From: Phyllobates terribilis
Taxonomy: Eukaryota
Length of the DNA stretch: 64,000 nt
Direction of reading: 5' to 3'
Assembly (NCBI RefSeq): GCF_046119375.1
Contig: NW_027362763.1
Location: forward strand, 382,540,001-382,604,000
In this document: piece by piece, positions 1-64,000 of the stretch
Layout: each line of letters begins with the position of its first letter
How positions within the stretch are numbered: the first letter of the stretch is position 1
Translations under genes and position numbers: made by a program
The notes under the pieces: generated by a model
Told to the model about the DNA's origin: nothing
The model's database searches: none
What the model saw: only the letters and a program-made list of their open reading frames with translations

Positions 1-144
1 CGCTCTGCGCTGCTCGGTTGCCAAGCGCCCGGGGAACGCGGGGAGGGCTGAGCTTGGAAACACAGACCATAAGGCCAGAGTAGCGGAGCCGACGAGCTGA
101 TCGACTTTTTTCTCCGCATCTTACAGCTGCACATAATGCCTGGA

Positions 145-280
145 AGGGCGGGGCTTACCGTTGCTTAGTTACCAGTGGACAGAAACAGTCCGAACGAAGC
201 CGTGGATTGCTTGGCGCTCAAACCTGGCGCTTACCTGACGTCACTAGCGCCCCCTATCAGAGGCGTGCAGTGTGATTGGC
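145..280 (+). promoter_or_regulatory. CpG-rich promoter of the CEP43-like gene: GC box, RFX X-box, full CRE, inverted CCAAT
   Basis: GGGCGGGG at 146-153. GTTGCTTAGTTAC at 160-172 (reverse complement GTAACT-A-AGCAAC fits GTNRCY-N-RGYAAC). TGACGTCA at 236-243. ATTGG at 275-279. All lie within 190 nt upstream of the ATG at 333. Confidence 0.6.
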
Positions 281-332
281 TGCGCTCGATGAGCTCGGCA
301 ATCACCAGGGCTGTGACTGGAGCCGCTCCGAG

Positions 333-1415
333 ATGTCTGCGGCGGAGGAGGACACGGAGCTCCGGGATCTCCTGATCCACACGCTGGAGAATAATGGCGT
401 CCTGAACAAGATCAAAGCCGAGCTGCGGGCGTCCGTGTTCCTGGCGCTGGAGGAGCAGGAGGAGAGTAAGCCGGCGCTCATCAACGAGCGGCTGCGGCAG
501 TTCCTGGCCACCAGCGATGGCCGCCTGCTCGCCTGCCTGCTCACCGACTTTCTGCAGCACTTCCACCTGGACTTCACCCTCGCCGTGCTGCAGCCCGAGG
601 CCTGCCTGCCCAGCACTCCCGACCAGCGCGCGTCCGCCGCCCGAGAGCTGGGGCTGTCTGTATCGGAGGCGCCGCTGCTCCTGGAGCTGCTGAGACTCCG
701 CCGTCAGAGAGAGGCGGCTGTGCCGCAGGAGCTGCCCCTGGAGCGCACCGAGCAGGCGCAGGCCCGGTACCGGCAGAGGGTCGGCCCCGGGGGGGAGCTC
801 GGGCAGCCGGAGCTGCGGGCGCTGCTGCTGGAGCTCTGTCCTCACTTCCACCGGGGCATGCTGGACACCTACATCACCGAGCAGCTGGCGGGGCTGAGCG
901 GCGTCATAGACGAGCAGCGCTTCCTGGCCCTGTACCGGGGGCTCTTCCTCCACTGCAGGAGTGTGGTAGTCGGCGACTACACGGTCAGCGGCCCGCAGCC
1001 CAGCCTGCAGCTGGACGATGAGGACGACCTAGAAGGTGACTCTTTCTTTGATGACCCTATCCCCAAGCCTGAGAGAACCTATGGCTGGAAGGAGGAGGTC
1101 CACCCTGGAGCCACACACTCACAGGGCTCCCTCTCCGGGTCACGTAAGGGCAGTGACCAGGACCGAGATGGCTCGCTGAGGTCCACCTCCGAGAAGATGG
1201 CCTCTCTGGAGATCGGGGCTGCTCAGGAGGAGGACTACATGGATGACTTCCACAGCAGCAGCCAGAAGAGTGAGGCCAGTATTGGAGAAGACCTGGAGGA
1301 GGAGCTGTCTGTGGACGAGCTGACCGCTAGTGACCACAAGCTGGAGGAGCTCACGCTGGACAACTCCATCTCCCAGCTGAGCGATGTGGCGGACTACCTG
1401 GAGGACGTCTCCTGA
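333..1415 (+). CDS. CEP43: Intronless CEP43/FGFR1OP (FOP)-like centrosomal protein, 360 aa, probable retrogene
   Basis: The N-terminus MSAAEEDTELRDLLIHTLENNGVLNKIKAELRASVFLALEEQE...DGRL...FLQHFHLDFTLAVLQPE matches the FOP LisH/dimerisation domain. EDDLEGDSFFDDPIPKPERTYG and the C-terminal SQLSDVADYLEDVS match FOP. The ORF is uninterrupted from ATG 333 to TGA 1413-1415. The track's 276 start is a TTG and is not used. Confidence 0.9.
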   Translation: MSAAEEDTELRDLLIHTLENNGVLNKIKAELRASVFLALEEQEESKPALINERLRQFLATSDGRLLACLLTDFLQHFHLDFTLAVLQPEACLPSTPDQRASAARELGLSVSEAPLLLELLRLRRQREAAVPQELPLERTEQAQARYRQRVGPGGELGQPELRALLLELCPHFHRGMLDTYITEQLAGLSGVIDEQRFLALYRGLFLHCRSVVVGDYTVSGPQPSLQLDDEDDLEGDSFFDDPIPKPERTYGWKEEVHPGATHSQGSLSGSRKGSDQDRDGSLRSTSEKMASLEIGAAQEEDYMDDFHSSSQKSEASIGEDLEEELSVDELTASDHKLEELTLDNSISQLSDVADYLEDVS

Positions 1416-1644
1416 TGCCGTCTGGTTTCCTATCAGAGACAACACACTGGGCATCCCTGGCAGAGGAGAGATGCCCCCTGCTCTATGGTTGGAGTGGTGG
1501 TTAGAAGATGTTGCAGAACTAAACTTCTAATTCAGGCTTCCTGTACTGTGCCCAGCCGGCCCTGCTCCATGTCTGCCCATCACTATTAGTCATATGTGCA
1601 GCAGGTCACACAACATATTTTTGCTATAGAGACTTGGGGGTAAA

Positions 1645-1650
1645 AATAAA
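1645..1650 (+). terminator. Candidate polyadenylation signal of the CEP43-like gene
   Basis: AATAAA 230 nt after the stop codon. A second AATAAA is at 1921-1926. Confidence 0.45.
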
Positions 1651-1899
1651 ATATTTTACACATTTATGGCAGCATTGGTTTAGTTGTCAGGCGTTACATA
1701 CAAGCATTAGTAGCATGATGTGAGGGTTATTTCTCCGCCACTGGGCAAAGAACACATTGGTTCTACACTGCTGGTAGTCAGCGGGGCTTTTTGGGGGGGT
1801 ATTTTCAGGCATGCAATGCTTCCTGGTCGCCTACTGAAAGTTGACAGTTCTGACCAGCACAATGATCCGGTCCAAATTTTGAGACTGCAGAGGTGGCTG

Positions 1900-1913
1900 G
1901 TAACCTAGGCAAC
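1900..1913. promoter_or_regulatory. Consensus RFX X-box
   Basis: GTAACCTAGGCAAC matches GTNRCC-N-RGYAAC-type consensus. Confidence 0.4.
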
Positions 1914-2640
1914 ATGGTAAAATAAAACTCCTATACTTGATAGTGTAGTGATTTTAATTAGGGGTAACTAATTGCTACATTAAAGGGGTAAAATTGCAAA
2001 GTGCTTGTGAAAGCAAACAGTTTTGCAATTTTATCCCTCATTACAAATCTTTATGTATAATCACTTGCCCTGTAATTACCTTCTGTAGGTGTTGTTCCCC
2101 TTTATCTGAATATTTATGGTATTGTTCTGTTCAGTTGGTCATATGATGACCCTCCCTGGGAGTTACATGGCTATATGTTCTCTTCTGAGGGGGCTTCATC
2201 TCAGGCGATAGAACTGCCTGTATGATGCAATGTACCACACATGCTCTATGGAGGGGGGCATTATTACAGTGGAGGGAGATGGTTACATAGCTGGTGTCTC
2301 ACCATTCTAATGTTGGAGATGGCAGTTCGTACTCATCATCTATTAGCTAATATAGGAGAGGATAATCCGTGTCACCCCAGCAGACAGTGATGCTATTTAC
2401 TCTCCATATGATGCATCATAAAACTGATAGAAGCAGAGTGACATTCAAGATGGTATTTAGAAGTGCATGCAAGGAAGCACACCATGTGTAATAGTTTGTT
2501 TTGCACTTTCCACTCTACGTTTCTAATTGCCTCTTTTAAAAGCACTTTTCCAGGACTTTCATATTGATCAATCTTTAAGATGGGGCATCTATTAGGATAT
2601 GTGCATTGGAAATGGCACATGTTTGTATGTTGTGCAATGT

Positions 2641-2940
2641 AGGGCTGTGGAGTCTGTATCGAAGTCAGTATAAAATGGACCGACTCCTAAAATATATAAT
2701 AAATTGGGTACAGTAGTTCAATGTGGGGAATATTTTTTTTCATAAGAATTAGGGAAAGTTCTGAAATGTCTGTCCTATTCCCGATCTAAGGGTCTAGACT
2801 TCTAGCTGAGATGAATCTGTGCTACAGTGAATTTATCACTTAAACATGAGCCATGTATGAGGGAGTCGTGGGGTCGGAGTTGGAGGCGGCATCATGGAAA
2901 TTGAGGAGTTGGAGGTTTGGCTTACCGATTCACATGGCTG
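2641..2940 (+). mobile_element. Non-autonomous DNA element (MITE) of the CAGGGCTGTGGAGTCGG-TIR family, degenerate copy
   Basis: Starts AGGGCTGTGGAGTC. The body is the reverse complement of 53582-53897 and matches 54927-55150. Confidence 0.75.
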
Positions 2941-4689
2941 TGAATGGCACTATACGAGCTCTACTATTTGTGTAGGAGAGAGTAAGCAGTACTAAACACG
3001 GCCACTGCACAATCTACGGAACTGTGCCACTTCTGGTGCACTACGAGCCCTTTAATCAAATGATCAATGAGAGACGAGCCCCCCTCCACCATGGTTCTCA
3101 TATGGGTGACCTGTTGTCGTTCAGGTGGTCCGTGTAGGACTCATTAATATTTTAGAAACATTGCAGTGTAAGAGCCAGAAACTAGTCAGACACTGCTGGA
3201 TTTTTCATACAGAAGACAGAGATGGTTTATTCCCATTTCTTGCCTTTCTCTCATCGCTGTTTACCGAGCACTGAATAAGCATTACATATGCATATTAGGT
3301 AGTACTAACAGTTCTTCCTCCTCTGGACCCACTGACCCTGTAATTACTGGTAGGAAGCCGGAGCTAGTGGGTCCTAGCAGAGCCATCTCGGCTCTGAAGT
3401 TCTAGCAGGAGGCTGGTGTCCTGTAACTGGGACTTAATTGTTTTATTGCAGATTTCCCCTGTAACTGCAGCTGGCATTTAAGTGTTGAAATGCCGCTCCA
3501 TGGGCTTTCATGACCTTAGTGGGGGAATGTGTATATTAATAACTTCTACAGAAAAAAGGGGAACTCAAATTTAAAATATTTTTAAAGAAAACCGGACATT
3601 AGACCTAGTTTATCCTCTGGATATGCCATACCTATCTTTCTGCAGAACTCTAAGCATTTTGTTATCTATCAAACTTGCCAATGCCTGACAGAGGGTCCGT
3701 GAAAAAAAAATTGAACCTCACTCAGCTGCCATCCATGTGTCTTCCAAATGTAATGTTTTGGGTAGGGAAAGTTTAGAAAGTTATTTTTTTTTATTTCATT
3801 TTTTATATCAGATGAAGAAAAAAAGCAAAGTCACATTGAGAGTAAAAATGGGTAGAGGACCAATCAGAATCAGCACATTTGTGGTTGTGTTATTTTATAT
3901 CAATAAACACACTGACATGTGAATGAGGGCTATATCTGCACCTAGTTCAGGCGTCTATTGTACGAATGTGTTTGCCTTTCATGGATAGAACACCCACCTA
4001 TTATAGTCTATGGGGCTGTACATATGTCTTTTTTGTGAACATTGGGGCAAATTCATCAAAGCTGGTGTAAAAGCTTTGAAAAGTTGCAAAATTTCTAAGC
4101 AACTCCCACTTGGGTAGAATTTTTTTTTACTTTTAGCACTTTCATGCCAGTCTGAATGGGCAAAGCTGGGAGATGCCGGGGAGGGGGGGATGAGGGCATG
4201 ACCATGTCTGCCTGTCAAATTCATATAAAGTGGCAGCGATTTTAGAATAAGTTTGGGATCAGCAGCTACGGTCACATTGTAGTCTTCAGAAGGAAGATTT
4301 GTTTTCCCTCTTGGCCAGACCATTTCCCTCAAACTGCTGTAGGTATTGCAGGCTTCACAAATTGCATTTTACATTTCCTTTCCCTCGTACTAAGACCTCA
4401 CTCAGACGTCCGTTTTTCAGGTATGCTTTCCATCCATGCTTTTCACAGGACACATACCTATTATAGTCTGGAGTCGTTTGTGTTTACTTGCGGGTTATGT
4501 GCCGCTAAAAATCTTGGAGACCTTTCATGCCCACTCTCCCTATTCTCAGCCTGCGTCCTGTAGCTGACTGCTAGGTCACTGTACCAGGAGTCACCTGTCA
4601 GTCAGATATAGGAGGCAGGTAGCGGGAGGGGGAGAGGGCAGGAGAGCTGAAAGGTCAAGGCCTGTCCCACTGCACTTACAACTCATTAA

Positions 4690-5106
4690 ATCTGCCACCA
4701 GGTTTTGCTTCTCCATCTCAATGTTTGCCCCATTGAAAATAAAAACACTTATACCTACAGTGCCAGCGCTGTTGGCACTCCACATTCCCGGGGCTCGTGA
4801 GCGGTTATGACGTGAGCCCTGCTCTCAATCAGCGCTGGCGTCACTATCCTCACCTTCAGATGTGAAGAAGTGAGAGCTGCGGCTGGTCGATCACTTCCTC
4901 CTGATTTCTTATGTCCGAAGGCGGGGACAGGGACTCCAGCGCTGATTGAGGACAGGGCTCATGTGAAGTAACAACCGCTGACGAGCCCCGGGAACGCGAG
5001 TCTCGACACAGCTGGAATGGCGCCAACAAGGGAGGAGAGTGTGTTTTTATTTTTAACAGGTGGAAACATTCAGATAAAAAGGCTGACCTTGTAGTGGACA
5101 ATCCCT
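4690..5106. mobile_element. Internally palindromic T2/Kolobok-type MITE
   Basis: CCCGGGGCTCGTGAGCGGTT...CTCAATCAGCGCTGG is mirrored by CCAGCGCTGATTGAG...AACCGCTGACGAGCCCCGGG. Ends GACAATCCCT followed by TTAA. The left end is degenerate. Confidence 0.5.
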
Positions 5107-5845
5107 TTAAATACCACTACCTGTGCCCATATTCGCGGCAGCTGCAGCTTACAACACATCACATGTAATCCTCCTTTGATACGACATCTTACACCAGTAA
5201 AAGGAGAATCTTCTCTGGTTTCTACATCTGCATAAAATAAAATCACTTATCCTAAGCAAGAGATCCAGCATGGTGGCTGCCATGGGCACCTCCTTACTAA
5301 TGTTGGTCTCCTGGGTTATTGCATGTAGCCGATATTGCAATTTCTTTTTTAACACACATCACCGATGCGGATCTCAGTCACTACCTATGAAACTAGATTT
5401 TGTGACAGGCTAGAGACTTTCAAAGGCCAGTACATCACTCCGTAACTAGGACTTAGTCCCACATTGGTGTCTTTGACCTGAATGGCTATGTCTATTGCAT
5501 AATATATTGTGCCAAAGTAACAAAAACATTCCTCAAAATAGTAAAAAGATCCCTTCAAATATTAGATATAAACCTATCGTGACTCAGAAGGAGTAAACCT
5601 GATCCAAAAAGTAAACTAGATCAAAAATGTATTATTCAATACAAAATACATCAATGAGTACAGAACTATCAGAAAACATAAACATGTCAGATACACAATA
5701 TCGGACAAAGATACAGGAAAAACTATTAACCCTGAATAGATATGAGGTGGTGAATAATATGCAGTTATATACAGAGAGCCATGTAGTACATAAATGTAAG
5801 TAACTATATTATAGAGGATCAATAAATAATATGCCCATCAATATA

Positions 5846-6425
5846 CAATCGTGGCTGAAAGTGTTGGCACCTTTGAAATTGTTCCAGAAAATTATGTATT
5901 TCTCCCAGAAAATTGCAATTACACATGCTTTGTTATACATGTGTAAATTGGAACAACACAAAAAAACAGAGAGAAAAAGACAAATTGGACATAATTTCAC
6001 ACAAAACCCCAAAAATGTGCAGGACAAAATTGCTGACACACTCAACTTAATATTTGGTTGCACACCCTTTGGAATAAATACGGTAACTTCAATCAGTCGC
6101 TTCCTATAACCATCAATAAGCTTCTTCCACCTCACTACTGGGATTTTGAACCACTCTTATTCTGCAAACTGCTCCAGGTCTCCCATATTTGAAGGATGTC
6201 TGCTACCAACAGCAATTACAGATCTCTCCACCGCTGTTCAATGGGATTTATATCTGGAGTCATTGCTGGCCACGTCAGAACTCTCGTTTTCTTCTATTTT
6301 TGGGTTCTTCTTGAAGTATGTTTGGGGTCATTGTCCTGCTGGAAGACCCAGACCTAGGACGCAAACCCAGCTTTCTGCCACTGGGCACTACATTGCGACC
6401 CAAAATCCTTTGGTAATCTTCCGAT
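5846..6425 (-). mobile_element. Tc1-family transposon fragment (TIR plus degenerate transposase 3' end)
   Basis: TA followed by CAATCGTGGCTGAAAGTGTTGGCACC. The minus-strand frame gives RWKKLIDGYRKRL. Same family as 38767-40133. Confidence 0.8.
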
Positions 6426-7600
6426 TTTTCAATGATAAAAATTAGGACTATTCTTGTACTGCTGTCTATTTGTTCATTCTATTTCCCAAAAATCTGAATA
6501 AGGTTCGGCTCACATTTTTCCTGCGCTCTCCGCTGAGTGCTTACATTGGGGTTTCCGTGTAAATTCTCCAAAACCACGATTCATACAAAAGCCTGGACGG
6601 AGCCACTCGCGTAAGAGGCAGATGGAGTCACTTTGGACTGGTCTCTATCCGGCGGTGTCCCATCATTTTAGGCGTCTTTTTAGCGCATAAGTGTGGACGA
6701 CCAAAGATCTGTGCACGTCTAAAAAGATGGAGACCATCGGAGCAGACGTCAAACGGAGCCCAAAGTGTCTCCATCTGCCTCATTATGGTGGGGGGTTCGG
6801 TTTTGGGTCTGAATCGGGTTTTTGTGGAATTTACATGGAAACTCCGAGGTAAGTGATTATTTTGGAAGCGTCCAAAAATATTATGCACCCCAAAATGTTA
6901 CCAAAAAACCCTAATTTATCCTGCACAAAACCAGCCCCCACTCAGGTCCGTCACCTGTCTCTGGAAATAGAGGGTTCCCACGTTATTGGTAGAATAAAGA
7001 CTCTTGAAAAGGGACATGGCTCTCACCCCCTCAGATAAAATCCAGTGCAATCTGCGCTTCCAAATCCAAATTCCCCCTCCTGAGCCCCACTGTGCGACCA
7101 CATGTTTTGCATTATTGTAGAGGGGAGCGAGAACTTAACAATTTATGGGGTGCATATTGCCAGAAGCACAAGCTGGGCACAATGTATGGTTGGAACTACA
7201 CTGTATGAAGGCACAATGAATGGGCACTAAACTGGAATATTTGCAATTCTCCAGAATAAAGCCTGTTGTGGATGTTACATAATAGTCACTGCAGCCGTAG
7301 ACTAATTCATTGAGAGGTGTAATTTCTACAATGGGGTAACTTTTGCGGCTTTTCTGGCATTTTCGGGACTCTGCAAATATCTATCGCCTGCAAACTATTC
7401 TACCAAAATCTGTGCTCCAAAAGTCAAATCACACTCCTTCTCAGCCCTGACATATGGCCTAACAGTAGTTTTTGCCGACATATGGGGCATCACCGCATTT
7501 GGGAGAAATTGAACAATAAATTATGGGGTCAAGTTTCACCTATTAACCCTTGTGTACCTGAAAAATTTGCAGCAAATACTAAAATTATATTTTTACAACT

Positions 7601-7757
7601 AAAAGCGCTTGACAACCCGCATGCAGAAATGCATGCAAAAACGCATGACAAATGCTTCTACCTGGCGGGAAAAACACATGTAAAAACCGCATGCGTTTTT
7701 CCTACCAGGGAGAAGCGTAAAAAATATGCAGCATTTCTGCATCGTGGGCACATAGCC
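7601..7757. mobile_element. Terminal fragment of a PIF/Harbinger-type MITE
   Basis: Ends GCATCGTGGGCACATAGCC then TAA, the reverse complement of the left TIR of 45322-46118. Confidence 0.65.
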
Positions 7758-8224
7758 TAAAACAATATTTTAGCAGATAAAGATTTCATTTTCACATCCA
7801 CATTTTAAAAAGCTCTGTGAAGCACCTATGAGTTCAACAAGGTCAACACATCCCTAGATGAATTCCTTGATGGATCTAGTTTCCAAAGTGGGGTCACTTG
7901 TGGGCGGGGGGGGGGGGGGGTTCTCAGGGTCTCTGCAAATGTGACATGGTGTTTGCAATCTATTCCAGCCAAATTTCCATTACAAAGTACCAAATGTCGC
8001 TTCTTCCCTTCTGAGCCCTGCAGAACTTTTTGATTACATGTGGGCTATCGTTGCACTCAGAAGGAAGTGGGTAACAAAGTTTTCCTCTTGCAAAAGTGAA
8101 ACATTTGGGGCTAAAGCAACATTTTCGTGAAAGAAATGAAGATTTTGTATATGATGATCTAATGTTATCAAATTCTGTCTAATACCTGTGGGTTCAAAAT
8201 GCTATGCTCAACTGGCCTTCTGCT

Positions 8225-10890
8225 GGGGACCCCGGAGCAGTGGCTGATGGGACACTGGAGTGGTGGCTGGTGGGATCCCGGAGTGATGGGACACTGGAGT
8301 GGTGGCTGGTGGGACCTTGGAGCAGTGGCTGGTGGGACACTGAAGAGGTGGCTGGTGGGACCTTGGAGTGGTGGCTGGTGGGATCCCGGAGTGATGGGGC
8401 ATTGGAGCAGTGGTTGGTGGGACCTTGAAGCGGTGGGACACTGGAGTGGTGGCTGGTGGAACCTTGGAGCGGTGGGACACTGGAGTGGTGGCTGGTCGGA
8501 TCCCGGAGTGATGGGACACTGGAGTGGTGGCTGGTGGGACACTGGAGAGGTGGCTGGTCGGGTCCCGGAGTGATGGGACCTTGGAGCGGTGGCTGGTGGG
8601 ACACTGGAGCGGTGGCTGGTGGGATCCTGGAGTGATGGGACACTGGAGTGGTGGCTGGTAGGACCTTGGAGCAGTGGCTGGTGGGACACTGGAGAGGTGG
8701 CTGGTGGGACCTTGGGATAGTGGCTGGTGGGATCCCGGAGTGATGGGACACGAGTGGTGGCTGGTGGGATCCCGGAGTGATGGCTGGTGGGACCTTGGAG
8801 CAGTGGCTGGTGGGACCTTGGAGTGGTGGCTGGTGGGATCGCGGAGTGATGGGACATTGGAGCGGTGGTTGGTGGGATTTTTGAGCGGAGGGACCTTGGA
8901 GTGGTGGCTGGTGGGATCCCGGAGTGATGGGACATTGGAGCGGTGGTTGGTGGGATCCCGGAGTGATGGGACACTGGAGTGGTGGCTGGTGGGATCCCGG
9001 AGTGATGGGACACTGGAGTGGTGGCTGGTGGGACCTTGGAGCAGTGGCTGGTGGGACCTTGGAGTGGTGGCTGGTGGGACCTTGGAGTGGTGGCTGGTGG
9101 GATCGCGGAGTGATGGGACATTGGAGCGGTGGTTGGTGGGATTTTTGAGCGGAGGGACCTTGGAGTGGTGGCTGGTGGGATCCCGGAGTGATGGGACATT
9201 GGAGCGGTGGTTGGTGGGATCCCGGAGTGATGGGACACTGGAGTGGTGGCTGGTGGGATCCCGGAGTGATGGGACACTGGAGTGGTGGCTGGTGGGACCT
9301 TGGAGCAGTGGCTGGTGGGACACTGAAGAGGTGGCTGGTGGGACCTTGGAGTGGTGGCTGGTGGGATCCCGGAGTGATGGGGCATTGGAGCAGTGGTTGG
9401 TGGGACCTTGAAGCGGTGGGACACTGGAGTGGTGGCTGGTGGAACCTTGGAGCGGTGGGACACTGGAGTGGTGGCTGGTCGGATCCCGGAGTGATGGGAC
9501 ACTGTAGTGGTGGCTGGTGGGACACTGGAGAGGTGGCTGGTCGGGTCCCGGAGTGATGGGACCTTGGAGCAGTGGCTGGTGGGACACTGGAGAAGTGGCT
9601 GGTGGGACACTGGAGCGGTGGCTGGTGGGATCCTGGAGTGATGGGACACTGGAGTGGTGGCTGGTAGGACCTTGGAGCAGTGGCTGGTGGGACACTGGAG
9701 AGGTGGCTGGTGGGACCTTGGGATAGTGGCTGGTGGGATCCCGGAGTGATGGGACACGAGTGGTGGCTGGTGGGATCCCGGAGTGATGGCTGGTGGGACC
9801 TTGGAGCAGTGGCTGGTGGGACCTTGGAGTGGTGGCTGGTGGGATCGCGGAGTGATGGGACATTGGAGCGGTGGTTGGTGGGATTTTTGAGCGGAGGGAC
9901 CTTGGAGTGGTGGCTGGTGGGATCCCGGAGTGATGGGACATTGGAGCGGTGGTTGGTGGGACCTTGGAGCGGTGGGACACTGGAGTGGTGGCTGGCGGGA
10001 CCTTGGAGCGGTGGCTGGTGGGACCATGGAGCGGTGGCTTGTGGGATCCCGGAGTGATGGGACACTGGAGTAGTGACTGGTGGGATCCCGGAGTGATGGG
10101 ATACTGGAGTGGTGGGACCTTGGAGCCGTGGGACACTGGAGTGGTGGCTGGTGGGACCTTGAAGCGGTGGGATACTGGAGAGGTGGCTAGTTGGATCCCG
10201 GAGTGATGGGACACTGGAGCAGTGGCTGGTGGGACCTTGGAGCAGTGGCTGGTGGGACCTTGGAGCGGTGGCTGGTGGGACCTTGGAGTGGTGGCTGGTG
10301 GGATCTCGGAGTGATGGGACATTAGAGCGGTGGTTGGTGGGACCTTGGAGCAGTGGCTGGTGGGACACTGGAGAGGTGGCTGGTGGGATCCCGGAGTGAT
10401 GGGACACTGGAGCGGTGGCTGGTGGGATCCCGGAGTGATGGGACACTGGAGTGGTGGCTGGTGGCATCTTGGAGCAGTGGGACACTGGAGAGGTGGCTGG
10501 TGGGATCCCAGAGTGAAGGGACACTGGAGTGGTGGCTGGTGGGACCTTGGAGCAGTGGCTGGTGGGACCTTGGAGCAGTGGCTGGTGGGACCTTGGAGTA
10601 GTGGCTGGTGGGACCTTGGAGTGGTGGCTGGTGGGATCCCGCAGTGATGGGACATTGGAGTGGTGGCTGGTGGCATCTTGGAGCAGTGAGACACTGGAGA
10701 GGTGGCTGGTGGGATCCCGGAGTGAAGGGACACTGGAGTGGTGGCTGGTGGGACCCTGGAGCAGTGGCTGGTGGGATCCCGGAGTGATGGGACTGGGACC
10801 TTGGAGAGGTGGCTGGCGGGACCTTGGAGTGGTGGCTGGTGGGATCCCGGAGCAGTGGGACACTGGAGTGGTGGCAGGTGGGACCCCAGG
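8225..10890. repeat. G-rich compound minisatellite (23-bp and 16-bp subunits) with a ~1-kb higher-order duplication
   Basis: Interspersed GGAGTGGTGGCTGGTGGGACCTT-type and GGAGTGATGGGACACT-type units. The marker TGAAGAGG recurs at 8341 and 9324 (offset 983). GGGACACGAG recurs with offset 1006. Confidence 0.95.
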
Positions 10891-10989
10891 GATCATACAT
10901 TCACCACCTATACATTGAAACAACTATTGAATTCTCCTCCCACTCTAGTAAGTGTAGTAACAGCACGATCTGACATGTCTGGGATCGGT

Positions 10990-11360
10990 CACAATGCCTG
11001 ACCCGGCCAGTGTCAGGTGACTAGTCACGTGCTGTGATGACGTACTGGGTCTGCAGTGAATAGAGGCTGCGGGACTGTAGGTGAGTGGGTTATCAGCAGT
11101 TATTATACTACCTCACCTCGGGTTTCCAGCAGGCAGTAAAGTACTGGAGTACGAGAACCTTTCCGCTGAGAATAACGCGATCCGCTCGGCACTTCGATTG
11201 CTTTCGTCTATGTCTTGTGTCCATTTTCCCGCGTTCAATCTGACGGCGCGAGATTCCTGACAGCCGCCGAGGAGGAGGCGCAGTGTCGCCTGCTCTGCTC
11301 TGGTCGCGACATCCTGCACTGACCCTGCCCTGCGGTATTCTCAGGTGCGCTGGGCACAGG
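10990..11360. promoter_or_regulatory. CpG-rich probable PRIM2 promoter and non-coding first exon region, possibly bidirectional
   Basis: E-box GTCACGTG at 11024-11031, TGACGTA at 11038-11044, E2F site TTTTCCCGCG at 11224-11233, E2F-like GGCGCGAGA at 11245-11253. Plus-strand donor-like AG|GTGAGT at 11081. Minus-strand donor-like GAG|GTGAGG at 11116. This is the nearest CpG cluster upstream of the first PRIM2 coding exon. Confidence 0.55.
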
Positions 11361-11748
11361 CTACAGGTCACTTAACCCCTTCAGGACCAGGTCTGTTCTC
11401 CTCAGTGACCGTATGACTGCGTGTGACTTGTGTTTTTCATGCCCCCGTTGTTGGATGGTGTTGCCCCTCATTAGCTGCTGTGTGGTAATGCCCCGGTCCC
11501 ATCTCCGCCTCTGTGTTCCCTGATGATCAGAGAATGTTTCCTGTGGATCCAGAAAGGTTTTCTAAACTTTGTGATCTATATAATTAACTCTTTATCTGAG
11601 AGGAGGACGGGAAACCTCTGCTGTTATGTCTTTTTTCTGGTCTTCAGTGCTTTTTACAGGTCAGGTTTCCCTTAAACAGCTGGGATCAGCGCTGCTTATA
11701 CAGGCAGATGCAGCTGCTGAGCCCGCACTTGACAGGCGCTGTGCATGT

Positions 11749-14066
11749 ATGAGGACACCATATGGCTGTGCCCGGGTGATGTCCTCATCCAGACACCTGA
11801 CCACTGCAGCCAAACTGTCTTTCATGGCTTATGTATGAGGACACCATATGGCTGTGCCCGGGTGATGTCCTCATCCAGACACCTGACCACTGCAGCCAAA
11901 CTGTCTTTCATGGCTTATGTATGAGGACACCATATGGCTGTGCCCGGGTGATGTCCTCATCCAGACACCTGACCACTGCAGCCAAACTGTCTTTCATGGC
12001 TTATGTATGAGGACACCATATGACTGTGCCCGGGCGATGTCCTCATCCAGACACCTGACGACTGCAGCCAAACTGTCTTTCATGGCTTATGTATGAGGAC
12101 ACCATATGGCTGTGCCCGGGTGATGTCCTCATCCAGACACCTGACCACTGCAGCCAAACTGTCTTTCATGGCTTATGTATGAGGACACCATATGACTGTG
12201 CCCGGGCGATGTCCTCATCCAGACACCTGACGACTGCAGCCAAACTGTCTTTCATGGCTTATGTATGAGGACACCATATGGCTGTGCCCGGGTGATGTCC
12301 TCATCCAGACACCTGACGACTGCAGCCAAACTGTCTTTCATGGCTTATGTATGAGGACACCATATGGCTGTGCCCGGGTGATGTCCTCATCCAGACACCT
12401 GACCACTGCAGCCAAACTGTCTTTCATGGCTTATGTCTGAGGACACCATATGACTGTGCCCGGGCGATGTCCACATCCAGACACCTGACCACTGCAGCCA
12501 AACTGTCTTTCATGGCTTATGTCTGAGGACACCATATGACTGTGCCCGGGCGATGTCCACATCCAGACACCTGACCACTGCAGCCAAACTGTCTTTCATG
12601 GCTTATGTCTGAGGACACCATATGACTGTGCCCGGGCGATGTCCACATCCAGACACCTGACCACTGCAGCCAAACTGTCTTTCATGGCTTATGTATGAGG
12701 ACACCATATGACTGTGCCCGGGCGATGTCCACATCCAGACACCTGACCACTGCAGCCAAACTGTCTTTCATGGCTTATGTCTGAGGACACCATATGACTG
12801 TGCCCGGGTGATGTCCTCATCCAGACACCTGACCACTGCAGCCAAACTGTCTTTCATGGCTTATGTATGAGGACACCATATGACTGTGCCCGGGCGATGT
12901 CCACATCCAGACACCTGACCACTGCAGCCAAACTGTCTTTCATGGCTTATGTCTGAGGACACCATATGACTGCCCGGGCGATGTCCACATCCAGACACCT
13001 GACGACTGCAGCCAAACTGTCTTTCATGGCTTATGTCTGAGGACACCATATGACTGCCCGGGCGATGTCCACATCCAGACACCTGACCACTGCAGCCAAA
13101 CTGTCTTTCATGGCTTATGTATGAGGACACCATATGACTGTGCCCGGGCGATGTCCACATCCAGACACCTGACCACTGCAGCCAAACTGTCTTTCATGGC
13201 TTATGTCTGAGGACACCATATGACTGTGCCCGGGCGATGTCCACATCCAGACACCTGACCACTGCAGCCAAACTGTCTTTCATGGCTTATGTATGAGGAC
13301 ACCATATGACTGTGCCCGGGCGATGTCCACATCCAGACACCTGACCACTGCAGCCAAACTGTCTTTCATGGCTTATGTATGAGGACACCATATGACTGTG
13401 CCCGGGCGATGTCCTCATCCAGACACCTGACCACTGCAGCCAAACTGTCTTTCATGGCTTATGTATGAGGACACCATATGGCTGTGCCCGGGTGATGTCC
13501 TCATCCAGACACCTGACCACTGCAGCCAAACTGTCTTTCATGGCTTATGTATGAGGACACCATATGACTGTGCCCGGGTGATGTCCACATCCAGACACCT
13601 GACCACTGCAGCCAAACTGTCTTTCATGGCTTATGTATGAGGACACCATATGACTGTGCCCGGGTGATGTCCTCATCCAGACACCTGACCACTGCAGCCA
13701 AACTGTCTTTCATGGCTTATGTATGAGGACACCATATGACTGTGCCCGGGCGATGTCCTCATCCAGACACCTGATGACTGCAGCCAAACTGTCTTTCATG
13801 GCTTATGTCTGAGGACACCATATGACTGTGCCCGGGTGATGTCCTCATCCAGACACCTGACCACTGCAGCCAAACTGTCTTTCATGGCTTATGTATGAGG
13901 ACACCATATGACTGTGCCCGGGCGATGTCCTCATCCAGACACCTGACGACTGCAGCCAAACTGTCTTTCATGGCTTATGTATGAGGACACCATATGGCTG
14001 TGCCCGGGTGATGTCCTCATCCAGACACCTGACCACTGCAGCCAAACTGTCTTTCATGGCTTATGT
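11749..14066. repeat. Tandem array of 27 copies of an 86-bp unit (two copies are 84 bp)
   Basis: Unit ATGAGGACACCATATGRCTGTGCCCGGGYGATGTCCWCATCCAGACACCTGACSACTGCAGCCAAACTGTCTTTCATGGCTTATGT. 25x86 + 2x84 = 2318 bp, which equals the span. Confidence 0.97.
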
Positions 14067-14604
14067 GTGTTAATCACTTTCTGCTTCTTGTCCGGCAGGG
14101 ACTTGCCGTGTTGAAAATGAAAAATGCCATGCCCCTGTCTGATAAGCCAGTCACAGGACGCTAGGCACTAACATTTTGGCTCATATTTCTGCTGCAACGT
14201 AAGGCAAACAGGTGGTGTAAAGATGCAGGAGCCCCTCCCGATAGATCTGGCGCATTTCCACAATCTGCACTAAGAATTAGACAGGTCTGATGAACGTTCC
14301 CCATTGTGTTATTTTGGGACCTTTTTCTTTGCATAATATTTTTTAGCTTTTTTTTTATTTAGTTTTTATCGCCAATTTTTTTTAATGGCGTATTTAACGG
14401 TTGTTTTTTCATTCTGTAACATTATATAACATGCATTTTTTTCTGACATTTTCATGTTTTATTGAGAAGTCTGCGGAAAAGAACTCCAAACCTACAACAA
14501 GCTGCATTTTGGGGGGAAAAAAAAAAAGCTAATAATGATCAAACACAACTGTAGAAAAAAACAAGGACCACACATCCAAATATTATACATTGATTTACTG
14601 CAGC

Positions 14605-14890
14605 TAAGCAACATTTACAGAACTTGACACAAGGTTCTTGGTTAACATTTTGATCAGAATGTATAAGCCCACTGCCATGTCATGGTGAACCTCTCAGTGG
14701 TCCATAACTTGTTAGTCGTAGTGTGCTCCATGGACACCGCGCAAGCAATGGGAGTGACTGAGGTGCTCTCCAGCATCCATGCTGCCAGGCAAAACCTCCG
14801 CTGCTCCCGGTCACACGTGGTAGTGGGCTTATACTTTCTGATCAAAATGTTAACTAAGAACATTGTGTTCAGTTTTGTAAATTATGCTTA
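14605..14890. mobile_element. Small fold-back (MITE-like) element
   Basis: 39-bp inverted repeats with 2 mismatches at 14634-14672 and 14823-14861, extending imperfectly outward. Confidence 0.55.
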
Positions 14891-15631
14891 GCTGCCATAG
14901 ATCAGTGTATAAGATTTGGGATCCATGTCTTTTTCTACTGATATGTTGTAACACAACCACACAACCCCACCTTCCCTCCCTCTCCTCCCCCACACACCCA
15001 CACTTTGCATATAACACTTAACTGTGCCGATGGGGGAGCCACGGGGGCTTTTCCTGGCAGTATGGGTTCTCTGGGGCACCTTGGTCACACCCTACTCTGG
15101 TGTTGATAGTTAATGCGAAGCACTATCAACCGACTGTTTTTTTTTTTTTAATTTATTTATTTATTTTTTTTTAGAAGGGGGTTAAAAATGCCCCAAAAAC
15201 ATTTTGTGAATGCAGAGCAAAAGTTATCCATGCGTAAACCTGAGTAATTTGTGACATAAGGACAAATGTGCCCAATAAATACTATCATAGAAACCTATGG
15301 GATCTGCACAGTATAGAAGAAAGTAGAATATCTGGCTGTGTAACTAGAGGTGGCCGATAGGGAGGCTGTGATCTGCATGGTATAGAGATCTAGTGAGGCC
15401 ATCGCTGGATTATTATGTTGTGTTCTGGAGACTTAGAGATATGAGGGGTGTGAGGTCGCTGCTGTAACTACTATTACAACTGATCGCTATATACATGACC
15501 TACAGATTAACATTGCTGGCTGCAAGACATGGCTATGACTATTTTTTAAGCTACACAATGAACATCTTTTAACTTGTTTTCTTTCTGAATTTGCAGGGTT
15601 GCATTGGTTAATCACACTCTTGGAGTTGAAG

Positions 15632-15782
15632 ATGCAGTTCACCAGGAATCAGAGACATCAGAGATTAACTGGAGATAGGAAGGGCGATCAATACCTGTTC
15701 AGTCTTCAGTTCTATCAGCTTCCACCAACCGAAAACATTTCTCTTACAGAGTTTGAGACCTTTGCCATTGAGAGACTTAAAC
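15632..15782 (+). CDS. PRIM2: PRIM2 first coding exon (exon starts at 15597 including 5' UTR)
   Basis: MQFTRNQRHQRLTGDRKGDQYLFSLQFYQLPPTENISLTEFETFAIERLK matches the PRIM2 N-terminus. Acceptor TTGCAG ends at 15596 and donor GTGAGT starts at 15783 (phase 1). Confidence 0.93.
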
Positions 15783-16589
15783 GTGAGTTACTTCTTGAAA
15801 TGTTTTCTTTCTAGGATGTGTTCTTTAAATGTCTTTTTATGCATGTCTACAATTAGTCATATAGCCATGTCATCATGCCCCTGTGGGTATGAGTGTCATG
15901 AATTGCACATCTCTGCCCCCCTGACAATATGCAGTCAGTCAGGTGTGCGCTCCCCCGCTTCATCAGCCCACCACACATGGCCAGGGATGCAGCGGTGACG
16001 TAGGACACAGCCAGCCATTACACAGTAAGCAGGGTGTACGCGCCCTTCCTTCATTGGCTCTCTAAATGCTGGCTGAGTCCGAAGTCATTGCTGCCCCTCT
16101 GAGCATGTGCACTGTGCCTATGAAGGATGATGTACACCCAGTTTACCGTGCATTGTCAGGGAGGCACCGATTTTCAAAGAGCCATCAGTGTCACTGCTCT
16201 TGCAGTTCATATTACTCACACCCAGGGACATGATTAGTCTGGGGAAAGCAACGCCCCCACGACTAGTCCCCCAGCAATTAGCACTGAGCCACCTCAGTTA
16301 TAACATATTTTTTTTCAGTACTTATTAGTTCTCAGGTTTTGCTGAAAGACTGCAGTTCTTCAGATAGAGCTAGTGATTAGGGTCTATGCTACTTCCTATT
16401 AGACAGTGTTTAGCAGGAATGTTATCCCATGTTACTTGTTGGGGAATGTTATTTTTGATAATTACTCATGGTTTTCTGTATGGTATGATGTGTGTCTGGG
16501 GATTGCTTGGGGCTCTTCCAATTTTCCTCCTTTCCTTCACTCAGACTATGGTAATTTCTGGATCAGATACATTTGCAATGTTTAGAGAT

Positions 16590-18110
16590 GATGACTTACT
16601 GTGCTGAGCTGGAGTGTGAGAGGGGTTAATTCCAAATTTAAAATAGCCATTGTAATAGATTTTGTTAAGAAACAAGTGCCACATATAATTTGCTTACAGA
16701 TGATGCATCTCACAGGCCAGAAGATTCTAGCCCTAAAAAGAGCCTGGATTGCTAGAGGATACCATGCAACTTATTCTACGTATTCTCGGGGAGGGGGGTC
16801 TCTGGACTTGTGACCAAATCCCTCCCACTTGCAATTACACAGGTTGCATGTGATCATTTTGGAGGGTATGTTATGGTTCACTGCACACTAGGTAACTTTT
16901 CTTAATTACAGGTTAACATTTACGTGCCATCACCTTTCAACTCTGCTTTTTCGGAATTGATTTTCCAAAAGGTTGTTTCTTTTCCGTTTATCCCTATATT
17001 ATACATGGGTGACTTTAATGGAGTTCCTGATGCAACTATAGACTACATTTGCATTCATTACTGTTGCACTTCTAGTTTGGTCCCAGTTTTTGTACTTGGG
17101 TTACACTGTTATACGATTCTCCGAGAGTTAGAATTCAAACTAATTTGGCTACATCGCAACCTTTTCCTTTGTAAAGCGGGACTAGGCAGGAGTGCCCCTT
17201 GTTTCCTCTACTGTTCGCAGTGGCCATTGAGCCATTACTCACCTTATATTCTTTTCCTGATGTGGTCCTCTTGGCGAGGTACGGTGTCAAATTCACCTTT
17301 CATATTTTCTCAGATACTTCTGAATTGCTTACCTTTAGAAATCTTCAAAGCTAGTTATGGGGTTCCTGATACCAATAAGTTACTATGCATACACCTCCAT
17401 CACGCAGTGCGTGCACAGTTTTTTAAGGCGTCAGTGTCTCTAGGAGTTTTAAAATTGGAGGTCTTGGGGACCTCTATTTACCTAAACACCTAACACCGGC
17501 ATATTCTCTTCTCCAGTCATCTGTTGTCAAGCCTTATGATAAGGCTTATATGAAATGGGTGGTGGATATACCGGACTTAACTGTGGAGGAATGAGGAGAG
17601 GTGGAAATGCATTTTATTCCTCAGTGGTGAGTGCTAGGGACTATTTGATCCAGACAAAATTTCTAAATAGAGTTTACTACATCCAGAAAGGTTGAGGAGG
17701 TTTGGGATGGCACTGGATGATTTGTGTTTTTATTGTCAAGCGGCGATAGCCTCCTTTCTGCACTCAATTTGGTCCTGTCCAAACATTCTTCCATTCTGAT
17801 CTGATCTACTACTGTTTCTTCATGAACACTTTGAATTCCCTAGGGTTTTGTCCCCTAAAGTCTGCGTTCTGGGTATTATACTGTACATGAGATTATTGAT
17901 TGGTCCTACCATAGACTGTTTTTTAGGTTTCTGTTTTTCTGTGCTAAAAAAATAATTAGAATGGCATAGAAGTCCCAGGTATGCTCCACTGGCTGCAATT
18001 AGTCAATAAATATATTCCACTATATGAAGTCCTCTATAGAAATAAGAGATGTGCTTATACATTTTGATAAGGTCTGGGGTTGGTGGTTAACAATAGCAGA
18101 CCCTGTCCAA
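16590..18110 (+). mobile_element. Degraded, internally deleted L1-clade LINE (endonuclease and 3' Cys-rich end, no RT)
   Basis: SWSVRGVNSK...ICLQ...GDFNG APE motifs at 16.6-17.05 kb. A degenerate C-terminal TKFLNRVY...C..C...H..WSCP region lies at 17.65-17.8 kb. Confidence 0.75.
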
Positions 18111-18510
18111 TAGGATTCCCAGCAGAGCCTTCGGTATCTTTAGTTCTATCCTATATCTGCATAAGTTGTTCATGGAATTTTGGGGGAGAGGGTATGGGCA
18201 TGGGGACCGGTATGAGTGTGTGTTGTATGTACTAAGTGTATGTATATGAGTCTTTAGTTGTTGTTAATTTTTAATATTTTCATTGTCTTTAAAATATGGA
18301 AAATAAAGCCTTTCAACTTTTTCCACATGGTGAATGGCACAAAAAAACAATTTGAGTTGCTGGTTTTTGTTCATTCTGCCTCCCCCAAAAATTGGAATAG
18401 AAAGCAATCAAAAAATATGTGCCCAAAAATGGTACCAATAAAAGCTCCAACTCCTCCCACAAAAAAACAAGCCCTCACATGACTGTCAGCAGAAATCTTA
18501 AAAAATTATA

Positions 18511-19657
18511 CCGTATTTTTCGGACTATAAGACGCACCTAGGTTTTAGAGAGGGAAAATAATTTTTTTATTCTAAGCAAAAAATGTAGTCATGATACACT
18601 GTTAAGGGGGAGGGGGTCTGCTGCTGACGCTGTTATAGGGGTAATGTCCCCCAATTCTGTTAATATCCACCATCCTGGTATATATGGCCCCCTCCTTCCT
18701 GTTATATGTGGCTCTTATCCCTCTTCCAGGTATGTATGGCACCCCTCCATCCCTCTTCCAGGTATGTATGGCACCCCTCCATCCCTCTTCCAGGTATGTA
18801 TGGCACCCCTCCATCCCTCTACCTGGTATGAATGGTACCTCTCATCCCTCTTCCTGGTATGCTTGGCACCCCTTATCCCTTTTCCTGGTATGATTGGCAC
18901 CCCTCATCCCTCTTCCTGGTATGATTGGCACCCATCATCCCTCTTCCTGCTGCCGCTCTACGGTCTGTGTGCCCGCTATTAAAGACCATGAATATTCACT
19001 ACAACCCATGGGAGTGGATAGTAGTGAATATTCATGGTCTTTACTTTAATAGCGGGCACACAGACCGCAGAGCGGCAACACGAGCCGCGCTGTGGCTACA
19101 GTGTGCGCGCTATTAAGGTGAGTGAATGGTCACTGCTCCCCATGCACACAGTCCCGGCGTGGGGAGCAGTGACTATACCGGCACAGGTTCTCACAGGGTG
19201 AGGGCGCATGGCAGTAACCCCATGCGCGGCTCACACAGTGAGATCCCAGTCGGCAGCAGAGCAGGACGCAGCGCTGGAGGAGAGAGGAGGTGAGCATAAT
19301 TGTTTTTCTATTTTTGTGTGCAGCGTGATGGGGATCAGGGAGTGCCAAGCATACCAGGTAGAGGGATGAGGGGGACCATACATACCAGAATGATGGCTGA
19401 AGGGTGCCATACATACCAGGATGAGGGATGAGGGGGACCATACATACCAGAATGATGGATGAAGGGGTGCCATACTTACCAGGAGCTACGCTGCAGGTAC
19501 AGTGTGCGTTCTATTAAGGAAAATGAATATTCACTGCTCCATATATATATAGATATAGATATAATATGTATGTCGGACTATAAGACGCACCCCCCCCACT
19601 TTCCTCCTCCAAAATTTTGGATGAAAAAAAGTGCTTCTTATAGTCCGAAAAACACAG
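18511..19657. mobile_element. Tc1/mariner (pogo/Tigger-like) non-autonomous element with an internal 32-bp minisatellite
   Basis: TA|CCGTATTTTTCGGACTATAAGACGCAC ... GTGCTTCTTATAGTCCGAAAAACACAG|TA. Internal CCATCCCTCTTCCAGGTATGTATGGCACCCCT-type repeats at ~18715-18940. Confidence 0.8.
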
Positions 19658-19839
19658 TATATATATTTTTTTTACTGTGTAATAGCAGGCAAACATAAAA
19701 AAAAAACAAACAAACAAAAAAAAACCCTTTATAAATATCGCTGTAACCGCACCAACCTGAAGAATAAAGTCATCTAATCACTTATACCGTACGAGGAACA
19801 GCGTAAAAAATAAATCCATGACAGCACTAACGAGAGAGG

Positions 19840-22800
19840 GGATCCGCCCTTCAAGCTAAAAAGGGTGGCGTGCCTCTGCGCCTCAGTGGTTTCCTGTCCT
19901 TGACTGGGGAGCCTCCTGGACGGCGGCAGAAAGAAGAAAAGATTCCCAGACCTGGGCCATCCGACCTCAAGCAGGACACAGTCTTGGCTGCGGCGGTTTC
20001 GGGCTCTATTGGGTCTCGTCCGTCGGACGTAGCGTGGGCTGCGGCACCGTCACAGCATGGTGGCCGGCAGCTGCGCCTCCCAGCCATGTGTCACATCGCA
20101 CCCTGATGATGCGTGCTGGGACCTTTTAACCGGATCAAGAATTCCGGGGGGGCGATAGCGGAAGAGGAGTGCGCTGGCCAGGGGCTCATATAGGTCTCAA
20201 TGGAGTCGGAGCAGCCCTCTTTAATACAGCCGCAACTGCTGCAGGAGCCAGAGCTACAACCTCAGCGTTCCCAACCGGGGACAAGCCTATGGGAGAAACG
20301 CCCTCAGGAAAAGCAGTAGCCTCGGTCAGATGGTGGCCGCTCAAGTGGAGGGCACAGGACCACGGAGTCCAGGAGTCGGCACAGCTCCAGCAGGATTGAG
20401 GATTCTGCAGTCTCGAAAGAAGAGATTTTGGACGACATTCTGCTTCCTTTTGTGGTACCCCTTTATATCCTCTGAGTGGTGAGTGATTTGTGTGAAAGTC
20501 CAGCCTGTTAATGAGGTTTTCTTTCTCTCTCTATCTCTCTGCCCTATGGTAGGAGGTACCCCAAAAAATGTGCTACTAAATCTAACCACAGAGCCTGCGC
20601 TTTGTGTGGTTAGGGGTTAGCCAGAACGTGGCATAAAAGGTTGTGTCAATCTTGTATTGACGAGACGGTTTCAGAAGAAAATGCTAATTTTTCCTCCAAT
20701 CTGAGGTCCCTCATATAACAGAGGTGTAAAACTCCTTGAGATCCCTATTCCACACATAGAACAGCACGACGCAAAAGATCTCCCACTTTGTCAGTTATGG
20801 AGTCAGATGAAGGGGTCTTGCAGGAGTCTTCCTCGGGCTCTTCCTCTTCTGAAAGTGACTCAGGAACCAGTCATTGCTTTCCACTAAATGAAGTAGATAA
20901 TCTGGTGAAAGCCGTAAGATCTACCATGGGGCTAGTTGACTGCAGGACCAAGAAATCGGTGCAACACATAATGTTTGGGATTCTAGATCAGAGAAGAAAA
21001 CGTAAAATCTTTCCCATCAATGATAGAGTGCCGTAACTCATTAACAAGGAATGGGAGAAACCGGAGAAAAAGGGTTCCCTTCATTCTGCCTTTAAGAGGA
21101 AGTACCCCTTTGAGGAGGAAGGAACGACTTCTTGGGGTAAGGCCCTCAAGTTAGATGTCGCTATATCAAAAGCCTCAAAAAAGTCTTGCCTTCCATTTGA
21201 GGGTACAGGGATGCTAAAAGACCCCCTAGATAGGAAGATCGATACTTCCCTAAAAGGCACATGGGAGTCGTCAGCCGGGGCCTTAAAGCCAGCCATAGCG
21301 GTAACGTGTACAGCCAGATCACTAATGATCTGGCTGAGTAAGCTAGAGGTTCAGCTAAAAGATAATGCCCCGAGAATCCATGTTAGCAACACTCCCGGTA
21401 ATGAAGGGAGCAGCGGCCTTCCTGTCAGACGCCTCAGCCGCTTCAGCAAGGTTAGCGGCCATATCAGCGGCATTGTCCAACTCAGGACGCAGAGACGTGT
21501 GGTTAAAATGCTGGCTAGGAGGCATGCAGGCAAAGGTGAAATTGTGTTCTCTCCCTTGTGAAGGGGAATACCTATTCGGTACAGCCCTAGACAACATCCT
21601 CGAGAACGCAGGAGATCAGAAAAAAGACTTCACAAAAACCCCCTTTTCCTCTTTCAAGCAGCCCTTTCGGAGGAAGAAGTTTAACCGAAAGATTATGTTT
21701 AGGGAACAGGACGAGTGGGATGACCGATCCAAAAAGTATAGGGGGTTTCTCTTCGGTGGTCCCTCCCAGGAGCGCAAGAGACCCCCCAAATGACTGTTTC
21801 CCAGGTGGGGGGGGGGGAGGCTCTCTCTCTTCCTTCCAGCCTGGGAAAAAATCTCCTCCAGTGTCTGGATCCTCTGCCTAATAAAATCGGGGTTGAGGCT
21901 AGAATTTCTGAAACGCCCACCAGACAAGTTTGTGATGACTGACTGCCCCATGAGTATCCCCGCGAGAACATCTGCCCTCCCCAATACCCGTCACGGTCGC
22001 ATACATAAATCATCAGGGAGGCACTCGCTCCAGAGCCCGATGCAGATTTCAAGCCGGATATTTTTCCTGGTGGAAACAAATTTCCGGTCACTGTCCGCCT
22101 CGCACATCAATGGAAAGTGCAGCGTCAAACCAGACAACTACGACAGGGAGTGGTCCCTAAAAATGTCGGTGTACGACCAGATTGTGGCCATGTGGGGTTG
22201 TCCAGAGATCGATCTTTTCGCTACCAGGCTAAACTGGAAGCTGGAAAGGTTTTGCTCTATGAACTAGAGAGAAAATCCCCAAGAGGTGAATGCTTTTCCA
22301 ATCTACTGGGACTTCCGTCTGGCATATGCCTTTCCTCAGATCTGTCTGATTCCAGCGGTACTAAGAAAGATCAGACAGGACGGAGTAAGAGTAGTTCTGA
22401 TAGCCCCCTTCTGGCCCAAGAGACCTTAGTTCTTCTGGCTGAAAAATATGTCGGTCACGGAACCCTGGATCCTTCCAGAGATTTCGGACCTTATGTCCCA
22501 GTGATCCATTTTCCATCCTCAAGTGACATGCTTGCATTTAACAGCCTGGAACTTGAGAGGTCGTTACTAGAGAGTAAAGGATTCTCTTCAAATCTGGTTT
22601 ACACCCTACTAAGCAGTAGAAAACCAATTACAACAAGAATATGCGGTAGGACCTGGAAAAATTTTGTCATCCACGGGGTCCTCTCCAGAAGGGAAGGTGC
22701 CCCTCAGAACAGTCTGAGTTCCTCCAGAAAGGGAGGGAACGGGGGCTTTCGTTTAGTACCCTAAAGATTCAGGTTTTAGCCCTGGGGGCACTTTATAACT

Positions 22801-23065
22801 ATAACCTGGCAGGGAACAGGTGGGTGTCTAGGTTCATCAAAGTGTGCGTTACAGCTAAACCTAAAACCATACTCCTGATAGCCTTAACATCAGCCTGTAG
22901 GGTGAGTGACATACAAGCCCTGTCGGGAGATTCCCCCCCCCCACATCCTCTTTACCTGGCTGCTGGAGGATAGAGTAATCTTGAAGACAGACTCGGCCTT
23001 TTTACCTAAAGTCGTGTCTAAATTTCATAGATCTCAAGAAATTTCTTTACCTTCCTTTACACCTC
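19840..23065 (+). mobile_element. DIRS1-like tyrosine-recombinase retrotransposon, degraded, RT deleted
   Basis: Gag/LAP2alpha-like frames (KDPLDRKIDTSLK...ARSL..W...RRDVWLK.W...LCSLPCEGEYLFG). ORF2 start (LRLEFLKRPP). RNase H tail (VAYINHQGGTRS, LSASHING). Methyltransferase-like motifs (WGCPEIDLFAT, LAYAFP). Recombinase N-terminus (LLESKGFS...SRKPIT, LKTDSAFLPKVVSKFH). Confidence 0.88.
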
Positions 23066-23179
23066 TGAAAAGCCGGATACCACTGAACAGAGGCCAGAGT
23101 ATCTCTGCCTCATTGTAGTGAATGGATCCCTTGGGGGTTTCATCCGAATCGCATATTTTGTAGATTTAGATGGAAACCC

Positions 23180-24387
23180 TGATGTAAGTGCTCAGCGTGG
23201 AGCGCAGGATAAATGTGAACTGATCCAAAATGTTTTATACCCCAAAATACCACCAATAAAAGCTTCTACTCAACCCACTAAGGTGCATCATCTGTTAATA
23301 GAAGTATAGGGGGTTTCCACATTCCCGGTAGCTCAAAGATTCTGGAAAAGTTACGTGGCTCCCACCAGAAGAAATCCAGCGACGTCTGGTCTCCCAAATC
23401 CAAATGCCCCTCCTCCTGAGCTTCACAGTGTGCCTTAACCACAGCTAGCGTCCACATGTTTAACATTTCTGTAGTGATGCGACCCACTTAATTTATGGGG
23501 TGTGTGTCTCCAGAAGTACAACTGAGCACAATGTATGGGCACTACAATCTACTGGTCACTACAATGGCAGATTTGCATTTTCACTTTGCAACGCCCACTG
23601 CTGCTTGTTTCTGGAAAGCACCCATGGAGTCCAAATCACTACACCATCAATACACCCAGAGGGGTGTAATTTCTAAATTGGGGTCAGTTGAGGCGGTTTC
23701 TGTCAACTAACTCTCTTTCCCTCCTGAGTCTTGCCATGTGGCCAAACAGTACTGTACAGCCACAAATGGGGTATTGCCATGTTCATAAAAATAGGTAAAA
23801 ATGACCACATCATTTGTTACACAATTTCCCCTTGTGAAAATGTAAAATCTGGGGCTAAAATAACATTTTATTGGAAAAAATGTAACTTTTCATTTTCACA
23901 GCCCAATGTTATACAATTCTGTGAAATACCTGTAGGTTTAAAATGCTGACTACTCCTCTGGAGGAATTCTTCGAGAGGTGTAGTTTCCAAAATGGGGTCT
24001 CTTGTGGGGGTTTCTGCTGTTTTGGCATGTCAGGGGCTCTTAAAATGTGACATGGCATCTGCATTCTATTCCAGATAAAATTGCGCTCCAGAATTCAATT
24101 TCTGCTGTTTTGGAACCTCAGCAGCTCTTCAATTGCGACATGGCTTTGGCAATCTATTCCACACAACTTCGCACTCCTAAAATCAAATGGCGCTCCTTCC
24201 CTTCCAAGCCCTGCCATGCGCACAAACAAGTGTTTGACCACATATGAGGTATCCCTGTACTCAGGAGAAGTTGCACAATAAATTATGTGGTCCATTTTCT
24301 CCTGTTACCTTTGTGAAAATGGAAAATTTGAGGCTAAAACAACATTTCTGGGGTTAACACATGATTTTTATTTTTCACTGTCCAATG
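23180..24387. repeat. AT-rich anuran interspersed repeat with internal sub-repeats; host of the L1 insertion, continuing at 33039-33830
   Basis: The same sub-repeat motifs (TAGTTTCCAAAATGGGGTC..., GTACTCAGGAGAAATTG...) occur at 6.9-8.2, 33.1-33.8 and 44.3-45.0 kb. The sequence reads through once the L1 is removed. Confidence 0.7.
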
Positions 24388-26989
24388 TTTTTTTTTTTTT
24401 TATTTTTAAACATAATTTTTATTTGGATTTTCAGAAAAGAAAAAACATATAAAGACCTATGAACAGAGCCAAAATGAATATTAATCAAGAGCCTGTACGC
24501 AGATCAGGCACAATGTAAAATCAATAAATTGTGATTAACTGGCATAACAAACAAAGATTAAGTATTAACAACTTAAAGTCATCATTGTCAGGAAAAGGAA
24601 TTAAGTAAATATAAGTAATTCGTACTGATTATCTCCCATGTTTTAGTTTACGCGTAATAGTCCTAAGTTGTTGTTTAGATCCTCTAGAATATACCATTCT
24701 GTAGAGGTAAATGGTTCAACAATTTTATTTTTTTCAGTCCGAGAGCAACACGTTATAATAAACTGTTTCCATTTTGATAAAAATTTGCCAGCCTGTTGAT
24801 CCTTGTTACTGGGGGCATCTAGTTGTTCTACTCCCATAAAGTGTTTCAGTTGGATCATCAGCTCTGCTGTGGGGGGAATGTTGGTGTCTAGCCAATGTTT
24901 GAATATCTGTTTTTTGCCAGGAAGAGTAGAGTATGGAGCAGATTTAGGGGGGCCTTTTTGTTTTTTTGTAGGGGTTCTCTGGGTTACTCCAATAATGTAG
25001 TAGGGCTAAGTATGGAGAGAGGGTATACCCTGGACCCCATATAGTATGAATCAAATCTGAAACCTGATCCCAATATGCTGTTGAATCGGTGCAGGACCAT
25101 AGGCCATGCATAAGGTCAGAGTGTGGATGATGACACTTAGGGCATGCAATTAGTCTATTTGATAATGGATCTTTTTTCGGTATATTAAAGGCATAAATGG
25201 CCCCGTGTATGATTTTATATTGAGTTTCTCTCCATGTTTCATTTATAATGTATTTTCTAAATAACTTCCAGCCTAATCTGATCTTAGTGGGAATTTCAAC
25301 GTCTTCCAATTGTTTCTTCCAATATTTAAAGAAAATGTCAGGGTGTATCTTTAACAAATTGGATTTCATAACTGAGTAAAGATTAGATATTGAGGGGGTG
25401 CCTGTTGGGGATAGTAGAATGACGTCCAATTCTTTTTGGGAGGTCTCGAAAGTGACATCCCTTAAATTTGACATAATGGAAAGTCTAATTTGTTCATATT
25501 GAAAGCCATGTTGGAGAGGTAGATCATACTTATCCATATACTCTGGGTACGTCAACCATCTCTGATCGGTTGGGTGAAGTAGGTGAGATATGTTATGTAT
25601 ACCTGCTTGCTGCCATTTAAAAATAATTTGTTTTCAATGCCCTGTGGAAATTCTGGATTCCGCCATAGCGGCAGGTGCTTAGAAATTCTGAAACAGAGGC
25701 CATATTTCTTCCTAACCGCTTTCCAAGCGGAAATGGTGTCTTTAAAAGTTACAGATTTTTTGATTGCTAGGGGTAGGGAAGTATAGCGAGAGTGTAGAAG
25801 TGCAGTTAAATTGAAGGGGTAAGCATAATCTGATTCCAAAGAGTAATCAGAGTATGTATGTCTTTTTTGTGGAGCCAGTCAATTATGTAGCGAAAGAGGC
25901 AGGCAAGGTTATAGTTCCTGATGCTTGGAAAATTGATGCCACCATCGTCTTTGAATGACATAAGTTTGTCTAGGTTAATCCTAGGACGTTTTCCTCTCCA
26001 TATAAAATGACTGAAGGCCCTGTTGAGTGTAGTCACATCAGAGTGTTTCAGTAGCAGTGGTAGAGTTTGGAGTTGATACATAATTTTAGACGCACTGATC
26101 ATCTTGACAAAATGTGCCCTGCCTAAAAAAGACAAGGGCAAATCCTGCCATGACTTCAATTGATTAGTATTTTTTTTGATGAGGGGGGATAATTTAACGT
26201 GTACAAAGAGGATGGCAAGCGACCTATTTTTATGCCCAAATACTTGATATGAGAAGGAGCTATAATAATATCGTTAAAATATCCTTTTGGGTAAAGTTTT
26301 ATTCCTTTTTCAGTTAATGGTAGTAATTCGCATTTTTTAGCATTTATTTTAAACCCAGAGTAAGTACCAAAATTTTTAAGTAAATCCAATACTAGAGGTA
26401 AATGCAGGATGGGATCCGACATAAACAGAATATCATCTGCAAAAAATGCCGCCTGAATTGATTGCTTAGTAAATTGGATGCCTGAAAAAGTTTTAGGGTC
26501 CTATAGAGTATGAACTAAGGGTTCTAGTGTTAGGTTAAAAAGTAGGGGGGACAAAGGACACCCTTGTCTCGTTCCCTTTTCAAGAGGAGTGGATAGAAAA
26601 CCCGGGGTATACACCTGAGCTTTTGGAGACATGTATAAACTACGTATATAATTAAAAAAGGGGCCAGACAATGACATCTTGGTTAAGACCTTATACAACC
26701 AATCCCAGCTAATGTTATCAAAGGCCTTTTCGGCGTCTAGGGAGACAATCGCCAGGGAATCTTTTAATTTAGGTGTAGAGTGGATTTTATCTAGCGCCAA
26801 CAGTACTTTCCTAATATTTAGCGTGGCTGAGCGTCCCTTAACAATGCCTGCTTGTACAGGAGATATAAGGTGGGGTAGAATAGAGGCCAGTCTGTCAGCC
26901 ATTATTTTAGACCAGAGGTCCCCAACCGCCGGTCCGCGGACCAGGACCGGGCCGTTGGGGTTTTTCAGCTGGTCCGCGGCGCCGCTGAC

Positions 26990-28479
26990 CAGGGCCGGCG
27001 TCAGCACCCGGGCAAATGCCGGGGCTCTGAGCAGGCAGAGGGGCCCACTGGCGGTCGCGCACCCCGCTGGGCTATGGGCGGAGGAGAGCGGTGTCAGCGC
27101 CCGCCCTTCTCTGCCGCTTGCTCAGGGCCCCGGCAGCCCGATACTTACCTCTCCCCGTGCCTCCGCAGATCAGCTGTCTTCCTGCTCTGCGCTCCCTGTG
27201 ACGTCTCAGGTCAGAGGGCGCGGTGACGTCTTTACACCGCGCCCTCCCCTGAGCCGTCACAGGGAGCGCAGAGCGGGAAGACGCCGACAACACTGGAGTC
27301 CGGACCCGAGCAGCGGACAGCGGGCAGCGGGCGGCAGGTAGCAGGTAGCAGGTGAGGAGAAGGGAGGTGAGTATTTGATTTTTTTTTTTTTTTTTTTTTT
27401 TTAATGTATGGAGGCATGGGGCAGTATAAAGAGGGGAGGGGGGGCATCCTGCTTGGGGCATTATAAAGAGGAGGGGTGACAGCCTGCATGGGGCATTATA
27501 AGGTGGGGGATTCCTGCTTGGGGCATTATAATGAGGAGGGGTGACAGCCTGCATGGGGCATTATAAGGTGGGGACCAGCCTGCATGGGGCATTATAAGGT
27601 GGGGAACAGCCTGCACGGGGCATTATAAAGAGAGGGGGGGACATCCTGCATGGGGCAGTATAAAGAGGAGGGGTGACAGCCTGCATGGAGCATTATAAAG
27701 AGGAGGGGTGACAGCCTGCATGGAGCATTATAAAGAGGAGGGGTGACAGCCTGCATGGGGCATTATAAAGAGGGGGGGTGACAGCCTGCATGGGGCAGTA
27801 TAAAGAGGAGGGGTGACAGCCTGCATGGGGCATTATAAAGAGGGGGGGCAGCCTGTATGGGGCATTATGTGGGGGGTAACAGCCTGCATGGAGCATTAAA
27901 AGGGGGGGGCCTGTATGGGGCATTATGTGGGGGGGGAACAGCCTGCATGGAGCATTATAAGGGGGGGGGCAGCCTGTATGGGGCATTATGTGGGGGTAAC
28001 AGCCTGCATGGAGCATTATAAGGGGGGGACAGCCTGTATGGGGCATTATGTGGGGGGTAACAGCCTGCATGCAGCATTATATGGGGACCGGTATCCTGTA
28101 TGGAGCGTTATATGGGGGCCAGTATCCTGTATGGAGCGTTATATGGGGGCCAGTATCCTGTATGGAGCCTTATATGGGAGCCAGTATTCCGTATGGGGTC
28201 TTATATGGGGGCCAGTATTCCGTATGGGGCCTTATATGGGGGCAAGTATTCCGTATGGAGCCTTATATGGGGGCCACTATTCTGTGTGGAGCGATTCACC
28301 GGTTTCTGAGCTATTGTAGAATTTACAATAGATATCACTCATGAAGTGAAATCTTTGCATTGTACTATATATATATATATTTCTCCGCCGTATCTCTGCA
28401 TCATGAATCGTGGTATGTTTTAAAGGGGCCCACTGAGACTCTTTCGCCCGGGGCCCAGAAAAACCTGGAGCCGGCCCTG
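26990..28479. mobile_element. Second hAT-type element nested inside the first
   Basis: TIR CAGGGCCGGC and perfect 8-bp TSD CCGCTGAC (26982-26989, 28480-28487). Confidence 0.92.
27400..28280. repeat. G-rich ~30-35-bp minisatellite inside the inner hAT element
   Basis: Repeats of CAGCCTGCATGGGGCATTATAAAGAGGAGGGGTGA and related variants. Confidence 0.85.
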
Positions 28480-31045
28480 CCGCTGACAGCTAGCTCCGCG
28501 GCCCTGCGCCTGGTCAGAACTCGCTCTGTGTGGATTTATAATGTTTTCTGCCATAGCCGTGACAGCTCGCAGCTCCCGGCAGAGAACATTATGCAGGACG
28601 GGGTGGGGCGTCGGGCGGGTCTTAGTGACGCAGCCCTCCACAGCACAGCATGGTACCTGTTGTACGTCACGGGGCGGGTCTTAGTGACGCGGCCCTCCTG
28701 CACAGCATGGTGTGTTCCTGACGGGGTGGGGCGGCAGGCTCTCCTCACTGACACGCCCCCGGCAGAACATGTTATGTGGGGCGTGCTGGGGCAGCAGACT
28801 GGCTTCAGTGACGCGGCTCCCGGTACCGGTGTTCAGTGTGTAGCGCTGCTAAGCAGCAGCGCTGTATACACTGAGGCTCAATGTACAATGCTGCTACTTA
28901 GCAGCGCTGTACACCGAGGTCCCGCCAGCATCCTCCCCATACAGCTCCACCCCTCCATAACCCCACCCCCATATGACCAAAGCCCCGCCCCCACCCCCAC
29001 CGGGCCATGGAAAACTGGTCTTGCTTAAAGCCGGTCCCTGGTGCAAAAAAGGTTGGGGACCTCTGTTTTAGACGATAGCTTGATGTCGATATTTATAAGG
29101 GAAATCGGTCTGTATGAATTGGGGGATAATGGATCTTTGCCTGTTTTTAGTAATAATTTGATATAAGAAACATTTGCGGAAGGGAAAATGGGATCGCCAT
29201 TAGTTATTTTGTTAAAGATCGATACTAATAACGGGGAAACCTCTTCCCTTAAGGATTTAAAGAAATCAGAAGTGTATCCATCAGGTCCAGGGGCTTTGTT
29301 TGGTTTTAAATTTCTAATTGTATTAGTAATCTCTTCCAATGAGGTTTATTTAATATCGATTTGTGTTCTTCTGAAAATAAAGGTAATTTGACCCTATCTA
29401 AGAGTGTATTGGAGAGGGGCAAGGCTTGTTTTGGATTTTTATATAAGTCCTTATAAAATGAGCCTAGGATCTCATTAATTGATTTAGGATTTGTGTGAAT
29501 TACTCCGTTGGAATTTCTTAATTGGAAAATTCCCTGTAGCTTTTTCAGACCTTTAGCTAAATTGGCCATCATCCTCCCTGATTTGTTCCAAACCTATAAA
29601 AATATGCTTCTGTTTGAGATATGTGGAATTTTTATCTCATATCTGCGTAGTGGTTGAATTCAGACTGTTTTTGAGACCATTGTGTTTTATTTAAAGGGGA
29701 AGGGTCAAGAAGAAATGTAGTGTAGTCTTGTTTCAGTTCAGAGGACAGTTCACTATACTTTTTCATATTTTTTTTTTATGAGAAAACGTATATGCCAAAA
29801 TTTTCCCCCTTAAGTACCGCCTTGGCCGATTCCCATAGCGATGTGGGGTCATCTTGGTGTGCCGAATTGTCAGACAAGAATTCTTGCCACCATAATTTGA
29901 GAGAGGAAATAAATGAATTGTCTTTGCAAAAATAATCTGGAAATTTCCATAAAAAAATCAGGGCCCCGAGGGAATTTCTTTGATAGTTCCAAACTTACTG
30001 GAGCATGGTCTGAAATAACAATGTTATCAATGTGTACAGTTATCAATTTAGCCAACAGAGAAGGAGAGACAAGAATATAGTCGATACGAGACCAAGAGTC
30101 ATTGGCGTGTGAGAAATGTGTAAATTCTCTATTACTAGGGTTCAGGAACCTCCATGAATCCATTAAATGGCAGGTAGCCATAAGAGGTGCTAGCGCTTTG
30201 TCATGCGAGGTTATTGATTGCTTAGTACCAGCAGTGTTTTTCCTATCCTCGTTCACTGAAACCACCGAATTAAAATCTCCGCCTACTATTTTGTTAGGAT
30301 TGGAGTCAAGCAAAAGTCTAGTCTCCAATTGTTTGAAAAAGGATTTGTTTTCTATATTAGGGACATATACATTATAGATGAAGGTTCCACAAGATGTAGT
30401 TAATGTTAATTGTATCAACCTTCCCTCTCCATCTTGTTGCTGGCTTATGATCTGGTGTATAAATTGTTTATTAATAAGGATTAAGACTCCAGCCTTTCTA
30501 TCCACGGACGATGAGCCATAGACACCACCCACCCATAATTTTACCGGACGCAGATTTCCCCCGGATGAAAAATGTGTTTCCTGAAGGAGGGCTATATCTA
30601 TCGGGCTTTAAACGTTTTAAATGTCTAAGGACTTTCATTCGTTTTTGGGGAGACCTCAGACCTTTAACAACATTCCATGACACTATAAACATATTCAGAG
30701 ACTGTAGAGATAAACATGCCTGGTGAAATACTTACAAGACAATGATGACATGTAATTAGATTATCTACTAAGGAGCAATGCTCGAACATGTGTAACAAAT
30801 TTAAGTAACAATAAAGCAAATTTTTAAAAACTGACCTAGCAAGAGCGAAGACAATTTGTATCTGCTCGTTAGGAAAAAAAACTTTCCCCTGGGCTTCACT
30901 TCTACCCGACCATGTGTGTAACATTACAAATTACAAATTAACCCCCTTTTACGAAGTTGTTTTTTTATCAGAATTTTTCTTCCTTTTGATCCCTTGTTGA
31001 ATCCATTCTTCCCTCCCACCACAATTATGGAAAAAATAAATAACT

Positions 31046-31988
31046 TTAGTCAAAGGTGTAAAAGTCTGAGAGGGGAGACGGTCGGAAGCAGTTGCCTTCA
31101 TATATACCTTTACTCCGGCGTCTCCAGGTGTATAAAAGGAGAAACTCATTGAATAAACATTTGTTATAGCTCTTGTCTCCTCTGTCTCCTCGCCTCATAG
31201 ATCCCTTAGGGGACCGTGAGCGAGAAGGCGTTACCTCTTGGTGGATCTGTTCAGGGTTAGCGCTTGAGCACAGGAGATTATTGACAAATGAATCCGCTTT
31301 ATCAGGTGAAGTAAATTCTCGGAAAGAGCTATCTGTGTCCTTCAAGTGTAGAGTAGCCGGGTAGCGGAGTTGAAAGCTAATTTTTTCTTTGTGCAGTCTG
31401 GTGCATATAGAGCTTAAGGACTTCCTTTTCCTGGTTACTTCGATGGAGTAGTCTTCGAAAGGCAAGATTTTATGACCTTGAATGATCAATGGGTGGTTTA
31501 GTTGTTTCTATGCTCGGATAATGTCCACTTTATCATTGAAGTCCTGAAATTTCATGATGACCTGTCTTGGTCTGATTTGTATTATGGGCTCCAAATATTT
31601 TGGAATGGTCCTCTTTTGAATCATCCTCGATGTTCGATATTGTGATTCTAATTCTAAGCTGTTCGGCTTGTTCATCTTGTCTGGTTTGTAGATCCAGCAA
31701 GGCAGTGTTTAGTGTGGATTGTATTATGGATTTGATTTCCGGTAATAGCCTAGCCGTGACCTCAGCCGCTAGTTCTGAAGGGTCCATTTGTGTCTCCCCT
31801 TTCTTTGAAGTACAAATGCGGGGTGTTTTGGCGGGTTGACGTAAATCTTCTCCACCCTCAGATTGGGCAGTATGTTCCTCTTGGTCAAAAGTAAGAGCCA
31901 TAGTATGAAGATTTGAGGAGTCAGAGTGGTTGGAAAAGGAAGATTGTTTTTGTCCGCTACGGAGAAGGTAGCGGTCAATATAGGCCAA
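31046..31988 (-). pseudogene. L1 ORF1, split across frames and probably internally deleted
   Basis: MAYIDRYL... with a coiled-coil segment, then FEDYSIEVTRKRK...LRYPATL (L1 ORF1 C-terminal domain). Confidence 0.8.
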
Positions 31989-33837
31989 TGATATTGTTTG
32001 AAGATGGCCTTCAGCTGTGTGTAAATTTCAAAGAATTGCTGAGCTGCAGGAATCAAGAATCAGGAGCCTGGAGTAGATGAATAGGGAGGGTGAACATGAG
32101 CGGTTAATCAGAGTTCACATGGTTGGCGCCTGAACCAGAAGACTCTTAGATTCATAGTTCTTAGATTGTAACTACTACATGATAAGAAATGAAGAAGTCA
32201 CTAGAGCAGATTATCTATTGACCAATAATAGACTGGATATGTGGGGCCAAAGCTGGTTATTAGATGGCCATGGAGTGTTGGATGATCTCACAAGAGTAGT
32301 GATTGAACAATGGTTGTAATAAATTGAGGCTGAAATGTCCTTGTGGACCCCAAGATGGCGTTGAAGTAAATAGTGAAAAATAGCTGTTATATTACAAATG
32401 TCCACTGGATGGAGTTTAGATGTACCACAGGGACAGTGAAGGTGAACGGTGAAGCGTGCTCAGAAATCAGCAATGGAGGATGGTTACTTGGTGTTCAACA
32501 CACTTCTATATAACTCCACTGATGTGAGAGATGTCACTGTAATGATCAGAGTTCCATAAAGGAGTATTCACAGGGTTTTGGCACACTACTTGGGCCAGAA
32601 TCAAGGCACACTGACAGCTTCAAAGCTCTCTGTTGCTCTGCCTCACTGGCGATATTAAATCTTCAGAGAGAGATGGGCCATAGATTGGTCCCCAGCTCCT
32701 CTCCACTCCACCTCCGCAGGATCGACACAGAACCCAGGACCAGCGGCGCCCTCACCCCTGCACCACATACAGTCCAAGGGAAAGCCCCGCCGCGCCGCAA
32801 GACTCCACAGGGGACGCGGCGCACTCCACACCTGCCGCCCCGCCGTTTCCGGTCCACCAGGGAGGAGGAGGTGAGTGTCCCCTTAGAAGTTTCCAGGGGG
32901 TGCCGTTCCAAAGCACTTACCCCTGGCTAGTAGAGTCTCCTGTCGGGGGGAGTGGAGCAGGAGCGGAGGCAGGATCCGGGGATGCGTCTCCTCGTGTCCA
33001 AGATGGCGGCCACTCACGATCCAGGACCCTGTCCTCCCCACTGTCCAATGTTTTTTAATATTTCGTGAAACACCTGATCAAGATGCTCACCGCACATCTA
33101 AATAAATTCCTTGAGTGTTGTAATTTCGAAAATGGTGTCACTTGTTTCCTCTGTTTAGGCATATCAGGGGCTTTCCAAACACAACATGGCGTTGGCTGTC
33201 TATTACACTATTACAGCTAATTTTGCAATCGAAAGTCAAATGGCGCTCATTCACTTCTGAGCCCTGCCTTGTGCCCAAACAGTAGTTTTCCATCACATAT
33301 GTGGTATCGGCGTGCTCAGGAGAAATTACACAACAAATTGGGTGGTCCATTTTCTCATATTACCTTTTGTGAAAATGCAAAATTTGGGGCTAAAGCAACA
33401 TTTTTATGGGAAAAAGTTACATTTTCATTTTTTCCTTCCACATTGTTTTAATTCCTGCGATGCACCAAAAGGGTTGATAAACTTCTTGAATGTGGTTTTG
33501 AGCTCCTTGAGGGATGCATTTTTTAAAATGGTGACACTTTTGGGTATTTTCTGTCACAAAGGCCTCTCAAAGTCACTTCAAATGTGATGTGGTCCATAAA
33601 GAAAAAAAGTTTTGTAAATCTTGTTGGAAAAATTAGAAATTGCTTAACTTTTAAGCCTTCTAACGCCCTAACAAAAGTTGTTTAAAAAAAGGATATAGAT
33701 GTAAAGTAGACATGTGGGAAATGTTATTTATTAACTATTTTGTGTGACGTAACTCTGTTTTAAGGAAATAATTCAAAGTTTAAAAAATGTGAACACTTTT
33801 TTTTAATTTTCATATATTTTTGGCGATATGACTTTAC

Positions 33838-34000
33838 TTGTAGATTGTGAGCCCTCACGGGCAGGGTCCTCTATCCTCCTGTACCAGTCGCTGACTTGTA
33901 TTGTTCAAGATTATTGTAATTGTTTTTGCTATGTATACCTCTTTCACATGTAAAGCATCATGGAATAAATGGCGCTATATTAATAATAGTGATAATTATT
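33838..34000 (+). mobile_element. L2-type LINE/SINE 3' tail
   Basis: TAGATTGTGAGCCC...TGTAAAGCA...GGAATAAATGGCGCTATA followed by an AAT-rich tail. Confidence 0.6.
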
Positions 34001-35732
34001 AACATGAAGTCACGAAAAATCAACCTTAAAATAACTGGGATGTGTTGAAGCGTTGCAGAGTTATTACTACATAAAGTGACACTAGTAAGATTTTAAAAAT
34101 GAGGCTTGGTCATTAACCCCTTGACTACCTTTGATGTGGTGTAGACTCTCATGCCCAGCCCACGTCATGCCCTCCACTTGATGAGTGATTTAATCAGCCA
34201 ACAAGTACTTCTAACAGGTGGAGCGGTGCTGCTCTGGTGTCTGTTAACCAGTTAAATCCCGATGTCAATCACTGACAATGGAATTTAACATGCGCTAGCT
34301 GGAAATGCGTCACAATTCCATTGGCGCTCCTGTCACGTAATCGCGGGGCGCCGATGGGTTGTCATGACGGCCAGGGTTCTACAGAAGACCCCCGTGCCTG
34401 TTATCACGATACCCCTGTGAACACCGGTTCATGGCTGACATTCATAGATTGTCATTTCTGCTATGTATAGCACAGGTAATCAGAAGATTATACCTTCAAG
34501 TCTCCTAAGGGACACGAAAAGATACACAAAAGTTGAAATCACCCCCACTGAAAATTAAAACAATTTTAAAAAAATACATATTTGGTAATGCTTTGTTCAG
34601 AAATGTCCGAACTATAAAAACGATTAATCTCCTCAGTAAACGGCATAACAAGAATAAATCAAAATGCCAGAATTACTATTTTTTTGGCCACCACAAAATT
34701 GCAGCAAGAGGTGAACAAAACAACATTTACCCCAAAATGATATAAATAAAAACGTCACATCAGGGCGCAAAAAAATAACCCCTCACCCAGTCCCAATTCC
34801 TGAAAAATGGAAATGCTGCAAGTCTTTAAAAAAAACAACAAATTTGCGAGTTTTTTTTTTTCTCCACCAAAAAAAAAAAGAAAAAAAAGTTATACACGTT
34901 TGGTATCTTTGAACTCATACTGACATCGGGAATCATGATGGCAGGTCAGTTTTACAGTATAGTCAATATGGCGAATAAAAAAACCCCCCAAAACAATTGT
35001 GGAATTGCACTTTTTTTTTTCGCATTTTCAACGAACTTGGAATTTTTGCCCATTTTCCAGTAGACCATATGGTAAACTGAATGGTGTTATTCAAAAGTAC
35101 AACTCGGCCCACAAAAAAACAAGCCTTCATATCGCTATGTGGCCAGAAAAATAAAAAAGTTATGGCTCTTGGAAAAAGGGGAGGAAAAAAACAAAAAAAT
35201 CCCCCGTAAAATTGCCGGGTAAGGGTGATCATACAAAGCGGCCCTTAAGGGTTTGAAGGGGTTTTGCAGTTCTAATTTTTTTTTCTTCTTCATAGGCCTG
35301 CTATGTGCTCAAATAATAGAGATGTTACCTGCTCTCCCCAGTGTTCAGCTCTGTCTCTCCACCGCTACCTTGACATATGCTACAGTGCACATGATCATTA
35401 CAGCTAATCACGGTGCTCAGCTGCTTCTGCCATCTACACTGGTAAGGCCGCTGATCTCAGTGATTGCCTGCAGCAGTGAAGTGCACTGTAGTTGGGATGT
35501 AACCGCTGCTGTCAGTGAACTAAGGCCATGTGGCAGAGAGGCAGCGCTGGACCCAGGGAGATCGAGTAACATATCCTTTTATTATTTTAACCAAACTTTA
35601 AGTTCATCAATTAAAAATAAAAAAAAAGGAGTGAGTGTGCCCAGCGGGACACTTCAAAACAAGTTGAAACCTCCTTTGCACTGTAAGAAGCCTACAGAAA
35701 TTGCTATAATGTGCCATATTGTTGGTTTGCAG

Positions 35733-35836
35733 TTTTGAAGACCATCGAGAACCTTGGTGTGAGTTATGTGAAGGGTTCACCAGAATACAATGCTAAGCTG
35801 GAGGCCGAACTAAGAAAGCTCAAGTTTTCCTACTCT
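35733..35836 (+). CDS. PRIM2: PRIM2 second coding exon
   Basis: (L)[34 protein letters not shown]; 104 nt; TTGCAG acceptor and GTAAGT donor; phases match the neighbouring exons. Confidence 0.95.
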
Positions 35837-35942
35837 GTAAGTGTGTGTGTCCACTTATATTCAGAAGCCCCTCTACATTATTACACATAGGAATCTAGCA
35901 TTATGTATTTTAATAAGTGTTTTCTATATTTAATATCTGCAG

Positions 35943-36034
35943 GCCTCAAAGGATGAAATGAGTGATAAAGTATACGACGAGCGAAGAAAAGATCACATCT
36001 CTCACTTTATATTGCGTCTTGCGTACTGCCAGTC
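35943..36034 (+). CDS. PRIM2: PRIM2 third coding exon
   Basis: [30 protein letters not shown](S); 92 nt; CTGCAG acceptor and GTAAGT donor; follows a 106-nt intron. Confidence 0.95.
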
Positions 36035-36150
36035 GTAAGTGAATAATTTATTTCCAGTACTAATGATTGTTGAAACAATTTTCTTATGTTTGCAGTTTTT
36101 AAAAATTGTTCTGCTGATTTAGAAGGAGGATCTGTAGGCGGGGTACATGT

Positions 36151-36411
36151 GTTATTTATTTATTTTACTCCCTTATATAGCACCATTAATTCCACAGCGC
36201 TTTACAGACATTATGGTCACTGTCTCCATTAGGGCTCACAATCTAGATTCCCTATCAGTATGTCTTTGGAGTGTGGGAGGAAACCGGAGAACCCGGGGGA
36301 AACCCGCACAAACACGGGGAGAACATACAAACTCCTTGCAGATGTTGTCCTTGGTGGGATTTGAACATAGGACCCCAGCGCTGCAAGGCTGCAGTGCTAA
36401 CCACTGAGCCA
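36151..36411 (-). mobile_element. tRNA-derived V-SINE
   Basis: The minus strand has an A box (TGGCTCAGTGG), a B box (GTTCAAATCC), the V-domain GGAGTTTGTATGTTCTCCCCGTG...GGTTTCCTCCCAC, and an L2-like tail TGTAAAGCGCTG...AATAA. Confidence 0.88.
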
Positions 36412-36934
36412 TTAGTTTAAGTGTTGGTTCATTAGAATTGGGCTTCCTGGCCAAAAATGCCCCATGAAGCCCAAATAGGTAGAAGACAATCGAGTGCAGG
36501 TAACTGACAGAAAACTTTCCAGCAGTATTACGATCAACCTACCTTATCTCTCTACGTATGTATTCCCCTAGTCTGTCACTGAAATAGTTTTCTTCCTAAT
36601 GCTCAAAATGTTTCTACATTGATTCTTGCAAGATGCTACTTCAGGGTTGCGATTAGACAAATATAGGGGTTAAGTATGTAGAATACACATGGTATTGTAC
36701 ATCGTAATGGCATCTGGCTATAGTGAGGGGCCATAGCCAGTGTATAACACATGCTTCTGTCCTGTAATTGTTTTATTGCAACCCTGAAGACACTGCTTAG
36801 TAAGGATGGGGATGTCAAAACACTTTGGGTGTTAGGAACAAGACTAGACAGTAGAGAACAGGTGGTTTATAGTAACACTACTGACTGCTGGTCAGTTTTG
36901 TGTCAGTTCCTGTTGTTTGCCAGTCATTTTTATT

Positions 36935-37292
36935 GGGCTTAGAGAAGAATTTTTGCCTAATCTCAATAGACCCAGAAGAAATGATCAGCTCTTTCTGGGG
37001 CCGGCTGCGGATGGATGTCCTCCATTGTGGAGCAGAGCTGCACAGCTCTGTCACCTGTATAGTGGCCACTGCCAGGTACTGCACGTCCGCGCCCTTTTGA
37101 TGCAAATAGAGGATGGATGTGCAGTACCTGGCCGTGGCCACTATACAGGTGACAGAGCTGTGCAGCTCCGCACCTGAACACAACTGGCTGCTGGGTAAGT
37201 AGATTGGCAGGGGTGCCAGGCATCGCACCCCACTGATATTGATGACCTATCCTAAGGGTAGGCCATCCAGTATAAAAATCCCAGACAACCCC
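36935..37292. mobile_element. T2-type MITE with a long central hairpin
   Basis: ~55-bp near-perfect inverted arms at about 37035-37090 and 37115-37170. Ends in a ...ACAACCCCCTTTAA motif. Confidence 0.6.
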
Positions 37293-37959
37293 CTTTAACC
37301 CTGCGTGATGCCTTGTATGAATGCATTTACAACCGTGTGTTGCCAATACAAATGCTGATAAGTTTATAGGGACACGCCGTAAGTGCTAACACCCAGTTGT
37401 CAATCTATTGATAACTTTATTTTAGGAGGAATAACCTCAAGTAAAAGTACATCATACAGTTCTAGGGCAAGATTCTCCAGAATTATTCACAAAGAATGGA
37501 AGGGTTTACTAAACCAGGGAGGACCTCTTGAATAACATCCAGCACATGAAGAAATTATTAAAGTCTAAATGAATAACTAGATCTTATTTGGGGAGGAGGG
37601 TTTATATAAAGGGGTTGACCACTATTTTATGTGTCCCTTTTATATAAGCTAATTGCCATAGATCAGCATTTCACTAAATACTTAGGTTTGCCAAATCCTG
37701 CTGTAATCTGAGCTGCTCTTCTGGTCACACGATCTCTGGGTGAGAATCTCCTTCTTCCTGTGATGTCACTACAGATTCTCCCTTAGTTCTGGGCCTTGGA
37801 AGCGGAGGAGTTGGGGTGACTTATTGCATCGCAGTGTGGTGGGTGGACGGTGCTCCATTCTGCAGTGCTCAGGCTGTTACTGTGCGGATGTACTGCTGCT
37901 TCTCTCTCTCCCAAGGAAAATATCAACACAAACCAAATATATCTATCTATCTCTATCAT

Positions 37960-38640
37960 GTTAATATCTTCCCTTCCATTAATTGGTATACTCAAATCAT
38001 AAGGACCCTAGGGCCTCCTTTCGACTTTATATACTTATATGCTATCCACAGGTGTAGAATCCAATCCATTAGCAGTTAGAGAGAAATGGTTGCTTTTGAT
38101 TCCCCACATCCAGAATGAAGACTGGGAAGAAATATTGAAACCCCCAACTCGAGTTTCCCCATCCGTTAACAAAATGATTCCTCTATACATTCATCAAATG
38201 TATCGTACCCCGGTTAGGCTATTCCGAATGGGGCGGTCTCGGACCTCAAAGTGCCCAAGATGTCATGTATCGGATGCTAATTTAGTACACATGATATGGG
38301 GATGCCCAGTTATTTTGCCCTATTGGCATGAAATAATCTCCTTTCTGGCTTCTCTAATATCGATCCTGATCCCCTTTGACCCCTGATATGTCTATTTGGT
38401 ATTTTGGAGGAAGACACCTGGAATCGTTATATGAAAATTTTTCTACGAGAAACATTATTCCTACCACAGAAATTGATAGCAATGCGATGGATGGGCGGTT
38501 CTTCCCTGACCTTGAGGTCCTGGATCAAATTAGTTAATTGAATAATACCCTATGAAAGCACAGCTTATCAAAATAGAGGGTGCACAGAGAAATTTGATCA
38601 GATGTGGGACTTTTTGAACTCATCTCTACGTACTATTTAG
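37960..38640 (+). mobile_element. 5'-truncated L1 ORF2 C-terminal fragment
   Basis: EKW...EDWEEIL...YRTPVRL...KCPRCHVSDANLVHMIWGCP. Confidence 0.8.
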
Positions 38641-38766
38641 GCATATGACTATGATACCTAGTAATGGGCTTGGTGTGTTTTTATATTAGAGGCAACACTG
38701 CGTTTTTGAGAGAGAATTAGAATTCTATCTTGTATCGACAAGTTATCATTTGCATAGGAGGCCGAC

Positions 38767-40133
38767 GCCCTTTGGAATAAATAACTGCAATCAATCGCTT
38801 CCTATAACCATCAGCAAGCTTTTTACACCTCTCAACTGGCATTTTGGACCACTCTTCTTTTGAAAACTGCTCAATGCCTCTCATATTTGAAGGATGCCTT
38901 CTCCCAACAGCAATTTCAAGATCTTTACACAGGTGTTCAATCGGATTTAGATCTGGACTCACTGCTGGCTACTTCAGAACTCTCTAGCACTATGTTTCCA
39001 TTCATTTCTGGATGCTTCTTAAAGTATGTTTGGGATCAATGTCCTGCTGGAAGACCCATGACCTAAGACACAGCCCAGCTTTCTGACCCTGGGCACTACA
39101 TTGCGACCCAAAATCCTTTGGTAATCTTCAGGTTTCACTATACCTTTCATACAGTCAAGGCACCTAGTGCCAGAGGCAGCAAAACAACCCCAAAAATCTT
39201 TGCACCTCCACCATATTTGACTGCAGGTACTGTGTTCTTTTCTTTGTAAGTTTCATTCCGTTCTCAATAAACAGTAGAATGATGTGCTTTACCAAAAAGC
39301 TCTATCTTGGTCTCATCTGTTCACAAGATGCTTTCCCAGAAGGATTTTGGCTTACTTACATTTTGGCAAACTGCAGTATAGATTTTTTATTTCTTGGTCA
39401 GCAGTGGGGTCCTCTTGGGTCTCCTGCCATAGCGTTTCATTTCATTGAAATGTCGCCAGATAGTTTACGCTGACACTGATGACAGCTTGAATTTCTTTGG
39501 AACTTGAATGGGGCTGCTTATCCACCATCCGGACAATCCTGCGTTGCAACCTTTTCATCAGTTTTTCTCTGCTGTCCACGTCCAGGGAAATTAGCTATAG
39601 TGCATAGGTTGTAAACTTCTTGATTATGTTGCGCATCATGGACAGAGGATCATCAAGATTTCTGGAGATGGACTTGTAGCCTTAAGATTGTTGATATTGT
39701 TTAACAATTTTGGTTCTCAAGTCCTCAGACAGTTCCTTTCTCCTTTTTCTGTTCTCCATGATTAGTGTGGCACAGACACACACAATTCAAGGATTGAGTC
39801 AGCTTCTCCTTTTTTATTTGGTTTCAGGTGTGATTTTCATATTGCCCACACCTGTTACTTGCTACAGGTGAGTTTAAACGATCATCACACGCTTGAAACA
39901 AAGTTGTTTACCCACAATTTTGGAAAGGTGCCAACAATTTTGTCCTGTCCATTTTTTGGGGGTTTTGTGTGACACTGTCCAATTTGCCTTTTTCTTCCTT
40001 TTTTGTGTTGTTCTAATACACGCAAAGGAAATAAACGTGTAAAACAAAACATGTGTAATTGCAATAATTTTCTGGAGAAATACTTCATTCTCTATAAAAA
40101 TTTCAAGGGTGCCAACACTTTCGGCCATGATTG
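38767..40133 (-). mobile_element. Degraded Tc1 transposon
   Basis: Minus-strand [10 protein letters not shown]...EEWSKMP. TIR ...GGTGCCAACACTTTCGGCCATGATTG then TA. Same family as 5846-6425. Confidence 0.82.
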
Positions 40134-40525
40134 TATAACCCCATCCCACCTTTCACAGCTTTCTGCTTATGAAAGCTTGCTGTGTATTTTGTGCAATCAG
40201 TAGTGTGAGCAGGGTTATACAAAGCTCAGCATTTGGAGAAGTGCTTGATTTGCTGCAACTAAAACAGTGATTTTATCGAAACAGCGGCAGACGGCCCAAT
40301 AAGTAACACATTCCTTGAATCAGGGTCTCTGCCCCTACACCACGCTTCTCCAAGTTGGGGCAGCAAAACCTGGTGACAGAACACTTTAAAAGGGTTATCC
40401 AGTTAAAAAACAACAACATTTTTTCATAACTCAGAATGCCACAGTGTGTTTGGCACTAGAGGACCCTCAAGTCCTGAAGTAGTCCGACTGCTCATTTCTT
40501 TCATAAGGCACTGTGCAATACTTAA

Positions 40526-41099
40526 AGGGGTTGTGCCACCATAAAGAATACTTTTAACCATGCAGAAAATGTGGAAATAAATGGTTTTGTAATTTTACAT
40601 TTATTAAAAATGATGCTGCATTCAATAAATGCCAAGCTTTTATTTTCTGATGTATTCTCCCTAGCGCCCCCTGGCGTTATTCCATTCCATCCTCATAGTG
40701 GGCTTCACAGAGCTGTGAGCTCGATAACCGAGAGACGCTTCCCGTGCTCACAGCTCTGTGAAGCAGAAAGATCTCACCCAGAGGGGGTTGAGAAGACTCA
40801 CTCGCGCTTCTGTCCTTTCAGGTATCTGCTCCCTGCGCTGTCAGACTTGTATGAGGGAGATTACGTTGTGCACACTGGTTGTGGGGAGTTGAGGGGGCCT
40901 CTTATGAGCAAACTTGACCAGCTGATCGATCACTACAAGAATGGAATGGAATAACGCCAAGGGGCCCCAGGGAGCATACTTCAGAAGATAAAAGCTTACT
41001 ATTTATTGAATGCAACATGATTTTAATGTAAAATACAAAACCATTTATTTCCACATTTTCTGCTTTGTTAAAAGTATTCTTTATGGTGGCACAACCCTT
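40526..41099. mobile_element. T2/Kolobok-type MITE with long TIRs
   Basis: TTAA|AGGGGTTGTGCCACCATAAAGAATACTTTTAA... mirrored over more than 100 bp at the right end, followed by TTAA. Confidence 0.85.
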
Positions 41100-41225
41100 T
41101 TAATTTTCCCTGTGTTGCTGCAGGGAAGCTGAATACTGCCAGGTTTCTTAGTTGATCGCCAGAGGTCCCAGCAGGGGAATATTTTTTGATCCGCTTATTG
41201 ACCAGGGACCCTTCTTAATCAAATA

Positions 41226-42418
41226 ATTTTTTTTTATTGAAAAACTCCAAATACAAATTTTCCATCTTTCAAATAACATAAATGACATAAGAATTCCATA
41301 GTATAGAACACGAACAAAGTATCTCCACTTCAATTCCCTAACCCACCCTAAACCCAAATCCCAACATTCCGGAGAGAACCATTTTCAGAGCAGTTCTAGA
41401 ATAACTGAGTATAAACTCGTAGAAGGGGGAAGAAAATGTTAGTGACTAACAAAGGGATAACCTCTTTAATATTCTATCTCCAATTAGAAGATTTGTGGGC
41501 AACCCTGGAGTATCCAACTAAGGACTCCATATCTTTTCGAATTTGCGAATAGTTACGTTTATGATAGACTCCTCTTTCCACAACCAGATTATATTATTTA
41601 TTCTTCGTTGTAGCTCTCCCATAGATGGAGGTTGTGTGTCTAACCAGTGAAATACTAGAAGTTTGCGCTTTTGAAGTAAGATACGAGAGATACCTATGAA
41701 TAGAGGCAAGTCGGGATCCACTCCATCCTCAAATATTCCCAATATACGGGGATCTGTTTAACTTTTTCATTCCATACACCCTTTCTATCAAGGATATGAC
41801 CTCATTCCAATATGGGCCTCTCTGTCTACACTCCCACATCATATGCATCAAATGTGCCTCATCAATCCCACACCTAGGGCATTTTGCCTCATGGTGATAT
41901 CCTATCTTGTGTAAAAAGCTTGGAGGTTTGTATACTCTGTGAATTAAATATAGTTGAGAGAGCCTTTGGGCCTCACAGGGAGACAATTTGGGTACAGTTT
42001 CTAGAATCTCTCTCCATTGCTACATCGATATAGGGCCTACATCCCCCTCCCATTTAGCTTTAACTGTCAGAGGGTGATTATTCAGTTGGGATGACAATAG
42101 GCATTTATATATGGTAGAAATTAAACCCTTTGTATGACCTGTAGAAGCAATGGTATCTATTAGGGGATGATGATGTATGCCAAAATCCATCAGACCCGAT
42201 TGAGCTGAAAGAGCATGTCGTATTTGTAGGTATTCGTAAAAAGTGTTAGCAATAAATTGAATTCCTCTTGGAGCTGTTGAAGACTTTTAAGGACAGCGTT
42301 TGTAAATAATTGTTCTATCGACCAGATCCCTTTTTGCTCCCAATCAGAAAAACCCTTAAACTTTGATACTTCACCCAAATTGGGATTATGCCATAGCGGT
42401 GTGTATTTGGTGAATCCC
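41226..42418 (-). mobile_element. L1 3' fragment with poly(A)
   Basis: PLWHNPNL, QRLSQLYLIHRVY...KCPRCGIDEAHLMHMMWEC on the minus strand. T-run at 41227-41236. Confidence 0.82.
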
Positions 42419-43951
42419 TTAACCCCTTTAAAGCCCAAGAAGTATTAATGCGCGTCTGCGCCCTGGGCTTTAAGAGCCTGACCCGTATTACTACGTCTTT
42501 GCGATCGCGCCCGCACACAGGATGTCACAGCTGACACCCGGTGCTATGTGCAGGGAGCGGTCCCACAAAACTCCCGGCACATTAACCCCCACAATGCTGC
42601 GATCAAAGTGGATCGCAGCATTGCGGTGGCAAGGGGATGTGATCGCAATATTCACCTCCTCTTCCGGCCTCCAGCGCTGTCTGCCGCGGCTTCCCGGATG
42701 TTGCCAAGATGACCCGATGTCGTCATGACAACATCCGGGTCACCAGACAGCAGGAAGATATTTTGGTCATGCGCAGTGCATGACCAAACTATCTTCTCCC
42801 TGTGCAACGCTGACAGCCTGCATAGCACAGGGATGGTGCTCCATCCCTATGCTATACAGGCGATAAGAATAAAAAAAGGGAAAGTCCCATAGTGGGACAA
42901 ACAATAAAAGTAAAAAAAAGTGTCAAAGTGAAAAAAAAAAAAGAAAAAATAAATAAAAAAAATACCCCAAAAATAAAAATATAATGTACCCATCAATAAA
43001 TATTATGAAAAAAAAAAAAAACCCAAAAACAATAAAAGTACACACATTTGGTATCGCCGTGTCCGGAACGACCTGACCTATAAAATTGTCCCACTAGTTA
43101 CCCCCTTCAGAGAACACGTTAAAAAAAAAAAAAAAAAAAAAAGCAAAAGACAATGCTTTATCATCATACCGCCAAACAAAAAATGGAATAACATGCGATC
43201 AAAAAGACGAATCTAAATAAAAATGGTACCGCTGAAGACGTCATTTCGTCCCGCAAAAAAACAAGCTGCCATACAGCTCCATCAGCCGAAAAATAGTTAT
43301 AGCTCTCAGAGTAAAGCGATGCAAAAAAATATTTTTTTTTTATATAAAATTGCTTTTATGTAAAAGCGCCAAAACATAGAAAAACTATATAAATGTGGTA
43401 CCGCTGTAAACGTACTGACTCGAAGAATAAAGCTACTTACTAAGTTTACCTCACGCAGAACAGAATACAAAAATAGAAAAAAACAATTCCTGAATTGTTG
43501 TTTTTTGTTTATTCTGCCTCCCAAAAATCGGAATAGAAAGCGATCAAAAAATGTCACGTGCCTGAAAATGGCACCAATAACTACGTCAACTCATCCCGCA
43601 AAAAACAAGCTGTCACATGACTGTCGGCCAAAATATGGAAAAAATATAGCTTTCAAAATATGGCGATGCAAAAACTAGGTTTTGCAAAAAAATGCGTCTT
43701 AGTGTGTGACAGCTGTCAATCATAAAAACCCGATATGATTCTGGTATTGCTGTAATCGCACTGAACCGAAGAATAAAGTCGTCTAATCACTTATACCGCA
43801 CGAGGAATGGCGTAAAAAATAAACTCTCGTGTTAGGGTTGTGCTGGGGTTGGGGTTGGGGTTGGTCTAGGGTTGAGGTGGAGTTGGGTTAGGGTTGGGAT
43901 TTTTTTCTAAAGTTTTTAAAAAAAAAAAAAAAAAAATGACGATATGGCAAC

Positions 43952-44239
43952 TAGTGTTGAGCACAAGTGCTCGCTACTTGAGTTTACATTGGGTGCTCGG
44001 GTATGCATTGAGTATTGCGGGTGCTCGAGTCTCCGCCCCATATGCTTCGCGGGCAGAAAAACCTCGCTGGAATTGCCTGCCATGCACGAGCGATCCCCCG
44101 CATGTATTTTTTTGGGTGTCTAATAACCGTGAAACATGTGGGCGGGGACTCGAGCATGTCACTCGAGCACCCACGATACATGGTGCATACCTGAGTACCC
44201 GATGCAAACTCAAGTAGCGAGCACTTGTGCTCAAGACTA
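43952..44239. mobile_element. hAT-type MITE
   Basis: TAGTGTTGAGCACAAGTGCTCGCTACTTGAG mirrored at the right end. 8-bp TSD ATGGCAAC/ATGACAAC (1 mismatch). Confidence 0.85.
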
Positions 44240-44995
44240 ATGACAACTTATTCAATATGATGACCTAATGTTATCAAATTCTGTGTCGTACCTCTGGGTT
44301 CAAAATGTTCACTATACCCCTTGATAAAATCCTTGAGGGGTCTAGTTTCCAAAATAGTGTCACTTGTGGGGGGTTTCCACTGTTTAGGCACATCAGGGGC
44401 ACATCCGATAATTATTCAAGCAAATTTTACATTCAAAAAGTCAAATGGCGCTCCTTCCCTTCCGAACCCTGCCGTATGCCCAAGCAGTGGTTTTCGCCCA
44501 CATATGGGGTATCTGCTTACTCAGGAGAAATTGCATGGTGCAATTTCTCCTGTTACCCTTATGAAAATGCAAAATTGGGGGCTGAAAAACATTTTTGTGG
44601 GAAAAATGTGAAAATGTTATTTTTACGGCTCAATGTTCTAAGTGAAGTACCTGGGAGTTCAAGGTGCTCACCACACATCTAGATAAGTTCCCTGAGGGTA
44701 TAGTTTCCAAAATGGTGTTACTTGTGGAGGTTTCCACTATTTAGGCACACAGGGACTCCACAAATGCAACATGGCGTCGGCTAATTATTCAAGCAAATTT
44801 TAAATTCAATAAGACAAATGGCGCTCCTTCCCTTCCGAACCCTGCCGTGCTCCAAAACAGTGTTTTTTCCCCACATATGGGTTATCTGCGTGCCCAGGGG
44901 AAATTGCACAACAAATTTTGGGGTCCATTTTTTCCTGTTACCCCTGTGGAAAAAAAAAGGGTCTAAAGTAACATTTTCTTGCCATAATACAAATT

Positions 44996-46196
44996 CCAAC
45001 AGTCTATTCAGTAGGACTATCAGCTGTGTATCCACCAGACTTCTGCACAACACAACTGATGGTCCCAACCCCATTTATAAGGCAAGAAATCCCACTTATT
45101 AAACCTGACAGGGCACACCTGTGAAGTGAAAACCATTTCCGGTGACTACCTCTTGAAGCTCATCAAGAGAATGCCAAGAGTGTGCAAAGCAGTCATCAAA
45201 GCAAAAGGTGGCTACTTTGAAGAACCTAGAATATAAGACATATTTTCAGTTGTTTCACACTTTTTTGTTAAGTATATAATTCCACATGTGTTAATTCATA
45301 GTTTTGATGCCTTCAGTGTGAGGCTATGTGCCCACGATGCAGAAATGAAGCAGAAAATTTCTGCAGCATTTCTGCATCTCCCTGGCAGAAAAAACGCTTG
45401 CAAACAAATTCTGCATGCTTTTTTCCTGCGGAATACATGCGGATTCACATGCGTTTCCTCATGCAGATTGACGAGCGCTTTCCAGGCGATAGCATCACTT
45501 GGAAAGTGCTTGACAACTAGGTCACACTGTATAAATCCTTGCAAACAGCATATATTTATATAGTGTGACCGTAAAACAATGTTTAAAATAAAGCTATACT
45601 CACCCCCGATGCCCCGGCGTGTGCTGCAGCGCTCATTCCTGTCTGGTTCCCGGCTGCCGGCATATCGCGAGACACAGCGGTGAATGGCCTGCGGTCACAT
45701 GACTGTGACGTCACCGAAGGTCCTTCAGCACTGCCGGCATTCAGAGAGAAGCCGCCGGACAGGTGAATATAACTTTATTTATTATTTTATTCTTTTTTTT
45801 ACAGGTACAATGGCACCCAGGTCAGGATGAGAGTCTTCTCTCCTCCAGAACTGGGTACCATCCGCACATTGAATCGCATATTATCCACGTGTACAAATGT
45901 ACAGACACAGATTCTATGCATCTCAATGCAAGTCAATGGCGGCGCTTCCGCAAAATTAATGAACATGCTGCGGATTTATGAGCGCTGCGGAAAAATCCGC
46001 AGCATGTGCATTGACACTGCGGACCATGGAGTGCGGATTACCAAGCGTTTTTGATGCGTTTCCGCTGCGGAAATTCCGCAGCGGAAACGCATGAAAAACG
46101 CATCGTGGGCACCCAGCCTGAATGTACAATTTTCATAGTCATGAAAATACAGAAAAATCTTTAAATGAGGTGTGTCCAAACTTTTGGTCTGTATTG
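44996..46196 (+). mobile_element. Tc1-derived non-autonomous element right end, split by a Harbinger MITE
   Basis: AGAATGCCAAGAGTGTGCAAAGCAGTCATCAAAGCAAAAGGTGGCTACTTTGAAGAA... resumes after 46121 and ends GGTGTGTCCAAACTTTTGGTCTGTATTG then TA. Confidence 0.78.
45322..46118. mobile_element. PIF/Harbinger MITE
   Basis: TIR GGCTATGTGCCCACGATGC / GCATCGTGGGCACCCAGCC and 3-bp TSD TGA. Confidence 0.88.
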
Positions 46197-47699
46197 TATT
46201 TATTTATTTATTTATTTATTTTTAAATCTCAATATTGTTACAACTTTTTTTCCCCCACTTTTTTAAATCTTTTTACTTAGTCCCACTATGGGACTTTCAC
46301 TTTCTGCAGTCTGATTGCTGTTATAAGCCATAGCAAGGCAGGATTACTGCTATGCCTTATAGCTGTCAGCCCTGCAGACATAAGTTAGTTAGATCAAGCA
46401 CTGCGCATAATCTAACCACCTTGCTAGTGCCTGGTGACCGGATTTCACCTTCTCAACGATCGGGACCCCACGATGACGTTGCGGGGTCTCCGATCCAAGA
46501 GCTTAGAGGCTTTTGTCCCCCTGCCTGCTTGCTAAATTCTGCGATCACAGCATTTTAAGGGGGTAAAGTGCCGTGAGCGGTGCGGGCACCGCTCCTGGCA
46601 CTGAGTGTCAGCTGTCAGAATCAGCTGATCCATATGTCTCAGGTCGGTAAGTACCAGGCCACAGAGACATATGGATACGTCTCATGTCAGAAAGGGGTTA
46701 AAGGGATAATCATTCAAAGTTTAAAAATTGTGAAAGTTTTTGTCAAATTTCTGATTACATTTTGCTCTCATTTATAAAAAATATTGACCTAAATTTACCA
46801 TTATCATAAAATATAATGTCACAAAACAGTCTCAGAATCACTGGGATACGTTAAAATATTCCGGAGTAATCACATAAAGTGACACGTCAGATTTGAAAAA
46901 TTTGGCTTGATGCATCTGCTGCTAAAGTCTTTGTGCCAGATACCACAGAATATTCGTTAAGAGGTCTTGTGGAGCCAAGGCCTAGACTGTTCAGGGCAGG
47001 GATGTGCACAGTATCAGGCATGGGGGTTTAATGTTATGGTTTATTGGCATATATATATATATATATATATAATGTGACCGCAATTATCTTAATGATATCT
47101 TTCTAAATGCTTTTAATCGTTTTTACTCTTACTGCTATGTCTGCTAGTACTGAAAATCCCAGATTTTTTTTACGCTGCTAATAAGACAGAGGTAAGACGT
47201 GTTTCATGTTGTTGTGAAATACTTACCTGTTCTGGTCCTCCCTATGTAGGTTACAGCAGAGTTTACACTAATTGACCACTATTCGTAAATGTGAGCTTCC
47301 TTCTCTTCTGATTACACAAGTGATTCTGGGTCCAGCAAAAATCCTAATGAGCACATTTTCTGTGGATCAGTTTCAGTATGAATCTCCATTAGAAGGGGAA
47401 AATCAAGCGATTTCAATGAGACTTGATTATTAGTGATAAACTAGCCAGGGCCAGATTTCACAAACTGTCCTGATTGTGGGGTTTCATCATACAACAGTAA
47501 AAAGATGTGAGAGAAAACCTCTTGTAACCAGGGATCCTGGGGGCAAAAATAGCTAATTGATTAAAGGGATCAGAGGACATTTTCAAGAATTGTACCGGAC
47601 CAAACCTTTACCATTCTGATAAAGGGTCAAATCTGTTTAAAACATTGTACCCTTCCTGTCATGTCAGCAGTTTAGGCTGGTGGAAGTGTCAAAAATGCG

Positions 47700-48126
47700 C
47701 TGATGCCTGTGGTTGGACGGTAGGGCTCATCTCTATGCCTTGTGGCCAACCAAGTACATTCCTTCATGGCAGCTGTTCACTATGGTGGAAGGACACGGAG
47801 AGCAGGTAGATGCCCTGTGTCACAAGGTCTTATAATCATGGATTGCTTCCAGGAACATGTGAGTTTTTCTTGCTTCCTTGGCCTTCACAGTCCCTAGATC
47901 TTAATCCTATAGAGAATTTCTGGGATGAGGTAGAACAGACAGTTTGTACCTTTGTCTAATTTGCAGCAATGGCAAGGAGCTTTCCTGTCTATATGGATAA
48001 TTATTTTGACAGAACAATTTTATCACCTAATGTAATCTATGTCACGGTGAACTGTTTCGGTTTTGTAGGCCACAGGAGATCAACATGCTGCTAGATGGGT
48101 GTCTGTAATAAAGTGGCCATGCAGTG
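47700..48126 (+). mobile_element. Old Tc1 relic
   Basis: Degenerate LPWPSQSLDLNPIENFWDEVE. Ends TAATAAAGTGGCCATGCAGTG then TA. Confidence 0.65.
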
Positions 48127-49402
48127 TACATTGGTCTGTAGTCTGATGTTCATTTTAACAACTTTACATCATTGTAAGGGAGGCTGTGTCAAAGGAAACT
48201 TATTTAGTAAACAGTATTAATAGGATGCCCCTCATTCAGTCTGTACGGTTTCCATCGCTAACATATGTTTTTAATGAAGTGAATTACATTCGTGCTTTTT
48301 CATTGGTCCATTCAAACTCCCCACTGAAATTGTACAGGTATGGCTGCATTCACACATCTGTATACGGACTGCCCAGATTGGTTCTCTTGACCCAAACTTA
48401 ACAGCCTATTTGCGCATTGTGGCCCTTACACTGACCATAAAATAATTTTTTTGTTATTGAAATGTTGCAGAAATGGTAAATTGGATAATATACGTAGTAG
48501 CCTAGTACATTGGTAGCCTGTCAGCAAAGACCGGAGCAGTGGTGCTGGAGCAGGGGAAGGTAAGTATTGCTGAGTTACTTTGGGGTCATTCCATTTCAGG
48601 TGAACCAATGCAATTTTCCTCTGTTTTTCATTCTTTTGAGATTTTGTTCTTTGCTAATATTGTATTAGAGAATGCAAAATGTGAAGAAAAAACTTCTATG
48701 TACTTTTATTTTTATTAATTTTCAAAGTTTTGAAAAAATGCGTCTTTGTGTTGCATGCCTTTTACTTTTCTCCTCATAAACCAGGCCAGAACCAAGATAG
48801 AGAAGCGAAAAAACACCATTATAATCAGAGCTGTCCAGGCTTTCACACGATATGTCACAAGAGTATCTTTGTTAATATTTTACACATACATACTCAAGTG
48901 CCAAATTTTAAAAAGCATTTCCAAAAGAACTATGATATAAAATTTTCAAAAAATTCACATGTGCCTCCTTTGCTCCTAGTAAGGTATTATTTGAATCAGG
49001 AGATAATAATACTAATTTGGTCAGACCCATTGTGGATACCACATGCACCATGGACTCGCCAGCATTAGAGGTAAAAAATTCTGCCTTGTTTCTAACTGCG
49101 CCCATGTTAGATACGGCTAACATAGCAATGAGATCTACACCATTATTTGGCCCATTTAAGCCACCAATAACAATGAAAGATTCAAAAATCATTCAGTTTT
49201 TTCAAGTGGCACCAGGGCGCCACCCAAAAAGAAAAAGAGGACACGTGGATGTAGAGGAGGTAGAGGGATCTCGGGTAATAGCCGTGACCTCGGAATCCCT
49301 AATCGCCAAGAAAACAAAGGTATAGGTGAGGTAGCATCCAGCTCACAAATTTCGGAGACTAGTGATTTAAGATCCTGTGGTATATTTAATCTTTCAAGTC
49401 AC

Positions 49403-51692
49403 ATGCTTACAGAAGGTGAAACTTCCTTATTGGCTAAAGGATTATCATTTTGTCCAGATGCTGAATTAAATAGTTTTGATCTTTTCTTAGATCTGAACGA
49501 ATTCTTTCGTAAATTGACTATTAAGCGACATTTTTTGATAGAGGAACGTGGCAAGAAATTACCAGCTCCCAATGCTTCCGTAGGTTTTTCCAATTCACCT
49601 GAGGAGGTAACCATCCCTACTGATCAATATAAGCATATGCCAGTCAGGGGAGGCTCTAATAAGTTTTACCAGATGCACCACAAGGGTGCACATATAGAAT
49701 CTTTCCAACAATTGGTCCTCAGAGATCTACGCACGATTGAGCGGCGCAGGAAACCAGACAATTTGATGAAAAGTGAAAGGGAAGCAATGCAGACTTTGAA
49801 GAACAATAATGACATTATAATAAAAAGTGCCGATAAAGGAGGAGGAGTCGTGATTATGGACAGATCCTGGTACTTGTGTGAGGGTCTTAGGATACTTAGT
49901 GACGACCAATACTACCATAAATTGGATATTGATCCTTCTATCTCCATCTTTGTTAATTATTTGATTAAGGAAGGTTATGAAAAGGGCATTCTGAATAAGA
50001 ATGAAAAAAGGTTCTTAGATATCTCATGTTACCGGACCCCCATTTTTTATCTTTTACCGAAATTACACAAGGATCCCTGTAATCCGCCTGGGCGCCCCAT
50101 CATATCCAGGATAAATTCCATTACGTCCAATCTATCAAACTTCATCGATTTGTTTCTTCAGAAATATGTATGTGAATTGGGGTCCTATCTTAAAGACTCC
50201 TCAACTTTAATTGCCACAGTTAGAAGTTTGCCGTCTGTGAAGAACTGTATTCTTATCACAGCAGATGTTGCAGCTCTTTACAGTAATATCTCCCACTAAC
50301 TAGGTATAGAAGGGGTGCGCCATTACTTAATGGAAGATGGTAGTATCCCCCTTTTTCAAAAAGAGTTTATTTTGAAATTAATAGAATTCATATTAAATAA
50401 TAATGTGTTCTCATTCGAAGATAATTTTTATAAGCAAATAAAGGGCTGTGCAATGGGGACGAGGGTAGCTCCCAGCTACGCAAATATCTTCATGGGACGC
50501 TTTGAATCTTTGTTCATCACGTCTTCTCCTCTAACCCAAGGCCATATATGATTATATCGTCGTTACATCGATGATCTGTTCTTTATCTGGGAAGGGACGG
50601 AAAAATCAGCCCAGGATTTCTTTGAAATTTTGGATAATAACCCATGTTAAGTTCACTGTATCCATGTCAAGTGACTCCATGCAGTTTCTTGACTTAGTTT
50701 TGAAATTGGATGATTTGGGGAGGGTTCTCACATCCACCCATTTCAAAACCGTGGATGTGAATAGCTACCTCAGATTTGACAGTGGCCATCTTCCAAGGTG
50801 GACTAAGAACATTCCGTATGGCCAGTATTGGCGTATACGGAAAAATTGTACGCAGGATGAAGATTTTGAAAAGGAGGCTGATGTCCTTGAAAAAAGATTC
50901 TTGAGGAAGGGGTATCCTAAGAAATTGATTATTGATGCGCATAAAAGAATTAAGCCGCTCAGTCAGGAATCATGTCTGACTCGATTTTCTGGCCCTAACT
51001 GTGAGCATGCGAATACAGGATATAAAGATTGGAGTTTAGTGACTACTTTCAATAAATCTAGAGTGTACATACAGGAACTATTAAGTCGTTATTGATGCGT
51101 CCTGTTGGGGGATCCGCTTTTGTCCAAACATTTGCCATGTAAACCCAGGATTGTTTATAGGAAGAATCGGAATTTACGGTCCTTTATATCGCCCAGTAAC
51201 ACAACATTGAAATCTGCTGCTTCAGTACAGAGATATGGGAGGCAAAGGCAAGAAGGAGTAGGTGGTTTTGCTTGCAGATCTCCTGGCTGTTTATGCTGTA
51301 GTACCATTAATCATGGGGCAGTATCCTTCTGCTCGCAAACCACTGGTGAACAATTCCCCATCACCTGTAACGTAGACTGTCATTCTGACTATGTGGTCTA
51401 CTTGTTGCATTGTGGATGTGGTTTGCAATACGTAGGCCGAACTATACAAAGAATGCAGGCCCGCCTTAATAAACATCGCTCTAATATTAAGAATGGGTAT
51501 GTGCAGCATAGTGTTTCCAAGCACTTTCTGACTGCCCACCAGAGAGATCCCATTAGCTTGAAACTCACGATTTTAGAACAAGTACCTGATAATGTAACAA
51601 ATCGGCTTAATTATCTTATGAAGAGAGAGAATTTTGGGATTTTTAAATTGGGTACATTATATCCGGAAGGTTTGAATTTAGCGATTGATAAT
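49403..51692 (+). pseudogene. Penelope RT plus GIY-YIG ORF, lightly disrupted
   Basis: In-frame stops at 50297, 50549 and 51093 and one frameshift near 50640. The end runs into the N gap. Confidence 0.88.
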
Positions 51693-51841
51693 NNNNNNNN
51701 NNNNNNNNNNNNNNNNNNNNNNNNNNNNNNNNNNNNNNNNNNNNNNNNNNNNNNNNNNNNNNNNNNNNNNNNNNNNNNNNNNNNNNNNNNNNNNNNNNNN
51801 NNNNNNNNNNNNNNNNNNNNNNNNNNNNNNNNNNNNNNNNN
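51693..51841. other. Assembly gap (149 N)
   Basis: Run of N. Confidence 1.
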
Positions 51842-52152
51842 TGAGGTGTATACTTAGGATATGCCTCACCAATTTTTATATATGTTTATTTACCCTCATT
51901 TATATATGCATTTTTATATGTATGTATTTTTAAAGCATTGCCGTTAATGTCTGCATCTTGCATCTTCATAGTAAGTTTATAATGTGTAGTTATTGACCCG
52001 TAATGCTTTTTTAAGTCCCCTTTGTTATTAAATTGTAATTGTCTTTTTTAATGGTGATTAAGGGGTTAAGTACCAAATTCTCCCTTGGTACCTCCCATTG
52101 AGTTCCTTTGTGTTATGTATAAAAGTGCCTGTTTCTGCTATTTTCCCATAAC

Positions 52153-52197
52153 TCCACCTGATGAAGGCAGCAGACCGCTGCAGAAACGCGTTGTGGG
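52153..52197 (+). ncRNA. Minimal type I hammerhead ribozyme in the Penelope 3' tail (pseudo-LTR)
   Basis: CCAC-CTGATGA-AG-GCAGC-AGACC-GCTGC-A-GAAA-CGCG-T-T-GTGG: stem I CCAC/GTGG, core CUGAUGA and GAAA, 5-bp stem II, palindromic ACGCGT stem III, GUU cleavage triplet. Confidence 0.8.
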
Positions 52198-52922
52198 CAT
52201 TAGAACTTCAATAAAAAGGTTTGTTTTATCCTTTTCCAGCGCTTTATCCAGTTTCTAGCGCCCCACTGACCACTTCAATTTGCACACCACTGCTATGCTC
52301 CTAGTGACATCTGTACCAAAATTGAAGCCAGGCAAGTCATTAGAAAAAGCTATAGTGGATATAGTGAAAGGGTACAGTTATGATGAAGTGAGCCGAATTA
52401 TACCTGGCAAGGAAAATGGTGTCAATGAAAGTGAATGGTAAGAAAACTCATGTCAAAAAGAGGCTGGTTCTTGCCAATTTGAAAGAGACCTACGAATAAA
52501 AAAAATAAATAAATTCAACTTCTGCTAAAAAAGGATTTTGAAAATGTGCTGCCCTGCCACCTAAGAATTGTGTCCTGGCTGGTGGTAGTGGAGCGCGCTC
52601 AGTATGCGTATGTACAGCACACCAGGACACTAAGCTTATGATTGAAGGAAGTAAGCTTAAGGATATTCAGATTGGTGATTACAAAATATGTGAATCACAT
52701 AATGTGTCCAGAAAAGAGTTTTACATTTTTACCTAAATATCTGCAAAATGTCCTCTGGTTAATGCCTCTCCAAGAAAAAATATTACATAATTTTGAAGAG
52801 GCTATGATATATAGTATAACTTATAAACCGTGGCTATATGGTAACAGATGGACTTTTGACACTGTTTCTAAAAGTGCAGAAGACTTTGTAGAATGTTTTT
52901 GTGACCAGGTGATAGTCCTTAA

Positions 52923-53461
52923 AGGGTTAGTCTGAAACCCAAAAGTAAATTATAATTAACAAATCTTTAAAAATGAATAACTTTTGTAATTTAAGTCATG
53001 GTAAAACTCCCTACCATTCACTCTATACTGCAACTTAGGGTTCTCTCTCTATATTACCCCCTTTCTATGACTATTCGTTTGAGAATCCCAGTGCATGATG
53101 GGACATTCAATTGAATCATCATCTGCTTGCAGAAACTGCTGTCACTCCCATTTCCACCCTGAAGCAAAGCGTCAACTGGGGGGCTGGGACATTCCGACAC
53201 ACCCCTTGCTTCTTTTGCAGCCCTGAAACGAAGAGTCATCAGTGACGCTTGTTTCAGGGGCTGTGCTGTCCCTGTGGTGTCTCTTCCGTGCGCAGTCTTC
53301 CCCGTGTTCAGTCTCCCCGTGAGCGCAGCATCTGCTTTGATGTCCACTTAGATGAATGGTAATAAGCCAGCAGCAGAGCAGTGTCACTATGCCCGACAGA
53401 CCAGTGACGTCACCTTTTAAAGATTTACTTGAAATTTACTGTTGGGTTTTGGACTAACCCT
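52923..53461. mobile_element. T2/Kolobok-type MITE
   Basis: TTAA|AGGGTTAGTC...GACTAACCCT|TTAA, with the TIR extending imperfectly for about 30 bp. Confidence 0.88.
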
Positions 53462-53581
53462 TTAAAAAACACTCATTTATAGCTCACCAACAGTCCACTA
53501 CTACAATCACCTCAAAGAAAATATCACAGTGAGGCAGTAATAAGCTTAGACTTCTCAGAGAACTATTCCTTTGTTGTTCAG

Positions 53582-53897
53582 CAGGGCTGTGGCCAAGCCA
53601 AGCCTCCGACTCCAACTCAGACTCCTCAATTTCCACGACTCCACCTCCCTCATACATGGCTCATGTTTAAGTGATTTACTGTAGCACAGATTCATCTCCG
53701 CTAAAAGTCAAGACCCTTAGATCAGGAATAAGACAGACATTTATAGGACATCTCATAACTTTCCCAGATTCTTATGAAAACATATTCCCCACAAACTGCA
53801 TTGAACTACTGTACCCAATTTATTATATATTTTAGGAGTTGGAGTCTGTCCATTTTATACAGACTCCACCAAAATGGACTCCAACTCCACAGCCCTG
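53582..53897 (-). mobile_element. CAGGGCTGTGG-TIR MITE, complete copy
   Basis: TIR CAGGGCTGTGG at both ends, flanked by TTCAG on both sides, inserted into the VVQDEA codons of the transposase relic. Confidence 0.85.
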
Positions 53898-54601
53898 TTC
53901 AGGATGAAGCACAGTCAGAAATAAAATACAAAAGTGTAGTTCTGATATCAGAGTGCTTACTTCATGATTCAATAGCTGTTCATTTGGTCCAAAAAAAATT
54001 GATTTCAGTGATAAAAACTGACATCCTACTAAGTTTGAGCAAGGTCTACTACTTCTCAGGTGGCTCTTCTGCACAGTATAAAAAAAGGAGAAACGTTCTA
54101 AATGTCTGCCATCACAAGAAAGATTTTGACGTGAAAGCTGAATGGCACTTTAGGTTTAGGAGGCCCGTGAAATGACTTGCAGCTCGAGCTAGCCTCCACA
54201 GGCAAAATTCACACCAAATCTTAACACCCATGCAACTTTTCAACTGGAGTGAGAAAAATATTCCTAAAATCCAGTTTGTGTACTGCGCAAACCAGGACTA
54301 CGAAGAAGAGGAGTGCTTATTAAACCATCGGTTTTAAAAACTTGAGAAAGGACAGGTCTCGTGATGTAGTAATAAAATAATTACTTGTATATTTAGAAAG
54401 GTGTTAAAAATAGATTCTTTTAATTTATTATCTATCAATCAGTCTGTGTGTAAAAACGTTCATGTGAACATTGACATGTACTGTAAGTGTGCTGTCCTTA
54501 CTGCTACTGGTTTTGCATACTGACTTCACATGGACATTTAATACGTTTCATCTGAACAAGGCCTTATTTGTAATACCCTCTTTGCTTTTTAATCTCTGCA
54601 G

Positions 54602-54722
54602 GGAAGACCTTAGACGATGGTTTATACAGCAGGAAATGGACCTATTCAAATTCCGCTTCAGTCTTCTTTCAAAAGAAAAGGTTCAGGAGCTTCTCAAGTT
54701 CAATGATCTGGAATATGTTGCT
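54602..54722 (+). CDS. PRIM2: PRIM2 fourth coding exon
   Basis: (S)[40 protein letters not shown]; 121 nt; CTGCAG acceptor; donor GTAA cut off by the gap. No later PRIM2 exon was found in the window. Confidence 0.95.
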
Positions 54723-54726
54723 GTAA

Positions 54727-54858
54727 NNNNNNNNNNNNNNNNNNNNNNNNNNNNNNNNNNNNNNNNNNNNNNNNNNNNNNNNNNNNNNNNNNNNNNNNNN
54801 NNNNNNNNNNNNNNNNNNNNNNNNNNNNNNNNNNNNNNNNNNNNNNNNNNNNNNNNNN
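54727..54858. other. Assembly gap (132 N)
   Basis: Run of N starting 4 nt into the intron. Confidence 1.
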
Positions 54859-54926
54859 GGTAGATGGGCTCACTCGGCTGCTCACAGAAGTAGACACAGG
54901 AACCTTTCTTCTGCTGGTTGTTTAAA

Positions 54927-55150
54927 CAGGGCTGTGGAGTCGGAGTCGTGTCCATTTTGATGGAGTCTGAGTTGGAGTCGTTATAAACTGGACCGACTCC
55001 TAAAATATAGAATAATTTGAGTGCAGTAGTACAATGTACTATGTGCTATAAATGTTTTCATAAGAATTTATGAAAGTTATGAAATGTCCTATAAATGCCT
55101 GTTCTGTTCCTGATCTAAGGATCTTGGCTTTTAGTTGAGATTAATTTGTG
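54927..55150 (+). mobile_element. Partial CAGGGCTGTGGAGTCGG MITE
   Basis: Left TIR and body, inverted relative to 53582-53897. Confidence 0.8.
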
Positions 55151-55232
55151 CTGCACTTTATCTTCATGCTCAGTAGTGTGTGTGTGTGTGTGTGTGTGTG
55201 TAGATGTGCATATATATAATATTTTATACACA

Positions 55233-56826
55233 CAGTGAAGGAAATAAATATTTCCTTTGCTGTTTTTGTAAGTTTACCCAATGGCAAACACATGAACAGT
55301 CTATAATTTTAAGGGTAGGTTAATTTTAACATTGAGAGATAGAATATCCAAAAAAAAAATCAAGAAAATTACATTGTATACATTTATTTGCATTTTGCAG
55401 TGAGAAATAAGTATTTGATTCCTCTGGCAAACAACACTTAATACTTGGTGGCAAAACCCTTGTTGGCAAGCACAGCAGTCAAATATTTTTTGTAGTTGAT
55501 GATGAGGGTTGCGCACATATCAGGGGGAATTTTGGTCCACTCCTGTTTGCAGATCATCTCTAAATCATTAAGATTTTGAGGCTGTCTCTTGGCAACTCGG
55601 AGCTTCAACTCCCTCCATAAGTTTTCTATGGGATTAAGGTCTGGAGACTGGCTAGGCCACTCCATGACCTTACTGTGCTTCTTTTTGAGACACTCCTTTG
55701 TTGCCTTGGCTGAATGTTTTGGGTCATTGTCTTGCTGGAAGACCCAGCCACGACCCACTTTTAATGTCGTTGCGGAGGGAAGGAGGTTGTCACTCAGGAT
55801 TTTACGGTACATGGCTCCATCCATTCTCCCATTGATGCAGTGAAGTAGTCCTGTGCCTTTAGCAGAGAAACACCCCCGAAACATAATGTTTCCACCTCCA
55901 TGCTTGACAGTGGGGACGGTGTTCTTTGGGTTATAGGCAGCATTTCTCTTCCTCCAAACATGGTGAGTTGAGTTAATGCCAAAGAGCTCAATTTTTGTCT
56001 CATCTGACCACAGCACCTTCTCCCAATAACTCACAGAATCATCCAGATGTTCATTGCCAAACTGCAGACGGGCCTGCGCATGTGTCTTCTTGAGCAGGGG
56101 GACCTTGCGGGCACTGCAGGATTTTAAACCTTTAAGGCGTAATGTGTTACCAATGGTTTTCTTGGTGACTGTGGTCCCAACTGCCTTGTGATCATTAACA
56201 AGTTCCCCCCGTATAGTTTTAGGCTGATCTCTCACCTTCCTCATGATGAAGGATATCCCACGAGGTGAGATTTTGCATGGTGCCCCAGATTGATGCCAAT
56301 TGACAGTCATTTTGTATTTCTTCCATTTTCTTACTATTACACCAACATTTGTCTCCTTCTCACCCAGCGTCTTACTTATGTTTTTGGAGCCCATTCCATC
56401 TTTTTGCAGGTCTATGATCTTGTCCCTGATATGCTTAGAAAGCTCTTTGGTCCTGCCCATGTTGTAGAGGTTAGAGTCTGACTGATTAATTAAGTCTGTG
56501 GACAGGAGTCTTTTATACAGGTGACTATGTAAGACAGCTGTCTTTAATGCAGGTAACGAGTTGATTAGGAGCGTCTAACTGGTCTGTAGGAGCCAGAACT
56601 CATAATGGCTTGTAGGGGATCAAATAATTATTATTTCTCACTGCAAAATGCAAATAAATGTATCTAATTTATATAATGTGATATTCTTGATTTTTTTTTT
56701 TTTTTCTTTTTTTGGAAATTCTATCTCTCTCTCTCAACTACCCTTAAAATTATAGACTGTTCATGTGTTTGCCAGTGGGTAAACTTACAAAAGCAGCAAG
56801 GGATCAAATAATTATTTCCTTCACTG
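55233..56826 (-). mobile_element. Full-length Tc1 transposon with ~200-bp IR/DR-type TIRs
   Basis: CAGTGAAGGAAATAA... at 55233 and ...TTATTTCCTTCACTG then TA at 56826. An inner direct repeat CAGTGAGAAATAAGTATTTGA lies near 55398. The left TA reads CA. Confidence 0.93.
55438..56460 (-). CDS. Tc1 transposase, 340 aa, uninterrupted, DD34E
   Basis: Paired-like N-terminus, [32 protein letters not shown]. There are 34 residues between the second D and the E. Confidence 0.92.
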
Positions 56827-57058
56827 TACAATGTTGGCACTGTGACTCCCATCACTCGTGTGAGTTCTGTCTGACGGAACGCTGCAGCCCATCAACAGCC
56901 ATTTATGGGCTCCAGCGCTCATGAATGAGAAGGATAATGCAGGGAAATACATTCATTGTCCCATCTGTGGTCTCATCATGGACTGATTTGGGAAGGGATC
57001 AGGTCTCTGCAATCAGTGAAAAAGTTCTTCCATCAGCATATTGTTCGCTTATAAATGG

Positions 57059-57113
57059 CCAGTGGGCAAACGTACAAAAACAGCAAGGGGTCAAACACTT
57101 ATTTCCTTCACTG
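57059..57113. repeat. Isolated extra copy of the Tc1 right TIR tip
   Basis: TGGGCAAACGTACAAAAACAGCAAGGGGTCAAACACTTATTTCCTTCACTG resembles 56777-56826. Confidence 0.75.
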
Positions 57114-59145
57114 TGTGTGTGTATATATTATATACACACATATACTTTATCTTGTGCTTACAGTGTATTGTGGAGTATGTTTCTTCTATTTGCTTGTACA
57201 GTTGGATTCAGAAGTATCATCTGTGACACAACTTTCATTATTTAACCTCTAAACACTAGTACATGGATTCACAATAAAGACCTGTCATTTTTACAGCATT
57301 AGGCTATATCTGAGTGAATTTAAAGCCCCATGCCACACGTCCACCCTTCCCTATCTATCTTTTATCCCCATCTATTCATAAAACGTTGTTTTTTTTTTTT
57401 TTTTTAAATATTTTTAACCAAATTCTAAACTATCCTCTCTGTTTTTAAGTTCCTAGTGGTTTTCTTACATTTCTGAAGTAGTCTGATGGTAGACAGTGGC
57501 AGTGATATGCCTATCTCCTTGAGAGTGTTCTTGACTAGATTTAGTAAAGTGTCTTTTGTTTTCCAAGAATCCATTGTGCTATAATATGGAGGCTGTTATA
57601 AAAATTCTGTCGGCATCCAAATACCTCTGGATCTGTGTTAATGTGTATAAATTGTTGTTCTGGTTTCCACAATTACTCATAGAGCGTAAATTTCGGCGGC
57701 GAGGACCGCCATTGTGGCATATGACATTCAGGTGTTTTAACATGATAACTCTTTGAACATAACAGAAATCAATAGGCTGAAGTACACGGCGATCCTTGAC
57801 ATCTGCTGGAACATTCAGACAGTCTTATTGAGCTTTAGCTAAAGCTCAGATTTAGATCTTGCTCTATGAAATTCAGATCAATACAATCCAGCGCTATTCT
57901 GGGCACGCTGGATTCTTTTTATATGGTGTACTTTTCTTCACCTTTCAGAGAAGTTGGGAACAGTTTCACTCTCGTATATAGTTAATAGAACTAGCGAAAG
58001 AGGTAAACCACAGAATACTCAGGAAGTCTACTGTAGGATATGTTATTGAATTATTAAAAAGGCAGTTGGTGAACACCTCCTATATACAGCATAGTGATAT
58101 GTGATAATGACCTCTTGCAAGCCATGTTGGTTAAATTATGGGTCTGTAGTGGCTGGACTGCATAATGTCTATATGACAGATCTGTACTATGTCCAGAGAC
58201 CTCCTGACTCTCCGCTAACAGGAAGGGAAGATTGTGCATGTTTGATTTTAACATGTTTGATCCTTCATGCCCATGTTAATATCAGGAGGGGTTTGGGAAT
58301 AGCTTATTTCCCTCTCACCATTTAAAATATACTTGCATGTTCAGCCAAGCCCAGCATACGTGTTTATCAGAAAGTCAGCAGAAATAGCTTTCAGCATTGT
58401 GTGTGGCCATGTAATGGAGGATCATGATCTCCGCGTGGTATGTGGGTTGTTGTGTTTTTTTTTTAAATAAATACATGTAAGAGGATCACATTGCTCAATT
58501 CTGAGATTTTAAATTGATGCTTATTTCTGCAGAACAATTAAGCCCCTTTGGCTCTGTGCATCATTGTCTGTTTCCACTTTCTGGATATAGGTCTGTTTAA
58601 CCAAATGGTTTATTACTTAGAGAAATCTATTTGGGTATGTGCTGACAGGACTAATTGCAGTAGAAAATGTCCAGCAGCAAAAACCACCACAAGACCACAC
58701 ATTTCCTTGCTGAAATGGTGCAATTTTTCTGCTGAGAACAATCTGCTGTGTAAATGCCTCACGTGCTTATAAAGTAGAGGGGACGCTCTGGAACCCATTA
58801 ATTCTGGAAATTGGCAGGCTTGGGTCACTGCTTATGCTTTTATTCTGCTTCTTTTGATGGGTAGAGTAGTGTAGTCTGCTGATAGAGCAATCCTAAATTA
58901 GTGGTATTTGTTGGGAGCCATTACACTAAACAGATGCATGTCATATTGGCTTACAGTAACGGTAGGGGTTGTCTTATTTGAACAGGCACAATGTAATATT
59001 TTCTCTGCACTCACTGTGGCTTAAAGAAGGCAACCACGTTTTAAGGAGAAGTTAGACTCTAACCTTTGCAAAGCTGGTGATAGCAGATGATCAGCAATGG
59101 TTAAAGCCAACTTTTATTTCAACTGCTTCCTGCTAATTAGTGTAA

Positions 59146-59535
59146 GGCTATGTTCACACATCATGTTTTATTCTGCATTCTTTTTCTGCAGCAATATCTG
59201 ATCTCTTGCCAGGAGATTAAGCATTTTTGTTGCTGTTTTCTTGCTTTTTGGTGCGTTTTGTCAGCGTTTTTTTCACTGCCCTTTTGTCTCTGTTATGCAT
59301 GTACATAAAGTTCAGTGAAAAAAAAAAAAAATCTCATTCTGGTTTATGCACAAAAAACGCTGAAAGAAGTGACATCCTCTATCATTCAAAAAACCATGCA
59401 AAGCACAAAATCCTGAACGAAAAAACCCATGATGTGTGCATGAGATTTATGGAGTCTCATAGACTTTGCTGGTACTGCAAAACGCAGCAGAAAAAATCTA
59501 AAACGCTGTTAAAAACATGATGTGTGAACATAGCC
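59146..59535. mobile_element. PIF/Harbinger MITE
   Basis: Perfect TIR GGCTATGTTCACACATCATGTTTT and TAA TSD on both sides. Confidence 0.92.
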
Positions 59536-59701
59536 TAACTGTACTTCCAGATTGCAAGCAGTTAACAGCAATTAGGTGAACAGTTATCTACCAGAGATGG
59601 CAGCGGAGTTTCTCCCACGCCATCAGCTGCAGGAGCTGTAATACACCGCTAAGCTTGGAGATGTGCTGGGACAGAAGCTAGTAACAATCCCAGCACTTTA
59701 A

Positions 59702-60151
59702 AGGGAATCTCTCACTAAGTTTTTGCTACCTTATCTGAGAGCTGCATAATGTAGAGGTTGAGACCCTGATTCCAGCAGTGTGTCACTTACTGTGCTGCTT
59801 GCTGCAGTTTTGATAAAATCCTTGTTTTATCTGCTGCAGATCTAATTTCTCTGAGTACTGCTATGTGAATAACCCATCCACACCACTGACAGCTTTCTGT
59901 GTGCACTGTGTATAGGCAGAAAGCTGCCAATCTGTGTTGAGGGTGGGCTTATACAGAGCTCATGAATATGCTTGACTACATAGCAGCAGGTTTATTAGTC
60001 CTCTAGTGATAAATTCACTTTTATCGGCAGGAGCTTATCAAAACTACATGAAGCAGCCCAGTAAGTGACACATTGCTGGAATAAGGGTCTCTCTGCTACT
60101 ATATTTTGCTGCTCCCAGATTATGTAGCAAGAACCTATTGACTGATTCCCT
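59702..60151. mobile_element. T2/Kolobok-type MITE
   Basis: TTAA|AGGGAATC...GATTCCCT|TTAA. Related pieces occur at ~40200-40390 and ~63660-63818. Confidence 0.8.
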
Positions 60152-60155
60152 TTAA

Positions 60156-62160
60156 CCCTCGCATGCCGCTGTCACTAGTGTCAGTGGCATGTAAGGAGTT
60201 TGACAAAGGGAGACTTAACTCCCTTTGTTAGCACCTCTGCAGCAAAGTGGTACGAGGGGAGGGCTGATGTGTTGCTATGGCAACCGGAGACCTAACAATG
60301 GCCTTTGTGTCTGCCTTATACGCCAGCCTTTGGCGGGGTCTAGTAATAGTAGGTAATGCACTACAAGTAATGCAGTTCATTATCAGTGCGATCAGAGGAC
60401 CGCATATTCAAGTCTCCTTTTGGGACTAGTATCGGTAAGTATTGAAAACAATAATGTGACAAAATCCCCAAGATTCCAGTCAAAACAAGAAAAAAAAGAA
60501 CACATCCCCCTGCAAAATGACAGTATCTCCTTATTCATAGCCACCTGTTCTATAAAACTATTTATTCTGTACTTTGGCTGCTGGTTAATAAAAAATAATA
60601 ATGAAATTAAGAGTGTTAAAATCTATCGCAAATAAGTAGTGATCAAGTTGTATGTATCCCCAAATTGTTTGACTAAACAGCTTGTTACCGAAAAAAACAA
60701 GCCCTCAAGCAGCTTTGTAAACTGAAAAATGAAAGTTGGGCTTTTAGCATATGACAACCAAAAAAGCTAAGATGTCTTAAGTGATTTTATTTTTTTTTTA
60801 TGCAAAAGTAGTAAAACAGAATTTAATTTTTACCATATTCGTATCGACGCTCAGAATAAAGTTAATCTGTCAGTTGTACTGCACTGTGAACCCCGTGAAA
60901 AGTGAAATAAAAAAACAATCCAGATATATTGTCATTTTGTTTATGCCCACCACCCCAAAGAAATTAGAAAGGGATATGTATTGTGGTTCTGTTGTATTTA
61001 TTCATAATCATTCCTATTGTATACCAATATGATTCTTGTTGTATACCGGTTAACAATTAAATTAAAAAGAATTTAAAAATAAAGAAGTTGTCAAATAACG
61101 TAAATGTACCCAAAAATAGTACTGGCAAAAAAAAACACCCTCCCACATACATCTACAGAAAAATAAAGTTATGGGTATCAAAATATGATGAACCACCCCT
61201 TAAAAAAATAGTTGTTGTTTTTTAAGTAAGTTCTTTTGAAAAAGTTGCATACCTATATACCTTGTGATGATCGTATCAACCGCGGAATAAAATTAACATG
61301 TACGAGTCAGTTATACCTAACAGTGATCAATGTTTAAAATAATAAATATAAACTTTTCCATTTTTTTTTGTTCATTTTTCCCTCACAAATCGTGTAATAA
61401 AAGGTTTCATGTACCAATGAAAACTACATCTTGTTGCACAAAAAATAGTCCTCATGTGGCTCCACAGATGGAAAATATTATAACTTCGAGCTCGTAGAAT
61501 ATGGCGACCCCAAAAAACAAATGATCTTTTTTTTTTTCATGTTGTATTTATTGTACAAAAATAATAAAACATAAATAAAACTATAGAAATTTGACATTGC
61601 CATCCTGACTTGGAGAATAATTATAACACTTAATTTTTGCAGCACGGTGAATTGTGTAAAATTTTAAAATACTAAAGTCCATTTGCTATTTTTATTTTTG
61701 TTCTGTCAGACAAGGCTGCATCCTGTCCCCATTTCTCTTCAGTTTATATGTAGAAACTGTTCATGTATAGGAAGGCTGGATTTGCCAAAAAAGAAGGAAT
61801 CAAAATTGCTGTATGAATTACCAATAATAACCCTTTTACGACCTGTGACATATAGGTACATAATAAATTGTGTCCCGGCATTTGATCAGCTGTTATGTGA
61901 GCAACCCGCTAATGTTAACATGTTAAATGCCTCTGTCAATCACTGACAGTGGCATTTAGCATGATCGTGTCAGAAGCTCGTCACAAACTCCTCCCGTCGG
62001 TGCCCCTGTCACATGTTCATGGGGCGCTGATTGGCATCTGCAGTAGACCCCCATGCTAAGCCCTGCTATGTGTAGCACAAGCAATAAGAAGATCGCAGTT
62101 TCAAGTCTCCTAATAAGACTATTGAAACAAGTAAAACGTAAAAAATTTCAAAAACATTTC

Positions 62161-62195
<35 letters not shown>

Positions 62196-62898
62196 TAAAA
62201 GTTCATATCACCCACCTTTTGTCCCATTCAAAATAAAAGAAATCCAAAATGCACATACATGGCATCGCTACATTCAGAACCTCCCGATCTATCAAAATAT
62301 TAAAAAAATTAATCCAATCTGTGAAAACAGCGCAACAAGACAAAAATTTAAGCGTAAGAATTGCGTTGTTTTGGTCACCGCAACATTGCAATAACAGGCG
62401 CTCAAAAGATCAGGTGTACCCCAAAATGGTATCAATAAAAATGTCAGCTCTGCACACACAAAATAAGCTCTCACTCGGCCCCAGATTCCAAAAAATTGAG
62501 ACGCTACGGGTCTCGGAAAATGGAGTTTTTTTTTTTTTTTTTTTTTTTAAATACAAACTTTGGAATTTTTTTTCACCACTTAAAGAACTTATACATGTTT
62601 GGCATCTGCCTACTCATAATGACCTGGAGAATCATAGTGGCAGATCAGTTTTAGCATTTAGTGAACATGGTAAAAAACAGTTGTGGAATTGCACTTTCTT
62701 TTTGCATTTTTACCACTCTTGAAATTTTTTTCCAGTTTTCCACTACACCATATGGTAAAATCAATGGTGGTGTTCAAAAAGTACAACTCGTCCCGCAAAA
62801 ATGTTTTTTTCAAACTGCCATATTGGCAAAAAAATAAAGTTGTGTCTCTGGGAAGAAGAAGAGCAAAAATCAAAATCGGAAAATCTGTTGTGAAGGGG
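60156..62898. repeat. Degraded AT-rich non-autonomous DNA-element sequence (same families as 34.1-35.2 kb and 42.4-43.8 kb)
   Basis: Shared motifs such as GTACAACTCGTCCCGCAAAAA and GTACCCCAAAATGGT; bounded by TTAACCC and GGGGTTTAA. Confidence 0.55.
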
Positions 62899-62899
62899 T

Positions 62900-63462
62900 T
62901 TAAATATTCAGACAATACAACATTGATAGCAACTCGTGTAGATGGAATGAAGGACTTATTATGGAGTGTCAAGATGGAAACCACGAGCATGGGACTCCTA
63001 CTCAATACAAGGAAGACAAAGATATTGACCACTGCCAGTTATAACTGGAACACATTTGAGATGGACGCCAACAAACTGGAAGTTGTAAAGGACTTCACCC
63101 TTCTCAGATCAATGATCACTCAAGATGCAGCATCGATACCAGAAGTCAATAGGAGAATAGCTATGGGTAATAACCAATGAAGTCACTGTACAAGGTCTTC
63201 AAATCGAGGAACATTTCACTGGAGATGAAGACGCCGCTCGACTTGCCTACTTTGGACCTATCATGCGAAGAGAGCAATCACTGAAGGACATCATGGTCGG
63301 AAGAATAGAAGGAAAAGGTGAAGAGGAAGACCAGCAACCCGATGGCTTGATATTATCAAGATAGCGGTGGAGAAGACTCTGGTGGACCTATCTAGGCTTG
63401 CACAAGATCGATCTTCCTACAGATTGTTCATCGATCAAGTCAATATGGCTCGAGATCGAGCT
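62900..63462 (+). mobile_element. RTE-clade (BovB-like) LINE 3' fragment, internally deleted
   Basis: KYSDNTTLIA...GLLLNTRKTKILTT...LEVVKDF..L.SMIT...EVNRRIAMG, then YFG.IMRR..SL.DIMVGRIEGK..RGRPATRWLDII...LAQDRS. Confidence 0.8.
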
Positions 63463-64000
63463 TAAGGCCTGTATTATTATTTAATATTTGTTCTCATTAA
63501 GGGTTAGTAAAAGTTTGTTCACAAGTTATATGTACCGCAAAATGATGCCACTGACACAACTCATCCTGAAAAATCAAGCCTTCATACGGCACCCCCCCCC
63601 CCCCACACTGCCGTGTAGTTCAACCCCTCCCCCACCACTGATTTCTGTGTACACATTGGAGGCTCACTGCCTATGCAATCTGTGGTGGAGGATGGGTTAT
63701 AGAGCAAATTGGTAGATCTACAGTCAATAAAATATACATCACTGGAATTGGGGTCTCTGCCCCTACATCATGCTGCTTTCAGATGAGGTAGCAACAACCC
63801 GATGACAGATTCCCTTTAAATGCATTACTTGATGTTTATTTTCTTAGGGATTTAGGAAAGTTTACAACTACAAATCTTATAAAGTATTTCATTTTCTGTC
63901 AGTCCAAGGCTCCTCATTAGCATTATTTTTCAGGACACTTCTTATCGTAGCCATTTATGGGCTAGAAGTTTGGTTCCCCATCCCCCTGGCCATGCTCTCC

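What the first reader, a model, noticed from the sequence alone, without database searches (positions are those of the whole stretch)
333..1415. Intact intronless CEP43/FOP paralogue outside the canonical locus: probable functional retrogene
Seen: a single-exon 360-aa ORF with the FOP LisH N-terminus and the conserved acidic C-terminal motif, no stops or frameshifts, CpG-rich, with no visible poly(A) or TSD scar. Known: vertebrate CEP43 is multi-exon and in human lies at 6q27, not next to PRIM2. Inference: an old retrocopy kept under selection, with conserved interaction motifs and a rewritten middle, possibly a specialised centriole or cilium paralogue.
Basis: partly seen in the sequence, partly recalled or inferred. 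Interest (0 to 1): 0.75.

Follow-up and report, generated by a model that had tools for sequence, protein, structure and literature searches.

The report
Frog CEP43: ancient replacement retrogene
This intron-free gene is real and conserved, but it is the frog's ordinary and apparently only CEP43 (a centriole and cilium protein): an mRNA-derived copy that seems to have replaced the original many-exon gene in the ancestor of all 'modern' frogs, landing beside the RAB23 promoter.

Summary
Window 333-1415 (+) is an intact 360-aa single-exon ORF with the FOP dimerisation/LisH domain and the conserved acidic C-terminus. It lies in a CpG island about 14 kb upstream of PRIM2.

It is a retrogene, but not a lineage-specific extra paralogue.
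- Orthologues with an intronless coding sequence occur in all three major neobatrachian branches: Hyloidea, Myobatrachoidea and Ranoidea. In the three species where a neighbour could be read, they sit head-to-head with RAB23.
- They form one 100/100 clade on a long stem.
- Pelodytes and Xenopus laevis have the multi-exon gene (about 15 coding pieces over 45-53 kb).
- No parent-type CEP43 protein of any neobatrachian turned up in two database searches. NCBI already names these intronless genes 'centrosomal protein 43'. So the copy most likely replaced its parent (an 'orphan' retrogene).

Selection is purifying overall (dN/dS 0.17-0.36) and relaxed in the middle (0.53-0.75).

The 'rewritten middle' is a decayed EF-hand pair plus a shortened linker.

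Unspliced contigs from two studies cover the gene, but they are unstranded.

The scan has found similar replacement retrogenes elsewhere in this genome.

This is a new member of a known kind, of moderate interest.

The parts
1..134 (-). Putative non-coding or first exon of RAB23, running off the window start; a highly conserved block
   Evidence: In Dendrobates tinctorius a called minus-strand Rab-family gene starts its CDS at L006:9790, which equals window 134. The block is 70-84% conserved in Ranitomeya, Bufo, Mixophyes and Pyxicephalus. On the minus strand it ends in a conserved splice donor (alignment A3). An X13 contig ends at 132 and continues more than 1.7 kb upstream. RAB23 identity was shown for Mixophyes and Pyxicephalus.
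135..332 (.). Shared CpG-island promoter region and CEP43 5' UTR: GC box 146-154, perfect CRE TGACGTCA 236-243, inverted CCAAT 275-279
   Evidence: Motifs read from the sequence. CpG o/e is 0.9. Conserved among neobatrachians (A2). Contigs begin to fit at 234. Promoter function is inferred, not shown.
333..1415 (+). CEP43/FOP coding sequence, single exon, 360 aa plus stop
   Evidence: Collinear unspliced contigs 234-2697 in runs X1 and X2, and 234-1640 / 304-1698 in X14 / X13.
333..719 (+). N-terminal dimerisation and centrosome-targeting domain (residues 1-129; includes FOP_dimer/LisH)
   Evidence: Pfam, PDB 2d68, AF2 helices with pLDDT 70-90, dN/dS 0.15-0.33.
738..968 (+). Degenerate EF-hand pair (residues 136-212); calcium-binding loops lost
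   Evidence: Aligns with the EF-hand pair of Pelodytes, Xenopus and Pyxicephalus. No EF-hand Pfam hit here, against 27-35 bits in those species. The AF2 model has four helices with pLDDT 83-93, and Foldseek hits are calmodulin and troponin C. dN/dS is 0.53-0.75.
969..1412 (+). Disordered acidic C-terminal region with conserved short motifs (residues 234-247, 302-327, 347-360)
   Evidence: Invariant columns in A1 and A4. pLDDT below 50. dN/dS 0.08-0.28.
1416..1700 (+). Proximal 3' UTR with AATAAA at 1645-1650; a longer form may run to about 3986
   Evidence: Contig depth in X13 and X14 drops at 1640-1700; X1 and X2 contigs continue to 2697 and 2899-3986. Positions 1613-1707 are conserved with Bufo.
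15632..15785 (+). PRIM2 first coding exon (neighbour, not part of the gene)
   Evidence: phmmer against DNA primase large subunit 8g99_C, E 8.6e-17.

Best explanation
The ORF is the functional CEP43 (FOP) gene of this dendrobatid-like frog. It descends from one retroposition of a spliced CEP43 mRNA in the stem lineage of Neobatrachia, after the split from Pelobatoidea and before Ranoidea, Myobatrachoidea and Hyloidea diverged. The copy inserted between RAB23 and PRIM2, a few hundred bases from the RAB23 start, and most likely uses that CpG-island promoter in the opposite direction. The multi-exon parent was then lost, so the retrogene is the only CEP43. The protein keeps the N-terminal dimerisation and centrosome-targeting domain and the acidic C-terminal motifs. 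From the literature on human and chicken FOP, these link it to CEP350/CAP350, EB1, microtubule anchoring and ciliogenesis. In hyloid frogs both calcium-binding loops of the central EF-hand pair are lost, though the fold seems kept, and much of the disordered linker is gone. Shown here: intron absence, shared position, monophyly, purifying selection, EF-hand decay. Inferred: retroposition as the mechanism, loss of the parent, promoter sharing, retained centriolar function.
For: Single-exon coding sequence in Ranitomeya variabilis (1050 bp/349 aa), Bufo bufo (1092/363), Rana temporaria (1209/402), Mixophyes fleayi (1338/445), Dendrobates tinctorius (1041/346) and Pyxicephalus adspersus (1293/430). 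The multi-exon gene spans 53 kb in Pelodytes and 45 kb in X. laevis, in about 15 coding pieces; the window protein maps onto 8-9 separate pieces there. All neobatrachian sequences form one clade (100/100) on a stem of 0.36, with an internal topology like the species tree. RAB23's first coding exon lies 8-9.5 kb upstream on the opposite strand in Mixophyes and Pyxicephalus, and a Rab gene start lies 211 bp from the ATG in D. tinctorius. The upstream block is conserved across the three superfamilies. It has no similarity to the parental flanks. With Pelodytes CEP43 as query, hits at 59-74% identity are all non-neobatrachian frogs, and neobatrachians appear only at 50-52%, like sharks. dN/dS is 0.17-0.36. 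Unspliced collinear contigs come from two studies.
Against: No genome-wide DNA search of this or any other neobatrachian assembly was possible, so a decayed or unannotated parent copy cannot be excluded. The parental locus and its neighbours were not identified in any frog: the 10-kb flanks of Pelodytes and X. laevis hold no called genes. So 'new locus' rests on the absence of RAB23 and PRIM2 exons there and on recalled human synteny. No poly(A) or target-site duplication remains. The contigs are unstranded and their runs are only guessed to be RNA. Three of them break at exactly 234, where the minus strand reads a perfect splice donor, so part of the signal could be antisense. Early-branching neobatrachians were not sampled.
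Confidence: 0.8

Rival explanations
1. An extra, specialised paralogue: the multi-exon CEP43 still works elsewhere in this genome, and the retrogene has taken on a narrower centriole or cilium role.
For: Accelerated protein evolution on the neobatrachian stem and in hyloids, and relaxed constraint with loss of the EF-hand loops, are what a subfunctionalised duplicate could show. The genome itself could not be searched.
Against: No second CEP43-type protein from any of about 20 neobatrachian species in two searches of 5.8 billion proteins, while every non-neobatrachian frog shows the parent type. NCBI names the intronless gene itself 'centrosomal protein 43'. No other note on CEP43 in the 773 scanned windows of this genome.
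Confidence: 0.08
2. Not a retroposition: the gene lost its introns in place (for example by recombination with a cDNA) and moved by a DNA-level rearrangement, or the RAB23-PRIM2 position is the ancestral frog position.
For: No poly(A) tail or target-site duplication survives. The neighbours of multi-exon CEP43 in frogs were not determined. The scan reports a DNA-level single-gene move in the same ancestor for gemin7.
Against: All of about 14 introns are absent at once, in one stem lineage, together with completely unrelated 5' and 3' flanks. No RAB23 or PRIM2 exon lies within 10 kb of the Pelodytes or X. laevis gene, whereas RAB23 is within 0.2-9.5 kb in neobatrachians.
Confidence: 0.08
3. A non-functional or dying retrocopy whose open frame is kept by chance.
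For: dN/dS in the middle third approaches 0.75.
Against: The frame is intact in every neobatrachian sequence recovered, about two dozen. dN/dS is 0.08-0.33 in the N and C parts at dS up to more than 1. The gene is covered by contigs at depth about 34-58.
Confidence: 0.02

Closest known systems
Vertebrate CEP43 / FGFR1OP (FOP), multi-exon gene
   Same: Collinear from first to last residue. Same FOP_dimer/LisH N-domain (fold match to 2d68), the same DSFFDDP-type motif and the same acidic C-terminal end.
   Different: No introns, a different genomic neighbourhood and promoter, both EF-hand loops destroyed, about 70 linker residues missing, GC3 of 0.85, and 2.6-4.5 times more protein change since the common frog ancestor.
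'Orphan' or replacement retrogenes (Ciomborowska et al. 2013, PMC3548309; Carelli et al. 2016, PMC4772013)
   Same: An mRNA-derived copy that survives while the parental gene is lost, so the lineage's only copy is intronless.
   Different: Those surveys concern mammals, chicken and worm. I found no paper describing this for CEP43 or for frogs.
Other replacement retrogenes this scan noted in the same genome (LZTFL1 beside NDUFB11, UHRF1, TIPRL)
   Same: Intronless, expressed and shared by Neobatrachia or by all frogs. LZTFL1 is also a cilia gene sitting head-to-head with a neighbour's promoter.
   Different: Different genes and insertion sites. Those reports are AI notes that I did not re-test.

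Membership tests
CEP43/FOP protein family | N-terminal FOP dimerisation domain with a LisH motif | tested here: met
   PF09398 at 64.6 bits (cut-off 29.4), residues 46-121. 2d68 by sequence and by fold, TM by target 0.79.
CEP43/FOP protein family | Conserved acidic C-terminal motifs and full-length collinearity with CEP43 of other vertebrates | tested here: met
   Alignments A1 and A4: invariant columns at residues 236-244, 302-319 and 347-357.
CEP43/FOP protein family | Falls inside the CEP43 tree at the position expected for its species | tested here: met
   Sister to Dendrobates tinctorius, inside Hyloidea, inside a 100/100 neobatrachian clade nested among the frogs.
Processed retrogene | Lacks all introns of a multi-exon parent | tested here: met
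   One ORF here and in six other neobatrachians. About 15 coding pieces over 45-53 kb in X. laevis and Pelodytes.
Processed retrogene | Lies at a locus different from the parent's, with unrelated flanks | tested here: inconclusive
   The flanks are unrelated to the Pelodytes flanks. RAB23 and PRIM2 are neighbours here but absent within 10 kb of the Pelodytes and X. laevis genes. The parental neighbourhood itself was not identified.
Processed retrogene | Poly(A) remnant and target-site duplications | tested here: not met
   None visible in window 1-2400. Erosion is expected for an insertion that predates the neobatrachian radiation, so this does not weigh much.
Orphan (replacement) retrogene | No functional parental copy left in the lineage | tested here: inconclusive
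   No parent-type protein of any neobatrachian in two searches. Genome-level DNA searches were not possible with these tools.
Orphan (replacement) retrogene | Purifying selection and expression of the retrocopy | tested here: met
   dN/dS 0.17-0.36. Unspliced contigs at depth 34-58 in two studies, with strand and RNA status not certain.
Calcium-binding EF-hand proteins | Canonical 12-residue loops with acidic ligands at positions 1, 3, 5 and 12 | tested here: not met
   Loop 1 reads R-V-G-P-G-G... and loop 2 has lost four residues. No EF-hand Pfam hit even at E up to 1. Only the helix-loop-helix fold is predicted.

The most novel reading that the evidence does not exclude
CEP43 is one of several essential single-copy genes, among them the cilia gene LZTFL1, that were replaced by retrocopies in the short stem lineage of Neobatrachia, each captured by a neighbour's bidirectional CpG-island promoter. 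Here the capture would tie a centriole and ciliogenesis gene to the promoter of RAB23, itself a ciliary trafficking gene. Release from the old gene structure would then have allowed loss of calcium regulation and a 3-4-fold faster protein clock in most living frog species.
Probability: 0.3. Interest if true: 0.6.

Novelty: new member of a known kind. Interest (0 to 1): 0.4.

Why it matters
CEP43/FOP is needed for microtubule anchoring, ciliogenesis and cell survival in vertebrate cells (PMC3595297 and the work cited there). In the large majority of frog species this gene appears to exist only as a retrocopy with a borrowed promoter, no introns and a dead EF-hand pair. That makes it a natural experiment on how much of the protein and of its regulation can be dispensed with.

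It also matters for annotation and orthology pipelines. The gene is labelled simply 'centrosomal protein 43', which hides a change of locus and structure.

Together with the other cases this scan noted in the same genome, it points to a possible burst of gene replacement by retroposition at the base of Neobatrachia. That could be tested genome-wide.

Tried and rejected
- Gene look-ups failed for Pelobates, X. tropicalis, Hymenochirus and Rhinatrema, because those isoforms are not on record. The CCR6-CEP43 adjacency hinted at by the Rhinatrema protein name could therefore not be checked.
- tblastx and blastn of the window against the 10-kb flanks of orthologous loci found only transposons, for example the SINE-like element at 36173-36411 and Tc1 pieces, and no shared downstream exons.
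- Pfam scans of the large downstream ORFs found no cellular genes. They gave a Tc1/mariner transposase, a weak GIY-YIG hit and a LAP2alpha-like piece.
- Short motifs recalled from memory served only as a lead to the PRIM2 exons, which were then confirmed against solved structures.
- No similarity was found between the retrogene's 5' or 3' flanks and those of the Pelodytes gene, so 'carried its own promoter' is rejected.
- Anomaloglossus 'isoform 2' (448 aa) looked like alternative splicing. It is the same single ORF with a seven-fold 13-residue repeat in the linker.
- Rfam found nothing in window 1-6000.
- Literature searches found no report of a frog CEP43 retrogene.
- The two N runs (51693-51841, 54727-54858) were left as they are.

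Full report
**Observation.** Window 333-1415 on the + strand is an uninterrupted ATG-to-TGA frame of 360 codons. Residues 46-121 match Pfam FOP_dimer (E 9.9e-18, 64.6 bits against a cut-off of 29.4) and the solved N-domain of human FOP, 2d68 (E 1.7e-15). The protein is collinear with CEP43 of sharks, gar, salamanders and frogs from the first to the last residue, including the acidic C-terminal motifs (alignment A1). The first kilobase of the window is a CpG island, with observed/expected 0.68-0.94 and GC up to 0.75.

**Neighbours.** PRIM2 lies downstream on the same strand. A stop-free stretch at 15539-15811 holds its first coding exon (E 8.6e-17 to DNA primase large subunit 8g99_C), and further exons lie at 35934-36035 and about 54.6 kb. 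The interval between the two genes holds a G-rich minisatellite and an 86-bp satellite.

Upstream, the window starts only 332 bases before the ATG. The orthologous loci show what lies there.
- In Mixophyes and Pyxicephalus, the first coding exon of RAB23 lies 8 and 9.5 kb upstream on the opposite strand. The peptide is identical in the two species, and RAB23 is the top hit at E 7e-27.
- In Dendrobates tinctorius, a called Rab-family gene starts 211 bp from the CEP43 ATG, at the position that equals window 134.
- Window 1-255 is 70-84% identical in Ranitomeya, D. tinctorius, Bufo, Mixophyes and Pyxicephalus. On the minus strand this block ends in a conserved splice donor.

I read this block as RAB23 exon 1 plus a shared, divergent CpG-island promoter. 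It contains a GC box at 146-154, a perfect CRE at 236-243 and an inverted CCAAT at 275-279. That reading is inferred, not shown.

**What the gene is.** The best database hits are proteins that NCBI already calls 'centrosomal protein 43'. They come from Dendrobates and Ranitomeya (85-86% by BLASTP; 87-90% in the alignment), Bufo (74%), Hyla, Leptodactylus and Eleutherodactylus, then Rana, Pyxicephalus, Mixophyes and other neobatrachians (51-56%). In every neobatrachian locus I could fetch, the gene range equals three times the protein length plus a stop, so the coding sequence is a single exon.

| Species | Range (bp) | Protein (aa) |
|---|---|---|
| Ranitomeya variabilis | 1050 | 349 |
| Bufo bufo | 1092 | 363 |
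| Rana temporaria | 1209 | 402 |
| Mixophyes fleayi | 1338 | 445 |
| Dendrobates tinctorius | 1041 | 346 |
| Pyxicephalus adspersus | 1293 | 430 |

Outside Neobatrachia the gene is split. It spans 53 kb in Pelodytes and 45 kb in X. laevis cep43.L, in about 15 coding pieces. The window protein maps to 8-9 separate pieces there.

In a maximum-likelihood tree of 42 proteins, all neobatrachian sequences form one clade (100/100) on a long stem of 0.36. Three unnamed transcript-derived sequences nest among them. The clade sits among the frogs, and its inner topology follows the species tree: Ranoidea against Myobatrachoidea plus Hyloidea. The window is next to D. tinctorius.

Three results point to a single retroposition in the neobatrachian stem lineage:
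- one origin for the whole clade;
- one shared insertion site;
- all introns lost at once, with flanks unrelated to those of the Pelodytes gene.

With the window protein as query, the only neobatrachian proteins found are the intronless type, one per species. With Pelodytes CEP43 as query, hits at 59-74% identity are all from non-neobatrachian frogs: Spea, Pelobates, Leptobrachium, Rhinophrynus, Ascaphus, Bombina, Xenopus and Hymenochirus. Salamanders, a caecilian and fishes follow. Neobatrachian proteins appear only at 50-52%, level with sharks. A surviving parent-type gene in any annotated neobatrachian should have ranked near the top, and none does. The retrogene therefore seems to be the sole CEP43, an 'orphan' retrogene in the sense of PMC3548309 and PMC4772013. 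The limit of this test is that it sees annotated proteins only. I could not search frog genomes at DNA level, so a decayed relic or an unannotated copy is not excluded.

**Selection and protein change.** Pairwise Nei-Gojobori dN/dS among six orthologues gave these ranges.

| Region | dN/dS |
|---|---|
| Whole gene | 0.17-0.36 |
| N-terminal domain | 0.15-0.33 |
| C-terminal third | 0.08-0.28 |
| Middle, in comparisons involving hyloids | 0.53-0.75 |

The middle is not 'rewritten'. It aligns with the EF-hand pair that non-mammalian CEP43 carries. Pfam EF-hand_7 scores fall in steps: 35 bits in Pelodytes, 27 in X. laevis, 31 in the ranoid retrogenes of Pyxicephalus and Hyperolius, 18-19 in Rana and Mixophyes, and nothing in Bufo, Hyla, Dendrobates or the window. 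In the window protein, loop 1 has lost its acidic ligands and loop 2 has lost four residues.

An AlphaFold2 model built on 43 homologues predicts four helices with short bridges at residues 136-212 (pLDDT 83-93). After FOP itself, Foldseek returns almost only calmodulin, troponin C and S100 proteins, at weak E-values. The fold is probably kept without calcium binding, but the alignment contained true EF-hands and so biases the model. Residues 212-360 are predicted disordered. About 70 linker residues present in Pelodytes are missing here. In Anomaloglossus the same linker carries a seven-fold 13-residue repeat.

Since the common frog ancestor, neobatrachian lineages have accumulated 0.6-1.0 changes per site against about 0.23 in Pelodytes or Xenopus (branch lengths). 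GC3 is 0.85 here against 0.58 in Mixophyes and Pyxicephalus. So part of the change in hyloids may be driven by base composition inside the CpG island. That is inference.

**Expression.** Sixteen public runs hold the stretch. None is on record as RNA, and the tool only guesses that some are. The contigs of four runs from two studies behave like transcripts rather than genomic DNA, because depth falls from 34-58 over the gene to near zero a few kilobases away. They are collinear with the genome, with no joint inside 234-2697. In X13 and X14, depth drops at 1640-1700, just after AATAAA at 1645-1650, which suggests a proximal poly(A) site. In X1 and X2, contigs continue to 2697 and 2899-3986.

One caveat remains open. 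Three contigs begin to fit at exactly 234 and carry 18-28 further letters that fit nothing in window 1-6000.
- At that point the plus strand has no acceptor, but the minus strand reads CAG|GTAAGC, a perfect donor. That donor is specific to this species.
- Contigs are unstranded, so an antisense transcript spliced towards RAB23, or an allele difference, cannot be told apart from a plus-strand start.
- A cluster of six A>G differences in plus-strand letters at 4782-4919 hints at plus-strand RNA downstream.

**How it most likely works.** The literature covers human and chicken FOP: satellite and centrosome targeting by the N-terminal part, the CAP350 and EB1 partnership, and roles in ciliogenesis and cell survival (PMC3595297 and its references). 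On that basis the frog protein should dimerise through its N-domain, localise to centrioles and satellites, and use the conserved C-terminal motifs for partner binding. Transcription would start from the promoter it shares with RAB23. None of this was tested in frogs.

**Comparison and novelty.** The gene is a member of the CEP43 family and is already annotated as such in related species. Two things appear to be undescribed. First, the CEP43 of all sampled neobatrachians is a retrogene at a new site that appears to have replaced its parent. Second, it shows stepwise EF-hand decay. I found no paper on either point. The kind of event is well known. This scan has also reported similar replacement retrogenes in the same genome: LZTFL1, UHRF1 and TIPRL. 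I did not re-test those notes. I therefore rate this as a new member of a known kind, of moderate interest. The interest would rise if a genome-wide test shows a burst of such replacements at the base of Neobatrachia.

Noticed in passing
window 229-240 (minus strand) and contigs of runs X1, X2, X14: Three contigs break at exactly 234 with 18-28 unplaced letters. The minus strand there reads CAG|GTAAGC, a perfect 5' splice donor that is specific to this species. This may be an antisense transcript across the CEP43 ORF spliced towards RAB23, or an allele difference.
   Followed up: partly
window 8226-10884: A 2.7-kb G-rich minisatellite (units of 23, 39 and 62 bp) with GC skew up to +0.55. It leaves long ORFs open in several frames on both strands.
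   Followed up: no
window 11745-14066: An 86-bp tandem repeat, 27 copies at 97% identity, just upstream of the PRIM2 start.
   Followed up: no
window 55441-56460 (-): An intact 340-aa Tc1/mariner-type transposase ORF (HTH_Tnp_Tc3_2, HTH_SB, DDE_3) inside a PRIM2 intron.
   Followed up: no
window 21365-21790 (+): A 142-aa ORF with a weak match to the LAP2alpha C-terminal domain (PF11560, E 4e-06, 26.9 bits). Origin unknown.
   Followed up: no
window 2600-3000: A repeat whose summed contig depth reaches 50,000-90,000 in the same runs, so it is a very abundant (transcribed?) element. No Rfam match.
   Followed up: partly
window 4782-4919: A cluster of six A>G differences (plus-strand letters) in one contig of X2, some shared with X1. 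This resembles ADAR hyper-editing of a plus-strand transcript, or an allele.
   Followed up: no
window 930 and 1420: Variation within the species. C>G at 930 changes Leu200 to Val, the residue that Dendrobates has. One run (X14) has an 18-nt insertion just after the stop codon.
   Followed up: no
window 51693-51841 and 54727-54858: Two runs of N. The second abuts a PRIM2 exon.
   Followed up: no
P0005 (Anomaloglossus baeobatrachus CEP43): The disordered linker carries a seven-fold tandem repeat of 13 residues, so this region gains as well as loses length.
   Followed up: partly
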